A DNA stretch of 61,215 bases, counting the filler. It is 9 parts of 9 records of this genome, joined end to end, with 100 filler letters (N's around TTAATTAATTAA, not from the genome) between each part and the next. Parts side by side here need not be neighbours in the genome. Positions count along the whole stretch, not along the records: positions 23,333 to 30,500 come from SRR31147125_131238; 8 more parts are not named here. One strand, written 5' to 3'. The position numbers and the translations under genes are program-made. Below the pieces are notes generated by a model that saw nothing but the letters and a program-made list of their open reading frames with translations, did no database searches and was not told where the DNA came from. Positions 1-61,215 of the stretch are shown piece after piece. Numbering within the stretch: the first letter of the stretch is position 1; each line of letters begins with the position of its first letter.

Positions 1-29
1 AGATACTCTACCGACTGAGTTAACGACCC
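1..29 (-). tRNA. 5' part of a tRNA, probably tRNA-Lys (truncated by window edge before the anticodon)
   Basis: Reverse complement GGGTCGTTAACTCAGTCGGTAGAGTATCT gives an acceptor-stem strand and D-arm resembling bacterial tRNA-Lys 5' ends. The anticodon is not visible. Confidence 0.75.
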
Positions 30-268
30 TTTGGAACGAAGGCTTATACTATTTTCAGAAATCCGTGTCAATAAATTATTTCCCTATTATCTATCGATTC
101 TTCAGTTTTCTGTCAAGTTTCTCCGTTATACTTTTTACGCAGAGTCCGGCAATTATTGTTGGGCCGGCTCCAATTAATCATTTGTTGCATTATCAGGTCA
201 ATGATATAAAGAGTCTTTGCACGAGGTTGTTATGGATCTGTTTGTAACCCTTTACGCTGAGGTTTGAC

Positions 269-877
269 ATGAGTTTTCTGGGAGGATCGGCCGGGTTTGC
301 CCGCTTTTCAGTGATGGGCGAGTTGCCCGAGAATCCGCTCGACTATATCGGTGACCGGATTCGCGCCTGCGCTTTTGAAGACATAGACGACAATTTTGAA
401 GAGTATTCGATCGGCTGGGTGTCGGTGATGAGCATGTTCGATGCTTCCTTCGAATACGCATCGCACCTCTGTGGAGACTACGTGGTACTCTCCCTGCGTA
501 TGGACGAGCGGAAGGTCTCCCCTTCTATCCTGAAGAAATTTGTTCAGAAGGAAGAGGAGCGGATCAAGAAGGAAAAGCAGATTCCGAAACTGGGCAGAAG
601 TGCGAAGACCGAGATCAAGGAGCGGATCAAGGCCGAATTGACCAGAAAGGCGTTCCCGATACCGGTGGTGTACGATCTCGTATGGAGCCTGGCGGATTCC
701 TCGCTCTACTTCTTTTCGACCAACAAGAAGGCCCAGGCGTTGCTCGAAGATTTCTTCAACGACAGCTTCGGGTTGAACCTGCAGGTGCAGATACCGTACG
801 TAACCGCGGAGAACCTGCTCAATGGTGAGGAGCAGCTTGCCCGGCTGGAGCGCATTGTTCCGGAAATCTTTGTGTGA
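269..877 (+). CDS. rdgC: RdgC-family recombination-associated protein (Desulfobacterota type)
   Basis: 202 aa with SIGWVS, LSLRMDERKV and ELTRKAFP motifs characteristic of RdgC-like proteins. Confidence 0.75.
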   Translation: MSFLGGSAGFARFSVMGELPENPLDYIGDRIRACAFEDIDDNFEEYSIGWVSVMSMFDASFEYASHLCGDYVVLSLRMDERKVSPSILKKFVQKEEERIKKEKQIPKLGRSAKTEIKERIKAELTRKAFPIPVVYDLVWSLADSSLYFFSTNKKAQALLEDFFNDSFGLNLQVQIPYVTAENLLNGEEQLARLERIVPEIFV

Positions 878-916
878 TACCAGGGTACCCACAAATTATT
901 CAGGAGTTGAAACAGT

Positions 917-1471
917 ATGGATCTTGTTGATCTGATAACGGAAAAGAGATTTCTGGGGCAGGAGTTCCTGACCTGGCTCTGGTGGAAGAGCGAAGAGCGC
1001 GGCGGCACCATCGAACTGGAGGGGCAGGGCGACATCGTTGTCGTTTTCGAGAAGCACATGCTGCTTGAATACGGTGAGGCGGATTACAGCGAGCGGCTCG
1101 TTTGTTCCGGCCTGCAGACCGAGCTCAAGGAGGCGCGCACCGGGCTGCGCACGGGCAAGAAGCCGGAACAGGCCCGTCTGCAGATCATCAAGGACGATAT
1201 GGAGTACAACCTGACGCTGGGGGCGACGTTCTTCGAATATCGCAGCGTCAAACTGCCCAAAACCGCGCAGACGGAGGCTGGTGCCGGCGGGTCCGCATCC
1301 GAGGCGGAGACGGAGGGCATGATCCTGGAGCGGATTTTTCTGTTCGAGGAACTGGTTAAGATCATCAACGACCTGTTTCGCATGTTCCTCCAGGTTCGTT
1401 TGTCGTCGGAGTGGCGAGAGGAGCTGGTAAAAATTCGTACCTGGGTACATGTGTCCGCGGACCAGGTCTGA
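917..1471 (+). CDS. RdgC-like protein (second, C-terminal-type part)
   Basis: 184 aa with a conserved FLGQEFLTWLWW motif and EARTGLRTGKK. RBS AGGAG upstream; tandem with rdgC. Confidence 0.65.
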   Translation: MDLVDLITEKRFLGQEFLTWLWWKSEERGGTIELEGQGDIVVVFEKHMLLEYGEADYSERLVCSGLQTELKEARTGLRTGKKPEQARLQIIKDDMEYNLTLGATFFEYRSVKLPKTAQTEAGAGGSASEAETEGMILERIFLFEELVKIINDLFRMFLQVRLSSEWREELVKIRTWVHVSADQV

Positions 1472-1497
1472 AATAGTGACAGAGCTGAGAAGAGATT

Positions 1498-2922
1498 ATG
1501 GAGTTTGAAACTGTAATTGGGCTTGAGATTCACGCCCAGATGAAGACTGATTCGAAAATTTTCTGTGGCTGCTCGACGAAGTTCGGCGCAGCGCCCAACA
1601 GCCATACCTGTCCGGTATGTCTCGGCATGCCGGGCAGCCTGCCGGTGCTGAATAAAAAGGTGGTGGATTTCGCGCTAAAGGTGGGGCTTTCAACCAATAG
1701 CAGGATCAACCGGATCAACCAGTTCGCACGAAAGAACTATTTCTACCCGGACCTGCCGAAAGGTTACCAGACATCGCAGTTCGACCGGCCGATCGTCGAA
1801 GAGGGTTGGATCGACATTGAGGTCGACGGGAAAACGAGGCGTATCGGCATCACCCGGGCTCACATGGAAGAGGATGCCGGCAAGCTCATCCACGATGAGC
1901 GTGAGCCGGTGTCGTATGTCGACCTGAACCGGACCGGCACGCCGCTGCTGGAAATCGTGTCGGAACCCGATCTGAGATCGCCCGAGGAGGCAAGCAGCTA
2001 TCTGAAGAAGATCCACGCGATCCTGCGCTATCTCGACGTGTGCGATGGAAACATGCAGGAAGGCAGCTTTCGCTGCGACGCCAATATATCGCTGCGGCCG
2101 ATCGGACAGGAGGAGTTTGGCACCCGTACCGAGCTGAAGAACATGAACTCCTTTCGCAACGTGCAGGCGGCGCTCGAATACGAGGTGCGGAGGCAGCGGG
2201 ATGTGCTGCTCGAGGGTGACGAGGTTATCCAGCAGACCCTGCTGTGGAATCCGGATACCGGCAAGACCGAGCCGATGCGCGGCAAGGAAGATGCCCATGA
2301 CTACCGCTATTTCCCGTGCCCCGACCTGATTCCGGTGGAGATCAACGACGAGTGGATCGAAACGGTCCGGGAATCGCTTCCGGAACTGCCGGACCAGAAA
2401 CGGAAACGTTTCATCGATGATTTCGAGCTGCCGGAGTACGATGCGGTGATCCTCACGGAATCAAAAGAGCTGGCGGACTATTTCGAGGCAGCGGTCGCCG
2501 TCTTTGATGCGCCGAAAAAGGTGTCCAACTGGATGATGACCGAGTTGCTGCGCGAACTCAAGGGCGCCGACATCAGTGACTGCAGGGTGCGACCGGAGCA
2601 GTTGGGAAGCCTGCTCACAATGGTTGAGGCGGGGACCATCAGCGGCAAGATCGCGAAGACGGTTTTCAGCGATATGCTGGAAAGTGGCAAGGACCCGGAG
2701 CAGATCGTCAAGGAGAAAAACCTGGTGCAGGTGTCCGACGAGTCGGAGTTGCTGGCGCTGGTCAGGGAGATTATCGAGGCCAACCCGAGCCAGGCCGACG
2801 AATTTCGCGGCGGCAAGGCGAAGGTGATGGGATTCTTCATCGGCCAGCTTATGCAGAAGACGAAAGGCAAGGCCAACCCGAAACTGGCCAACAAACTGTT
2901 CAGCCAGGAGCTGTCCGGATAG
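1498..2922 (+). CDS. gatB: Asp-tRNA(Asn)/Glu-tRNA(Gln) amidotransferase subunit B
   Basis: [33 protein letters not shown] and DYRYFP motifs; 474 aa. Confidence 0.98.
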
Positions 2923-2942
2923 CGTTTCCGGACCGGGACCCG

Positions 2943-3683
2943 ATGGACAGGGAACGGTGGCAGCAGAAGGGGGCCGGGCACCGGCAGCGGCTTCGGCAAC
3001 GGTTCCTTGATTACGGCATCGCCGGCTTCAGCGACGCCGAGGTGCTCGAACTGCTGCTCTCGTTCGGAACGCCGCGAACAGACTGCAAAGAGCCTGCGCG
3101 GGCACTGCTGAAAGAGTTCAGAACCTTTGCCGGGGTGCTCGACGCCGACCCCGTACAACTGCTCGACGTCAAAGGGGTTGGACTGAAGAACGGCTTCGCG
3201 CTGGGATTCGTGAAGGCGGCAGCAGACAGATACCTGGAGCAGCGGCTTACCGGTCGCCACTACCTGAAGTCGTCTGCGGAGGTGCTCGACTATCTGCTCT
3301 ATTCGATGAAAGGGCTCGACGTTGAGGTCTTTACCGCAATTTATCTCGATTCGTCCCTGGCTATCATCGATTCGGAGGTGGTCGCCGAGGGGACCGTCAA
3401 CGTCAACAGTGTCTATCCCCGGGAGATCATCAAAAAAGCCCTGAGCCGCAACGCTGCGGCCCTGATAGTCGCCCACAATCATCCGTCCGGATCGCTCTCT
3501 CCGTCTGCGCAGGATCGTCAGCTTACCAGGACGCTGTTCCTGGCCTGTTCGATGATGCAGATCCGGCTCCTCGACCACCTGATAATCGGCGACGGGCACT
3601 ACTCCTTCGCCGACAACGGGCTGATGGCCGATGCGGCGTCCTGGTGCGCATCCGTCTGCCAGTCAGATTCCTCGATTTCCTGA
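2943..3683 (+). CDS. radC: RadC-family (UPF0758) JAB-domain protein
   Basis: GHRQRLR N-terminus, AHNHPSG...S..D JAMM motif, LLDHLIIG. Confidence 0.95.
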   Translation: MDRERWQQKGAGHRQRLRQRFLDYGIAGFSDAEVLELLLSFGTPRTDCKEPARALLKEFRTFAGVLDADPVQLLDVKGVGLKNGFALGFVKAAADRYLEQRLTGRHYLKSSAEVLDYLLYSMKGLDVEVFTAIYLDSSLAIIDSEVVAEGTVNVNSVYPREIIKKALSRNAAALIVAHNHPSGSLSPSAQDRQLTRTLFLACSMMQIRLLDHLIIGDGHYSFADNGLMADAASWCASVCQSDSSIS

Positions 3684-3688
3684 TTCGC

Positions 3689-4833
3689 GTGAATTCCATA
3701 TATATCCATATTCCGTTCTGTCGATCGAAATGCGGATATTGCTCGTTTGCATCGTGGCCGGGGCTCGAATCGCTCCATGGTCGATACCTCGCCTCTCTTT
3801 GTACGGAGATTGAGCGGTACGCACAGTATCGAAGCAGCCTGCAGTATCGAAGCAGCCACATGGTCGATACCGTTTTCTTTGGTGGAGGCACCCCGACCGT
3901 GATGTCTCCGGAGCAGCTGAGCTCGGTCCTCCGTTGCTGCCGGGAGTGCTTTACCATAAGCGATGATGCGGAGATCAGCCTGGAGGCCAATCCGGATACG
4001 GTCAGCGAGGAAAGGCTGCGACAGCTTAGGACTGCGGGGTTCAACCGCATTTCATTTGGTGTTCAATCTTTCAACGATGAAGAACTGCAGCGACTCGGGA
4101 GAATTCACAACGGTGGGCGGGCGGAGCGGGCTGTGCACGATGCGCGCAGGGCGGGGTTTTCCAACCTGAGCCTCGATCTGATGTACGGCCTTCCGGGGCA
4201 GACGCCCGCATCCTGGCTCAAGACCCTGGAGCGGGCGCTGTCGCTCGAGCCAAACCATTTCTCCGCCTACCAGCTTACCATTGAGGAGAACACCGTATTT
4301 GCGGAACGGATGGGCAGGGGGAGCTGAGTCTCCCTGCGGAAGAGGCGGTGCTGGAGATGGATGGGATAACTACACGGCTGAGCAGGAGCACCGGGTTCGA
4401 GCACTACGAAATATCCAATTACGCCAGGCCGGGGTGTCGGTGCCGCCATAATCTCGTGTACTGGCACAACGACGAGTATTTCGGCTTCGGTGCCGGTGCA
4501 GTAGGCTTTCTGGACGGGGTTCGGGCCGGGCGGGTTGAAGACCCCGCACACTATTGTGACCTTGTTGAGTCTGGCGGTGACCCCGTTACAACGGACGAGC
4601 GGCTCTCGCGAATTGACTCGTTCAGGGAGACGGTGGTCATGGGACTGCGCCTGGTTGAGGGAATATCCGAAGAGCGGCTGAAGCGGCGGTACGGGCAGGG
4701 GTTCACCGAGGTGTACGGGGCACTAATCGATGCACTGGCAGGGGAGGGGCTGGTCTGTTTCGAAAAGGGCTGGCTGCGACTTACCGGGCGAGGCAGATTG
4801 CTGGCCAACACGGTGATGTCCGAGCTTGTCTGA
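3689..4833 (+). CDS. hemW: Radical SAM heme chaperone HemW (one frameshift near 4317-4321)
   Basis: IYIHIPFCRSKCGYCSF (CxxxCxxC), FFGGGTPT, DLMYGLPGQT, then YEISNYA and HNLVYW in the next frame after a G-run. GTG start at 3689. Confidence 0.9.
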
Positions 4834-4844
4834 TGAGACCCTGC

Positions 4845-5626
4845 TCAGGCTGGGGAACGGTGCCGTTGATACAGTTCGATCGCTGAAAAATTGAGCGTGG
4901 CGTGGACGGTGAACAACGGAAAGATCAGCGCGAGCAGGAACATGTTCAATACCGGTATCATCGTGATTGCCGCAGGAACCAGGCCGAGCCGCAGCGTCTG
5001 CTCATTGTTATGCCGGAGCCAGGAGAGTTTGCGACCGAGGCCCCAGCGCCTCCGGGAAGCGGGGTAGTCCACGAACATCAGGGCCGAGTAGTAGGTGTAG
5101 AGTAGGAAAACGGCTATCTGGCCGATGATCGGAATGAATCCGACGAACAGGGCTACAACGGTGATGAAGATACCGAAAACGGCCACCTTGAACCCTTCGA
5201 ACAGGTCCGTGAGAATGCCTGTCACGCTGAACCCATCGTCTGCTTCGAAGTCGCCGCCCCAGTAGATTTTTTCCGCGCTGACGCTGAGGAATCCGTAAAA
5301 CGGGGTGGTGAGGGTGTAGGCGATCAGGAAGGCGAGGAAAAAGATATCAGTCTCGATATGAGTACATACAGATATTTGGCGACCACCCAGCCGCTGTAGG
5401 TGATCCATCCCAGCCAGCTGTGACGCTCGGGTGCGGATGTGAAAAACGAGGAGGTGAGCGTGTCGATCAGGTCAGTGGTAAGGAGGAATCCGACCCAGGT
5501 CAGCACGATGGTGAGCAGGACCAGTATGGTGGACCAGCCCAGAAGACTTCTCTTACCGACCAGAAAGGACAGGGAGGTTGAAAGTGATATTGCCGGGGGA
5601 GACGGTTGCTGACGGTCGGTATGCAT
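4845..5626 (-). CDS. EI24/CysZ-like membrane protein (frameshifted)
   Basis: Two overlapping hydrophobic ORFs (5324-5626, 4845-5408) join into a CysZ/EI24-like protein with TPFYGFLS and FVDYPASRR motifs. Confidence 0.7.
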
Positions 5627-5758
5627 CTGCTTCTGGAATGGTTATATATAAGGTTGGAATCTCATAACAAGTTCAGGTACCGTTAGTACTGTTGCTTACG
5701 ATAGGCATACATCCGGCGGAGTAAAGGGAGCGGCGGGATTTTCAGCCCGCTGGAACTC

Positions 5759-7114
5759 GTGGGGAAAAAAACCGATAAGAATATCCAGTTCGTCTGCAGT
5801 GAATGCGGATTCGCGAGTGTGAAGTGGCTTGGCCGCTGCCCGGATTGCGGCCGCTGGGACAGTCTGAATGAACAGCGGGTGAGCGGAACAAAGGGGAAGA
5901 AAAGCAGTGCGTTTGTCGCCCCGAAACCGCTTATCGGACAAATCGATGATGAGCCGGTTCGTTCGGTTACGGGGATAGAGGAGCTGGACCGGGTTCTCGG
6001 GGGTGGGGTTGTCCCGGGAGGGGTGATCCTGATCGGGGGAGATCCGGGCATCGGCAAATCGACCCTGCTGCTGCACCTGCTGTCGGCGCTGGCGGAGCAG
6101 AGTCTGTCGGTACTCTACGTGTCCGGGGAGGAGTCGGCCCACCAGATCGGTATTCGGGCGCGTCGCCTATCGGCGATGAACGAAAACCTCTACCTGGCCA
6201 CGGAAAGCTCGGTCGAAGCGATTATCGGGATGGCGCGGGAGATGAAACCGGCCCTGCTGGCGGTGGACTCGATCCAGACCCTGACCTCGGCAGACCACCC
6301 GTCGGCGGCGGGGTCGATTACCCAGGTACGTGAGTCGTCGGCGCAGCTCGTCGACCTTGCGAAGCAGGAAGATATTCCGGTGGTGCTGGTTGGCCACGTG
6401 ACAAAAGACGGCAACCTGGCCGGGCCCCGCATGCTGGAGCATATGGTCGATACGGTGCTCTACTTTGAAGGGGACCGGAATCATGTGTTCAGGATCCTGA
6501 GGACGGTCAAGAACCGCTTCGGCTCAACCAATGAAATCGGGGTGTTCGAGATGAAACAGGAGGGGCTCGTGCAGGTATCTAACCCCTCCGAACTCTTCCT
6601 CTCGGAGCGTCCTCTGGACGTATCCGGTTCGGTGGTGCTGGCATCGATGGAGGGGACCAGGCCGATTCTGGTCGAGGTGCAGGCACTGGTCAGTCCGACG
6701 AACCTGGGTACGGCGCGACGGACGGCAATCGGCGCCGATCAGCAGCGGCTGTCATTGCTCTGCGCCATTCTCGAGAAAAAAGCGGGATTCGATCTGTACG
6801 GGCACGACATTTTTCTCAACATCGCCGGCGGAATCAGGATCGATGAACCGGCGCTTGATCTGGCAGTCATGTGTGCGCTGGCGTCATCGATGCGCGAGCA
6901 ACCTGTCGAGCCGGACACTGTTGTCTGCGGCGAAGTCGGGCTGGCCGGTGAAATACGGGCGGTCGACAATATCGAGCTGCGTATCCGCGAGGTCGAACGC
7001 CTCGGATTTTCACGATTGATCTTACCGAAATCGAACTATGACCGGTTCGGCTCGGAAACCTCACTCGTACTGGCGGGAGCTGCAACCATCCAGGAATTTC
7101 TCGAACTGTTGTGA
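5759..7114 (+). CDS. radA: DNA repair protein RadA/Sms
   Basis: Zn finger CSECG..WLGRCPDCG, Walker A GDPGIGKST, KNRFG motif. Confidence 0.98.
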   Translation: MGKKTDKNIQFVCSECGFASVKWLGRCPDCGRWDSLNEQRVSGTKGKKSSAFVAPKPLIGQIDDEPVRSVTGIEELDRVLGGGVVPGGVILIGGDPGIGKSTLLLHLLSALAEQSLSVLYVSGEESAHQIGIRARRLSAMNENLYLATESSVEAIIGMAREMKPALLAVDSIQTLTSADHPSAAGSITQVRESSAQLVDLAKQEDIPVVLVGHVTKDGNLAGPRMLEHMVDTVLYFEGDRNHVFRILRTVKNRFGSTNEIGVFEMKQEGLVQVSNPSELFLSERPLDVSGSVVLASMEGTRPILVEVQALVSPTNLGTARRTAIGADQQRLSLLCAILEKKAGFDLYGHDIFLNIAGGIRIDEPALDLAVMCALASSMREQPVEPDTVVCGEVGLAGEIRAVDNIELRIREVERLGFSRLILPKSNYDRFGSETSLVLAGAATIQEFLELL

Positions 7115-7140
7115 ACCCACACATAGAAAAAGGAGGGAAT

Positions 7141-7772
7141 ATGGACTTCAAGGATCTGGTTGTTACGAGTTGGCAGAGAATGATAAACAACATCGGACCG
7201 GTACTGCTGATCACCTTTGCGCAGTTGGTCCTCATCATCATCACCCTGGGCATCCTTGCTCCGGTAACCACCGCCGGGTATGTGAATTCGCTGATGCGGC
7301 TGGTGCGGGAGGAGCGGCAGCCGGCTATCGGAGATCTGTTCTCCCATATGCGGCTGTTTCTGCCGTTGTTTCTCTTTGGCCTTCTGGCGGTGATCGCGAT
7401 CGGCATCGGCTTCATGTTTCTCGTTCTGCCCGGGTTTGCGGCAATCGCCTTTATCGCATTTGCCGCGTTTTACCTGATTCCGTACATGGTTGACGAGGAA
7501 CTTGGCCTGATTGACGGCCTGAAGGCATCCTGGGATCTGGCTGTCAAGCAGCCCGTCAGCGATCAGTTCATCGTTGTGATTATCTACGTGGTGATCATGT
7601 CGCTCGGTTCATCACTTCCGTTCGCGTTTCTCATCACCCAGCCGATGGCCACCCTGATCATGATTACCGCCTACCTGCAGCGGACCGGAAAGAGCCGTGA
7701 GGAGCGTGCTTCTGCAGAGCCTGCTTCATCAACCGGTCCGACCGGGCAGGAATCCGAGGCAGCTGAGGAGTC
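7141..7772 (+). CDS. Integral membrane protein, 3' truncated
   Basis: AGGAGG RBS before ATG 7141; several hydrophobic segments; runs into the spacer. Confidence 0.75.
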
Positions 7773-7872
7773 NNNNNNNNNNNNNNNNNNNNNNNNNNNN
7801 NNNNNNNNNNNNNNNNTTAATTAATTAANNNNNNNNNNNNNNNNNNNNNNNNNNNNNNNNNNNNNNNNNNNN
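7773..7872. other. Artificial contig spacer
   Basis: 44 N + TTAATTAATTAA (stops in all six frames) + 44 N. Confidence 0.99.
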
Positions 7873-10800
7873 GACAGTGCTCCTTTCTAATACTAATGGA
7901 ATTACGAACGGGGCGTCCACCCAACCTCGCATCCACGCGATCCGGAGGATTGTCGTTGTCTGGTTCTTCTGCAATCACTCCAAGGTCGTGCTGTCCCCGG
8001 AGGAGGTCAGTTCAAAGCAATCAAAACACAACGAGCCACAAACTTGCAAGGATCCTCGACTCCTCCTTATGTCTGAATGGGTTGCAATGTTTGTATTATC
8101 AGGGAGCCGTGGGGGATGGAATAAGGCGTACCGGTCTTGGATTGTGCGAGTCGAGTCTTGTCCGCAGATGGGGGAATTGGAAGGGGGATATCTAGGTGTT
8201 ACATACGGTCGGTCTTTCAGAAAGGGCGGTCTCCCTCTTCTGGCGCAAACCTCATTTCCTATCTCTTCCATCTCGCGTTCCATGATACCAATAAGTGAAT
8301 CGAGACGTGACACTTCTGATTCCAATCGTTCCTTCTCCCTGAAAACGAAATTCAAGTATGAACAAAGGACAACAGAGATGAGGAGCGCACTGTTCTGATC
8401 CGTCAAGAACAGCAGTAAGTTCGCCATTCTCCTTGGTCAGTCGTTCCACCTCCTACACAAAGGAAGATGAGAAAGGCAACCGTCCCTTTCGTATATCACG
8501 TGTCATACTTGTTGCAGTGTCACGATTTGCAAGGCCCGTTGTGAATCGGGTTCCCGTTTCTCCGCAGCCTCCGCAGCGTCCTATATCCATATTGTTTGAA
8601 ACACAGCAAGGGAAGGGGAAAACGTACCTCTTGGCGCTCGTGAAGAATATCCAACTCAACTTGAAGCACATCTCGCTCACTTTCGCAATCATGGGTCAAC
8701 GCTCAAAGGAGTGCCCACTTCTACGTCACACGTACTACGACATCTGCTTCATAGAACTCATCATCTCCGCCCTCTCTCGGGTGTGAGCTTCAGCTTCTCG
8801 TGCCTAGCCCCTCGTTCAGCCACCGTATGCAACCATCCACGTTCTGGCCTACCTTCTCGGTCTTCAGAGTCTGGACCTGCTGACGCAGATCGGCAAGTTG
8901 CGAGAGCTGACCCTACAAAATTGAGGTGAGGCATTGGCAAACATTCGACAACCGGCCGCCAACCTGCAGACGCTCGCGTTCTCCCGCAAGCTCCTCCAGT
9001 TTGCCCTTCAAATCCTCCTTGTCCATTCGGGCCGCTGACAGGTAAACGCCTCAGATTCAATAATATCAAGGGTGTGTTGCACCTTCCATCACTTCCTTCT
9101 CGGCACGAAGCCGCGCGATCAAGAACTGGGCAGATTCGAGCTCCGTCTGCAATCCCACGTCGTTGTTACCATGCGAAAATGGAAAAAATGCAAAAGGAGT
9201 GTCCCCACAACCTCAAGTTTCTTCATCTTCGCCGTCTTTGCTGCCATGTTCCCGTACTGCTCGCCCTTCCCCGCCAAAAGGGAGGACAATTCTGCATTCA
9301 TCTCTTCCAAACGCTTTGTCTACTAGAAGTCAGTGGGGACGTACGGGCCTACACACACACACACCTGACCCGCGTTCTCGTCAAGCTGTTGCATGAGCGA
9401 GGCGATTTTGCGCGCAAGAGTTGACGCATCAGCACCCGATGTACCCATTTGTGCTTCCTGCATGTGATACCACAACAGGGTCACTTCAATCATCCAGTTT
9501 TCTTCTTGTCAACGCACCACAGCATGGAATTGATCCAAAGCTTGCTTGATCTCACCCTTTTCCTTTTGTAGAACAAGCGCTTCATCTCTAGCCTATGAAA
9601 CATAAAAACATGAGAGACAGAAGCAACCCCAATCCGAACCGACCTTTTTCAGGCGACTCTCAAGGTTGTCCCGCTCCTGACGCAGCCGTGAGATTTGGGT
9701 TTGTTGTTCTCTCACCTGGAGAATTATGAGTGAGCAAGCAAAGAAGGCATGGCAAATGCAACGTACCACTTCTTGGGTTGGGCCATCCGCTGCTGTCATA
9801 CGAAGCTGCACGCAGAGTTACACCAGCCTCATGCAACACATAGAGCCTCCCACCTGGTTTATGGTTTCCTCTAACGCCCGTTTCTCGGCTTTTGTGCGGT
9901 CAAGAGCCATTGAATCACTCTCCAAACGAGAAATCTAGTTCGTTGGACGGTTATGGGGGAAGGAGTCTCCCCGGCCCCTCATGACATGACATACCTTGTG
10001 ACGCATTTCCTCAAGAACGGCACGGTATCCCGTATTGTGCTTTCGAATCTGTGCATTGTCCTCCGTTAACCGACGGATCCTATTGTCCCCCGGCCCGGTG
10101 TCAACAACTGTTAGATGTGTCGATGCAAAACGGGCAAACCTGTCATTGAGCTCAGCTTTCTCCGTGGTCACTTGTTCCATCTTCGTGTACAGTTCTCCGC
10201 GTGCCTCATAGTTCTCTTCCATGCGTTTCACCTATGGCACGTGCATGAGTCGTCCGTCTGTCTGCACACCGCCTCCTCCTCCCCCATCTACCTTCTCTTG
10301 AAGTTTCTGGATCTCGTTCTCGCGACGTCCTTGGTAGTCTGCGTGCATTTGCATGGCTTGAACCTTGTCTTGCTTGAGGGTATCTACTGCCTCATTTAAC
10401 TGATTCAATTCGTCGTTACGCTGCTTGAGGAGAGTCTGGAGGGCGAGTGAATAGATCCAGAAGAAGATGTGCTATTATCGGACCTCGAGGCGTGTATTTC
10501 GCCAGCGAGTAGCTGTCATCTGTTCTGCCAGGGACATATAGTTATCGCGTTCTGACTTGACCTAGGTGCGCATGAGGCTTCCCACCCCACCAAGGACAGG
10601 ACTCACAAGACGGAGTTCTTTCTCGAGCTGCTTCTTCTCGGCCTTGAGGCCCTGAGATGCCACAAGAGCATCATCTCGCTCCGTGGTGAGTTGAGAAAGA
10701 TTTTGTTTGGACTCGTCTGTCAGTGCCTCCAACACCTGACGGAGGGATGCATTGGAAACAGCAGAGACGCCCGGCAACATACGACATACTTCAGCAAGTG

Positions 10801-12808
10801 CTCCCTTCTCTGCTTCGGAGTGTCTGAGGGCAATAGCTTCCTCTTCCAACATGCGGCATCGCGTGCGTAGCTAACAACACCACTCACAACAACGAAGCGA
10901 CCCCATATCGTAACACACCTCCTCGGCAACCGCTTGATTCTCTTCTTGCGTGCTCAGCAGGCCCAAGTTTTCGGCAGCCAGTTGCTTCACTTGCTCCGAT
11001 AGCTCATTCTGGACAGCCTTGAGCTCCCCAAGCACCTCTGCTCTCACGCTGGTGTGAGTACGCGGGTGCACTACCACGTCCTTGACGAACCAGGGTTGAT
11101 CTTGAGGTCCTGAAGGCGATCGAGCTCGCGCTGTGCTTTCGCATGGCTCACACCTTCTTGTAGAGCCCTCTCCTGGCAGGGAGACATGGGAGTCAGCAGC
11201 ACACAGGTACAGCCTCGTCGTGGAGACGGACTTTCATCGCGCTGAAGTCAACGAGGAGGTTGTTGTGTTCATCTCTCATGTTGTCGTACACTTCGCCCAA
11301 TTCCGTCTCAAGTTCTTGGTTCTTGGCCTTTAACACCTATACCACCCCGTTAGAGGATGAGAAGCACTCCATAAAGGCACGTACGCGAAGTTCAGCGAAG
11401 ATGCGATCTTTCTCCAGCAATAACATTTCAACATTGTTCCGTTCAGCTAGGAGGGCCGCTACCATTGCTTCCACCTGCAAGGAAACTCTACCATCCGAAC
11501 AAACGAACAAGAGAGAGGGCGCACCTTACGCAGATTGGTCTTGGCAGCTCCCAACGATTCATCTGCAGAAATAGCCTTGGCGATTCGGCGGGTGACGCGC
11601 GCCTTGGCCCTCTCATCACGGAGGAAGAGGTCCGAGAGATCTTCCAACCCTTGCAAAACTGTGCTGAGCTCCTCCACGATCTACACATTGGTATTGGGCA
11701 CGCGTACAGACACACATCCACACCCCACACCTCATCCTCATTCAGAACAGACGTCGGGACAGATCCCGGAGGGCCCTGGTGCTGGGCGGCAAGCAACGTC
11801 TGAAGTCTTCTCTGAAGCAACTCCTTGTCTTCCTTGAGTCCCAACAACGCCTAAAGGTCATGGATCTGTGAGAGAAGAAGGCCGTGTCACTACTGGCTCC
11901 GTACCTTGTTCTCCTTTGTGAGTTCCTCCAGACGACCCTCCAGCAAGTCCTTCTCTTCAAGCAATCGCCCCAGCGTCTTTGCATGATCGGGAACATCGGG
12001 TCGACCACCCATCACACGATCCACCTGTTTCTCAAATGGACTTCCATTAACCAGGCCGCCGCCCAACACCTCATCCCTACAACCTTACTCTCCACATTCT
12101 TGGGGAGATCAGATGGTACCGGGCGTTGGGGAGCCGCAGAGGGTCCAGGCTGCATTCATAGTGGTGAAACTCCCGTTTTCATCCCATGAAAACCGCACCT
12201 GGGCGGAACTGGACTCATCTTGGCCCTTGGGAGGAGGAGGCGCAGCAGACGGATCCTCCGCTTTGCGTACGAGTCACACACCCTTATGCACGGGGTGAAG
12301 AACACCTTTACGCACGTTGCGCAGAAACGGAAGCAGTGGACAAAGACGCTTCACGTTCCTCGTGCACGTTGAGCGTGTGCCGTAGTGTCTGAGTAGGTAC
12401 ATCAGCAATACGTGAAATGGGCACGAAAATGTCGTCGGGGCACCTTGATTAGATCTTCCTTGTCCAAAAGCACCTTCTTGAACAGGGCAACCTCGGCCTG
12501 GAACCAGATTGACTGAGGAGGACGCACACACACACACACACACACCTGCTGATCAGCAAAATCCGACCGCACTTCATCCAACGCGGCACGATCCACAGCA
12601 CCTTTGTGCGAAATCGTCAGATGGAAACGATCGAACACCACCTCTTCCTCAAGTTGTGGGGGAACGTACCCTGAAGACGAAGTGCCTTGTTTTCTTCAAT
12701 AAGAATCTGACATACCCCCTGTGTGTCAGCTCACAACGCCCGTAATGCACTCCTCACCTTCACTTGAGGCATGACCGCAAGTTTCTCATGGTCCGGTGCC
12801 GAGGCCAT
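7873..12808 (-). CDS. Eukaryotic multi-exon long coiled-coil protein, probably 3' truncated
   Basis: ATG at 12808 (MASAPDHEKLAVMPQVK), then a 39-nt GT-AG intron 12757-12719 with a CTGAC branch motif. Later exons encode E/K/L/Q/R-rich heptad sequence (ELKAVQNELSEQVKQLAAENL; ERLESEVSRLDSLIGIMEREMEE) separated by short GT-AG introns. Confidence 0.75.
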
Positions 12809-13018
12809 CTTTAGGGATTCCTGTTTATGAAGTGCTTCATAGATACGGAGCTATACAACGAGCAGAGAGCAACGTTCAGGCCCATGGACGACCGGCACGG
12901 ACGTCCCCCACCCCCACCCCACCTGTTCCGCCATAGACGAATTCTCACGTTCCAATTGTACAACACGGTCCTCGAGAGACGTCATCGTGTTGTACTCACA
13001 CACCCCCAGCCCTGTCTT

Positions 13019-13118
13019 NNNNNNNNNNNNNNNNNNNNNNNNNNNNNNNNNNNNNNNNNNNNTTAATTAATTAANNNNNNNNNNNNNNNNNNNNNNNNNN
13101 NNNNNNNNNNNNNNNNNN
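13019..13118. other. Artificial contig spacer
   Basis: N44-TTAATTAATTAA-N44. Confidence 0.99.
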
Positions 13119-13144
13119 CCGGTGAATATCTGTCCAGGTACTTA
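13119..13144 (+). repeat. 26-bp sequence shared with the start of another contig; probable end of a repeated mobile element
   Basis: CCGGTGAATATCTGTCCAGGTACTTA is identical to 39045-39070, and both copies lie at contig starts. Confidence 0.7.
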
Positions 13145-13394
13145 GAAGGAAAAAACCGGTTACTTCTCTGCAGCCTCTGTCTCGAATCGAAGCGGATTCC
13201 CCCTTTTCCGTCCGGTTACGATTCAGAGGCTCCGTTTTTTGGAACAAGGACCGACAACATTCCTTTGAGTATGACTGATCATCCTGAAGTATTTTGAAAT
13301 GGGCTCGAAATAACTTCCCCATGTCGGGGGCGGGAAGAGATTAAAAATCTGTCCCCGAATCGAAAAAATGGGCAACTGATTTAAAACCCATTCC

Positions 13395-14369
13395 TTAAGG
13401 TTCCCGTAGGAGGGTTGTTTTTATGAAAGAAACGATATCCGGTCCCAATGTGTCAAAGGGGGAGTTCATCTGGAAAACTTCTGAAAAATGGTTGTGTCTG
13501 CACAGTTTTTTTACAAAGGGGCAGGTTCCATCCCGCCGGTACAAAGCGGTCGCCATGGTCAAAAATTGACGATCGAACCGGGGCGGATCGAGTTCCGCAC
13601 TCGCCAGGAACACCGGAAGGCCGGGCCGCTGAAGATCATTGACCACTGACCGGGATGCCAATTGCGAGGGATCCCCTCCATAATAGAGGTGGCCGGGACT
13701 GCCCGGCTCCAGGTATTCCGGATCATAGTCCGGGCCGGATACCAGAATGGTGCCGATCACCCCATCGCTCTCTATGGGTTGAAATTGTTTGATAAACAGA
13801 TAGCTGGAAACGTGGGCTGCCCCTGCAGAGTGGCCCATCAGAAAGATTCGGTCAATGTTCCCGCCAAACTCTTTGCCGTTTTTCCGGATCCATTCAACCA
13901 CGGCGCCAACATCCTCTGCCCCGGAGGGCCAGATGTGATCCGGGGCCAGGCGATAGTTGGGCAACACGGCGATCATTTGGTTTCGAGCCAGGAAAAAGCC
14001 GATATTGTTCAAATGCTGCTTGTCTCCTCCGGTGAACCCGCCGCCATGGACAAAGACGACGATAGGGAAGGGCGGCATGGAATCGACCTCGTCAACTCCG
14101 TTTTCCGGGTCGGATTTTGCCGTCATGTCATGCGTTTCCGTCGTTTCCGTCGTTTCCGGCAACTCCGGTAGATAGAGATCCAGTCGATGGCGTTCATGGG
14201 AACCGTAGGGAAGATTTCTTTTGCGAATCACCCCATCCCGAGGAGCCTTGATCAGCAGCGGATAGTAGAGCTTAGCCGTCTCTACGACGGTTTCAGGGGT
14301 TATATCCGTACCGAGGCGTCGTAATCTACCTAAGATATTTTCATAATCAATTGCTTGAGCGGGGGTCAT
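13395..14369 (-). CDS. Alpha/beta hydrolase, HSL-like esterase
   Basis: VFVHGGGF oxyanion motif, GHSAG nucleophile elbow, late HNHFS. Confidence 0.9.
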   Translation of the reverse strand: MTPAQAIDYENILGRLRRLGTDITPETVVETAKLYYPLLIKAPRDGVIRKRNLPYGSHERHRLDLYLPELPETTETTETHDMTAKSDPENGVDEVDSMPPFPIVVFVHGGGFTGGDKQHLNNIGFFLARNQMIAVLPNYRLAPDHIWPSGAEDVGAVVEWIRKNGKEFGGNIDRIFLMGHSAGAAHVSSYLFIKQFQPIESDGVIGTILVSGPDYDPEYLEPGSPGHLYYGGDPSQLASRSVVNDLQRPGLPVFLASAELDPPRFDRQFLTMATALYRRDGTCPFVKKLCRHNHFSEVFQMNSPFDTLGPDIVSFIKTTLLREP

Positions 14370-16099
14370 TTTGACATCTCCGTTGCAAATGCAGCCAGGT
14401 AACCGGAACCCTCGGAAAGTTCACTGCCGGGTTTGTCAACCACTGCAACCACGACTTCAAGATGACCGTCGCCATCAATGTCCACCACTGTCGAATCTGC
14501 AATGAAGCGGGGCATGTCCAAGGTGCTCCCGATGGAGCGAATTCCGCCGTGTCGGCTCTTGAGCCACTCCAATCGTCCTTTTTCAAAAAACCGACGACGG
14601 GCCAAAACACCGGTTCCGGATCGAACATCGTTATCTACGACCAGCATCTCCTGGATGCCGTCATGGTCCACATCGAGTAGGTGAATTCTCTGCTGAAGAT
14701 ATACATTCTCTTGCTCATCCCATTGATCCTCATCCGTGAAGATAATGGCGTTTGAGCTGCCGCCGTATTGATCGATGGATACCTCTACTTCATTACCCGA
14801 CGGATCGAGAATTTGGATATTACCGGTTGAACCATACGCCACGATTTCCATTTGTTTCGAAGGTCTTAGCCTCCCTGAGGCAAACCCGAAAATGGTCAAA
14901 TCGCGTGGTAGGGATAGCCGATCTCCGGGTTCATACCGGTGATCCTGCCAGGTGATTTCGAAGATTCCCGGTAAAAAAAGGTCTCCTTGACCCTGCCGTT
15001 GTCCCAGAAGAACTTTACCTCGTCCGTCGATATCCACAGCACGAAAGTACCAGGGCATCAGATTTGAAATTCTCTCCATCGTTGTCCCGTCCCATTCCAG
15101 GACAAAAGAGGCGGTCCGGCTTTGGGTGTTATCGAACTTGGTAACGAATATTTCCTGTCGCCCATTGCCGTTGACATCCGCCGTATCGACCCCGACAAAG
15201 TTTCCGGAGCTCTTTACCTCACTCATTTTGATCCATCGCCCCCCCATCGCCTGGTAGGTGGTTAGCCGACTGTTGGTGATGGTGACGATCTCCGGTCTTC
15301 CATTGCCGTCCAGGTCACCGGATGCAATGCCGTTGATCTGTCCTTTGATCCGTTCCAGACCCCGCAATTGAAAAGGTGCGGATCCCGATGGGTTCAGAGG
15401 CTTCTGAGATGAGAGTGGTGGCCGGCTGACCAACGTCGATGCCGCAGTCGTGGATGCAGTCGTTGGGGATGGTGACATTTGATGAGAGTCTGTCTCATGA
15501 GCTTTTACGCTTATGGGGGCATTTCCGGTTGTTTCGGGTTTTCTTTTTAAAGCTGTCCCATTGGGTATTTCTTCAGATCTTTGGACAGGGTGCCGGATTT
15601 CATCACCGCGTCCCAGCAGCCGCGCATTGATTTGGGCGGCAAACGCATCGATATGATCGATGATTTCCGACTGCCGTTGCCCGGTTTTCCCGAAGAAAAG
15701 CATGGGTTTGCCGGGATCGGGATCCTTGCCGGAGATGACTTTGGCGTCGGTGCTCACTTTGTCACCAAACACAGTTAAGCTGCCCACGATGAGATAATCT
15801 ACATGGCTCTCTTTTATGACGCGATTGAGATCGGCACTGATTTCCCGGGAGGCATTTAACACAGTGACCTCCACGTGCCCGAACCGTCCGAGGCGGGAGA
15901 CCAGCATGGTGGAGACGCCTTTTTGAATGAAACTCAGATCTTCACTTGAATTGACGGTAAACGGCATTATCAGGATACGTGTCGGGGGAGACGCAACTGC
16001 AGGCACGGCACAAATCCATATCAAAAGGGATGCCATGATAAGAAATGCCGACATTGAACCAACTTCTTTTGTCATTTTGCTGTATTCCGGTTTGATCAC
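14366..16099 (-). CDS. Exported FG-GAP/VCBS-repeat protein with N-terminal TolB_N/CsgG-like domain
   Basis: Signal peptide; ILIMPFTVN domain; repeated Ca-binding motifs DLDGNGRPEI, DVNGNGRQEI, DVDHDGIQEM, DIDGDGHLEV. Confidence 0.85.
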   Translation of the reverse strand: MIKPEYSKMTKEVGSMSAFLIMASLLIWICAVPAVASPPTRILIMPFTVNSSEDLSFIQKGVSTMLVSRLGRFGHVEVTVLNASREISADLNRVIKESHVDYLIVGSLTVFGDKVSTDAKVISGKDPDPGKPMLFFGKTGQRQSEIIDHIDAFAAQINARLLGRGDEIRHPVQRSEEIPNGTALKRKPETTGNAPISVKAHETDSHQMSPSPTTASTTAASTLVSRPPLSSQKPLNPSGSAPFQLRGLERIKGQINGIASGDLDGNGRPEIVTITNSRLTTYQAMGGRWIKMSEVKSSGNFVGVDTADVNGNGRQEIFVTKFDNTQSRTASFVLEWDGTTMERISNLMPWYFRAVDIDGRGKVLLGQRQGQGDLFLPGIFEITWQDHRYEPGDRLSLPRDLTIFGFASGRLRPSKQMEIVAYGSTGNIQILDPSGNEVEVSIDQYGGSSNAIIFTDEDQWDEQENVYLQQRIHLLDVDHDGIQEMLVVDNDVRSGTGVLARRRFFEKGRLEWLKSRHGGIRSIGSTLDMPRFIADSTVVDIDGDGHLEVVVAVVDKPGSELSEGSGYLAAFATEMSK

Positions 16100-16249
16100 A
16101 GTCCTTTTTTCACTCCTCTATTCCGGTTTTCGTACAAAAATCATGAGAAATTTACTTTTTAAAAACGAAGAAATTCTACAAGGGGATTTGATTTATCCGT
16201 TTTTTGATTTCTATCATGGCCTGTCAGTCTGTTGCAATTAAAAATAAAA

Positions 16250-16272
16250 CGTAGGGGCGGAATACCCCTACG
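16250..16272 (-). terminator. Intrinsic terminator after the porin gene
   Basis: CGTAGGGG-N7-CCCCTACG stem followed by a T-rich tract on the minus strand. Confidence 0.7.
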
Positions 16273-16337
16273 CTCGGTTCTACAATGGTTGATCAAATAA
16301 AATTACACTCAGATACTCGATGATCCGGTGTACCGGA

Positions 16338-17672
16338 TTAAAATGCCACATGCATTCTCAAAGTAAACAACTGTGCGTCATCCACATCCACCCCATCGGC
16401 AAATTCCGCACCGACATTTTGGTACGTTGCATGAAGACTGGTATGGGGGGCAAAGGCATATCCGGCTGCGACCAGGAAATTGTATCCGTTTTCGAATTCC
16501 CCGGTGACACCGGCGATATCATCATCCGCTGCGATCATGTAATTGACTTGACCATGGAGGGTCACTTTTTCCATGGGTTTGTATTGCGCGCCGATACCCG
16601 CACCAATGGAACCGGCACCGGTCAGGAACGGATCCAGAACATCGCCGGGAAGCGGGCCGCTTGCAGGTCCGCAAAATACCTGGGTATTGGTTCGTCCGTA
16701 AATGGCCATATCCCATCCATAGTTGGCACCGTATTTGATGTCATAGTCGGCAAAGGGGTTTCCCACACGGGTAATCTTGGCCTCTCCTTCGTCCGCCGGG
16801 CTGGAGTACCATGTATCGAGACCCAAGGTGAAGGAATCGTTGATCTTTTTTGTTCCTGCTACGATGAGCTGGGTGCCGGTATAATCGACCCCGTTGCCGT
16901 TGTCTCCCCCAAATGTAGCCAGCTCACTTCGTAAATTAAATCCGGCCAGGGTGGTAAATGCAGTCACACCCGCTACCCAGGGATCGTCCTTGAAGTTGTC
17001 CACAACACCGTCATCGTCGGCGTCACCGGTGCTGTCGTCGTTTTGCATCCAGTAAAATGCATTGACTTTGAAGGCATCGGTTTTGTATCCCAGGTCAATG
17101 AAATACCGGTCGGTATCTTCGTTTTCATCACCACTATCGGTCAGTCGGCTTAGCTGTGTTCCAAATGAATCGCTGTTGCTGCCGATACCTTCACTGACTT
17201 TGACATATCCCAGACGAACACTCACGGGGGTTTTTAAAATGATCTGTAGACCCGGCTGGTTGTCTCGATACACTTTACTAAGTCCCAAGGGGATGAACTG
17301 CAACCCGGCCTTGATCTGAAATAGATCCTGATTGATGTCCACATGGGCACGGTCCACCTGAATTTCGGCATCGTCACTGGCACGGTACGAGGAAAATGCC
17401 TGGTCCTGACCCCACTGGTTTTCTGCAAAATCAAATCTCAGTCTGGCCTGGATACCGCTGGCAGGTTTAATTTTGACTCCCAAGCGAAATCGCTGATAAA
17501 CGTACTCCCGGTTGTCGGCATCCCCTTGATCCACGCCGGTGTACTGCTCGGTAAAATTATCGCCCCAGACCGCTGAAACATCATAGGCCCCTTTTAAGGT
17601 CAGCATCTCCTCAGCCGTCACCGGGACTGCAACCAACAATGTAATGAATACAATAACCAATACTTTTTTCAC
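16338..17672 (-). CDS. Outer-membrane beta-barrel porin (Desulfobacterota type)
   Basis: Signal peptide MKKVLVIV...VTA, YQRFRLG motif, alternating beta-strand pattern, C-terminal Phe (LRMHVAF); AGGAGG RBS. Confidence 0.85.
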   Translation of the reverse strand: MKKVLVIVFITLLVAVPVTAEEMLTLKGAYDVSAVWGDNFTEQYTGVDQGDADNREYVYQRFRLGVKIKPASGIQARLRFDFAENQWGQDQAFSSYRASDDAEIQVDRAHVDINQDLFQIKAGLQFIPLGLSKVYRDNQPGLQIILKTPVSVRLGYVKVSEGIGSNSDSFGTQLSRLTDSGDENEDTDRYFIDLGYKTDAFKVNAFYWMQNDDSTGDADDDGVVDNFKDDPWVAGVTAFTTLAGFNLRSELATFGGDNGNGVDYTGTQLIVAGTKKINDSFTLGLDTWYSSPADEGEAKITRVGNPFADYDIKYGANYGWDMAIYGRTNTQVFCGPASGPLPGDVLDPFLTGAGSIGAGIGAQYKPMEKVTLHGQVNYMIAADDDIAGVTGEFENGYNFLVAAGYAFAPHTSLHATYQNVGAEFADGVDVDDAQLFTLRMHVAF

Positions 17673-17933
17673 TTTTTCCTCCTTCGTTTTTGTTTATGGA
17701 GATGATCGCTCATTTTTTGCAACCATCCGCATGGTGAATACAATCAATGCGTTTTACCTGTTTCCTCCTTTTGCTGTAGGGTTTTCTCGATGATCCGAAC
17801 GATTCGCACCGATTAACCTGTCCGGAAAATCAATAGCGGCCATGGCAAATTCTTCCGCCACAACTCAATTATGAAAATCCGTTCCCCTTTACAGGTCGGG
17901 ATCTCCAGATAAACAAAATTTCAACAAAACAGC

Positions 17934-17948
17934 GCAAGAGATATGCCA
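17934..17948 (-). promoter_or_regulatory. Sigma54 (-24/-12) promoter
   Basis: TGGCATATCTCTTGC has exact GG-N10-GC spacing and is oriented toward the porin. Confidence 0.75.
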
Positions 17949-18119
17949 TGTTGTATTTATAACAATAAATGTCTTGTAAATTAGATGGTTAGAAGTGAAT
18001 TGGATGGGTGGAAAATTGATATATCGAGTCAGCATTTCGTAAATTAACTATATTTCGTAATTTGTTTTGTCCGTTCAATTATTCCTTCTCCCTAATAACG
18101 GCCATGTCAGGCCACCTGA

Positions 18120-18219
18120 NNNNNNNNNNNNNNNNNNNNNNNNNNNNNNNNNNNNNNNNNNNNTTAATTAATTAANNNNNNNNNNNNNNNNNNNNNNNNN
18201 NNNNNNNNNNNNNNNNNNN
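18120..18219. other. Artificial contig spacer
   Basis: N44-TTAATTAATTAA-N44. Confidence 0.99.
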
Positions 18220-21200
18220 GGGGGGTACCTGGATGAAGTCGTCGAATGTGCTGGTCTTGGATCGAAACGTAATCCAACCTTGTGATCCAAACTTGTCAAG
18301 CGCTGCACTGTACTGTTCCAGAAGTAGCCATCCTTCCTCAACTCTGTGTGCCTGTATGAGGAAAAGGAAGAGAGTGTGTGTGGCGTCGAACACAACCTTG
18401 TGATGTCCTCTTCTGTTTCCGTAAGTCCGTGAAATGCAGGGGCTGGGATATCAAACTGATCACAGTCAGCTGTAATTCCCTTGGATGCCTCAAGAAGCTT
18501 GTCAAACTCTCTTCTCCATTCTTTCACTTTCTCTGCAATGCGGTACGTGATGAAAATCACATAAATCGTTTGCCGTCTCGTACCACAAATGTCCTTCGAG
18601 GCGTGGATGTCGAGTGTCGTCAGATCCTTGGGTTTCAATTCATTCTGAGGAACCGTAAGACGTGAACGGAGTCATATCACCAGGCGAGCATACCCATCGC
18701 GCAATGAAATCCGCGAGTTCGTTTTGCATATCTCCAATGCGCTTCTCCAGTTCCACGCGTAATCTTTGAAACTCATCCCCCAGCATGGTGTCGTGCGCCT
18801 CGAGCGTAAGTTCCAATTGCTAAGCGACAGTAAGACTCGCAAAGGACACCTGTCACGGGAATCGAACCTCCCAACGGGATGCCAATCCCGCAACAGGGAT
18901 GCCGGAGCCGTGTGTGGCCTTCAGTAATTTGTTCTTGTCATCCACAATTGCAATAATGCTTCTCATAGAGCGCTGGGTTCATCACTGGGGGTGAGTGCAG
19001 CATCGAACACACAAGAGAGTACCTTGTCTCGAGAAATCTCTTTGGAAGCCCTCTTGACCTCGGCGATTTGATCAAGGTTCTGAGGACGAACGCCTAGGCG
19101 TGCCATCGATCTATTCATTCACGAAGAATCAGTGCGATACGGCCTCTCCTTTCCGAACATACTTGGTGAGGAATTGACCCACTGTCTCAATGTCGTGTAC
19201 TACGGACTTGCGCAGATGCCGTACAAGACTATCAGCCAATGTTTGCATTTGATCGTCTACGGTTGTTTTGAGTTGAATCAAGGAAATCTTGAAACAATCA
19301 ATCTGAAGGAGCAATCTGAGACCACACCCAAACGAGGAGCGCATGCCTCTCGCACCATCACCGAGTCGGGGAGGTGTTCAACATCACGAGCCCGTGATTT
19401 GAGCATTTTCAAGTTGTGATCGAAATCACGAAGTTCCTGTACGTTCTGGTGAAGTGGATAGAGTGCATGCGTTCAGAAGAAGAAGAAGACAAACGAACAA
19501 ACAAGACCTTTTCCACGAAATCGTCAATGTCAACGGTCCCAAGGACGACCCAGTGCAAATACTTCTTCTGTTCGTCCAAGAGCCTGCAGAATGTACTTTC
19601 TGCTTGTTGAAAGACAACAGCCAGACTATCGGCATTGTTGGGGATCATGTTCTGGGAAACGCGGTGAGTCCCACTTTACTCACACCACAACACCCAAAGC
19701 GCACCTTAAAAACGGGGAATCTCCCACACCGCGGAAGTTCAACGGCACGGTAATGAACTTGCGTAGCTCCTTGTAGTAGTTTGCACGGATCTCTTCCATC
19801 GGGGGTTCAAATTGTAGGGCTCGCATCTTGAAGACCAGACGAATCTCGGTGATGGGAAGAATCTCTCGGGAACACAAAAGGCCTCGGCGGTACCTGCCCA
19901 CGACTCGTTCAGCGCACGCACACACGTCAAAAAAGACGTGCGCACTGATACTCAAGGACTTTGTAGAGTTGATGATCCCAATGGCGTCGCCAGAGTCGTG
20001 TGCTCTTGGAGTTGTATCTTGGCAAACCAACCTAAGAAGCCAACCATGAAGGAACAGAACGTTACGTACCCCTGGTTCTCGACGGAAGCAAGCACGCCGC
20101 GGATCTCTGCGAGAACCTCTTTCCATTTATCACGAGACTTGAGGAGATCCACTTCAAAGAGACGCAGGACCTTCTCGGTGAGAAGAATATGGATCTTTCG
20201 CAGTTTGTTGTTCTCCGCAGAGAACTGTTTGTTCGTTAGGTGCCTGCCACCCATTCGCCCCTCTTGTCCCGCACCTTCTCGGTTGCCACTTGCAAACGGT
20301 GCACATAGCCCTCGAGCTTGGACTGTTGATTCCACGTCACAACGGCTCGTTCATCCGTTACAAGACTTTCAAATTCCTGGGCCCCCCCCCCCCCCCTCGA
20401 TTCATGAACACGATTGATTGAGAATCAACACACCTTTGCGCTTTCTTTCATTAACGGTTGTTGTGAAGGAACAATCTTGGCTCCAACTGTGTTGTGAAAA
20501 CAGGCGACCTGTTTTAGAACCACGCCATACGTATTGCTCGGTTAAGGAGGACAGGAGAGGGGAGCGGGTATTGATTGGACAAATGGGGATATTGATAGAA
20601 CTGCTGAGCCACTTTGGCTACGCTTTTGATGTCTTCGGGGACGTGAAGTCCCATTGCACTCATCTGACGGACCTGGTCCCACCACAGTTATGCATCCATC
20701 ACCAGGCGGAGATTGATAAGCATTCCTACCTCGCGTAGAAGTGTCAAAAGTTCATCGTGAAATTGGACCCTCATCTTCCCATCCGAATAGTCAATAGCCA
20801 TAACAATCTCGTCAACCTTCAAACCCAAGGGATTCGATGCATCCTGTGTGTGCATCAGAACAATTCATCATCCATCCACGACCACACCTTCATGCGCTTC
20901 CTGATTTCAAGAATCCACGAGCGAAAGCCTTCATCGCGCACCTTGCGCATGTCTCGTAACAATGTCGTTGCTTCAGATGTCATAGGGCTGGAAAGGTCAC
21001 CCAACGCATCCTCAATGATAGAAACATACTCCTGGACCTGGAGAGGAAGGATCGGTGTCATGTTGAGCCTTTGACGAATCCGAAGCACCTTGGTAGACGC
21101 CTTGGTAAGTTGCGCGAGGTGATTCACTGCATGGGGAAGGTTCCAACCAGGCGATGGCGGCTCCTCCAGTTCCCCCTTCATCCCTCTCATGAATCGTTTG

Positions 21201-23129
21201 ATCAAGCCAAGAAGTTCCGTCTGTTCCCGTTCTTGTTCCACGTGTGATGAATTCATCAGAAGGACTCAAAACGAACCAAGGGCCTGCCGTATGTTGGGAC
21301 GACGAAGCAACCCCCGGAAACGATAGAGTTCTTGCACTACTTGGTGCGGTTGGGGAGAATTACGAGACGCCAAGGCCTCCTGCATGAAAGGGATGAGAAC
21401 GCCTTCGAATCTGTGGTCTCACAGTGTCAGTGTAGGCGTGCCAGCACGAAGAGCATGCACACCGTGCCCGAAGCTTATCAGCTGTTGCATGTTCGATACG
21501 TTGAATATTGCGTTCATACTCCTCGCGTGCAGCCTACAGGTTGTCGTCACATACGAGCCCCTCCGTAGGGGAACAAGTTCTACCTTCCATGAGGCGTGTG
21601 CCGTCAACTCTCCTCCCAACTCCAACTTCAACCGTCGAAAAGGACGAAAGGCCTCCTCCACGCGTAACTCCCTCTGTTCATCCACGGACAGAAGATGAAA
21701 CAATTCTTCGTGTACTGTTCGAATCGATAAGACCTGTGTGTGCGTGGGCGTGTGAATGTATGGGAAGCCGCAGTAGTGTGAAAGGCAACCTCATCCAAGG
21801 TCTTTGTCAGTCCCTGAAGCATAGGATCGGAATGTGGTCCTCCCTTCCAGGGATGTTCCGTCCACGCAACCCACACATGGGACGTCAAATTCTCTAAAAT
21901 TTGAAGCCATTCACGACACAAACGAACTCCATACACCATCACCTCTTCAACCTGGGCATCCAGATCGATCAAACCAACGTACAATACAGAACACGCATTA
22001 CCTTTTTGAAGGGATCGGTCCACACAGAAAGAGCAGAGACTTTCTTGCGCACATAGAGTGCAAAGTCCGAGCCAGCCATATGAAAGAGATGTGCCATTCG
22101 TGTTTGTGGGAATTTTCCGGCCGGACTTCTCCTGTGTATACGCCGGGCCGCTTAGCAAGGAACGGGATACGACGTCAACACACCAGATTGCATCCAGTGC
22201 ATCTTGCAATGAACGTTGCAGCTCGAGGACGTCCTCAGGTGACATATTCCTTGCTCAATGTGTCACAGTGTGTGTGTGCGCGCGCACGCATACCAAATAG
22301 TCTGAAAACCTTGTGCGATCGGTTGTAGCATGGACGATACTTCTGCGGCATACTGGCGCTGTGACGGGAGGATTGATCGAATTGGTCCCGTGTGTACACC
22401 TCAAACAGAAGAATCGCCACACCTCCGGGGAAGTAGCCGCACGATCCACCCAAAAGGTATATTCATCGTAAATGGAGCGTGGTCCTTGTGCACAGCAACG
22501 TGAGGTGTAAAGTTTGATAAGGGAGAGTCCTTAACACACCATCCTCTGCTGCGTCTTGTTTTCGAATAGCAACGCCAAGACCTGCTTCGAGCTCTGTGAG
22601 GAGTTTGTGTACGTGTTGTTGTTGACTTTGATTGATCCGATCCAACCCAACCCCAACCCCATCAACATCAACAGAATCAGGAAGAATTCCATGCATTGTC
22701 TCGCACCCTGTGAGGAGAGGTCCAAACACATTGTGAAGTGCATTATGAAGGGCGAGAAGAGGAGACGACGAGGGGATGGACGAGAGCGTAACACGCGAGG
22801 CGATCGTATCAACGGTCAAGGGTTCTGGGGCGACCTTGGCGAGGTAGATGGTATGGAGTGCGGAGGAAGGGGCCTTGATGTCATTGGCGACGTCGACCTG
22901 CGTCCCCGTCCCCGTCCCCCATGTCAGGCAGGGGTCGTGGCGACGAACGACGACAAAGGTACCGAACCTGTCGATCCTTTGTGAGAGACGCACGTAGGAT
23001 CGAACACCCCGCGTCCTCTGCGAAGGCCTGAAGGGCGGGGTGTTGTGCCAGTGTCGTCTCTTCGCCACTTCCCACGGCGCCCACGATGCATCGGGCGAGA
23101 GAGAGAGAACACGCATCGCCCCTTCCCAT
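18220..23129 (-). CDS. DYNC2H1: Eukaryotic cytoplasmic dynein-2 (IFT dynein) heavy chain, N-terminal tail region, multi-exon, 3' truncated
   Basis: Manually spliced exons match the dynein-2 tail as recalled: LHNVFGPLL, LLTELEAGLG, LTSHVWVAWTEHPWK, LLTLLREVRQMSAMG, ENNKLRKIH, HWDHQLYKVLEYQY, LQFEPPMEEIRANYYKELRKFI, WITFRSKT. About 29 short introns by hand count. Confidence 0.92.
20531..20592 (-). other. U12-type (minor) AT-AC spliceosomal intron
   Basis: 5' ATATCC, branch motif TCCTTAAC ending 10 nt before a terminal AC. Removal restores QQFYQYGVVLKQVA. Confidence 0.85.
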
Positions 23130-23232
23130 GTGTAAGGGAGAGGGAGGAGGTGTGAGACGTTGGGGAGGAAAGCTATCGATTGAATCCTTGGATTGCTGCC
23201 TCCTTCTTCATCGTCATGCCATTGATTGAATC

Positions 23233-23332
23233 NNNNNNNNNNNNNNNNNNNNNNNNNNNNNNNNNNNNNNNNNNNNTTAATTAATTAANNNNNNNNNNNN
23301 NNNNNNNNNNNNNNNNNNNNNNNNNNNNNNNN
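23233..23332. other. Artificial contig spacer
   Basis: N44-TTAATTAATTAA-N44. Confidence 0.99.
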
Positions 23333-23448
23333 CAAAATGGCCGGTCTTAGAACCAACCCCAACTTATTCCTTAAAGTCCATGTGGGCATTTCAAAATTGA
23401 AACCCAAAATACGGATCTTTTTCAATACGATATAGGTGTGCCGAAAAG

Positions 23449-25284
23449 GTGAACAATTCGAAAATTTCAATAAAAACCGCAGCAATCGCAACCTGCCTGA
23501 ACATTTTTTTGACCATCGTCAAATTCATCCTTTACTCGTTATCAGGAAGTCTGGCAGTTCTTGCTGAAGCATGGCATAGCCTTACGGATATCGCAACCAG
23601 CGTACTGGTCTTGATCGCTGTCAAACGCTCAAGTCTCAAAGCTGAAAAACAGAGGAATGATTCTAACGGTTTTGAAAACGGACTGAAATCAAAAGATGTC
23701 AACGGGGTCAAAACAGTCGTCAGTAAATTCGAAGTGTTTATCTCCCTGGGAATCGGGGGGATGCTCATGATCGTGGGAGGCGGACTTTTAAGAACTTTTT
23801 TTAAGGCTGAGGCCTATGTCGTTGAAAATGCATTGATATCCGGAATTCTATTCATTTTCTTTTCTTTTTGTTCCCATTTTGTCTCAAGATTTGAAACCGT
23901 TATCGGTAAGAAAGAGGGATCCCTTGGACTTGTTTCCGATGGGATGCATGCCCGGGCCGACATGGCAGCCTCTTTGATTACGGGAATCGCCCTTATTCTC
24001 TGCTCCATGGGGCTCAACCTCGATCGTTGGGTTGCGGGGATTATCGCTCTATTTATTTTGCTCTATGCATTTGAAACCCTCATCCATGTGACCTTATTTT
24101 ATCTCAGGGACGATAAAAAGGATCCGGATCATTCCAATTCCATCGACCAGTCCGGTACAATCAGTCAATCTAATGGCATCGGTCAACCCAATATCGTCAG
24201 AATGACGGCACTATTGTTGGATAAATCCCTCTTCGGCAAAGCGATCTCCAAAATAAAATCCTTTCTGGAAAACAAACTCGGCAATACCCCGGCATTGAGG
24301 TGTTTTTTTCTTGCTCTCCGGTGGTTCCCTGTTATGGCTGTTTTTTCTCTTTACGGTTCCACGTTTGTCTATCGCGTCGATGTCAATGAAGAGGCCCTGG
24401 TGGAACGATTCGGAAAACCGGTGATGCGTTCCAATCCGGTTCAGCCGGGGTTGCATGTCAAACTTCCCTGGCCATTTGATAAAGTGCGAAAACGAAAGAC
24501 AAAACGGATTGAAGAGATTCATATCGGCAACCAATCTGCAGATCGAACCGCGCCGCTGTTGTGGACAAGGCAGCATGGGATGGAAGAGCCGTTTTTAAGC
24601 GGAGACAACAACCTGTTTTATCCCTACATCACCCTGCACTACCGGGTGAATGATATCTACGACTTTTTGTATAAAAACAGAGATGCCAAAGCGCTTGTCA
24701 AAGCAGTGGCTCACCAGATCACGACCGCTCAATTTGCCGGGAAAAAGTTTTATGACATTGCAGGGAAAGAGAGAAACCAACTGGAAGCGGATATTATTGA
24801 AACCCTCCAAATCAGATTGGATGCCCTTCAATGCGGTGTCGAGATCGTCTATCTCTGTTTAAAGGACATCCACCCGCCCATCACCGTTGCCGACTCCTTT
24901 GAAAAAGTGATCGCCGGATTTCAGGAAAAACAGAATGTCATCAATCAGGCCATGGGGATCAGAAACCAAATTTTGCCTGAAACAAGGGGCAAAGCTGCTC
25001 AAGAGATCGAGCAGGCATACAGTTACATCATTGAAAAAACTAAAAAGACAGACGGAGATGCAAAACGGTTTGAGCTCTCCCGACCTGAAACGCAACAGGA
25101 AAAAAACATTATGATGTCAAAAACCTATTTTCAGACCATGCAGGATGCCCTGAAGGGAAAAACCAAATTCATCATCGATCCCAAGGCGGGCGAGCCCGAT
25201 ATCTGGATCGAAACCAAAAGTTTCCCTGATTATTTCTCTGAAGAAGAGGATGATGATGCGTTTCATGAGGGAGATGAGCTGTAA
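23449..25284 (+). CDS. Fusion protein: CDF (cation efflux) transmembrane domain + HflK-type SPFH domain
   Basis: N-half SGSLAVLAEAWHSLTD and SDGMHARAD (CDF HxxxD sites). C-half EEALVERFGK..PGLHVKLPWPFDKV, LSGDNN, DIHPP..VADSFEKV, ILPETRGKA (HflK-like). Confidence 0.9.
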   Translation: MNNSKISIKTAAIATCLNIFLTIVKFILYSLSGSLAVLAEAWHSLTDIATSVLVLIAVKRSSLKAEKQRNDSNGFENGLKSKDVNGVKTVVSKFEVFISLGIGGMLMIVGGGLLRTFFKAEAYVVENALISGILFIFFSFCSHFVSRFETVIGKKEGSLGLVSDGMHARADMAASLITGIALILCSMGLNLDRWVAGIIALFILLYAFETLIHVTLFYLRDDKKDPDHSNSIDQSGTISQSNGIGQPNIVRMTALLLDKSLFGKAISKIKSFLENKLGNTPALRCFFLALRWFPVMAVFSLYGSTFVYRVDVNEEALVERFGKPVMRSNPVQPGLHVKLPWPFDKVRKRKTKRIEEIHIGNQSADRTAPLLWTRQHGMEEPFLSGDNNLFYPYITLHYRVNDIYDFLYKNRDAKALVKAVAHQITTAQFAGKKFYDIAGKERNQLEADIIETLQIRLDALQCGVEIVYLCLKDIHPPITVADSFEKVIAGFQEKQNVINQAMGIRNQILPETRGKAAQEIEQAYSYIIEKTKKTDGDAKRFELSRPETQQEKNIMMSKTYFQTMQDALKGKTKFIIDPKAGEPDIWIETKSFPDYFSEEEDDDAFHEGDEL

Positions 25285-26177
25285 TGAAATATACATGTAT
25301 CGGTATCGGTCTGTTTGCCGTGATAATCGGTTCTCTCTTCATGTGTACCCTTACGGTGTCTGAAAGCGAATATGTGGTATTGACGCAATTTGGAAAACCT
25401 TCCGGAACCATCGAGCGTGCCGGACTCTATTTCAAGCGCCCCGGATTTCTTGAAACAGCCAATCGAATCGACCGTCGGACGTTTGTCAACTCAACCCAGC
25501 CCATACAGCTGTTATTGGGAGATAAAAACCCCATTGTCCTGACCTGCTATGTGTGCTGGCGCGTCCATGATCCGCTTCTCTATTTCCAATCGTTGACCAA
25601 CACCGTCATCGCAAACCAAAAGCTTGGGGATATGGTCAATTCACAGCTGGGAAGTGTGCTGGGAGATTTTGAATTGAAAAATATTATCAACACAGATCCC
25701 CATGAAGTGAAAATATCTGAGATTGAACATCGGATTTTGACGAACATCGATGAGAGTACCAAAGAAAAATACGGCATTGAAATTGTCAAAATGGGTATTC
25801 AGGAGATTAAATATCCTTCCATTGTGGCGGATGCCGTTTATAACCGGATGAAATCGGAAAGAGAAAAGGAAGCGATGAAATATCGGGCAGAGGGCCGGGA
25901 GGAAGCAACGAAAATTGAGGCAAAAACCGATCGGGAGGCCACCGAAATCCTGGCAAAAGCTTATAAAAAATCGCAGATTCTCAAAGGGGAAGGGGATCGT
26001 CAGGCTTTGAAAATCTATTCCCAATCCTATGGCAAAGACAATGAGTTTTTTGAGTTCATGAAATCCATGGAGCTCTATAAAGAGATTTTGAAACAAAAAA
26101 GTACCCTGATTTTGTCTGCGGATTCGGAACTGTTCAAATATCTGAAAGATCCCCATGGAAACCGAAAAAATGACTAG
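25284..26177 (+). CDS. hflC: HflC-type SPFH protein
   Basis: Single N-terminal TM, VVLTQFGK, AVYNRMKSERE, YRAEGREEA, GEGD..A..IY, EFFEFMKSMELY, LILSADSELFKYL. Confidence 0.9.
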   Translation: MKYTCIGIGLFAVIIGSLFMCTLTVSESEYVVLTQFGKPSGTIERAGLYFKRPGFLETANRIDRRTFVNSTQPIQLLLGDKNPIVLTCYVCWRVHDPLLYFQSLTNTVIANQKLGDMVNSQLGSVLGDFELKNIINTDPHEVKISEIEHRILTNIDESTKEKYGIEIVKMGIQEIKYPSIVADAVYNRMKSEREKEAMKYRAEGREEATKIEAKTDREATEILAKAYKKSQILKGEGDRQALKIYSQSYGKDNEFFEFMKSMELYKEILKQKSTLILSADSELFKYLKDPHGNRKND

Positions 26178-27195
26178 CAGCCATGGCAGCCCGTCTACCC
26201 CACCCTCCCATGGAAGATCCGAAACCAAAGATCGAGGGGGCTCACAATTGAACGACAAGGATAATATCAAAAAAGAGTTTCGGAACACGCTGAACAGCAC
26301 GATGTCGTTCATTCGGATCCTTTTGATTTTGCTGGCCGTCCTTTATCTGCTCTCGGGCATATACTCGGTTTCCTCAAATGAAATCGGGGTATTGCAGCGA
26401 TTCGGCAGGGTCCTGGACGACACCATCCCGCCGGGTATTCATTATGCGTTTCCCCGGCCCGTGGATCGTGTCACCAAAGTCCCGATTCGAATCGTGGACA
26501 GGCTGCTGATCAATGACCTTTCATCAGAAGGGGCATCTACCCGCTCTTCCTACTGCTTGACCGGCGACAATAACATTGTAACGATACAGTGTGTCATCCA
26601 GTACAATATCAGTGATCCTTTCGACTATCTTTTCAAAGTCGCAGAGCCGAGAAAGATGCTTCGAAGCATGGCCGTCAACACCATGATTCAATGTCTGGCC
26701 CGGATGCCCATCGATCATGCCCTGACAAAGGGGAAGCTCGAAATTGCCAACACCATTAAATCCGGCGTTCAACAGCGTCTGGATCAAACGGAATGCGGCC
26801 TGAGCGTCTCTTTTGTGGAGCTTCGGGATTTAACGCCTCCGATTCATGTGCAGCCCTATTTTTCAGATGTGGTCAATGCGGGAATCGATAAAGAAAAAAT
26901 GATCAACCAGGCCCATTCATACAGAAACGAGAGAATCCCTGCCGCCAATGCCCAAGCCAACCAAATTGTACAAAGTGCAGAAGCCTATAAAACAGAAGTG
27001 GTCTTAAAGGCTGAGGGTGAAACCCATCGTTTTGAATCCTTTTTGGAGCGGCTGGAAAATCAAGGCGCTTCCGTCCGAAGAATGATCTATGTCGACACGA
27101 TGAAAGAGATCATGAAAAGAGTTGGTGCCAAGCATGTCGTCACCCGGAATGAAGAGGGCAAAACGCCGGCTCACCTGAAGCTGTTCAGCAAGTAG
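26170..27195 (+). CDS. hflK: HflK-type SPFH protein
   Basis: LSGIYSV..NEIGVLQRFGR, PGIHYAFP.PVD, LTGDNNIV, AEAYK..VVLKAEGETHRF. Confidence 0.9.
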   Translation: MTSSHGSPSTPPSHGRSETKDRGGSQLNDKDNIKKEFRNTLNSTMSFIRILLILLAVLYLLSGIYSVSSNEIGVLQRFGRVLDDTIPPGIHYAFPRPVDRVTKVPIRIVDRLLINDLSSEGASTRSSYCLTGDNNIVTIQCVIQYNISDPFDYLFKVAEPRKMLRSMAVNTMIQCLARMPIDHALTKGKLEIANTIKSGVQQRLDQTECGLSVSFVELRDLTPPIHVQPYFSDVVNAGIDKEKMINQAHSYRNERIPAANAQANQIVQSAEAYKTEVVLKAEGETHRFESFLERLENQGASVRRMIYVDTMKEIMKRVGAKHVVTRNEEGKTPAHLKLFSK

Positions 27196-27240
27196 GAAGT
27201 GATACCAAATAATTAGACGATTAACCATCTCTAAAAGAAG

Positions 27241-28241
27241 GTGCATATGAATAACGGATCTCCACTCACTCGCTCAGTAATCCTCTATTTTTTCCTGCTC
27301 CTGGTCGGACAATCGTATTTTCTCCACGCGCCCGAACCAACGGCAAATGCCGGGCAAAATCCATTCAGGCCTGCAGCCGTTGACGATGGTGGCGTCAACC
27401 AAGAGAGCCAAGACGCATTTCGAACCGGAAGTCCGACTCATGACAATGGCATCAGCACCTACGGCTCTTGGCTCATGCGCATCGCCTTGTTGCAGCAAAA
27501 ACTGAAACTCAAGATGACGCGGTGGGTGGGGGATGTCAAACGCGGCGAGACCTTTCACCCCCTCATGATGCTTCTGCTGGTTTCCTTTGGATATGGCGCC
27601 GTGCATGCGGCAGGTCCCGGACACGGCAAAGCCGTGTCCACGTCCTATATTTTGTCATGCAAACCATCGCTGCAAAATGGCCTGCTCTTCGGCAGTTTGA
27701 TTGCCCTGTTTCACGGGCTCTCCGGCGTGGTCTGTGTGATGGGGCTCCATTTCATCCTTCGAAAAGGGTTCAGCAATACCTTGAATCAAGTGTCCGATGT
27801 GACTCAAGTGGTCAGCTATGGCCTGATTACCCTGCTTGGAACCGCCATTTTAGTGACGCACATTCGAGAATATTTCCGCTCCGGAAAACAAATAGAAGAA
27901 AAAAGGGGGCCTTTCCCTTTGTTGAAACGACGAAAAGACGCCTGATCTTCTGGGCCTTTATCGTGGGAATGGTCCCCTGCCCCGGTGTCGTGACGGTGAT
28001 GCTCTTTTGTCTTTCCATGGGACTTCCCCTGCTTGGCGTTTTTTTGGCCACGGCCATCTCCATGGGCATGGCATTCACCCTCTCTCTCACCGTGATCATG
28101 GTGATGATGGGAAAAGCAGGCACCGTGTTTGCGACGTCGCAGAAAAACCGTCAGCGGATAGAACTGGTGACCGGCGTCTTGTCAGGGGGATGTATTGCGG
28201 CTCTGGGGCTCATCCTGTTTATGACGGCACTTCATGGATGA
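27241..28241 (+). CDS. NicO/RcnA-family (HoxN/HupN/NixA-like) Ni/Co transporter (one frameshift near 27900)
   Basis: YGAVHAAGPGHGKAV motif in the first frame and GMVPCPG in the second; multiple TMs. Confidence 0.85.
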
Positions 28242-28340
28242 TAGATGAATCAATTTTTTCCCTTTGCCCGGTCTTCTGATCTATTTGACGACTTTTCTTC
28301 TTGACGGCTTTTCTTCAAAAAATCTATGATTTCTTAAAAC

Positions 28341-28392
28341 ATGAACTTTAGTTCATTTTTACCTTGACATAACATGAACTAAAGTTCATATT
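28341..28392 (+). promoter_or_regulatory. Sigma70 promoter with two palindromic repressor operators
   Basis: ATGAACTTTAGTTCAT (28341-28356) and ATGAACTAAAGTTCAT (28374-28389) flank TTGACA (28364-28369). CATATT lies 17 bp downstream of the -35. Confidence 0.8.
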
Positions 28393-28475
28393 ACAGAAAA
28401 ATGGGGCAACTGCCGCTGAATAGAAAACGCCACACCCCTTTGCAAATAATAAACACTCATTGGAGGCCCAAAAAA

Positions 28476-29087
28476 ATGACGACCATGACATCAACCATCA
28501 ACGATCAAAAATCCACCTCTCCCCTAACAAAACCGCACAAGGTATGTCCCTGGTGGCTGTGCTATTTTATGGACAACCCGCTTCGTCGAATCAAACATCC
28601 CCCGGAGAAAGTTCTCGGTCCCTATGTATCCCATGGAATGAAAGTAATGGATTTCGGCTGCGGATTCGGGCACTTCTCCATAGGAATGGCAAGAATGGTC
28701 GGCGATACCGGTCATGTCATCGCTGCCGATGTGCAACAAAAAGTGCTCAATAAAACCATGTCCCGTGCTGCCAAACAGGGCGTGGAAGGACGAATCACCC
28801 CCTTATTGTGTAGTGGAGACGGCATTGGCCACCCTTTGGAATTACACTTTATCCTGGCATGTAACTCCATCCACGAAACACCGGATATTACCAAACAGCT
28901 CAAGGAGATGTTTGCCTTACTCGTTCCGGGTGGTCGATTTTTGTTGATGGAACCTGCCGGTCATTTGAAAGCCCATGAATTTGACGGCGAAGTGTCTTTG
29001 GCCCTTCAAGCGGGCTTCAAGGAGCTCGAGCGACCTCAGATATATAAAGAGATGACTGTGTTGCTTGAAAAACCTGTGGTTGAATAA
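28476..29087 (+). CDS. Class I SAM-dependent methyltransferase
   Basis: HKVCPWW..DNPLRR N-terminus, MDFGCGFG SAM motif, LVPGGRFLLMEP; GGAGG RBS. Confidence 0.9.
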   Translation: MTTMTSTINDQKSTSPLTKPHKVCPWWLCYFMDNPLRRIKHPPEKVLGPYVSHGMKVMDFGCGFGHFSIGMARMVGDTGHVIAADVQQKVLNKTMSRAAKQGVEGRITPLLCSGDGIGHPLELHFILACNSIHETPDITKQLKEMFALLVPGGRFLLMEPAGHLKAHEFDGEVSLALQAGFKELERPQIYKEMTVLLEKPVVE

Positions 29088-29111
29088 TTGTGAACTGTGA
29101 ATTAGAATGGC

Positions 29112-29143
29112 GCGTCTTGTTATCTCACCTGGTAACAAGACGC
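29112..29143. terminator. Intergenic hairpin (terminator or mRNA stability element)
   Basis: GCGTCTTGTTA-N10-TAACAAGACGC perfect 11-bp stem; no clear U-tract. Confidence 0.45.
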
Positions 29144-29174
29144 ACCATGACGTTCAACAATTGAAGGATATCGT

Positions 29175-29789
29175 ATGAATTGGACAAACGGAGAGTATGC
29201 TCCTAAACAGAAACGGGCGGATGAGAAAAAGGGACTGATTTTTGACGCCGCCCTGACCCTTTTCGGTACCCATGGGTATCATAACACCACGGCCAAGGCC
29301 ATTGCTGCCGAGGCCGGTGTGGCCACCGGCACTTTTTATCGCTACTTTCGGGATAAAAAGGCGCTGTTCATGGCGGTATGTCATCGAATGGAGTCTGAGA
29401 TCGGTGGGCGAATTTTCGGGTTCGGCGAAAAGATGCGGCAGGAGGGGCACTCCGAACAGGAAATTCTGGGACAATTGATTCGATTTTCCATTCAAGTCCA
29501 CCATCGCCATAAAGCGTTTCACCGGGAGGTGCTTGCCATGCAGATCACGGATCCGGATGTGGCGGTTTGGGGTGCAGAGCGTGAAAAGCGGATCCTTGCC
29601 GCCCTTCTGGAGTTCCTCAAAGGGATGAAGGGCAGTTTTCGGATCACCGACCTGGAGGCGGCCTCGGAGCTCATCTATTACTCAATTGAAGAGGTCTCCC
29701 ACCGAGCCGTGCTGTTTGATTCTCCAGTGGGTGAAGAGCGATTGATCAATGCACTTCAGGAAATGTTGGAGCGCTACATGTTTGATTAA
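29175..29789 (+). CDS. TetR/AcrR-family transcriptional regulator
   Basis: IFDAALTLF..GYHNTT..IAAEAGVATGTFYRYFRDK HTH. Confidence 0.95.
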   Translation: MNWTNGEYAPKQKRADEKKGLIFDAALTLFGTHGYHNTTAKAIAAEAGVATGTFYRYFRDKKALFMAVCHRMESEIGGRIFGFGEKMRQEGHSEQEILGQLIRFSIQVHHRHKAFHREVLAMQITDPDVAVWGAEREKRILAALLEFLKGMKGSFRITDLEAASELIYYSIEEVSHRAVLFDSPVGEERLINALQEMLERYMFD

Positions 29790-30500
29790 AATCCAAACGT
29801 ACCGGTAACACTCTCTTCATCATATGCCGTGGCATCCCGGATCACCTGGGAAACGGCACTCAAGCTGTAGTTATGAAGCATATGAACGTTCTTCCTATGT
29901 TTCTTACCCAGCTTTTTCACCACGGTACAGGCGGTGTGGCTGTTGCAGTTGACCGGGCAGAGTACCATATCAGCCCGTTTCATACGATCTTCCAGAGCTT
30001 TGGCTCCTTTTTTCATATAGCCGTCATGGTAGTCGAAAATTCCGCCGCTGCCTTCGATGAACTCCCGATAAACCGACTCCATCCGGGAGATTCCCCCCAC
30101 GATCAATATCCGCTTTTGACACAAATCAAAGACCGGACAGGATTCATCGCATGAACAGGAATCGTTGTTCCCACATTTACTGAGGGCAATGACATGGCCG
30201 ATCACCTTTTTGGCTTCCTCTCTGACCTGATCGGTCATCTCCTTTTGCAATTTCAGCTCTACAGCCAGCTGCTCTCTTTTTTCACTCAAAGAGTGGAGCT
30301 GAGCTTTTGCATCAGCATAGGATTCCTTAACAAGCGCCAGTGTGTGTTCCAGCGCCCTGTTTTTCTTTTCAAGCGTCACCACTTCGGGAGTGTCTCGCTG
30401 ATCCCGCAGTGTTGCCTCCAGTGACTCGTTTTGCTTTCTCAGGAATTCACTTTCTTTTTTCAGGCGATCCATCTCCACTGCCATCCCACGGTTCTCTTTT
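29786..30500 (-). CDS. Coiled-coil + DUF2325 domain protein, 5' truncated
   Basis: Coiled coil, a Cys cluster, then RILIVGG...HDG...ADMVLCPVNCNSHTAC..VKKLGKK. Confidence 0.8.
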
Positions 30501-30600
30501 NNNNNNNNNNNNNNNNNNNNNNNNNNNNNNNNNNNNNNNNNNNNTTAATTAATTAANNNNNNNNNNNNNNNNNNNNNNNNNNNNNNNNNNNNNNNNNNNN
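30501..30600. other. Artificial contig spacer
   Basis: N44-TTAATTAATTAA-N44. Confidence 0.99.
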
Positions 30601-31365
30601 CGTAAAACGTATTATTCAAGGTTCCCTAGTGACTTAAAAGCCAAATGGCTAACGATAGGTGATGGTGTGTATGGCAATGATGCACGATATATTATTGAGA
30701 AGGGGTGCTATGCGCTACCGACAGACATCTCTGACATATTATTAAAAGAAGCGGTGAGTAGAGGCTATATCTCAGAATATAAAAAAGAAAATGCTGAATC
30801 ATTATCTTTTGATGATTCGGAATTCGATTTTATTTTTTGCAAGGAGTCGTATCACCATTTTCCGAGGCCAACTATAGCCCTCTATGAAATGTTAAGAGTG
30901 GCAAAGAAAGCAGTGATATTGATCGAGCCCAATGATCATTACATTACCAGTAATATTGCACATCATTTATTTAGAAATATTAAGAATTCTGTTAAATTCT
31001 TTTTAAGAAAAAATATAAATTATCATGCTTTTGAAACATCAGGAAATTACATGTATTCCATTTCAAGAAGGGAGATTGAGAAATTATCCTTGGGTCTTAA
31101 TTGTGCCACAGTAGCGTTTAAAGGAATTAATGATTTCTATTTAAAAGGTGTTGAATCTGAAAAATACTCAGATCACGGACCACTGAAAAGAAAAACTAAA
31201 AAAACCATCTGGATGTTAGATCTATTATGCAAGATTGGTATTACAGATTTTCGACTAATAACAGCAATAGTTTTAAAAATTACACCTTCGAAAAATCTTG
31301 TTTCACGGCTCAAACAACATGGTTACAAAATAATCGATCTTCCATCAAATCCTTATATTTGTTGA
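30601..31365 (+). CDS. Class I SAM-dependent methyltransferase, 5' truncated
   Basis: Open from the contig start; WLTIGDG.YG, ENAESLSFDDSEFDFIFCKESYHHF, EMLRVA. Confidence 0.85.
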   Translation, partial: RKTYYSRFPSDLKAKWLTIGDGVYGNDARYIIEKGCYALPTDISDILLKEAVSRGYISEYKKENAESLSFDDSEFDFIFCKESYHHFPRPTIALYEMLRVAKKAVILIEPNDHYITSNIAHHLFRNIKNSVKFFLRKNINYHAFETSGNYMYSISRREIEKLSLGLNCATVAFKGINDFYLKGVESEKYSDHGPLKRKTKKTIWMLDLLCKIGITDFRLITAIVLKITPSKNLVSRLKQHGYKIIDLPSNPYIC

Positions 31366-31455
31366 ACCAAGAAATTATAAGCAATCAATTTCTTCGTATT
31401 CTGGATAAATCACTTGAATCTATAATTGTCATTTGATGAGTTGGAATTGCTCCCT

Positions 31456-32226
31456 ATGGAGACTAAATTTTCAATAATTACAATCACTCTAAATTCTGAG
31501 AGATACCTTGAAGAAACCATTTTAAGCGTTATTTCCCAAAGTTACCGAAACATTGAATATATCATTATTGATGGTGGTTCCACCGATCGCACTTTAGATA
31601 TAGTCAGAAAGTATGAAACAAAAATTACCAATTGGACTTCAGAACCTGACGACGGCATCGCCGACGCGATGAATAAAGGGCTATCAATGGCCACCGGTGA
31701 CTACATTCTTTTTCTGCATTCCGATGACTACCTATTGGATTCCCGGGTACTTCAAAATGCTGCAAAACATCTACAGCCTTCTTATGATGTAATCATGTTT
31801 AGTATATTTTTGAAAGATACCGGCAGAAAAATATTTCATAAACCAAGGGGCTTTACCTGGTGGATAAACTTTAAGACAGGAATCTTTCACCAGAGTGTTT
31901 TCTGTTCAAGAGAGTTATTCGGTAAAATTGGTACATTTGACAACCAATTCAAGATAACTATGGATTATGATTTTTTTTTAAGGGCTTATAAAGCACGAGT
32001 GTCGGTGAAAAGAATCGATATGCCTCTTTCTGTCATGAGGTTAGTGGGCATAAGTTCTAGAAACGACTGGCCCAGTTTAAAGGAGAGGTTTTCAGAGGAA
32101 CGTCGGGTACATTATAAAAATTGCACTAACTCCAGCATGAAGTTAATCTACTACATTTACTGGATGTTGTATCCTTTATACAGGAGATCATTAAATTATT
32201 TATCCCTTAGTAGGGATAATAAATGA
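31456..32226 (+). CDS. Glycosyltransferase family 2
   Basis: FSIITITLN, IIIDGGSTD, GIADAMNKG, FLHSDD. Confidence 0.93.
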   Translation: METKFSIITITLNSERYLEETILSVISQSYRNIEYIIIDGGSTDRTLDIVRKYETKITNWTSEPDDGIADAMNKGLSMATGDYILFLHSDDYLLDSRVLQNAAKHLQPSYDVIMFSIFLKDTGRKIFHKPRGFTWWINFKTGIFHQSVFCSRELFGKIGTFDNQFKITMDYDFFLRAYKARVSVKRIDMPLSVMRLVGISSRNDWPSLKERFSEERRVHYKNCTNSSMKLIYYIYWMLYPLYRRSLNYLSLSRDNK

Positions 32227-33314
32227 TGTTCCAATTCTTTGGCTAAATTTTCCCACGTTGGTATTGGATCTTTCGGTACTATTTTATTCCTGAGTTGATA
32301 AGTAATTGCATGTATTATGGAATCATGCTCATTCGGAACATACAAGCATTTCGGATTTACCCGCATCATTTCTCCCATTACTCCCACATCTGCCGCAACA
32401 ACCGGTAAACGACATGCCCACATTTCATATGCTTTCTGTGGAAAACAGAAGCGTCCGAACGAACTATCTCTATTGCATATTACCCCAACATCAAGCGAAT
32501 TAAACAATGTTGGTATAATTTCATAATCTAAATGACCAAGGTAATGTATCCTCTCACCTTCTGGAAGCTTAATAGAACCACTGATTGGCCCAGCAAGTAC
32601 AAGATGTATTCTAGGATCGACATTTATTAGCTCTATAACGCTCTTAAATAGGAGATCTATCCCTCTATTTGCAGCGAGTGCTCCAGCAGTGCCTATCAAG
32701 GTGGCTTCCGCAGGTAACCCCAACCGACTCCTGCAATCATACTTGTCCATTGGTTTAAAGTGACCTGAGGGAACACCATTGGTGAGAGTTTTTACTTCAC
32801 CTTTTGGTTCATAATTTTCCTTAACATGTTCCGTAAGGAGATCACTGACACAGGTAACTACGTCTGCTGAAGCCACTGCCTTTTTAAATGAGGAAAAAAG
32901 ACCAGGAATTCTGGTTAAACCAAATGATTCAAAATTGTCATACAAATCGGCGACATAAGTGATCTTATGCCTGATCGCAAGTTTGGCCCCAACAGATACA
33001 TGTATAGCATCCGAGAAGGCGATAATTACCTCAGGTTGAAAAGTGATACATATCTGGTCCAACTTTTTAAAATACTTTAACATCCCGGGAACTACTACTT
33101 TCCCAATATTGACAGAATGCCAATTTACCCTGCTGCCCTCTAACTCTGGCCCGAGCAAGTGCCCCTGGTTTCTTGTCCGGTAACTGAGACAAACCCCGGT
33201 CACTTGATGGCCTAATCCAGCCAGATGTTCCGGTAGGTGGTAGAAGCGCCCATATTTATCATCAATGAGATCCTTACCCATGTATTGACGTTTTGATAAG
33301 ACAAGGATTCTCAT
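32196..33314 (-). CDS. Glycosyltransferase family 4
   Basis: GT-B features: GHQV, NGV, FPQKAYEMWACRLPVVAADVG. Confidence 0.88.
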   Translation of the reverse strand: MRILVLSKRQYMGKDLIDDKYGRFYHLPEHLAGLGHQVTGVCLSYRTRNQGHLLGPELEGSRVNWHSVNIGKVVVPGMLKYFKKLDQICITFQPEVIIAFSDAIHVSVGAKLAIRHKITYVADLYDNFESFGLTRIPGLFSSFKKAVASADVVTCVSDLLTEHVKENYEPKGEVKTLTNGVPSGHFKPMDKYDCRSRLGLPAEATLIGTAGALAANRGIDLLFKSVIELINVDPRIHLVLAGPISGSIKLPEGERIHYLGHLDYEIIPTLFNSLDVGVICNRDSSFGRFCFPQKAYEMWACRLPVVAADVGVMGEMMRVNPKCLYVPNEHDSIIHAITYQLRNKIVPKDPIPTWENLAKELEHHLLSLLRDK

Positions 33315-33362
33315 AATTGTTCTTTCTAAAGGTGAAAATACATTATCAATACAATGGCTATT

Positions 33363-34106
33363 CTATTCTTGTGCCCATTCATTTTTTGAAATTTTATAAA
33401 TGAGCGTGGGATTGACAGCTGAAAGCCGGTCCAACACCCAAACCGGTAATTGCCCTATGGTCTTTGCCATACGTCCATGGTTCTGTTCAATTTCTAGAGT
33501 TATCTTCAATGCCCTGGTACATATATTGGAAAACTTGAAACCCGCGTTCAGAAGGAGCATCTCGATACCACCCCGGGTAAAGGGCAGACAATCATAGTAG
33601 TCTTCATTACGAAACAACCGTACATACGGATCCCTCATAAATTTTGGCAACCAGCTGAGAAAAATCAGTCTATAATGCGGTTCGACCAACATCCAACGGT
33701 TAGGTACGGCAAGGTAGCACTCTCCATCTGACCTCAGTACCCGCTTAATTTCCAGTAAATGATGAAATTGAGCATTTTGATTCCCAACATGTTCGATTAC
33801 GTGATTGGTGAGTACCACATCAAAACAGTCATTTTCATAGGGGAGATGTGTATCTTCCACAAGAGAGAAAACAAAGCCTTCTTCGATCTGGCGCTGATCG
33901 ATCACATCGACAGCGAACACTTCACAGTCCAATGTGGGGTGAGATGCAAAATAGTGCGCAATCCCGCCTGACCCCGTACCAATTTCCAACAGCTTTATCG
34001 GTTGGACTCTGTTCGATAAATCCAGCAGTTTCTCAATCTTGAGCCCCTTCAGGCGCCGCGATGGGAGATCCAACACTGCATGCGGTTGTCTTGCGGATTT
34101 TTGCAC
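33363..34106 (-). CDS. Class I SAM-dependent methyltransferase
   Basis: LLEIGTGSG, LPYENDCFDVVLTNHVIEHV, YLAVPNRW..EPHY. Confidence 0.88.
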   Translation of the reverse strand: MQKSARQPHAVLDLPSRRLKGLKIEKLLDLSNRVQPIKLLEIGTGSGGIAHYFASHPTLDCEVFAVDVIDQRQIEEGFVFSLVEDTHLPYENDCFDVVLTNHVIEHVGNQNAQFHHLLEIKRVLRSDGECYLAVPNRWMLVEPHYRLIFLSWLPKFMRDPYVRLFRNEDYYDCLPFTRGGIEMLLLNAGFKFSNICTRALKITLEIEQNHGRMAKTIGQLPVWVLDRLSAVNPTLIYKISKNEWAQE

Positions 34107-34110
34107 TGCT

Positions 34111-35260
34111 TCAATGCCCCTTACGCAAAGCTCGACAAATACTGAGTAACTTGACTCCGAACTTCCGCCATTCATACTTTTCAGCAAAACCTCTGCATTG
34201 ATTTGCCCCGGTGTCCTGTTGGGAGGATTGCAACAGTTCAATCACTTTCCCGCTAAAAGTCTTCGTATCTCCAGGCTTCACTAGCCCGCCACAACCTTCC
34301 TCGGCAACGGCATCTGTCACTCCCCCAACGGCAAATGCAACCACAGGTGTCCCATGTGCAGCGGCTTCAACCGCAACCATACCAAACCCTTCAATATCGG
34401 TTTGGCTCGGTTGCAGGGGAAAAATTAAAACATCGGCGGCAAAGTACGCACTACTCAGCTCGGAATCGGAGCAACGACCTGTAAATACGACATTTCCGTC
34501 GAGCCCACGGGCTCTTATTATCCCGTTTAGCTTTTGTTTTTCGCTGCCGGATTTCACCAAGGCATCAGAAGCATCATCTCCTACAATTACAAGCTGTGCA
34601 CCAGGTATGTGTGCAAGAATATCAGGCAATATATTCTCAAGGAATCCGGCAATTCCTTTCCGTTCGACAATCCGCCCCACATGCAGCATGATGGGTGCTG
34701 ACTGCAAACCATAGTTTGTACGAAAAGTCGCTGCTCTTCGAGACAATCAACCATTTCCGGAAGCTCTACCCCAGGGTTGAGAATTTCGATTTTTGCGGAC
34801 TCTACCAACTGTTCTTCTGCAAGATTTTTTGTGTAACCACTGTTGACTATGATGCGATCCATTCTCCTGATAAACGGAAGCCACACAATTTGATACAGAC
34901 GATGGTTAACCTTGATATCAAGCCCATGCAGATACGCCACACAAGGTCGCAGACTCACCCTGGCTGCAAGCCAGGCCATTGGAGCAGTAAGGCCACTACC
35001 GGCGAAAACGAAAACAGGGTGATAGCGAATTGAAAGATAGACAGAATAGATTAGTGACAGGACTAAGAATATGGGAAGAGGCTTCACGCTGATCTCACGT
35101 GCTTGCACTCCTTCAGGCAGCATCTGAGCACATCCTGATGGGCCAACGACAATTACATCATATTCCTTGCACAGTTCATCAATTACATGCCAGAGAAGCC
35201 GTTCCATTCCACCTGTGAGGGGGGCAGGTTTCTTGTTACAACAAGAGCAAGTGGCTTCAT
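34111..35260 (-). CDS. Glycosyltransferase family 4 (two apparent frameshifts)
   Basis: MKPLALVVTRNLPP/LTGGMERL start, HGLD, VGRIVERKG, EGFGMVAVEAAAHGTPVV across frames. Confidence 0.85.
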
Positions 35261-35284
35261 TGGTGGTGTTTCTGCTTTCCTGCG

Positions 35285-36153
35285 TTATTTTGTTCGATCG
35301 TATTTCAACTGCGTTACCTGCTCTGAAACAAGGCCAATTAAGAATATGATAACCGCACTGTTCAGTAGTAGAGCCGACATATTCGTAAAGCGACCCTGCG
35401 TTAGATAAGTGAATCCATAATAACACATTCCTAAGAGGGAAAAGACAAGACTTACCGGCATAAAAATACGCATCGGCGCAAAGAGCGTCGCGATCTTGGT
35501 TATAATCAGCAGAAACCTGGTACCATCTCTGAGCAGTTTGATTTTGCTCTTTCCTACCCGAGCCAGAGCCTGGATGGGCACGTATTTAATGCTTCTCCCG
35601 CTGCGCAGGTACGCCATCGTGATAGTGGTAGGATAAGAAAACGTGTTAGGAAGGAGGTAGAGATACTGTTCTACAGTATCCTTCTTCATCAGTCGAAAAC
35701 CGGAAGTACAGTCAGCGATCTTGTGTTTGGTTATATAGCTCGCAAAGACATTGTAGATGGAGTTCGCAATTTTACGCTGCACACTGGCCTGGGAGTTACC
35801 ATCTCTGGCCCCGACCACCATATCGTACGCATCGGCAAACTCAAGCAGCCGGCCAATATCCTCCGGTTGATGCTGCCCATCGGCATCCATCAGGATGACA
35901 TACTCCCTCTCGCCGCCCGCAGCCCACTCTTCACCGCAGCCCCATTGCCCATATTATACGGATGCGGCCACACATTAGCGCCGGCATCCATCGCCACCTG
36001 CATCGTGTTGTCGGTGGAGCCGTCATCGACAATGAGCACCTCGAAGTCGGGATGGAGCTTCTTGATGGCCTTCACCGTTTCTCCGACAACCTGGTCTTCA
36101 TTGTAGGCTGGAAGGATTACGGTTACCTTGGGTTTGGAGATCGGATCACTCAT
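35285..36153 (-). CDS. Glycosyltransferase family 2, DPM1-like (one frameshift near 35900)
   Basis: ILPAYNE, IVDDGSTD, GNGAAVKSG then MDADGQH, TSGFR, two C-terminal TMs. Confidence 0.88.
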
Positions 36154-36263
36154 GGTTGTCCTTTATCTGTTTTATCGTCCGATGAAGCATTGGCAGATCT
36201 TCTTTAACAACGGGCCGATACAAGAATATCATCGATATACAAAAGCGGCGATCTACTGGACAT
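36146..36263 (-). pseudogene. HepT/DUF86 (HEPN) toxin remnant with internal deletion
   Basis: MSSRSPLLYIDDILVSA (typical HepT N-terminus) abuts, out of frame, VVKEDLPMLHRTIKQI (typical C-terminus). The start overlaps the MNT stop. Confidence 0.7.
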
Positions 36264-36548
36264 AGACGATTTCCTTTGCTATGGCTTCACGCACGATCGG
36301 TTTCACCGCACTCTCAATACCGAGGTCGACAGGCTTACCTAACCTCTTTTCAAGGTACCGTCTCAACGAAAGAAAATTATGTAACTTCTTTTTTCCGTTA
36401 CAAGTTCTACGACAATATCGATATCGCTCGTTGCAGTTTGTTCTCCCCGCACAATACTGCCGAACAGGCCGATTTTACGGACGCCGTAAGTCTCGGTTAG
36501 ATCATCCCTGCTATCCTGGATAATCTGAATAGCCTGTTCTTTATTCAC
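36253..36548 (-). CDS. Minimal nucleotidyltransferase (MntA-like antitoxin), one frameshift in an A-run
   Basis: YGVRKIGLFGSIVRGEQTATSDIDIVVE (GSx10DxD), continuing LEKRLGKPVDL...KEIVYVQ. Confidence 0.85.
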
Positions 36549-36567
36549 TAGATAACTCCATTTTTCC

Positions 36568-37919
36568 TTACATCCGATCCGCGTTACTCACCAGCTCGCA
36601 CAGCTCGTCCGCCATCTCGTTAATCAAATCCTCGTCCTGACCCTCAACCATCACCCGGATCACCGGCTCGGTTCCTGACGGGCGCACCAGGATGCGGCCG
36701 GTGCCATCCAGTTTCTCCTCCAGCTTTCGCTGGGTTGCGGCAAAATGCGGGATCTCCGGGATGGAGAGCCTCGTGCTCGTCCGCACGTTCTTGAGCACCT
36801 GCGGGAAACTCTCCATGATCATCGCAAGCTCGGAGAGTGGCCGGTCCTGCTTCCGCATCACCGCCAGAAGCTGCAGGCCGGCGAGGATGCCGTCGCCGGT
36901 GGTGATGTGGTCGAGGAAGACGAGATGCCCCGACTGTTCACCGCCGAACGAGTACCCGTTTGTGCGCATGGACTCGACCACGTAGCGATCCCCCACCGCG
37001 GAGCGGACGAGCTTCCCGCCCATCGACTCCATCGCGATCTCGAGACCCAGGTTGGACATCACAGTCGCGACCAGGGTCTTCTTTTTCAGCTTGCGGCGCT
37101 TCATCAGCTCGTTCGCGCAGACCGCCATGATGTGGTCGCCGTCCACAATCTGGCCCTTCTCGTCGCTGACGATGAGGCGGTCACCGTCGCCGTCGAACGC
37201 GAGGCCGATGTCCGCACCTTCCTTTCTTACTGTCTCCGCCATAACCTCCGGATGCAGGGCGCCGCATTTACGGTTTATGTTGGTGCCGTCCGGGTCTACC
37301 GACAGCGAGGTCACCTTCGCGCCGAGCTCTTCGAAGACGTGCGGGGCGACCCCGTAGGTGGCGCCGTTGGCGCAGTCGAGCACAACGTGGAAGCCGTCCA
37401 GCGTGTATTCCTTCGGGAACGTGTTTTTCAAGAAGACGATGTAGCGGCCCTTCGCATCGTCGATGCGTTTGGCCTTGCCGACTTCCTCTGCGGTCGGCCG
37501 GAGTGCTTCCATCTTCTGCGAGAAGATGAGGTCCTCGATCTCCGCCTCAACCTCATCCGGCAGCTTGAACCCGTCGCCTGCGAAAATTTTGATGCCGTTA
37601 TCCTGAAACGGGTTGTGGGACGCGGAGATGACCACGCCCGCGTCGGCGCGCATGGACGTGGTGATGAAGGAGATGCCCGGTGTCGGCATCGGGCCGACCA
37701 GCATGACATCCGCGCCCATCGAGCAGATACCTGCTACCAGCGCGTTTTCCAGCATATAGCAGGACAACCGGGTGTCCTTGCCGATCACGATACCGCGTCC
37801 GCGGGTACGGTGTCTGACGATAAAGGCAATCGCCCTGCCCACCTGCATCGCGATCTCACTGGTCATCGGGTGGGTGTTGGCCTCCCCCGGATGCCGTCCG
37901 TACCGAATAATTTTCTCAT
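36568..37919 (-). CDS. glmM: Phosphoglucosamine mutase (frameshift near the 5' end)
   Basis: [12 protein letters not shown] start, [42 protein letters not shown]. Confidence 0.97.
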
Positions 37920-37927
37920 GTGACTGT

Positions 37928-38943
37928 CTACTCCGGCGGCTGGGTGTTCAGCCGCTCCTTATTATTGCCGGTATCGTTGCCAGGAGATGTCTCTGCCTGC
38001 GGGGAGGCGGGTTCTGCCACCGCATCCATATCCGTCGCCTGCGGAGCTTCCTGCTTCAGCCGGATAATCTCTGGCTGCACCTGGACGATCTCCACCGGCA
38101 GTTCGAGCTGATTGTTGGGAATCACCTTGACCAGGCCAATGTGGTTCTCCTCGTCCTCCACCACCAGCACGGAGAGATAGTTCTCGATGGTGAGCTTCTG
38201 GTCGAGCAGGTATTGCGGGACACTGGCGATCACCCGCACCGTGTCCGGCGTCCCCTCCACGCTGTTTTCAGGCGGTTTGAATGAGAGCCGGTACTCTTTC
38301 TGTACGACGTCGAGACCGACCGTGATATCGGCGGTAACCGTCGTCTGCCCGATCAACTCGACGATGGACGGTTCAAGGTCGAGCGGCACCTGGGTCTGGA
38401 TCGAGCTGTTCAGTCCGGCGATGTTGATGACCCGGGTCCGCAGCACCTCGAACTGGGAGAGCACCGTCTCCGGTCCGGTGATCGTGATCATCTCCGGGTC
38501 CATCTTCAGCCGCTTGAGGATATAGCCGACCATCGGCTCCCCTGTGGTAACAGGGTTGATCGGGAAACTGCGCTGGACCAGCTTGTCCAGCGACAGGATG
38601 ATGGACGCCGGCTGGATCCTGAGCACGTCGATGGTGCGCGGGAAATCGATCGAGTCGACATCGTTGGTGACCACCTTCGTGCCGGGCGTGGCCATGGACA
38701 GATCGATCTGGCGGGTGATCTGCTGGTTCTCCATTGCCATGATGACCGAGCGCGGCCCGTTCACCGTGACCTCGATCTCCTTCTTGAACTGGTTGGAGAT
38801 GACCAGCTCCCGCGGCAGGTTGATCACCTCCACCGGGATCATCACGTTGGTGTCCACCGTCTTCTCGCCGCCGACGTTGTACCAGAGGATCACCGCAAGG
38901 ACGAGCGAGATCAGGGTTGGCAGCCACTCCTTCGCAATCAGTC
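37928..38943 (-). CDS. CdaR/YbbR-like protein, 5' truncated
   Basis: N-terminal TM ([13 protein letters not shown]) and two YbbR-type repeats ([18 protein letters not shown]); directly upstream of glmM. Confidence 0.85.
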
Positions 38944-39043
38944 NNNNNNNNNNNNNNNNNNNNNNNNNNNNNNNNNNNNNNNNNNNNTTAATTAATTAAN
39001 NNNNNNNNNNNNNNNNNNNNNNNNNNNNNNNNNNNNNNNNNNN
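38944..39043. other. Artificial contig spacer
   Basis: N44-TTAATTAATTAA-N44. Confidence 0.99.
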
Positions 39044-39044
39044 T

Positions 39045-39070
39045 CCGGTGAATATCTGTCCAGGTACTTA
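39045..39070 (+). repeat. Second copy of the 26-bp contig-end repeat
   Basis: Identical to 13119-13144. Confidence 0.7.
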
Positions 39071-39169
39071 TCGATTTACCACAGCTGAACGCCCTCTCCA
39101 GTCATGAAGTGAGAAATGGGGTTCGGTTGGTTGAAAATGTTAACTTAACAATCGCCGACGCCGTAATAA

Positions 39170-39207
39170 AAATGGCGGTATACCCATCTTCAGGTGTACC
39201 GCCATTT
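39170..39207 (-). terminator. Intrinsic terminator
   Basis: AAATGGCGGTATACC...GGTGTACCGCCATTT stem with a T-run on the minus strand, downstream of the 39248 stop. Confidence 0.75.
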
Positions 39208-39247
39208 CACTCATTTTTGAATTTCTGCTGTAGAAGGCACTGCAGTA

Positions 39248-39541
39248 TTACATGCCAATCACTTTAAGCCCCTCTTCCAGTTCATAGTAGGTCTTGATTT
39301 CGTATCGGTACCCGGGAACGCCGATATAAACAGCCATGTTATCCCCAAGCACCTGAATGCCTTCGGCAAGGCGGGCATTATCCAGCTCATAATAAGTGAT
39401 GGAGTGAATCCCTTTTCTGGTGGAGCAGATGTACGGGCCTTTTTTAGTCAGAAAATCCGGAAGTACCGGAGCGGTCAGATAACGTCTGGCAATCTCTTTT
39501 GAACTTTCCGGAGGATAGGTTACGTCGGTCATCAATATCAT
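39248..39541 (-). CDS. Small hypothetical protein (97 aa)
   Basis: GAGAGG RBS before ATG 39541; followed by a terminator. Confidence 0.7.
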   Translation of the reverse strand: MILMTDVTYPPESSKEIARRYLTAPVLPDFLTKKGPYICSTRKGIHSITYYELDNARLAEGIQVLGDNMAVYIGVPGYRYEIKTYYELEEGLKVIGM

Positions 39542-39727
39542 ATGATCCTCTCTTTCCCATACCCGTTTATAACGGCATGGATTAATTGCGGCAATGCCGC
39601 TTGATTTAAGTCTCAACAAGCAATATCAGCGCTCTTCTCTTCACATGAATGATGATGGCGTGTCAATAGAAACATGACGCGTTTACCGTTCGGCTCGTCA
39701 TGACAAAATGGGTTGAACCAATGCCCA

Positions 39728-39988
39728 TCATCCAAACAGCCCATCAATATCCTTTTCAATTGTGTCTATCTTATCAAGTAAGGCTTGGACGCCTTCTTTT
39801 TTGGCAGCAAGCATTTCATTTCCCCACACCTGAAGCATGGAGGTGTCGATCCGACGGACACGATTATCTTTGGCCCACTCTCTTCCGATTTTTTCCCCCA
39901 ACCGAGCCAACCGATCAGAGAGCTCCTTCCTTTCGGGAGATGAAAACGGTTTCAATATCTCCTTGGTGCGAGCGTTCCATCCCTTCAC
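39728..39988 (-). CDS. Hypothetical protein (true start probably further upstream)
   Basis: Protein-like ORF (IGREWAKDNRVRRIDT..L..WG); the frame stays open upstream to about 40057. Confidence 0.6.
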   Translation of the reverse strand: MKGWNARTKEILKPFSSPERKELSDRLARLGEKIGREWAKDNRVRRIDTSMLQVWGNEMLAAKKEGVQALLDKIDTIEKDIDGLFG

Positions 39989-40109
39989 TACAAAGGTCCC
40001 CTCCTGAAATTTTTTATACCACTCTTCTTCTTTTCGAGTTGCTATTTGAGTCCTCCTTGGTTATCAGAATTCTGTCTTCAACGGGCCTGAAAAAATATTT
40101 TCCTAATAT

Positions 40110-41257
40110 TCAAGACTCCAGCTCCAGGGAAGAATTCTCGAATCGCGAAGGCCACGTTTCCTTGATTAACGGCATAAATTTATGATTCGCTCCGGGAAAC
40201 GGATAATTGGAAATCTCATTTAAAAAAATCCACCGAAAATCCACCGGCCCTTTCAAATTGATCTTTCCGGAGATCCAATCACAGAAAAAGACATCCATTT
40301 CAATTTTGAAGTGGGTATAGGCATGTTTGATACGGGTGAGGTAGGATGCCGTTTCGACAACCAGCCCCGTCTCTTCAAAAATTTCACGGACACAGGCTTC
40401 GGATGCCCTTTCATCCGACTTGACCTTGCCCCCGGAAACTCCCACAAGCCCCCCAAGAATCCTTCCGGCGCTCTCCGGGTAATCAGTAGTTTACCGTCAT
40501 TTCGTACCACACCAACGGAAATATGATGCGTCGGCACCGGCTTTTTTTTAATCCGTACCGGAAAATCACTGATCTGATTTTCCTGATACGCCCGGCAATT
40601 CGTCTGAAGAGGGCACTCTTGACATAACGGACTTTTGGGAGTACAGATTAATGCTCCCAGCTCCATGACCGCCTGATTGAACTTCGCCGGGTCCGCATCT
40701 CCCATCAACTCCGTGGCTTTGGATTTAAACGGTTTATGGGAGGCGGATTGATTCACCGGTGGTTCCATCAAATAAAGACGGGAAAGAACTCGCTTCACGT
40801 TCCCGTCCACCACGGCGTGGGAATGACCAAAGGCAATGCTCTGAACAGCGGATGCGATGTAATCACCCACCCCCGGCAATCCCTTGAAGGTTTCCCAATC
40901 CTCTGGAATGATGCCCTTATGACACGCCATCACCATTCCGGCAGCCCGATGAAAATTTCTCGCTCTGGCATAGTACCCAAGCCCTTCCCACAATTTCAAA
41001 ACCTCATCCAGATTCCCTTCAGCCAGATCTCGGATTGTTGGAAACCGCGTCATGAATCGCGCGTAATATGGAACAACAGTCTTGACCTGAGTCTGTTGGA
41101 GCATCACCTCGGATACCCAAATTCCATATGGATCCCGATTTTCCCGCCAAGGTAACGTCCGTTGATTGTCTTTGTACCATGCCAACAAAGCGACGGATAT
41201 TACCCTGTTCTCATCCTTTTTCTCTTCTTTTTTCATCATCTGTTCGTCAGATTCCAT
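40110..41257 (-). CDS. mutY: A/G-specific adenine glycosylase with C-terminal Nudix domain (frameshift near 40432)
   Basis: WVSEVMLQQTQV, WEGLGYYARARN, LPGVGDY, VDGNVKRVLSR, Fe-S motif C.PKSP.C..CPL...C. Confidence 0.95.
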
Positions 41258-41470
41258 CCCTTCTCTCTCAAAACCATCAAAACGGCCGACACTCTCCCAT
41301 AAACGATGCCCGCCGGATGAACCACGATTGCACAGCTCACCGATCAGCCCAACCTAAAAAATCACTCTAGCAAAAAATAACGCATCCGACCATCTAAAGA
41401 AAATCCAAATCCTTCCTATCGATCAAATCGAAAGAATCAATTTGCCATACTCCCCGATTCAGAGTAAGCA

Positions 41471-41977
41471 ATGCCCACTATGATCCCTCGATATTTGCAA
41501 TGGAAACCCATTTACACCGCGCTTCGGTTGGGACTTGGTTTTCTGTTCATCTACTCCGGATGCTCCAAGCTGATGGATTTAGGAGCATTTGCATCCGTGA
41601 TTGATGCATTCGGCATCATTCCATGGGAACTACGATCCATTGCGGCATTGACCATCTCCACCACGGAGGTGTTCGCGGGAGCGGCTCTCATTTTGGAAAT
41701 GAAGGGGGCATTGACTGTCATTTTAGTGATGCTTCTGGGCTTTATGCTGGTACTTTCATGGGGTCTTTACATGGGCTATGACATCGACTGCGGATGTTTT
41801 GGAGAAAACGATCCTGTAGGAGAGGCGTTTCACGGACTGAAAGCCTCACTGATACGTGATTGTGTCATGCTCGGCGTGGTGGTTTATCTTTATCTATGGA
41901 GATATCTCAACCAAATTCAACCGAAATCTCCGCTTCATTTTTTTTCAACCGTTTTCTCCCTCCCCAGGAGATCCTGA
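41471..41977 (+). CDS. MauE/DoxX-family redox-associated membrane protein
   Basis: RLGLGFLFIYSGCSKL, DIDCGCFG, LIRD motifs. Confidence 0.88.
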   Translation: MPTMIPRYLQWKPIYTALRLGLGFLFIYSGCSKLMDLGAFASVIDAFGIIPWELRSIAALTISTTEVFAGAALILEMKGALTVILVMLLGFMLVLSWGLYMGYDIDCGCFGENDPVGEAFHGLKASLIRDCVMLGVVVYLYLWRYLNQIQPKSPLHFFSTVFSLPRRS

Positions 41978-42117
41978 TCCACCCAACCCACAATTCATAC
42001 GCTTAAATCATTCACATGAATTCTCATGATTCGATTTTTTAAACATAGTGCCATTCAAATCAACAAAGCAATATTATTGATTCATTAACCCATTATCCCC
42101 AAAGAAAGGTATTTCTC

Positions 42118-42678
42118 ATGAAACACGCAACCCGAACCATTTTTCCCAAAAATCTGACCATCACCCTACTATTTGCCGTTGCCGCATGTATGACTTGCAA
42201 CATCCCTTCGGCCGAAGCATTTCTTGACGGCAAATTCAAAAAGGAAGTTGAAAAGGAAAAAGGAGCCGTCAAGCTCGTCCGTGAAGTGCAACGAGGCGGA
42301 TACGACCTGGTGACGACGGATGAATTGAAAGCATGGACTGATGAAAAAAAAGATATGGTTATCATCGACACCATGCCCTATGAAGCCAGTTACAAAAAGG
42401 CCCATGTACCCGGAGCAGAACAATTTCTTTTCCCGATTCCGGATATGCTCACATGGGACAATGCCGAAACAGATGGAAAATCCAAAGAGGCATTTGAAAC
42501 GCTTCTGGGACCGGATAAAAACAAACTCATCGTTATCTATTGCGGATTCGTTAAATGCACCCGAAGCCACAATGGCGCCGTATGGGCGAAGAAATTGGGC
42601 TATAACAATGTGTATCGATATTCCGGAGGAATTTTTGCCTGGAAAGGTGCGGGGTTTGAGATTTCAAAAGTCGAGTGA
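42118..42678 (+). CDS. Exported rhodanese-domain protein
   Basis: Signal peptide, IIDTMP, HVPGA, active-site loop YCGFVKCTRSH, GGIFAWK. Confidence 0.9.
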   Translation: MKHATRTIFPKNLTITLLFAVAACMTCNIPSAEAFLDGKFKKEVEKEKGAVKLVREVQRGGYDLVTTDELKAWTDEKKDMVIIDTMPYEASYKKAHVPGAEQFLFPIPDMLTWDNAETDGKSKEAFETLLGPDKNKLIVIYCGFVKCTRSHNGAVWAKKLGYNNVYRYSGGIFAWKGAGFEISKVE

Positions 42679-42700
42679 TCTTCTCCATCCATTCAAAAAT

Positions 42701-42740
42701 AAGCCTGTAGCGGTTCGACTCAACCCTCACAGGCTTGTTT
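42701..42740 (+). terminator. Probable intrinsic terminator
   Basis: AAGCCTGT...ACAGGCTT stem followed by GTTT after the rhodanese stop. Confidence 0.55.
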
Positions 42741-42954
42741 CAATCCTTTTTTCAGCTTCACCACCCATCCACTTGCTTCCCTTCCTGAAACAATCCGTAT
42801 GGATTTTCTGAATTTGTTGTCAAATCGAATTGGTTCCTCTATGATCCCTTGGCATGATTTACGGACCATAATCATCACCATGGGGCCCCATGCTGATCAG
42901 TCATTGGTCAACGCCATGTGATGCCCTTAAGATTTGATAGGAATTCAACGACCT

Positions 42955-43857
42955 ATGCTCGATCTTTATCAGCTCAAAACTTTCTTTATTTTCGGCAAAG
43001 TACTTAATTTCACCAAAACAGCCCATCTCATGTGTATTACCCAGCCTGCGGTCAGCCACGCCATCAGTAAATTGGAAGCATCGGTGGATGTAAAATTGAT
43101 CGAGAGAAAAGGTCGGCAATTCAGTCTGACAAAAGCGGGCGAAGCATTGCATCGAACCTGCGAGAAGATCTTTTTTCAATTGGAGGCCACTGAAGAGTAT
43201 CTGAAACGCATTGATCAATACAGCACCCAGACCGTCACCGTTGGAAGTACCGTTGAATTCGGCGCCACGGTGTTAATCAAATATATCAAGCGCTTTGTGG
43301 ATCAGCACCCGGAGATCCATCTCAATTTCAATTTTGCCAACTCCCTTAGGGAACCGTTCATTAACGATGAAGTGGATTTCATCATCGATTGTAAGCCTCA
43401 GTCTTTTAAAAACAGTGAAAAATTTAACCTTTTCCACGAGCAGTACGTCACCATCGCCTCTCCCGAGTATGTGAAAAAAAAGAAGATCAAAACCCCCGAG
43501 GATCTAAACAGGATCAATGTGCTTTCAATGGATTCGGATTGTCAATGGTGGGAAAACTTTATTCAGTCCATCACAGGGACCTGTTTCCACTTTCATAAAG
43601 TGACCCGGATTCCCCATATAAGGGGGTTGATCAATGGTGCGCTAGAAGGGTTGGGGGTCTCATTTGTCCCAAGATATACGGTGATCGATGAGTTGAAAAA
43701 AGGAAGGCTGGTCGACCCGTTCCCGGATGTGAAACCCAAGGCCGATATGTTCTGCATTCATATAAAGACGGAGAAACTGAACATCGGAAAAAACAAGTTG
43801 GTGGTGGATTATTTGCGGACGATCAAGCCGTCGCAATTTGGGGAAGAGAGACAATGA
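42955..43857 (+). CDS. LysR-family transcriptional regulator
   Basis: LYQLKTF..NFTKTAHLMCITQPAVSHAISKLE HTH plus substrate-binding domain. Confidence 0.95.
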   Translation: MLDLYQLKTFFIFGKVLNFTKTAHLMCITQPAVSHAISKLEASVDVKLIERKGRQFSLTKAGEALHRTCEKIFFQLEATEEYLKRIDQYSTQTVTVGSTVEFGATVLIKYIKRFVDQHPEIHLNFNFANSLREPFINDEVDFIIDCKPQSFKNSEKFNLFHEQYVTIASPEYVKKKKIKTPEDLNRINVLSMDSDCQWWENFIQSITGTCFHFHKVTRIPHIRGLINGALEGLGVSFVPRYTVIDELKKGRLVDPFPDVKPKADMFCIHIKTEKLNIGKNKLVVDYLRTIKPSQFGEERQ

Positions 43858-43946
43858 CGTGATTTTGAAACGTATTTCTATCTTATCTCTCCCCCCAAGG
43901 AAGAAATAAGAGAGTGGCCGAAGACAGCACCACTCTCTGTCGAAAT

Positions 43947-45141
43947 CTAAATATCAAACTTAATTCCCTGGGCAAGGGGAAGCCCTTTTCCATAGTTGAT
44001 GGTATTGGTTTGCCGTCTCATATACCCCTTCCAGGCATCGGATCCGGATTCTCTACCCCCGCCGGTCTCTTTTTCTCCGCCGAATGCGCCGCCGATCTCC
44101 GCACCGGATGTTCCGATATTGACATTGGCGATACCGCAATCAGAGCCGCAATGGGAGAGGAACGTCTCCGATTCCTGGAGATTGTCCGTAAAGATGGCGG
44201 ATGAGAGGCCCTGTACCACATCATTGTTGAGGTCAATGGCATTCTCCACATCGCCGGAGTATTTGATGAGGTATAGGATCGGCACAAAAGTCTCTTCCTG
44301 AACAATGGGATAATGGTTTTCCGCTTCGGCAATGACCGGAGTCACATAGCAGCCGGACTCATACCCCTCCCCTTCCAGGACGTCACCGCCCGTCAGAACA
44401 GTCCCTCCCTGTGCTTTCAAAGCATCCAATGCATTCAGATAATCCTGCACTGCGCCTTTATCGATCAAGGGGCCCATGTGATTGGCTTCATCCATGGGCG
44501 TTCCGATCTTGACGGTTTTGTATGCACTGACCAGAAGCGCTTTAATCTGATCGTAAATAGACTCATGAACAATCACACGGCGTGTGGTGGTGCACCGCTG
44601 CCCTGCCGTTCCCACAGCAGAAAAGACAACCGCCGGTACGGCCAGCTTCAAGTTGGCCGACGGGGTCATGATGATGGCGTTGTTGCCGCCCAATTCCAGG
44701 ATGGCACGACCGAACCGTTTGGCAATCACCTCCGCCCCCCGGCGTCCCACCCGTGTGGACCCGGTAATGGAAACCAGGGGAAGACGGTTGTCATTGAGCA
44801 TCCCTTCACCCACCTCGGAGCCCCTGCCGACAATCATGGAGAAAAGCCCTTCTGGCAATTCATTGGCTTCGATGACCGGTTTGAGGATGTTTTGAACTGC
44901 AATGGCGGTTAGCGGCGTCTTGGATGAGGGTTTCCAGATGTTGACATCGCCGCAGACCGCTCCAATCATGGCATTCCACGACCAGACCGCTACCGGAAAA
45001 TTGAATGCGGTGATGATGCCCACAGCGCCAAGCGGATGGTATTGATCATAAAGCCGGTGATCTTCGCGCTCAGAATGAATGGTGGCGCCGTAAAGCTGGC
45101 GGGATTGGCCCACGGCAAAATCACAGATATCGATCATCTCC
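43947..45141 (-). CDS. Aldehyde dehydrogenase, ALDH7/antiquitin-like, 5' truncated
   Basis: [48 protein letters not shown]. Confidence 0.93.
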
Positions 45142-45241
45142 NNNNNNNNNNNNNNNNNNNNNNNNNNNNNNNNNNNNNNNNNNNNTTAATTAATTAANNN
45201 NNNNNNNNNNNNNNNNNNNNNNNNNNNNNNNNNNNNNNNNN
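45142..45241. other. Artificial contig spacer
   Basis: N44-TTAATTAATTAA-N44. Confidence 0.99.
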
Positions 45242-46197
45242 CAATTGGCATCTTCCCCGAACATGGCGGTTTTTACCAGGTTCGATGTAATAATCGATTT
45301 TGCCATGAGGGCGGCATCATCATCGGAGGCAGCACCGCTTACGGCGGCCTCAATAAATTTACTTGCTCCTTCCCCGTCGCGTACAATCTGCTTGGCAAGA
45401 TAGGCATGCACATAATCGAAAGCCTGTTTGAATAACGCTGAATCCTCACAATCGTCAGTAAGCTGGGCTGTCCCGGAAGTTCTGTTTGCCAGTGCCAATA
45501 CGGTGTCATTGGTACTGGTGTCGCCATCAACGGAAATCATATTGTAAGACGTGCTGACAGAGTTGCCCAGCAGCTGCTGCAGTACAGCGGCATCGACATT
45601 GGCATCGGTGATAATAAAGGAGAGCAGGGTGGCCATGTTGGGATGAATCATTCCCGACCCCTTCGCGATACCCGCCACCGTTACCGGTTTGCCATCAATC
45701 ATGACCTCTACCGCGATCTCTTTGGTGAAGGTGTCGGTGGTAAGAATAGCCTCGGCTGCATTACCGGCTGACGGTCTTTCGTCTCCCATTTCGGATACGG
45801 CCTGTTTGATGCCTTTCGTGATGATCGGCATCGGCAGCGGTACACCGATCACACCGGTAGAGCAGACCAGAATCTGCTGCGCGTCCGCATTACCGATTTC
45901 AGCCGCTAATGATTCTGCCATAGCTTTGGTATCAGTCAATCCCTGCGGACCGGTGCAGGCATTTGCGTTGCCGCTGTTCACCACAATCCCCCGGATCCCT
46001 GCGCCTGACCCGATTATCTCTTTATCATAGACTACCGGAGCGGCCTGAACTTTATTCAAGGTGAAGGCACCGGCTGCCGCACATGCGTTTTCACTGACTA
46101 TAACTGCTATATCTTTTTTGCTTTTCTTTACTCCGGCATGGATACCCGCGAACATAAATCCTTTAACGTTTTCCAAACCGCCATCTAATATTTTCAT
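45242..46197 (-). CDS. argJ: Ornithine acetyltransferase ArgJ, 3' truncated
   Basis: NSGNANACTG, STGVIG, KGSGMIHPNMATLL, DGDTSTNDT, RDGEGA. Confidence 0.96.
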
Positions 46198-46298
46198 ACC
46201 TGTTCTCCCGATTGCCGTATCGCAATTCTGAAGCATTCCGGTAAAATTGATACCCGGAACCCGTTGTATACGCAAACTGAGGCTGCAAGAGCCTTAGC

Positions 46299-47381
46299 TC
46301 ATGGAAAGAGGGGAATTGCCCCCAATCCCTGCTGTTCATCATATCCAAACACTATATTCATGTTTTGGACTGCCTGCCCGGAAGCTCCCTTTACCAGATT
46401 GTCTATGGCGCCAACAGCAATAATGCGATTGGTCCGGGAATCGATCGTGAAACCAATATCACAGAAATTCGATCCCTTAACCCAGCGTGTTTCCGGTAAA
46501 GTTCCGGCCGGCAGGAGACGGATAAATGGTTCATTGCCGTACAGTGAACCATATGCCTCCTTGACCGCGAGTTCAACGGCTGCCTTTGCGGCAGCATCTT
46601 TCATATCCATTTTCAGGTCGGCATACGCCGTTACCAGTATGCCCCTGTTCATGGGAATCAGGTGAGGGGTGAAATTCAGCACGATCTCCTGTCCGGCCGC
46701 TGCCGTGAGCTGTTCCTCGATTTCAGGCGTGTGACGATGACTTGCCACCCCATATGCCTTGATAGATTCATTGCATTCGGTAAGTAGAGAGCCGGTTTTT
46801 GCCGCCCGGCCTGCTCCGGACACACCCGATTTCGCGTCAATGATAATGGATGCCGGATCAATTAATTCAGCTGTCAGAAGCGGTGCCAGAGTGAGGATTG
46901 AACAGGTTGTGTAGCATCCCGGATTCGCAATCAGCCGTGACTCTTTTACCGCATCACGGGCAAGTTCACACAATCCGTATACAGCTTGAGGCAGCAGTTC
47001 AGGTGAACCATGCTCGGTTTTATACCACTTCTCATAGATCGATAGATCAGAAAGCCTGTAATCGGCACCGAGATCGATGATAACACAATCCTCTAGTACC
47101 TCCGGAGTTACCTGGTGTGATGCCAGACCATGCGGTAATGCAAGAAACAGCACATCACAGCGCTTGGCGGCCTGCTGTATATCGATATCCTCAAATATCT
47201 GTACAGGTGCGGTGCTGTCAGCAGACAGCAGATTTCCGTACACCGACGCAAACGATTTTCCTGCATAGCTTCTGGAAGTTATCAGCTCGATAGTTACATC
47301 CGGATGTCCGGAGAGGAGTCTGTAGAGTTCCTGGCCCGTATATCCGGACCCGCCAATTATTCCCGCTTTCATCATTTCCAC
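46299..47381 (-). CDS. argC: N-acetyl-gamma-glutamyl-phosphate reductase
   Basis: GGSGYTG, IANPGCYTT, SGVSGAGR, HRHTPEI, IDNLVKGASGQAVQNMN. Confidence 0.97.
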   Translation of the reverse strand: MEMMKAGIIGGSGYTGQELYRLLSGHPDVTIELITSRSYAGKSFASVYGNLLSADSTAPVQIFEDIDIQQAAKRCDVLFLALPHGLASHQVTPEVLEDCVIIDLGADYRLSDLSIYEKWYKTEHGSPELLPQAVYGLCELARDAVKESRLIANPGCYTTCSILTLAPLLTAELIDPASIIIDAKSGVSGAGRAAKTGSLLTECNESIKAYGVASHRHTPEIEEQLTAAAGQEIVLNFTPHLIPMNRGILVTAYADLKMDMKDAAAKAAVELAVKEAYGSLYGNEPFIRLLPAGTLPETRWVKGSNFCDIGFTIDSRTNRIIAVGAIDNLVKGASGQAVQNMNIVFGYDEQQGLGAIPLFP

Positions 47382-47423
47382 TGCCTTTTTCTACCTTGGC
47401 AGAACCTTGTTCGAGGCTCCGCT

Positions 47424-47531
47424 TGTATAAATATACGTATAAAACGCTGAATTTTCCCATATTATACATATTTATTCGTAAAAGTATACCAGGGAATGCA
47501 TAAATATTTAAAAATATGCGATAAATATTCC
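47424..47531. promoter_or_regulatory. Cluster of ArgR-type ARG boxes upstream of argC
   Basis: TGTATAAATATACG (47424), TACATATTTATTCG (47465), TGCATAAATATTTA (47497), GCGATAAATATTCC (47518). The last two are 21 bp apart, like tandem ARG boxes. Confidence 0.7.
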
Positions 47532-47689
47532 ATTTTCCATGTCTGGGTCCCGTTGCCGGAGAAAAACAAGAAACCACTCATTTTACGAAAGGGGTTGACG
47601 ATTGACTACTCTCACAGGATAATATTCTGATATTACCCAAATCAATGGAAATATCCTTGATGACGGGAACCAAATAAAAGGGAGAATAT

Positions 47690-49471
47690 ATGGATCAATT
47701 GCCTCTATGGTCATTGAAAGAGATATATGCCGATTTTACGTCAGCAGAATATACACATGATATGCAGCTGCTTCTGGAAACCTGTAAAAGGCTTGATGAA
47801 AAGCTGAAAACCAATCCGGAATCGGAAGACCGGGCCGCATCCTGGCTGGTCGAAGCCGTAAACGATTATAACCGCATAATGGCCACCTATGAAAATCTGG
47901 AAGCCTATGCCTATACCCGCTTTTCCACCAACACGCGTGATGAAGCAGCCGTTAAGGGGCTGAATCAGGTAGAGGAAATCGCGCTGACCGTGAAAGCCGT
48001 GGATGTCACCATGAAGAACAGGCTTTCTGAAGTGGTCGGTGAGAAACTGGACGCGATACTGCCCAAGGAACCAATTTTGGCCTCCTATCGTTTTGTTCTG
48101 GAAGAGATGCTCAAAGAGCAGCAGCATATGATGGGAGAGGCAGAGGAGTCATTGGCTGCCGATCTTGGAAGATCCGGCGGAGACGCCTGGGGCCGGCTGC
48201 AGGAAGCCATCTCTTCAACAGCTTCAACCGTATGGGATGAAGAAAGCGGTGAAGAGAAAACCGTTATTGCCCTGCGCGCCCTGGCTTACGACAGCGACAG
48301 GGCTGTGCGTGAAAAGGCATTTAAGAAAGAGCTGCAGATATGGAAACAGCATGAAATACCACTGGCATTTGCCCTGAATGGAGTGAAGGGTACTACAATC
48401 GCCCTGAATAGACGACGCAGCTACGAAAGCAGTCTTGAAAAATCCATACATCAGGCACGGATTACCAGAAAAACACTTGATTCACTGATACAAGCCATGG
48501 AAGAATCCCTTCCCATGTTCCGTGAATATCTGGAGCTGAAAGCCGGAGCTCTGGGTGTGGATACCCTAGCATTCTACGATATCTTTGCACCGATAAGTAC
48601 CAAAGCCAAGGTCTGGACATTTGAGGAGGCCAAAAGCTTTATCATAGAGAACTTCACTGATTTCCATCCCGGTATGGGAGCTTTTGCGAAGATGGCGTTC
48701 GATTCAGCCTGGATCGATGCAAGACCGCGGGACGGTAAAGTGGGCGGTGCCTACTGCATCTCCTTCCCGCTTCAGAAACAGACCAGAGTGCTGTGCAACT
48801 TTGACGGAAGTCTTTCAGCAGTCTCCACCGTTGCGCATGAACTGGGACACGCCTATCACAGTTATGTCCTGAAGGATGAACCAGCTTTAATAGCCGAATA
48901 CCCGATGACACTGGCAGAAACCGCATCAATTTTTGCCGAGACCATTATATTTACCAGCGCCCTGAAGCAGGCCGATACCGAAGAGCGGGTACTGATTATG
49001 GAAACGTTCCTGCAGGAATCCACTCAGGTTATTGTGGATATCCTGAGTCGCTTCTATTTTGAACGGGAACTCTTTTCCCGACGCGCAGATGCCGAACTGA
49101 TGCCGGACGTCTTGTGTGGGATGATGCAGGACGCGCAGCTGAAGACATACGGCAGCGCGCTTGACAGCGAACAGCTGCATCCCTATATGTGGGCGGTGAA
49201 AGGGCACTATTACAGTACTGGATTATCCTTCTACAATTTTCCCTATGCATTCGGACAGCTGTTTGGACTGGGCCTCTATGCCAAGTATCAGCAGGAGGGT
49301 CCCGAATTTAGACATACCTATGATGATCTCCTGCTGAAAACCGGGCGGGAATCAGCTGTCGATGTAACAAAATCAGCCGGATTTTCCATCGAAACACCAG
49401 ACTTCTGGCGAAGCGGTATAGATGTAATTCGACAGTTTAAAGACGATTTTAAAAAGGCACTTAAGAAATAG
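47690..49471 (+). CDS. M3B oligoendopeptidase F family
   Basis: WIDA.PR.GK.GGAYC, TVAHELGHAYH (HExxH), LAETASIFAE, FYNFPYAFG. Confidence 0.95.
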   Translation: MDQLPLWSLKEIYADFTSAEYTHDMQLLLETCKRLDEKLKTNPESEDRAASWLVEAVNDYNRIMATYENLEAYAYTRFSTNTRDEAAVKGLNQVEEIALTVKAVDVTMKNRLSEVVGEKLDAILPKEPILASYRFVLEEMLKEQQHMMGEAEESLAADLGRSGGDAWGRLQEAISSTASTVWDEESGEEKTVIALRALAYDSDRAVREKAFKKELQIWKQHEIPLAFALNGVKGTTIALNRRRSYESSLEKSIHQARITRKTLDSLIQAMEESLPMFREYLELKAGALGVDTLAFYDIFAPISTKAKVWTFEEAKSFIIENFTDFHPGMGAFAKMAFDSAWIDARPRDGKVGGAYCISFPLQKQTRVLCNFDGSLSAVSTVAHELGHAYHSYVLKDEPALIAEYPMTLAETASIFAETIIFTSALKQADTEERVLIMETFLQESTQVIVDILSRFYFERELFSRRADAELMPDVLCGMMQDAQLKTYGSALDSEQLHPYMWAVKGHYYSTGLSFYNFPYAFGQLFGLGLYAKYQQEGPEFRHTYDDLLLKTGRESAVDVTKSAGFSIETPDFWRSGIDVIRQFKDDFKKALKK

Positions 49472-49481
49472 GAGTTTTTAA

Positions 49482-50711
49482 GTGGGGAAAGAGTTTATAA
49501 CTACCAAGAAATCCGAAGAGCTGTACAAAAACGCGAAACTTACGAATAACCGCGTACTGAAACATATTGCCCTGGTGCAGTACCTTATCGAACAGAATCA
49601 GGCTGAGAGTCCGGGTTTTGGATGGGAGAACCTGCCCTGGCTGATCCAGTATTACCCGCTTATCATGAAATATATCTGGCATATGAAAAAAGTGTCGGCC
49701 CTGAATCCGGGAATGGATGGTATTGGAGGACTGATCGGTGCATCGAAAATCGATATTTTTTCTCATCTCGCCTCAAGATCGTATGCCCGGACACTGTTTA
49801 TAAAAGCCGGTACCGGCAGTGAAAGCCTGCTGAAAAGTATGGGTGACATACACGCGGATTTCCCGCAGAACCCGGTTATCTGCAAACCCAATATGGGGGA
49901 GCGTTCAATAAATGTCGCGAAAGTGCGTAATTTAGGGGAGCTGCTGAAGTATCACGCGAAAGCTGATTTTGATTATCTGATCCAGGAGTATATACCGGGT
50001 CCGGATGAATTTGGAGTAAGCTGCTTCAGAAATCTGAAAACGAGGCGATTGGAAATTGCCGCTGTCGTAAACAGAAGGCTTGCGAAAGCGGTCGGAGATG
50101 GAAAATCTACCATTAAAGAGCTTCTTTTGCAGACCGACCTGGAACCTGCATATAAAGAGAAAATCCTGGCCTGCTATGACGAAAATCAGGCTGGCGTGGT
50201 ACCTGACAGCGGAGCTGTTGTCATGCTCAGTCCAGTAGCATCTCTAGCCTATGGTACAGTAATTGAAGAGATTAAACGCGAAGATTTCCCGCAAGGGTTT
50301 GAAAAACTGGAAAATGATATTAACGACCTCTGTGTCAATGATCAGGGGGTTGCCTTCGATGGTTTCAATTACGGTCGTTTTGACTATCGCGCGGCAAATA
50401 TACAGGCTTTGTTCAATGGAGAAGGTAAAATACTGGAACTGAACGGGGCGGCGGCTATGGCACTGCACGCGTGCGTTCCAGACCTGCCAATAGAAAATCG
50501 CTATCAGATATTCCAGGAATTTTTTGACCGTATGCTCAAGATTTGTGAATTCAATCGGATGAACCGTAAAGGTCATTACATGCATATCCTGAAACTGTAC
50601 AGACGTGCTAAAACAGGCTTACAGCGGACCGATATTCAGCGGGATGCTTTGAAAGCCTCGACCAGAGAAATTCATCAGGCGCGCCGAACCTTGCGGAAAC
50701 AGTACCGCTGA
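49482..50711 (+). CDS. Uncharacterised ATP-grasp carboxylate-amine ligase
   Basis: PVICKPNMGER, YLIQEYI, VGDGKSTIKEL, GRFDY, ILELNG ATP-grasp motifs. Confidence 0.8.
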   Translation: MGKEFITTKKSEELYKNAKLTNNRVLKHIALVQYLIEQNQAESPGFGWENLPWLIQYYPLIMKYIWHMKKVSALNPGMDGIGGLIGASKIDIFSHLASRSYARTLFIKAGTGSESLLKSMGDIHADFPQNPVICKPNMGERSINVAKVRNLGELLKYHAKADFDYLIQEYIPGPDEFGVSCFRNLKTRRLEIAAVVNRRLAKAVGDGKSTIKELLLQTDLEPAYKEKILACYDENQAGVVPDSGAVVMLSPVASLAYGTVIEEIKREDFPQGFEKLENDINDLCVNDQGVAFDGFNYGRFDYRAANIQALFNGEGKILELNGAAAMALHACVPDLPIENRYQIFQEFFDRMLKICEFNRMNRKGHYMHILKLYRRAKTGLQRTDIQRDALKASTREIHQARRTLRKQYR

Positions 50712-50753
50712 ACTGCTTGACAATAATATCACTGTAACAGTGGAGGTCTGCGA

Positions 50754-51929
50754 ATGATTACAGCTCTTTGGATACTTCTCTACCTTGCACTGCCTGCCGG
50801 GGTTCTCCTTTTGTGCGGCAAAGTGAAAATTCTCGATACAATTGGTCCGGTAGTAGTCTGCTACATTATCGGAATAGTGCTCGGAAATATCGGTATACTT
50901 CCGGAAAATATCTTTGATACCCAGGATCTGCTGACAACATTGACCGTTCCGCTGGCTCTGCCGCTCATCTTTTTCTCAATGGATCTCGGCGGATGGAAAA
51001 ACCAGGCAGGTGTTGTCGTAAAGGCCTTTGTCGGCGCATTTATTGCGATTATAATAGCCTCCGCACTTGCATTTATCTTCTTTCGGGAGGTTATCGGCGG
51101 TGATGTGTGGAAAGTGGCCGGAATGCTTATCGGGGTCTACACGGGCGGTACTCCCAATATGGCCTCAATCGGCACAGCTCTGCAGGTGGATTCCTCCAGC
51201 TATCTGGCGGTACATGGCGCCGATGTTGTTGTGGGGGGAATACTGCTTTTCACCCTGATCTCTTTCGTCCCGAACATGCTGCGCCGTCTGTTACCGCTAT
51301 ACCAGCCACAAGCTGCTGGTGTGGGACAAGATTCGGATGTACAGGATGAGGCAGATGAGCAGATGCTGTTTACTCCGCATTTCACCGGATTTGCACGAAA
51401 GGATCTGCTGCCTGCTGCTAAGGCTGTCGGCTTATCGGTGATTATATTCGGAGTTGGCGGTGGTTTCAGCTTTGTGGTTCCCGAAGCATATGCAACCCTG
51501 ACAGCAATATTAATTATTACCACCTTAGGAGTCATTGGATCCCGGTTCAGACAACTCAGGAACATACGATTCACATTCCAAACCGGTCACTACCTGCTGC
51601 TTGTGTTCTCATTGGTGGTGAGTTCAATGGCAGATGTACGGAAACTGACCGATACGGCTCCGATATTCATGCTCTATATTGCCGTTCTACTGGTCCTGAC
51701 TCTTATAATTCATACCATCATTTCGAAATTCCTGAAGGTTGATGCCGATACCCATCTGATTACCGCCACGGCATTGATCTATTCACCACCTTTTGTTCCC
51801 GTTGTTGCTGCTGCGCTGAAAAACAAACGTGTGATCATGGCAGGCATGATATCCGGCATCGCCGGCTGGGTTATCGGTAATTATCTTGGAATTGGATTCG
51901 GATACTTGCTGTATGGTATATTCTACTGA
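50754..51929 (+). CDS. DUF819-family multi-pass membrane protein
   Basis: About 11-12 hydrophobic segments; [10 protein letters not shown] and [17 protein letters not shown] motifs. Confidence 0.82.
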
Positions 51930-51953
51930 TACGGATCTAAAGGAGCTGGATAT

Positions 51954-53199
51954 ATGTCTAATGAAAATATCACCGTAACAATTGAGAAACTGGTGCAGGG
52001 AGGTGCCGGTCTGGCACGTACAGAAAACGGCGTTGTTTTCGTGCATGGCGCTTTGCCCGGTGAAACAGTTGAATGTCGAGTACTGAAACGCAAGAAGGAC
52101 TACCTGTTCTGCGATACGGTTTCTATCAGTAATCCATCTCCCATGCGCTCAGAACCAGTCTGCTCCCTCTACGGAATTTGCGGCGGCTGCGATTTCCAGC
52201 ATATTAAAAGCTCGCTTCAGGCAGGCTTGAAAGCAGAAATTGTAAGGGAAAATCTGAAACGATTCGGAAAGATCGATATGCAGGACACTATCCCTGTCAA
52301 TAGCGGCAGTCCGGCTGCATACCGTTCCCGGGCAAGATTTCAGGTTGATGCGGATAACGGCACTGCAGGATTCTTCAAAAGAAACTCAAGTTCACTGGTA
52401 GCGGTGGAGAGCTGTCCTGTTCTGATACCGCAGTTGAACCAGGCGCTGCAGGAACGCGATCTGCTGCTTTCAGCGGCTCGATCCAGAACTAAATCCCAAC
52501 AGCGGAAGGGAACTCATGGAGGTTCCCATAAAGGCAGTCCTCGCAGCAGAAATTATCGAAGAGGGGGGCTCGCGGCGGTAGCGGCGATAGATTCGGCCGA
52601 GTTTCTCCTGGAGTCTATGCCTCGGCCAATGCTAATAGGTATGCGATCGGGCATGAAGAGATCATTATGACGGTGAATGGTATGGACCTGTTTACTGAGC
52701 CTGAAGTTTTCTTTCAATCGAATGTACCGCTATTCGGAAAACTGCTTGATAATTTCCTGGAGGGACTGGAGGGAAAATTGCCGTAGACCTCTACTCAGGA
52801 GTAGGAGCGATAGCGGCTTTTCTTGAACCTCGTTTTTCACAAGTTACTGCAGTAGAGCAGGATAAAAGATGTCTGCAGTATGCCCGTAGAAATTTACGCG
52901 ATTCAACCAGAATTGTAACCAAGTCGGTTGAGCACTGGGCAGCCGGTATAACCAGACAAGAAGGCATCGATTTGCTTGCAGTTGACCCACCCAGGACCGG
53001 ACTGTCAAAAGAGATATATACCCAATTGGAAAACCTGATGCCGGAAATGCTGCTCTATGTCTCCTGTGATTCGGTTTCATTCAGCCGCGACTGCAATGTG
53101 CTTATACATAGACTGGGATACAAGCTGCAGCGATTGGAAGCGTACGATTTTTATCCCCAGACATCACATCTGGAAACGGCAGCCATCTTTACTCGCTGA
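51954..53199 (+). CDS. TrmA/RlmD-family RNA (uracil-5)-methyltransferase with TRAM domain (several frameshifts)
   Basis: [58 protein letters not shown]. Confidence 0.88.
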
Positions 53200-53220
53200 A
53201 GAAGTGGAATACTGCCGATA

Positions 53221-54291
53221 TCAGGAATCACCCATCAATTCGGTAATATGTCCATATGGATTATCGGAATTTCGGTCGATGGTTTTCAGGTAATCCACCA
53301 TAACTACTATATCCTTGTTATGATAGGTAAACAGCCTCTTCAGCAGCTCATTGTGCTCGTAATAGACATCATACAGAGCTACAAAGGCATTGTTCAGTTC
53401 CAGTTCGGGAACTCGTTTGTATAAACCGGTTTCGTATCGATTATCGTACTGTTGCGCGAAATTTAGCTTGAATTGTGCAAATTGATGCTCTTTCTCTACC
53501 AGTTTATCCGCTTCCGGCAGGGATGATACGTATAAGGATTGCAACTCATCCCGCAACCCGGAAATATCCTCATACCATCGCTCACGGTCGCGTTTTTCGG
53601 CCATATAGGTGTTCAGTTCATCTGAATCCGTTCCGAAAATCGTTTCAAGAAACAGGATAGTACCGAATTCACCAATAAAGGAAGCAATCTCTTCATTAAA
53701 CTGGGAATTGTTTTTCAGCCATATCGCGGCATGCACCTGCTCATGTATCAGCATTTCGGCAATGCGGTGAATCGGGTAATTCACCATAAACGAGTAGAGG
53801 GGGTCTGACGTATAGCCGAGCGTGCTGAAAGCTGAGACTTTTCGAACCCAGGTATCGTATCCTCTCTCTTTCAGCTTTTCAGATTCCCGAAGCGCTCCTT
53901 CGGGATTGTAGAAACCTTTATAAGGCAGCTTACCCATAAACGGATATTTCCAGAGGTAGGGATCGATGGACAGCGCTCCGGCTGCCGATACCACATCCGC
54001 AAGATAGTTCTTGTCTACAGTCACAAACGTTGTATAATTACTGCTTTGTTTAAGATGCAGCACCGATTCAGAGAAGTCATTAATTTGCTTCACCCTGCTA
54101 AAAAAGAGCAGTACATCCTCAGATACATCATCCTTTCTGCGATCCATGATTTTCTCTATGGATTCGGCCCGAAGCCGTTCGCTAAGCAGGTAGGAGCCCT
54201 GCGTCAGCAGATAGCATCCGGACTGCAGTGTGCCAATCAGGAACAGACAGGGCACACAGAGGATAGATAGTACTGTACGCTTTTTCGGCAT
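53221..54291 (-). CDS. Predicted zinc aminopeptidase (DUF2265-like), lipoprotein-type N-terminus
   Basis: SGCYLLTQG, PYKGFY, AFSTLGY..DP, LIHEQVH (HExxH), FNE. Confidence 0.82.
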   Translation of the reverse strand: MPKKRTVLSILCVPCLFLIGTLQSGCYLLTQGSYLLSERLRAESIEKIMDRRKDDVSEDVLLFFSRVKQINDFSESVLHLKQSSNYTTFVTVDKNYLADVVSAAGALSIDPYLWKYPFMGKLPYKGFYNPEGALRESEKLKERGYDTWVRKVSAFSTLGYTSDPLYSFMVNYPIHRIAEMLIHEQVHAAIWLKNNSQFNEEIASFIGEFGTILFLETIFGTDSDELNTYMAEKRDRERWYEDISGLRDELQSLYVSSLPEADKLVEKEHQFAQFKLNFAQQYDNRYETGLYKRVPELELNNAFVALYDVYYEHNELLKRLFTYHNKDIVVMVDYLKTIDRNSDNPYGHITELMGDS

Positions 54292-54539
54292 AATTCCGAC
54301 TCCCGAATAGTAACTAGTAAAAAACTGCAATTTCTATTACCGTGCTAGGCCGTCTGAAAATTCAACTACACCAGATATTGTGCAGATGCATAACCGTTCA
54401 CACTAGCAAAAACCATTTTATCAGGTTTAACACTAAAATGTAACTTTTAAGTGGTTGGAAAGTATTATATTAACGAAGCCTGCGAAAAAATGGCTCGGAA
54501 AATTGGGTAGATTATAAAAATGAGTGAGTGTGAAAAGTA

Positions 54540-55145
54540 ATGAAAAAAAGAGTAGTAATTTTAGCAATTGCAGTTTTGCTGGTTGTCCCGGCATCTCTGT
54601 TTTCCGTTGATCTGATTGGACTTCGTGTTGGACCCACCGCTATGCTGAATGCCCCGATCAACCCGGAACAGTTTCCAACGGATTTATTGATTAATATTGA
54701 AAACTACAGTTTTGGCGTAGATGCGCGTTTTAATCTGACAGTGCTGGAAGTTAACGCACTGGCACTGATCGAACCGCAGGTAGATGAGTTTGGCACAACC
54801 GGAGTACTGGTTACCATGAATGCCGGAGCTGGTGTATCGATCCCGTTGGCCGATATCGTTCAACTAGGTGTGTTTGCAGGACCGGAACTCAACTTTGCAA
54901 TCACTGAATCAGGTTTTATCCCCGGTGAAGATTTCCCGGTTCAGGCAGAAGACCTGTTTGCGTCTAATCTGTTCCTGAGACTTACTGCAGATGCTTTACT
55001 TGGTGATCTTTCCATCGGCGGCACCTACATTATCAATACCAATACCAACCTGAACGATATTCTTAACGGTACGTTTGATACAAGTTCAGTTCTGGATAAT
55101 TTGAACGGGAGAGTCGGTATTTCCGTACTCTTCTCATTGTTCTAG
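54540..55145 (+). CDS. Exported small beta-barrel outer-membrane-like protein
   Basis: Signal peptide, amphipathic beta strands, C-terminal VLFSLF. Confidence 0.7.
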   Translation: MKKRVVILAIAVLLVVPASLFSVDLIGLRVGPTAMLNAPINPEQFPTDLLINIENYSFGVDARFNLTVLEVNALALIEPQVDEFGTTGVLVTMNAGAGVSIPLADIVQLGVFAGPELNFAITESGFIPGEDFPVQAEDLFASNLFLRLTADALLGDLSIGGTYIINTNTNLNDILNGTFDTSSVLDNLNGRVGISVLFSLF

Positions 55146-55290
55146 TTTGTTTATGGGTAAGTCTGCCTGTTTACTCAGGATGATATATAAGAACAGTTTT
55201 TGCTTTTAATTTTGTGTGAAGTGAGTATATAATAGACAACAATTGGGTCTTTTATATATAGAGTAAAATATTTTATTGGGGGATAAGAGT

Positions 55291-55383
55291 ATGAAGAAGA
55301 AAGTATTGATTATTGCTGTAATCATTATGATGGTAGTCCCGGCTGCTATGTTTGCCGGAAGTTTTCTCGGACTGAAAGTTGGT
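55291..55383 (+). CDS. Paralogue of the preceding protein, 3' truncated
   Basis: MKKKVLIIAVIIMMVVPAAMFAGSFLGLKVG resembles MKKRVVILAIAVLLVVPASLFSVDLIGLRVG. Confidence 0.7.
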
Positions 55384-55483
55384 NNNNNNNNNNNNNNNNN
55401 NNNNNNNNNNNNNNNNNNNNNNNNNNNTTAATTAATTAANNNNNNNNNNNNNNNNNNNNNNNNNNNNNNNNNNNNNNNNNNNN
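55384..55483. other. Artificial contig spacer
   Basis: N44-TTAATTAATTAA-N44. Confidence 0.99.
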
Positions 55484-56122
55484 CTTTCCGGAAGAATGGT
55501 TGCTGATATAGCGCACCGGGTCAACAGCCTCCCGGGTGGGGCCGGCGGAAATGAGAATTCGTTTATCTTTTAAATCTTTTGGGGTCAGCATTGCCCCAAG
55601 CCGGTCCAGGATAAACCAGGGATCGGGAAGCCGCCCCGCCCCCACGGTCTTGCAGGCCAGGGTCCCCTCATCCGGGTCCAGGATATGAATCCCGTTTTTT
55701 TCCAGGATATCCAGATTCTTCTGGACCATCCTGTTCTCGTACATATTGGTGTTCATGGAGGGGCAGACCATCACAGGACAGGTCAGGGCCAGCATGGTTG
55801 TGGTCAGGGCATCGTCCCCTGGGCCATGGGCCAGTTTGCCGATGCAATTGGCCGTGGCCGGAGCCACCACGCAGGCATCACAGGTGGAGGCCACATCAAT
55901 ATGGGTCACGGAAGAGTGGGTGTCGGCCCATAAATTTGAGAGCACCGGTTCCTCGGACAATACCTCAAAGGTGGGTTTACCCACAAAATGCATGGCCGCA
56001 TCTGTCATGGCCACGGTTACCCTTGCCCCGGCCTTTTTCATGAGACGCAGCAGTTCAACGGACTTGTAGGCGGCAATGCCGCCGGTCACCCCAAGAAGAA
56101 TATGTTTGCCGGAAAGTGTCAT
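55484..56122 (-). CDS. coaBC: Phosphopantothenoylcysteine decarboxylase/ligase, 3' truncated
   Basis: GVTGGIAAYK, APATAN, PSMN, LAC...G.GRL, GPTRE.VDPVRYISNHSSGK. Confidence 0.96.
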
Positions 56123-56626
56123 CAATATGAAATGCTGCCCGACTTTTCCATGGTCTGGCCGCTGAGGGAGGGGGCCACCCCGATTTCCACATAGGTAAAC
56201 AAAGACTCGTCCCGGATGGTGATGACCGCGCACCTGGAGGTCTTTTTAAATACCATGATGGTGGTTCCCGGTGATTTGATCTTGCTTAACACCTCCCAAT
56301 TGTCCTTTTCCATGTTATTGGAAAAAAGTTGAACAGGGAATGGGAATCCACCCGCCCCTTGAGGGTCAATATCCCAGACTTAAACCCGGGGGTGGAGACA
56401 ATAACGGTTCTGTCCTTGACCACATCCAGCTCCATGGGGACGATGACATCCTCGAAATCCAGATACATGGCCGTGGCCTTTTGGGGCTTTTCAGTGGCTG
56501 TTTTTTCAACCGGTGCCGGTTGGGACTGGGTGTTGAAATCTGAAAACGAACACCCGGAGACAAAGACAAGTGCGGTTAAAACAGCAGATAAAACAACAAC
56601 AGGGGGTAACACTTTTTTAGGGTCAT
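56122..56626 (-). CDS. Conserved lipoprotein (two homopolymer frameshifts)
   Basis: GGAGG RBS before ATG 56626, lipobox VSGC, DFEDVIVP..L, MEKDNW; the stop overlaps the coaBC start (TGATG). Confidence 0.75.
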
Positions 56627-56754
56627 TTTTCCTCCAGAATCTTAGACCTTGCTATAATGTCCCTTTTACTAAAACGAATCAGCCCAAAAGTCAATTGAGT
56701 CCTGGCGGGACCCAGCAAGGGCCATTGGATTCATAGGGAGGGGTAACACCGGTA

Positions 56755-56783
56755 AAAAATGACAGGGCGGCGATTTGCCGCCC
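56755..56783 (-). terminator. Intrinsic terminator after pilY1
   Basis: GGGCGGC-N5-GCCGCCC stem with a T-run on the minus strand. Confidence 0.6.
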
Positions 56784-56813
56784 CGCCATCAATCATGGTT
56801 GGCTCAAACGTCT

Positions 56814-59800
56814 TTAAAGCTGCCGCCAATAAAGGATTTGACCCAGGATGGATCCGGGAGGAAATATGGGCAGGCCGCCCTGTTCAGCAGGAACGCCTAT
56901 GCTCCAATCTGTGTAGCCGCTGTCCGTAAAATCTCCCTCGTCATACTGCTGAATATCGCCTCCGGACAACTGAACCAGATATTTAAAAACAAAGTCGGCC
57001 ACCTTGTAATCCTCGGGGTCTTCATCAGCACCATCACAAAGCGTCTCCCCTATTGCCTGTCCTGTAGCACAATTTACAACCCAGGTTCTTGACTGGCCCC
57101 CTGATTCACATACGATATCCGTGGGTTGGGCCGTATCAAAAAAGACCACATTGTAATCTGTGGTTGTCGGGTCGGAGTAACATCTCTCCCTAAGATAGCT
57201 TCCTGAGGCAGCGTCCAATTCAATTTTCCAGGCCGCCTGCTGGGGATTGGTATCGATTTTATTAAGGGTGTCACAGGAGATATCGCTGCTGTTTGATGCG
57301 CTGTTGATGCCCGAGCCCCCTGTGATGCGGTTATTATCCTCGTCATAAATAAACGGAACCCCGTAAAGATGATTGACGTCATTGGTCCCGGACTGGGTTT
57401 GATCGTCAGCGGTGAAGTAGCGGCCTGTGCCAAAGTACAGATAAGGATAATCAATTTGATCCGGAAAACACTCCATGGTTCTCACCGGTGCGGTAATGGG
57501 ATTGGCGGCAAAGGTTAAAAACGAGGTGTCATAATCCCAGTTCAGGGGATCATATGAGCCGGTATAAATTTTAATTATTCCGCCTTTCATCTTATCATAG
57601 TCCCCGGATGCCGTATCTGTATATGCAAGAAAGACAAAGTCTGTCTGGCCATCATCGTTGACATCAAGTCCGTCGGTGAACAACCGCCCGCCAAAGGCGT
57701 TGTTGATATTCATTTCCTTGGTGAGGTCACCATGGACATTGAGTTCGGTTCCCGTCAAAAGATCCACAGTATAAATCTGCAGATCCTGGGTGGATTTTCC
57801 ATCATAGGTGGTTGGGCCTGAGGCAAAAAGAACAAAATATTCCCAGTCACCGCTGTCGTTCTTGCGCTTGATATAGGCAGGACCGGAATAGGTAAACCCC
57901 ATGTCCTCCGGTGCATATTTCCACAGGTACTCGGGGGCAAGAGGGTCGGTTATATCCAGAGCAAAATATGCTGACCGTCCTATGGGATCGGTATCTGAAG
58001 GCGGGTTGATGCTGCCGTTTCCACAGGCACCGCCCAGTCGCATACCTCCGATGAGAATAATCTTTGACCCGGCGCTGATAATATAGGGCTTAAGATCCAC
58101 GGTATAAAGATGGTCGTAATCCGGATCGGCAATATACCTCAGGTATGGCATGGCATCCTTGGGGACAAAGGCCCATTCTTCAACCCCTAACTTTGTTACG
58201 CCGCAGGTTGCAGCAGAACTGTCCTCGCAGAGTTTTGAAGGGTTATCTTCATCGGTCTGGTTTTTAATATACCCCAGTCGAAAGGCATGCAGCATGCCGG
58301 AGTTGCTGCCAACATAGATCATGGAGTAATCGTCATACTCCACTATGGTCGGCGAGGAGTAGATGATATCCCCCAGTTTCCAGACATTTTCAACAGTGGT
58401 GGTGTCGGTGGCTCGTGATCGACAATCGGTAATATCTTCTCCCCTTGTGTACTTAATCAAATCATCGTATTGGGGGGTTCCTGATGACACCAGGCAGGTG
58501 GGATATTCCGACGCGGTGGTGCCAAAAAGATCGTCAAAGGAGGTCTCATTGGCCACGGTGAATTCAGTCAGGGTATCGTCCTCGGCAACTCCGTAGATGG
58601 TTCTGTCATCGGGTTCTCTTTCTTTGAGCAACTCCCCGCAGTCAAAAAGGTTGGCCACATCCTCAATGGCATCATAGGTTTGATCAACTGTGGTGTCCGC
58701 CTTTTCCCCATATTCGTCGGAATCATAGGCATCAATGCGTAAATCATCGTTTTCAATCAGGTATTCCAATATTCTGTCAGACAGAATATTGAGCTCAAAA
58801 TTGCTGTTGGTATCTTCACGAATATTCTGAACCAATTGCTCATTTCCACTGGCATCTTCTATATAGGCGTTGAGAAACCAATTGGCAAAGACATTACCGG
58901 TCCACAACACCTTTTGATTGTTGTCAAACTCCTTGTCCGGATAAAAGGCGGCCTGGGCGATCACCGCACCGGAGAGACCCTGGACGTCAGGGCTGTCACA
59001 GCCGTGCCCGAAGAGGTCCCCTGCCGGACCTCCTCAAAGATATCGGTCAGGGCATCAGCCATGGCCTGACCGTCACTGGCATAATAAAAAGAGTCAGGCA
59101 CCCCATCCCTGTCTTCGGAATCCCACTCCTCGCAGCAGTCATTATATGTGCCGCTGGGGTTGCAATTGGTCCTGGGATAAGAATAGTCATAACTGTCGTC
59201 TGGATTGGATGAAGAAAGCGAGTCAAAGCTGTAGGGCCTGCTGGCATCGCATCCGGTGAATTCTTCGTAATCCCCGTATGCAGCAATGGTTTTCATGGAC
59301 TCTTCACCATCGGTATCATCGGAAAAGGCAAACAGGGAGTATACACTGGCATACTGGGTACCGGATAAATCCGTGGAGGTGCGCAGATCCTGGGTCCTTA
59401 GATTATAGGCCGGGTACTGAGGGTCCAATGATCCGTTCCACAACCCGTCGGAGATCAAAACCACAAAACTTTTCCTGCACCAGGCCGCCTCCAGATCCCC
59501 GTCGTTGTTGAGTTCATAATAGGGGTCAATGACAGTGCCCTCATTGACATAACTGCTGTTATAGGATTTTATGCTGCTGGACTGGGTCAAATAATAGTAG
59601 GCTTCCCGAAGGGCTTCTCCGGTATGTGTTCCGGAATATGGGATGGCGCTTTCAACCGCTGAGATCAAATCGTCCTGGTCGCTTTCATGCAGCCCGTATT
59701 TGATCATTCCCTGTTCTGCCGTGCTGTTGGCTGTGTTTGCGTAGGCAATGAACCCAAACCTCACCTCATCAAAGTTGTTCTGGATGATACCCACGCGATC

Positions 59801-60510
59801 ATCGGCATCTACTTTCAATCGAGCATAGCGGTTGGAAAATGTCCCAATGGATGAAGTTGAGCCGCTGTGATTTTCAATTGTAATCAGGATATCTTTATCC
59901 GCATAATTACCCGTACTATAATTTTCAGGCCGGACATGGGCATCCAGTCCCAGATTGGTAATTTCAACCCACCGCCTGGCCCCCTGGGGTTCAAGGATGC
60001 AATAGTCTTCTGTGCTTGGACAGGTGGCTTTGCCGCCGATAAGACTTTTCATCACCGCATCCACCCGGGTGGTGACCAAAAAATTAAGAAAATTGCCCGA
60101 GAGACTATCCTTATCCCCGACCTGAGAACCGGAATAGGAGGTGCCTGTATCTTCCTCCCACCAATCCTGAGTGCTGTTGTAGGTATAATATTTATCCGAA
60201 TCAAAATATCCGTAATAGGTTGTGGTGCTTGTGTAGGTATCAGAGACTTCCCCTTTGTCACCGGCATCAGAGACCTTTGATCCATAATACCCGTCCCATT
60301 CAGTGCTATAATAGGCTGGATCCTGCATACTTCCTGAAAAATCCGTCACAAAAATAACATTGGCCTTGGCCTCGGAGCTGATAAAGGGGGAAGGGAGGAA
60401 TAGGTTTCTGAAGAGGCCAAACAAGACAAGGAGTGCCCCAGCACCATGACCCCGGCAAATAACAGGGATAATCCCAATAATTGAAGTCGCTTTTTATCTG
60501 GCATTGGCAT
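56814..60510 (-). CDS. pilY1: Type IV pilus tip adhesin PilY1/PilC-like with vWA domain (frameshifts near 60390 and 58965)
   Basis: Signal peptide; vWA motifs DFSGSM, GTHTGEAL, LISDG; beta-propeller motifs WKLGDIIYSSP, GMLHAF, EEWAFVP, YFGTG; Ca-binding loop DVNDDGQTD. Confidence 0.88.
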
Positions 60511-60850
60511 CTGTCTCCTTTTGATGGATTCGAATGAGTATGAGATGCCCATCCTTGCTCAATACATAGACAAAGTCCTCAGGCCTGACGAACCAGGGCT
60601 CCCTGAACTGATTGATAATATCAAGGCTGTCAAAGGCAGTGGATTCATGGCGGTAAAACTCAAGGACCTCATCTGTTTTTCCCAAGTACTGGATGGGGCC
60701 TAAAATTTCATACCCCTCACCGGCATAGGCGCTCAGGGTTCGGGTCAATGGTGTGGCCGGCTCATCGGATTCGCCAGAGGCGGCATACAGACTGCAGGGC
60801 ATCACCAGGCAAAGCAGAACAATTAAGTGAAATTTTGTCATTTGTGTCAT
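60494..60850 (-). CDS. Small exported hypothetical protein
   Basis: AAGGAG RBS and signal peptide; overlaps the pilY1 start. Confidence 0.65.
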   Translation of the reverse strand: MTQMTKFHLIVLLCLVMPCSLYAASGESDEPATPLTRTLSAYAGEGYEILGPIQYLGKTDEVLEFYRHESTAFDSLDIINQFREPWFVRPEDFVYVLSKDGHLILIRIHQKETDANAR

Positions 60851-60891
60851 AATCCATCTCCTTTGCTTTAATCACAGCCAAGGGCTTGCCT

Positions 60892-61215
60892 CTATTTTTT
60901 AAGCAGAAACAAAGCCAACTCCTCGGGCATGCCCACGTGAATCCGGCCCTGGGAATTGACGATATATGGTACCTTGTCAATGTCCAGGGCCTTTGTGAGC
61001 AATCTATTATAATCCAGGCCCTTGTCCTTTCCCTGGGAAGGCGTGGTTTTGCTGTACCGATTTTCAACAAGAGCCTTTAAAGCCCCTTGTGCATCCGTTT
61101 TGGACTGATGCGCCAATTGCAATGCTTTTTCCATACTTGATTGCCCCAGTATCGGAATGACAACAATATGGATATGAAATTGGTTTTGAATCTGTTTGGA
61201 GGCCTGAATCTTTTT
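60892..61215 (-). CDS. C-terminal part of a probable DsbC/DsbG-like thioredoxin-fold protein, 5' truncated
   Basis: Frame open to the window end; HIVVIPILGQSS..KA and YNRLLTKALDIDKVPYIVNSQGRIHVGMP resemble the DsbG C-terminus. The CxxC motif is not visible. Confidence 0.5.
   Translation of the reverse strand, partial: KKIQASKQIQNQFHIHIVVIPILGQSSMEKALQLAHQSKTDAQGALKALVENRYSKTTPSQGKDKGLDYNRLLTKALDIDKVPYIVNSQGRIHVGMPEELALFLLKK

Follow-up and report, generated by a model that had tools for sequence, protein, structure and literature searches.

The closest described counterparts of the element reported here are the U12-type AT-AC introns of animals and plants (U12DB, intronIC) and the minor introns of several protists. 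The U12 donor consensus is given as /RTATCCTTT (PMC2846911) and the optimum distance of the branch point from the 3′ end as 11-13 nt (PMC3584512). According to another report (PMC10639083), minor introns account for at most 0.5% genome-wide in most species and have been reported in Amoebozoa (including anaerobic Pelomyxa), chytrids, Neocallimastigomycetes, oomycetes, Blastocystis and green algae. The amoebozoans Physarum polycephalum, Pelomyxa schiedti and Protostelium are protists with confirmed minor introns in that report, which describes Pelomyxa as an anaerobic flagellated amoeba. For the stramenopile Blastocystis sp. ST1, it gives a median minor-intron length of 39 bp and an AT-AC share of 77%.

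We identified a 62-nt insert in the window, that is, the whole 61,215-nt stretch of DNA that was analysed, which consists of nine contigs with N spacers between them. Judged from its sequence, this insert is probably a U12-dependent AT-AC spliceosomal intron in the tail-domain coding region of a dynein-2 gene of a very intron-rich eukaryote. That the host would possess a minor spliceosome, and that this would be the class of spliceosome used, we infer from the same features. Coordinates of the insert, its motifs and the surrounding gene are collected in the table.

Table. Features of the dynein-2 contig and of the candidate AT-AC intron (positions along the window)
Feature	Position	Strand	Details
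Eukaryotic contig	18220..23232	.	5,013 bases, GC 0.51, flanked by N44-TTAATTAATTAA-N44 spacers
Dynein-2 (IFT dynein) heavy-chain gene, 5′ part	18233..23129	-	Spliced model, ATG at 23129
U2-type GT-AG intron, neighbour	20673..20729	-	57 nt, GTAGGA..CCAG
Exon 5′ of candidate intron	20593..20672	-	VRQMSAMGLHVPEDIKSVAKVAQQFY + CA of split codon; 6rla_A 792-816, E 1.2 (weak alone)
Candidate U12-type AT-AC intron	20531..20592	-	62 nt, phase 2
5′ splice site core ATATCC	20587..20592	-	Followed by CC at +7/+8 (consensus TT)
Branch-site motif TCCTTAAC	20541..20548	-	10 nt remain 3′ of motif within intron
3′ terminal AC	20531..20532	-	Read from sequence
Exon 3′ of candidate intron	20434..20530	-	Split-codon G, then YGVVLKQVACFHNTVGAKIVPSQQPLMKESAK; 6rla_A 820-849, E 0.067
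U2-type GT-AG intron, neighbour	20377..20433	-	57 nt, GTGTGT..CCAG, run of 16 G inside
Rejected 44-nt GT-AG intron	20537..20580	-	GTCCAA..CGAG; adds six residues YPHFNT
Rejected 65-nt GT-AG intron (from the first-pass annotation)	20537..20601	-	GTTCTA..CGAG; QFYQ becomes HNT

The insert shares with animal and plant U12-type AT-AC introns the ATATCC core, an exact TCCTTAAC, a branch site 11-12 nt from the end, the AT-AC ends, the lack of a pyrimidine tract downstream of the branch site, and a phase other than zero (phase 2). It differs from them in having CC rather than TT at +7/+8, and typical U12-type introns of animals are far longer. At positions +1 to +6 it reads ATATCC, in agreement with /RTATCC, and the branch motif matches its consensus (UCCUUAAC) at eight of eight positions. 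The two candidate branch adenosines (20543 and 20542) are at distances of 12 and 11 nt from the final base of the intron, so that either one falls within the optimum range. The 10 nt that follow the branch motif are CGAGCAATAC, in which a polypyrimidine tract is absent; the pyrimidine-rich stretch of the insert is located upstream of the motif. A first-pass annotation of this DNA had described the ATATCC donor, a U12 branch motif 10 nt before the 3′ end and the terminal AC, and all three are seen at 20592..20531. It was also right that the donor deviates from /RTATCCTTT at +7/+8. Because of this CC, the insert fails the full donor rule of Bartschat and Samuelsson (RTATCCTT, with variation allowed at +5/+6 only, as given in PMC2846911); this rule is one study's stringency filter and lies outside the definition of the class.

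The annotation had further called the insert a very short minor intron. This description does not survive comparison with the Blastocystis values of PMC10639083, in the light of which both the 62-nt length and the AT-AC type are unremarkable. Blastocystis resembles the present case in that its minor introns are short and mostly AT-AC and its host genes have short introns too, but about half of its minor introns are in phase 0, as opposed to phase 2 here. No sequence link between the dynein-2 contig and Blastocystis was found. In addition, Blastocystis has no flagella, and dynein-2 is therefore not expected in it. Nothing puts the host in Amoebozoa.

The model of the gene that carries the insert comprises 29 exons and 28 short introns, with an open frame of 1,128 codons running off the contig end; the contig stops at about residue 1,128, ahead of the AAA+ motor domain, and thus holds only the N-terminal 1,128 residues in comparison with human DYNC2H1. 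A spliced piece of 961 aa aligned over about 960 aa, with 30-37% identity and E = 0, to proteins named by their sources cytoplasmic dynein 2 heavy chain 1. The best matches were dynein-2 rather than dynein-1 or axonemal dyneins, and the tail aligned end to end without large gaps, as expected of a DYNC2H1 orthologue. The two exons flanking the candidate intron matched only DYNC2H1 chains in PDB, and one cluster member carries KEGG K10414. With the 62-aa exon as query, no homologue was found among proteins of 110-2000 aa, and a single exon used as query on metagenome contigs returned 596 pattern matches and zero relatives. No record of DYNC2H1 as a minor-intron gene appeared in a full-text search or in the supplements of PMC11347168 and PMC10639083; the single paper in which both terms occur is, by its title and abstract, concerned with something else. 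Intron density in the fragment is 8.3 per kb of coding sequence. GC content of the contig and this intron density resemble those of the free-living, intron-rich metamonad Kipferlia (GC 49.4%, about 7 introns per 1-kb gene; PMC5874029).

How often the motifs would co-occur by chance was estimated with a strict arrangement, defined as ATATCC, TCCTTAAC within 300 nt and AC 9-16 nt past the branch A, on both strands. It was expected 0.043 times per window (300 Markov simulations) and was observed once, at 20592..20531. A looser motif pattern was observed five times versus 0.76 expected, and the other four occurrences lie in prokaryotic-looking contigs, so a pair of motifs proves little by itself. 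What carries weight instead is the fit of the reading frame.

For this frame to continue, the number of nucleotides cut out must equal 2 mod 3; translation through the insert meets a stop 20 codons past the FY motif, whereas removal of the insert gives ..AQQFYQYGVVLKQVACFHN... If FY and GV are kept in the exons, a 62-nt cut can be placed in seven ways, and only the one with ATATCC at +1 has intron ends of a known class. Aligned to human DYNC2H1 (6rla_A), the exon before the insert ends at F816 and the one after it contains G820, leaving exactly two residues between FY and G, the same number as in the AT-AC product. The spliced product matches chain A of the human structures (PDB 6rla, 6sc2) residue for residue and gap-free. 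When three models of the junction were compared by blastp with 150 homologues, the AT-AC product was gap-free in 33 of 36 matches and had the top score of the three in nearly every match. In addition, 80 metagenomic dynein-2 loci were fetched by a search from a 6-sequence alignment, 76 of which match the junction piece; 75 loci cross the junction as uninterrupted coding DNA, giving 76 matches. Every one of these 76 is gap-free from -12 to +14 around the junction, with conservation of F (65/76), Y (67/76), G or A (75/76) and L (75/76). By both alignments, splicing at the AT-AC ends would give the correct mRNA, which bears out the earlier claim that removal of these 62 nt restores a conserved dynein-2 segment. 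None of the 75 crossing loci has an intron at this site (none of the loci exceeds about 42% identity, measured on a partial match), and conservation of intron position therefore lends no support.

The first-pass annotation had recognized a single GT-AG alternative, of 65 nt, and correctly stated that it loses Phe-Tyr and one residue; there is, however, a second one of 44 nt. The latter could be the real intron, of U2 type, if the U12 motifs had arisen by chance and YPHFNT were inserted in the protein. It restores the frame, it is as long as the shortest GT-AG intron of the gene (44 nt), and small insertions occur elsewhere in the tail, which is only 30-37% identical to its relatives. We nevertheless consider it very unlikely. 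An insertion at the junction was present in none of the 76 uninterrupted relatives, and in 32 of 35 cases its product could be aligned to homologues only with a gap. Among the 26 GT-AG introns of this gene, G is found at +5 in 19, while the 44-nt donor has A there (1/26); position -3 is C, A or T in all 26, in contrast to the G of its GAG acceptor (0/26 neighbouring introns). It would also leave unexplained a perfect U12 arrangement of donor, branch site and AC that is expected 0.043 times per window. Slightly less credible still is the 65-nt intron (product ..AQHNTYGVV..). It too restores the frame, and it was chosen by a spliced aligner with one of four references (P0010), but it removes the conserved Phe and Tyr and leaves the segment one residue shorter, with a gap in 33 of 35 alignments; moreover, it uses the same GAG acceptor and lacks G at +5. 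The few gap-free rows of the two GT-AG models begin beyond the junction, except for one row (P0142) that crosses it one residue out of register. In the N-terminal part, where conservation is poor, the spliced aligner also introduced AT-AC introns that are spurious, so that its preference cannot serve as independent proof of any junction.

The AT-AC junction could also be used by a major (U2-type) or a merged, hybrid spliceosome in a host that has no separate minor one, which we regard as unlikely, if somewhat less so than the alternatives above. AT-AC introns dependent on U2 do exist; TTAAC is compatible with the loose yUnAy branch consensus, and CC at +7/+8 makes canonical pairing with U11 and U6atac weaker. 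Giardia snRNAs have been characterized as U2/U12 hybrids (PMC6679479). On the other hand, ATATCC is unlike the U2 donors of this gene (C at +5 in 1/26), and a U12 branch motif matching at 8/8 positions, at the optimal 11-12 nt, is a recognition signal of the minor system. A further explanation is that the insert is a non-functional artefact of a pseudogene copy or of assembly errors. Among public runs, the contig was found in one DNA run (X1) and in no RNA run; its depth there is only about 2-3 (0.32 of sampled words present), another assembly has a one-base difference in a homopolymer at 18986, and an odd GC-AG intron at 19700 probably reflects the loss of one base from a run of T, that is, a homopolymer error. 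However, splicing out the 28 introns leaves 1,128 codons open with zero stops, unlike what a decayed gene would be expected to show. No joints are seen in the assembly contigs of X1, which include 20410-20560 but leave out 20572-20739; one of them, separately assembled and possibly from the same sample, equals 20410-20560 with zero differences and reproduces the 3′ half of the intron exactly, together with its branch site and AC. An artefact would also need two independent substitutions (first base G to A, last base G to C) and the U12 motifs to have arisen by error, and we give this explanation very little weight. An exact 40-mer search of genome contigs gave no match.

If the insert is a U12-dependent intron, as we prefer, the established model of minor splicing suggests the following course. 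U11, and then U6atac, would pair with the ATATCC donor, and U12 would pair with TCCTTAAC, leaving one adenosine of the pair, at 11-12 nt from the 3′ end, bulged out. Excision at A|TATCC...AC|G would join ..TAT CA to G TAT GGC.., encoding Tyr-Gln-Tyr-Gly.

Cluster look-ups, profile searches and blastp ranking revealed no close named relative of the dynein-2 gene. The best named relatives were animals, chytrids, a streptophyte alga, diplonemids and brown algae, with about 30-36% identity over the tail; brown algae reached 43% over a single exon. The best ESM Atlas score for the dynein-2 model was 0.75, an uninformative value. In a quick tree, the gene fell outside animals, fungi and diplonemids, with the model on a long branch. 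The earlier description of the host as a probable anaerobic flagellate is unsupported. So is the suggestion in the first-pass annotation that the insert could extend the known distribution of minor splicing, which would depend on the identity of the host; minor introns are already on record from the groups listed at the outset. The insert is probably one ordinary, well-formed further example of known minor AT-AC introns, and current views are unchanged unless the host belongs to a group thought to be without minor splicing. It is improbable that the host comes from a lineage with no documented minor spliceosome or minor introns, such as a Kipferlia-type metamonad; if it did, this AT-AC intron would give the first indication that U12-type splicing survives there. 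The insert is one of the 28 introns of the fragment, compared with at most 0.5% genome-wide in most species (PMC10639083); this is a sample of one and gives no rate, but it could point to a lineage in which minor introns are abundant.

Long ORFs are dense in seven of the nine contigs of the window, and the domains found in four sampled ORF-dense contigs (hydrolase, Band 7, cation-efflux, glycosyltransferase and methyltransferase) make these contigs look prokaryotic. The idea of a eukaryotic bin in the first-pass annotation does not agree with this composition. As the insert shows, stray eukaryotic contigs in prokaryote bins can contain recognizable minor introns. An Rfam scan for snRNAs gave no match in the 61-kb window, either at gathering thresholds or to E = 1; only 5 kb of the scanned window is eukaryotic, and this null result says little. 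Stop-codon reassignment was considered for the contig at 7873-13018 and rejected, as the in-frame stops lie between exon-like blocks and the intervening segments resemble ordinary introns.

The model of the dynein-2 heavy-chain gene was built with a purpose-written protein-to-genome spliced aligner, using four dynein-2 references, and was then curated; its spliced form is a 1,128-codon open frame. Over about 960 residues, a 961-residue part of this model aligned with 30-37% identity (E = 0) to proteins of chytrids, fish, corals, insects, a streptophyte alga and diplonemids that are named at source as cytoplasmic dynein 2 heavy chain 1. All but two of the introns were GT-AG, the exceptions being one AT-AC candidate and one apparent GC-AG intron. 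The 26 GT-AG introns were 44-81 nt long (median 52), with G at +5 in 19 and, at -3, C in 18, A in five, T in three and G in none. Intron density was 8.3 per kb of coding sequence, with a median intron length of 52 nt overall. As excerpted, PMC5874029 gives 1.6-7.8 per kb for animals and ranges also below 8.3 for other groups, so that, for this gene at least, the intron density of the host is unusually high.

Features discussed in the text, with positions along the window
Feature	Position	Strand	Remark
Dynein-2 heavy-chain gene, 5′ part	18233..23129	minus	ATG at 23129; 29 exons, 28 introns; off contig end at 18233
Candidate AT-AC intron, 62 nt	20592..20531	minus	
GT-AG alternative, 44 nt	20580..20537	minus	
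GT-AG alternative, 65 nt	20601..20537	minus	
Apparent GC-AG intron	19700..19652	minus	donor GCTTTG
Intron with 16-G run	20433..20377	minus	run at 20380-20397
Contig with candidate intron	18220..23232		
Contig with coiled-coil blocks	7873..13018		
Loose U12-like match	30106	plus	in prokaryotic-looking contig
Loose U12-like match	32546	plus	in prokaryotic-looking contig
Loose U12-like match	46341	plus	in prokaryotic-looking contig
Loose U12-like match	56369	plus	in prokaryotic-looking contig

Straight translation across the candidate intron reached a stop 20 codons past the conserved FY motif of the upstream exon, and the coding sequence downstream lies in a shifted frame, which requires removal of 2 mod 3 bases. 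The first-pass annotation had described a 62-nt insert with an ATATCC start, TCCTTAAC and an AC end ten bases later, and this description proved accurate, with ATATCC starting at 20592 and TCCTTAAC at 20548-20541. In the excerpted text of PMC3584512, the U12-type class is defined by donor and branch motifs, and 11-13 nt is given as the optimum distance from branch to 3′ end; the consensus in the corresponding part of PMC2846911 is /RTATCCTTT for the donor and UCCUUAACU for the branch. The candidate intron had the six-base donor core, AT-AC ends and an exact eight-base branch motif with adenosines 11 and 12 nt from the 3′ end; a pyrimidine tract was absent after the branch site. The donor does deviate as had been noted, with CC instead of the consensus TT at +7/+8, and therefore fails the stricter donor rule in that part of PMC2846911. 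Judged from sequence, the best-supported reading is that this is probably a U12-type AT-AC intron.

Chance occurrence was estimated from 300 first-order Markov simulations. The strict motif arrangement was expected 0.043 times per window (both strands) and was found once, as the candidate intron. A looser U12-like donor and branch pattern was found five times versus 0.76 expected; four of these five matches were in prokaryotic-looking contigs, and thus loose motif pairs alone are no evidence. Those four probably reflect composition or codon bias and not introns. ATATCC was over-represented on the plus strand of the window (34 versus about 15 expected).

Placement of the junction was assessed by comparison with relatives. 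In the human DYNC2H1 chain 6rla_A, the upstream exon matched 792-816 (E 1.2) and the downstream exon 820-849 (E 0.067); each match was weak alone, but they were the sole matches and in order, and the spacing between F at 816 and G at 820 was exactly that of the AT-AC product. Two GT-AG introns compete for this site. The 65-nt alternative had been recognized earlier, correctly, as deleting F and Y, whereas a 44-nt intron that also restores the reading frame had been missed. In blastp comparisons of the three junction models with 150 homologues from a representative search, the AT-AC product aligned gap-free in 33 of 36 hits, and a gap was required in 32/35 hits by the 44-nt product and in 33/35 by the 65-nt product. 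Gap-free rows of the alternatives began past the junction, except that one (P0142) ran across it shifted by one residue. The AT-AC product scored best in nearly every hit, with one exception (P0117, by 0.4 bits). In addition, we collected 80 dynein-2 loci from metagenome contigs with a profile of six relatives. A 150-residue junction-centred piece of the model matched 76 of them, and in 75 the match spanned the junction as uninterrupted coding DNA; all 76 uninterrupted matches were without gap from -12 to +14, and F was conserved in 65, Y in 67, G or A in 75 and L in 75. Both comparisons bear out the earlier claim that removing 62 nt keeps register with conserved dynein-2. With FY and the downstream GV fixed as exon, only one of seven placements of a 62-nt cut had ends of a known class (AT-AC), and the same placement set ATATCC at +1.

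Use of the 44-nt intron is accordingly very unlikely: although it restores the frame, its product carries a six-residue insertion where none of the 76 relatives has any, and it requires a GAG acceptor, seen in 0/26 introns here, and a donor without +5 G. The same acceptor and donor faults apply to the 65-nt intron, whose product also loses F and Y, and its use is highly improbable. With three of the four references, the aligner settled on the AT-AC intron; since it also inserted spurious AT-AC introns where conservation is weak, in the N-terminal part, its choice is not counted as independent evidence. A non-minor mechanism is unlikely to act at the AT-AC junction. An snRNA scan of the window gave no match, either at gathering thresholds or with the limit relaxed to E = 1, but about 5 kb of eukaryotic DNA is too little for this result to be informative on a minor spliceosome. 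There is only a slim chance that the candidate is an artefact or lies in a pseudogene. Among public runs, its contig was found in one low-depth DNA run (depth about 2-3), whose contigs are without joints, and in no RNA run.

No relative had an intron at this site among the 75 metagenomic loci spanning it, the closest being about 42% identical over a partial match. The literature searched contained no record of a minor intron in DYNC2H1 elsewhere. According to the excerpted survey in PMC10639083, minor introns are reported in animals, plants, green algae, several fungal groups including chytrids and Neocallimastigomycetes, oomycetes, Blastocystis and Amoebozoa including the anaerobic Pelomyxa, whereas Discoba, Alveolata and Ochrophyta are reported to lack them. 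The proposal that the candidate could extend the known distribution is unsupported. It had also been called very short; however, in the same excerpt the median length of Blastocystis minor introns is 39 bp and the AT-AC share 77%, so that a 62-nt AT-AC intron is neither the shortest known nor of an unusual subtype. The candidate would be a further example of a known intron type, of modest interest.

Nothing supports the earlier suggestion of a probable anaerobic flagellate as host. The nearest named relatives, with 30-36% identity over the tail or, for brown algae, 43% within a single exon, were animals, chytrids, a blastoclad, Chlorokybus, diplonemids and brown algae. At exon level, identity to any protein peaked at 58% (61% over part of an exon), and the top matches were metagenomic proteins. 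In a quick maximum-likelihood tree of 28 rows, with 12 near-duplicate or same-cluster rows left out, the gene had a long branch and grouped with Chlorokybus plus marine and metagenomic sequences (SH-aLRT 96), which weakly suggests a position outside the animal, fungal and diplonemid groups. Kipferlia bialata, with GC of 49.4%, 124,912 GU-AG introns and 17,389 genes averaging 333 aa (PMC5874029, in excerpt), is similar to this contig in intron density and GC, a resemblance without sequence link.

The window consists of nine contigs, separated by spacers in which TTAATTAATTAA stands between two blocks of 44 N. Seven were dense with long ORFs; those sampled, in four of the seven, encoded FG-GAP, alpha/beta-hydrolase, Band 7, cation-efflux, glycosyltransferase and methyltransferase domains, and by this content the ORF-dense contigs look prokaryotic. 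Long-ORF content was low in the contig with the candidate intron and in one other, whose minus strand had coiled-coil exon-like blocks in one frame, with TAG, TAA or TGA in the short intervals between them; this is probably a second intron-bearing eukaryotic gene. Since prokaryotic-looking contigs stand alongside at least one eukaryotic contig, there is no physical linkage between features on either side of a spacer.

The apparent GC-AG intron was the only frame-keeping option at its location and gave a product one residue longer than the relatives' consensus. A canonical donor, AAG|GTGCGC, is present at 19704, four bases upstream of the GC-AG donor, one base out of frame and just after a run of five T. 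Loss of one base in this run, at an assembly depth of about 2-3, would explain both this intron and the out-of-frame donor; the apparent GC-AG intron is thus probably an assembly error. A 16-G run (C on the plus strand) was observed just before the CCCAG acceptor of another intron, with low or zero depth around it in public contigs. On the coding (minus) strand of the same contig, TCAATC occurred seven times versus 1.2 expected and CAATCAAT three times versus 0.08, mainly in introns or the 5′ leader. CAATCAAT was also present within the AT-AC intron, and two overlapping TCAATC copies were 12 and 16 nt past the donor of the next intron. This excess could represent an intronic signal or a repeat remnant.

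Follow-up and report, generated by a model that had tools for sequence, protein, structure and literature searches.

Despite the many recent structures, it is an open question how SPFH cages affect the membrane proteins that they enclose or adjoin, and the locus described here raises it in a direct form: why does an HflK-type scaffold subunit carry a metal transporter in its own polypeptide chain? A widely conserved natural fusion of this kind names the scaffold's client, here a predicted metal exporter with an intact transport site, and a module that brings its own stoichiometric partners could show how a scaffold alters the behaviour of a transporter.

The locus lies in a window (the whole stretch of DNA analysed, 61,215 nt) assembled from nine pieces joined by N-runs with 8 TTAATTAATTAA linkers. 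The gene set is confined to one piece of about 7.2 kb (positions 23333-30500), which is bounded by these artificial linkers and holds only 115 nt upstream of the operon. ORF calling gives four genes, all on the plus strand: a CDF::HflK fusion, an HflC-type gene, a second HflK-type gene and a NicO-type gene. A sequence-only reading had proposed this co-oriented set, fusion included, and the ORFs together with Pfam and NCBIfam confirm it. The junctions it described can also be read from the sequence: the fusion and the HflC-type gene overlap in a TAATG (25282-25286), the HflC-type stop (TAG, 26175-26177) lies inside the second HflK-type gene, and the NicO-type gene starts at 27241, 45 nt past the preceding stop. 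The same reading had pointed to the absence of ftsH and hflX from the contig. Annotation searches of the piece (23333-30500) found neither gene, so the statement is true of the piece, but it is uninformative and carries no weight because the piece is only about 7.2 kb long.

The CDF::HflK fusion and its partner subunits

The CDF::HflK fusion gene (23449..25284, + strand; 611 aa), characterised by Pfam, NCBIfam, an AlphaFold2 model and PDB profile matches, encodes six CDF transmembrane helices, which a cytoplasmic linker connects to an HflK-type part with a single transmembrane helix, an SPFH domain and coiled-coil helices. Pfam places Cation_efflux (PF01545) at residues 13-211 (E 2.4e-15) and Band_7 at residues 309-503 (E 6.4e-18). 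The protein scores 83.4 bits against the NCBIfam CDF model TIGR01297 (cut-off 82.35) and 134.5 bits against the HflK equivalog TIGR01933, which is under the cut-off of 159.4. Its PDB profile matches include HflK (7vhp_E, 3e-46) and YiiP/FieF (2qfi_A, 1.8e-11). A single-sequence search of the PDB with the CDF part alone gave 0 matches, and a profile search took its place. For the HflK-type part, Foldseek ranks two HflK chains first, 7vhq_E and 9cz2_XA (both with E about 7e-14), and the CDF fold is matched by 8f6k_B and 8f6h_B. In the AlphaFold2 model (pLDDT 83.7) the CDF membrane domain (23449..24117, + strand; residues 1-223) is built from helices 3-32, 35-73, 93-119, 128-156, 159-186 and 192-223. 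It is followed by a partly disordered linker (residues 224-280) with two short helices and low confidence at 230-247. The HflK-type part (24289..25152, + strand) then begins with the transmembrane helix 281-306 and continues as SPFH domain and coiled coil (307-568), modelled as SPFH strands 307-472 and long helices 478-544 and 549-568. From this model the SPFH part is predicted to be periplasmic, like that of E. coli HflK.

CDF transporters export metal to the periplasm, and an H-D/H-D set of site residues is typical of the zinc-type members. The transport site of the fusion is intact (H43, D47, H167, D171), and in a HMMER alignment its residues fall on D45, D49, H153 and D157 of YiiP (2qfi_A). 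Together with D164, these four residues are invariant in 95/95 aligned fusions and in 67/67 locus translations, at an overall identity of 33-53%, and from this alignment the CDF part is predicted to be an active transporter. The six-helix membrane domain and the aligning site positions are shared with YiiP/FieF and other CDF exporters (2qfi, 3h90, 8f6k). However, the fusion has His as the first site residue where YiiP has D45, giving an H-D/H-D set, and in place of the C-terminal cytoplasmic domain it has a linker of about 57 residues that leads into an HflK protein. The usual cytoplasmic domain of CDF transporters is absent: no Pfam family was found at residues 212-308, and at 224-280 the model shows only the linker. 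The loss of this domain would suit a CDF part that has degenerated into a membrane anchor, but the four invariant transport-site residues at such low overall identity speak against it, and we consider very improbable any reading in which the CDF part is such an anchor or the gene order is functionally meaningless. A link to magnetosome transporters was also considered and rejected, the scores being 44 bits for MamB and 29 bits for MamM against cut-offs of 350.

The fusion is followed by the HflC-type subunit (25284..26177, + strand; 297 aa), which passes the hflC equivalog TIGR01932 (190.5 bits, cut-off 134.4; Band_7 E 2e-24), and by the free HflK-type subunit (26155..27195, + strand; 346 aa, with an ATG at 26155 or 26170), which passes the hflK equivalog TIGR01933 (186.6 bits, cut-off 159.4; Band_7 E 3.9e-22). 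As in the E. coli HflK/HflC-FtsH system (7vhp, 7wi3, 9cz2, 9paw), HflK-type and HflC-type genes are adjacent, and the subunits share the N-terminal transmembrane helix, SPFH domain and coiled-coil helices seen in the profile and fold matches. Unlike the two-subunit E. coli complex, the module comprises three subunits, one of them with a six-helix CDF transporter.

With modest confidence, we lean towards reading the first three genes as a self-contained paralogous HflK/HflC-type SPFH scaffold, one HflK-type subunit of which carries a predicted working CDF exporter on its cytoplasmic N-terminus. The three proteins would co-assemble into an HflK/C-like ring or cage, with the HflC-type subunit alternating with HflK-type subunits, some of them fused and some free. 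Such a scaffold would pin several CDF domains in one membrane patch, and it may take over the oligomerising and regulating role of the lost CDF C-terminal domain. The module would thereby serve divalent transition-metal homeostasis, with Zn, Fe, Co and Ni as candidate metals. SPFH rings that hold or border membrane proteins include human stomatin with aquaporin 1 (9zd2), QmcA-YbbJ (8z5g) and erlin1/2, all of which are among the fold matches, but in those assemblies the client is a separate protein, whereas the client here is part of the same polypeptide chain as a scaffold subunit. Searches of article texts turned up no publication that describes a CDF-HflK fusion or what such triads do, and in the main text of Hinderhofer 2009 (PMC2636767) the words 'transporter', 'cation' and 'fused' occur 0 times.

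A conserved triad and the housekeeping HflK/HflC pair

The complete triad of fusion, HflC-type and free HflK-type genes was found in 16/16 first-pass loci and, by profile scan, in 71 of 79 species-level loci, the remaining 8 of which stop at a contig edge. By phylum label the 79 loci comprise 22 Thermodesulfobacteriota, 15 Planctomycetota, 22 unlabelled loci and 20 spread over 12 other labels. Cation_efflux and Band_7 occur together in 104/108 of the homologous protein clusters found, and the CDF part alone was matched just twice, by short sequences that may be fragments from contig ends. In a quick tree the three triad subtrees share the same subclades. The three-gene triad is thus a conserved unit, inherited together across many phyla. 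Neighbourhoods around it are variable, as might be expected of a gene order without functional meaning (the second half of the very improbable alternative introduced above), but the triad is complete in every locus with enough DNA, and its genes overlap.

The sequence-only reading had also held that the set is paralogous to the housekeeping hflKC genes, and this is supported. Paralogy was tested in 5 relatives' genomes in place of the window's own, and a separate two-gene hflK-hflC pair occurs beside the triad in 5/5 of them. The triad subunits form their own clades in the quick tree: A_fusK (support 99), A_C (100) and A_K2 together with the K2 subunits of the ATPase-linked triads described below (99), whereas canonical K and canonical C each group with E. 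coli HflK/HflC (94 each). The window's HflC-type subunit falls in A_C (100), apart from canonical HflC, and its free HflK-type subunit clusters with the free HflK subunits of ATPase-linked triads (99), not with canonical HflK. By these separate clades (supports 94-100, again from the quick tree) the triad subunits are not orthologous to the FtsH-associated housekeeping pair. In contrast to E. coli HflK/HflC, the module stands in its own clades alongside a housekeeping pair in the relatives' genomes, and it lacks both the hfq-hflX context and a genetic link to ftsH.

These comparisons bear on an alternative in which the triad is an FtsH adaptor that recruits the housekeeping FtsH, the tethered CDF domain being either degraded in a regulated manner or a metal sensor through which this zinc-dependent protease is tuned. 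The nearest solved relatives of the subunits are indeed HflK/HflC chains from FtsH complexes (7vhp, 7wi3, 9cz2), two of the three subunits pass HflC/HflK equivalog cut-offs, and FtsH is present in 5/5 of the relatives' genomes. However, the extra triads come without extra FtsH: four of these genomes have one copy and one has two, and none of the copies found in the 5 genomes lies on the triad's contig. Moreover, FtsH was found within 3 kb of the triad in just 1/79 loci, where it stands beside tilS on the opposite strand, and the clades of E. coli HflK and HflC do not include the triad subunits. An FtsH adaptor is on balance an unlikely role for the triad, and the reading as a scaffold with its own transporter remains the one that we favour.

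Neighbouring genes and the NicO-type transporter

The genes around the triad are mostly unrelated housekeeping genes, and no family occurs in more than 11/79 loci. Within 3-5 kb of the triad, a further metal transporter is present in only 12/79 loci and any metal-related gene in 22/79. Because metal genes stand near the triad in so few loci, the neighbours say little on which metal is handled or in which direction the module is used. In the window's own clade, recurrent neighbours are FeoB (5/16 first-pass loci) and a DtxR-type repressor (3/16); these are of the uptake or limitation type and fit only awkwardly with an exporter. A palindrome scan of 22 upstream regions gave no common site that could represent a shared operator.

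A further alternative, suggested in the sequence-only reading as a metal-handling compartment, is that the scaffold forms a closed periplasmic chamber over the exporters, in which exported metal is kept locally for loading into secreted metalloproteins or is kept away from sulfide. The modelled topology agrees with this, as the SPFH domain and coiled coil would lie on the periplasmic side, over a transporter of a family that exports to that side, and many of the carriers are metagenome-assembled genomes of Thermodesulfobacteriota and Planctomycetota, which we take to come from sulfidic, anoxic settings. However, a search of the 79 loci found no conserved periplasmic metal-binding partner adjoining the triad, and a chamber of this kind strikes us as improbable.

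The NicO-type (PF03824) transporter gene (27241..28241, + strand) had been proposed in the sequence-only reading as a partner that the cage may corral. This suggestion is not supported by the neighbourhood survey, in which the three-gene triad is what is conserved, NicO is near the triad in just 3/79 related loci, and no other neighbour family is common. NicO here is an operon addition specific to its lineage and lies outside the module's core. In the window the gene is frameshifted at an A6G5 run (27899-27909) and split over two frames (27241-27945 and 27468-28241), with Pfam matches to an N-terminal piece (E 1.1e-13; profile 2-115 of 287) and a C-terminal piece (E 0.0017; profile 191-284), whereas both halves are in one frame in a relative (L002). 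In run X1, a Logan contig spans 23340-30490 (word depth 98) and is identical to the window apart from two extra A's, one behind 28316 and one behind 27898, the latter joining the NicO frames into about 333 codons. A pseudogene was set aside as the leading view because this extra A restores the frame, although the contig is not independent of the window, since X1 may be the source of the window's DNA.

Sibling triads with other metal transporters

The suggestion that SPFH operons can be dedicated to metal transporters applies beyond the locus from which it was drawn. The same genomes contain sibling triads whose fusion partner is an SO_0444-type Cu/Zn efflux permease (338 and 362 bits against NF033936; cut-off 300), and other sibling triads adjoin a P1B metal ATPase (TIGR01525, 535-557 bits; cut-off 346) in 62/80 loci among those listed. 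Triads of one kind have thus recruited three unrelated metal-transporter families, which suggests an overlooked general link of SPFH scaffolds to metal homeostasis. In its most far-reaching form, HflK/HflC-type triads would be a general bacterial metal-handling device, in which a pump is captured by fusion (CDF, SO_0444 permease) or by operon (P1B ATPase) under a periplasm-facing chamber, so that metal would be released into, or taken from, a nanometre-scale confined space and not the open periplasm. We regard so broad a generalisation as improbable.

The general link, if true, would explain the induction of three SPFH genes in Pseudomonas aeruginosa under zinc scarcity. Table 2 of one study (PMC4542158) gives a 9- to 14-fold increase on zinc depletion for PA2439-PA2437, three SPFH genes that precede hmtA, and a preprint (bioRxiv 10.1101/2021.05.28.446167) reports that their promoter binds Zur. 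According to PMC13086221, a paFlo5-7 deletion mutant has been assayed for growth, motility, biofilm, oxidative stress and virulence, and none of these assays concerns a metal. As far as these sources go, PA2439-PA2438-PA2437 (PaFlo5-7) with HmtA (PA2435) resembles the present systems in combining three SPFH genes with a metal transporter in one operon. The ATPase-linked triads, including that of the Pseudomonadales genome L169, have the same gene order as the P. aeruginosa locus; a profile of ATPase-linked fusions gave at least 539 matches, and the P. aeruginosa triad is absent from the best 80. The window's triad, by its gene order and overlaps, likewise shares with PA2439-PA2437 the order K-type, C-type, K-type and the presence of a metal transporter, which in P. 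aeruginosa is a P1B ATPase encoded by a separate gene (PA2435), whereas in the window it is the fused CDF domain.

The operon and its immediate surroundings

The operon studied here lies on one of the nine pieces of the window, which are separated by eight linkers (TTAATTAATTAA, a six-frame stop linker, with N-runs on both sides) at 7773-7872, 13019-13118, 18120-18219, 23233-23332, 30501-30600, 38944-39043, 45142-45241 and 55384-55483, so that any synteny over the joints is artificial. On its piece (23333-30500), ORF calls bear out the four genes in one direction proposed by the sequence-only reading: on the plus strand, a gene for a CDF transporter fused to an HflK-type part (23449-25284, 611 aa), an HflC-type gene (25284-26177, 297 aa), a free HflK-type gene (26155-27195, 346 aa) and a NicO-type Ni/Co transporter gene (from 27241, by ORF and Pfam). 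The TAATG overlap of the first two genes is read at 25282-25286, and the stop of the HflC-type gene falls inside the following HflK-type gene, both as previously described. The further statement that neither ftsH nor hflX is on this contig is true but uninformative, since the piece spans only about 7.2 kb and is not linked to the others; the genes on the other eight pieces are of the housekeeping kind, with no ftsH, hflX or SPFH gene among them.

Downstream of NicO lie a SAM methyltransferase gene (28401-29087), a gene for a TetR regulator (29175-29789) and, on the minus strand, a DUF2325 gene (29786-30484). In two related loci, L002 and L009, relatives of this last gene are likewise present, at a distance of several kb from the triad. 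Two 16-base palindromes (ATGAAC-4 nt-GTTCAT) at 28341-28356 and 28374-28389 overlap sigma-70-like promoter matches just 5' of the methyltransferase and TetR genes, and resemble a TetR-type operator that would serve a transcription unit of its own. At 23389-23402, 60 nt 5' of the fusion start, there is a 6-2-6 palindrome, TTTCAAAATTGAAA; among 22 related upstream regions no shared site came to light.

Conservation and paralogy of the triad

The conserved unit is three genes. Homologues of the fusion fall into 108 protein clusters at 33-52% identity, 104 of which have both Pfam domains, and the CDF part alone is matched by only two short proteins that may be contig-end fragments. The order fusion, HflC-type, second HflK-type was seen in 16/16 loci of a first genome scan. 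A profile scan built from the window's protein and 94 of the 108 hits (14 being dropped as near-duplicates or of odd length) yielded 79 species-level loci; both downstream genes are present in 71, and the remaining eight (L041, L045, L074, L079, L087, L088, L091 and L101) stop at a contig edge. According to record titles, 22 loci belong to Thermodesulfobacteriota, 15 to Planctomycetota and 20 to 12 other phylum labels, with 22 unlabelled, and a single cultured strain is represented, Desulfobacter curvatus DSM 3379 (L056).

The genomes of five relatives all carry a separate two-gene hflK-hflC pair besides the CDF triad, and the same genomes hold further triads of the order HflK-type, HflC-type, HflK-type. 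In the second kind (L017:2277-6465, L020:3128-6387) the first gene encodes an ArsP_1-type permease fused to an SPFH part, the permease scoring 338 and 362 bits with the NCBIfam model for SO_0444-family Cu/Zn efflux transporters (cut-off 300). In the third kind (L017:12764-18000, L018:1496-7560, L019:3838-10095) the first gene encodes a membrane domain of some 300 residues that is unassigned to a family, and next to the triad is a gene for a P1B heavy-metal ATPase (535-557 bits with TIGR01525; cut-off 346). This ATPase-linked kind is common: at least 539 stretches gave a match, and in the best 80 loci the triad is complete in 73 and has the ATPase beside it in 62, mostly right after the third gene.

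An SPFH tree of 77 rows (IQ-TREE quick mode, SH-aLRT support only) combined the window's three proteins, tblastn-derived pieces from L001-L016, the five canonical pairs, E. coli HflK and HflC, two triads of the second kind (one without a third gene by ORF call) and three of the third. All C-type proteins lie on one side (100), where those of the CDF triads are a clade by themselves (100), distinct from canonical and E. coli HflC (94). The fused HflK parts form a single clade (99), the free HflK-type proteins group with those of ATPase-linked triads (99), and canonical and E. coli HflK are separate (94). Identical sub-clades recur in the subtrees of each of the triad's three subunits, the pattern that inheritance of the triad as a whole would give; several rows of the second and third kinds are long branches of unsure placement. 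The set is therefore paralogous, as had been proposed: in the five relatives' genomes it is neither the only hflKC nor grouped with the FtsH-associated copies.

In NCBIfam, the second protein scores above the HflC equivalog cut-off and the third above that for HflK, and the fusion's SPFH half does not reach the latter (134.5 against 159.4 bits). Beside these family matches, a role of the triad as an FtsH adaptor has to be weighed. FtsH is present in one copy in four of the relatives' genomes and in two in the fifth, never on the triad's contig, and it occurs near the triad once in the 79 loci (L038, opposite strand, beside tilS); such a role seems to us unlikely.

The fusion protein and its probable role

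The fusion protein comprises a Cation_efflux domain (residues 13-211) and a Band_7/SPFH domain (309-503) by Pfam. Its CDF-part profile matches E. coli YiiP/FieF at 3.6e-10, with H43, D47, H167 and D171 aligned to YiiP D45, D49, H153 and D157, which we take to be the YiiP transport site. A set of the H-D/H-D kind is characteristic of zinc-type CDFs. These four residues and D164 are invariant in 95/95 aligned fusions and 67/67 locus translations, and on such sequence grounds the transporter half looks alive. An AlphaFold2 model (95 sequences, pLDDT 83.7, pTM 0.63) has six membrane helices, a partly disordered linker with two short helices (224-280), a seventh membrane helix (281-306), the SPFH fold, long helices at 478-544 and 549-568, and a disordered acidic tail; no C-terminal CDF domain was found in the fusion by Pfam or in the model. 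Foldseek with this model returns HflK chains 7vhq_E and 9cz2_XA at the top (E about 7e-14) and also YiiP (8f6k_B, 8e-06). CDF termini are cytoplasmic, so that the seventh helix would place the SPFH part in the periplasm, a predicted position that resembles that of the likewise periplasmic SPFH part of E. coli HflK.

The most likely reading, which we hold with modest confidence, is that the triad is a paralogous HflK/C-type scaffold tethering an active CDF exporter. The K positions of the scaffold would be divided between the free HflK-type and the fused subunit, and the scaffold may substitute for the missing C-terminal CDF domain. Assembly, stoichiometry, metal and direction of physiological use are what we infer for the triad. 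A closed periplasmic metal chamber is improbable.

The literature searched yielded no paper about a CDF-HflK fusion or about what such triads do. The nearest published case, likened here by annotation and description, is Pseudomonas aeruginosa PA2437-PA2439, annotated as HflC/HflK-family and adjoining the P-type ATPase HmtA; in Table 2 of PMC4542158, the three genes are up 14.4-, 10.6- and 9.0-fold, respectively, in a znuA mutant. Their proteins are up on zinc depletion (PMC11761036). A 2026 study named them PaFlo5-7 and describes only slight deletion effects, on biofilm and virulence, and its text nowhere contains 'ATPase', 'HmtA' or 'Zur' (PMC13086221).

Neighbourhoods and the NicO gene

Neighbours were taken as ORFs of at least 80 aa from a crude caller, with 552 within 5 kb clustered and 24 recurrent clusters plus 262 representatives of the rest within 3 kb annotated; flanks of 3 kb or more on either side are available in only 40 of the 79 loci. 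No family exceeds 11/79 loci, the value for histidine kinases, followed by Ser/Thr kinases (8), FeoB, ABC exporters and NUBPL/Mrp-type ATPases (7 each), Metallophos-5'-nucleotidase (5) and DtxR-type repressors (3). MgtE, FecCD, ZnuA, a TonB-dependent receptor and an ABC-3 permease were each seen once. A further metal transporter is near the triad in 12/79 loci and any metal-related gene in 22/79. In one unlabelled genome, a 1961-aa ORF with SpvB, TcdB-middle and RHS domains lies just 3' of the triad (L089:11737-17619) and is probably an unrelated neighbour.

The metal-linked context is somewhat stronger in the window's own clade. In the first-pass set of 16 loci, FeoB neighbours the triad in five, a DtxR-type repressor in three and DUF1007-NicO in two, L002 and L008, where DUF1007 and NicO are immediately 5' of the fusion on the same strand. 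There the repressor joins DUF1007-NicO (L002:7723-9804, L008:7523-9889), on the fusion's strand in L002 only and on the opposite one in L008, with FeoA and FeoB nearby. Such uptake- or limitation-type companions (Feo, DtxR, NicO-DUF1007, and Zur in Pseudomonas) fit oddly with an exporter, which is the main unexplained point of the tethered-exporter reading.

NicO, which the sequence-only reading had seen as a possible client of the SPFH set, is not supported in that place, being near the triad in only 3/79 loci; it is a recurrent local companion in the window's clade and not a core part. The window's copy has no adjoining DUF1007 gene, and its match is divided over two frames, with the break at an A6G5 run (27899-27909). 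A public sequencing run, X1, which contains 99% of the words sampled from the stretch, is a possible source of this DNA; its Logan contig (word depth 98) spans all of 23340-30490 with zero substitutions and has an extra A behind 27898, which brings the 27241 frame into the 28241 frame, giving about 333 codons. Since both NicO halves are also in a single frame in L002, the frameshift is probably a homopolymer error of the assembly; a real pseudogene is the less probable alternative. The same contig has an extra A behind 28316, in the spacer 3' of NicO, where another homopolymer miscall in the window is probable.
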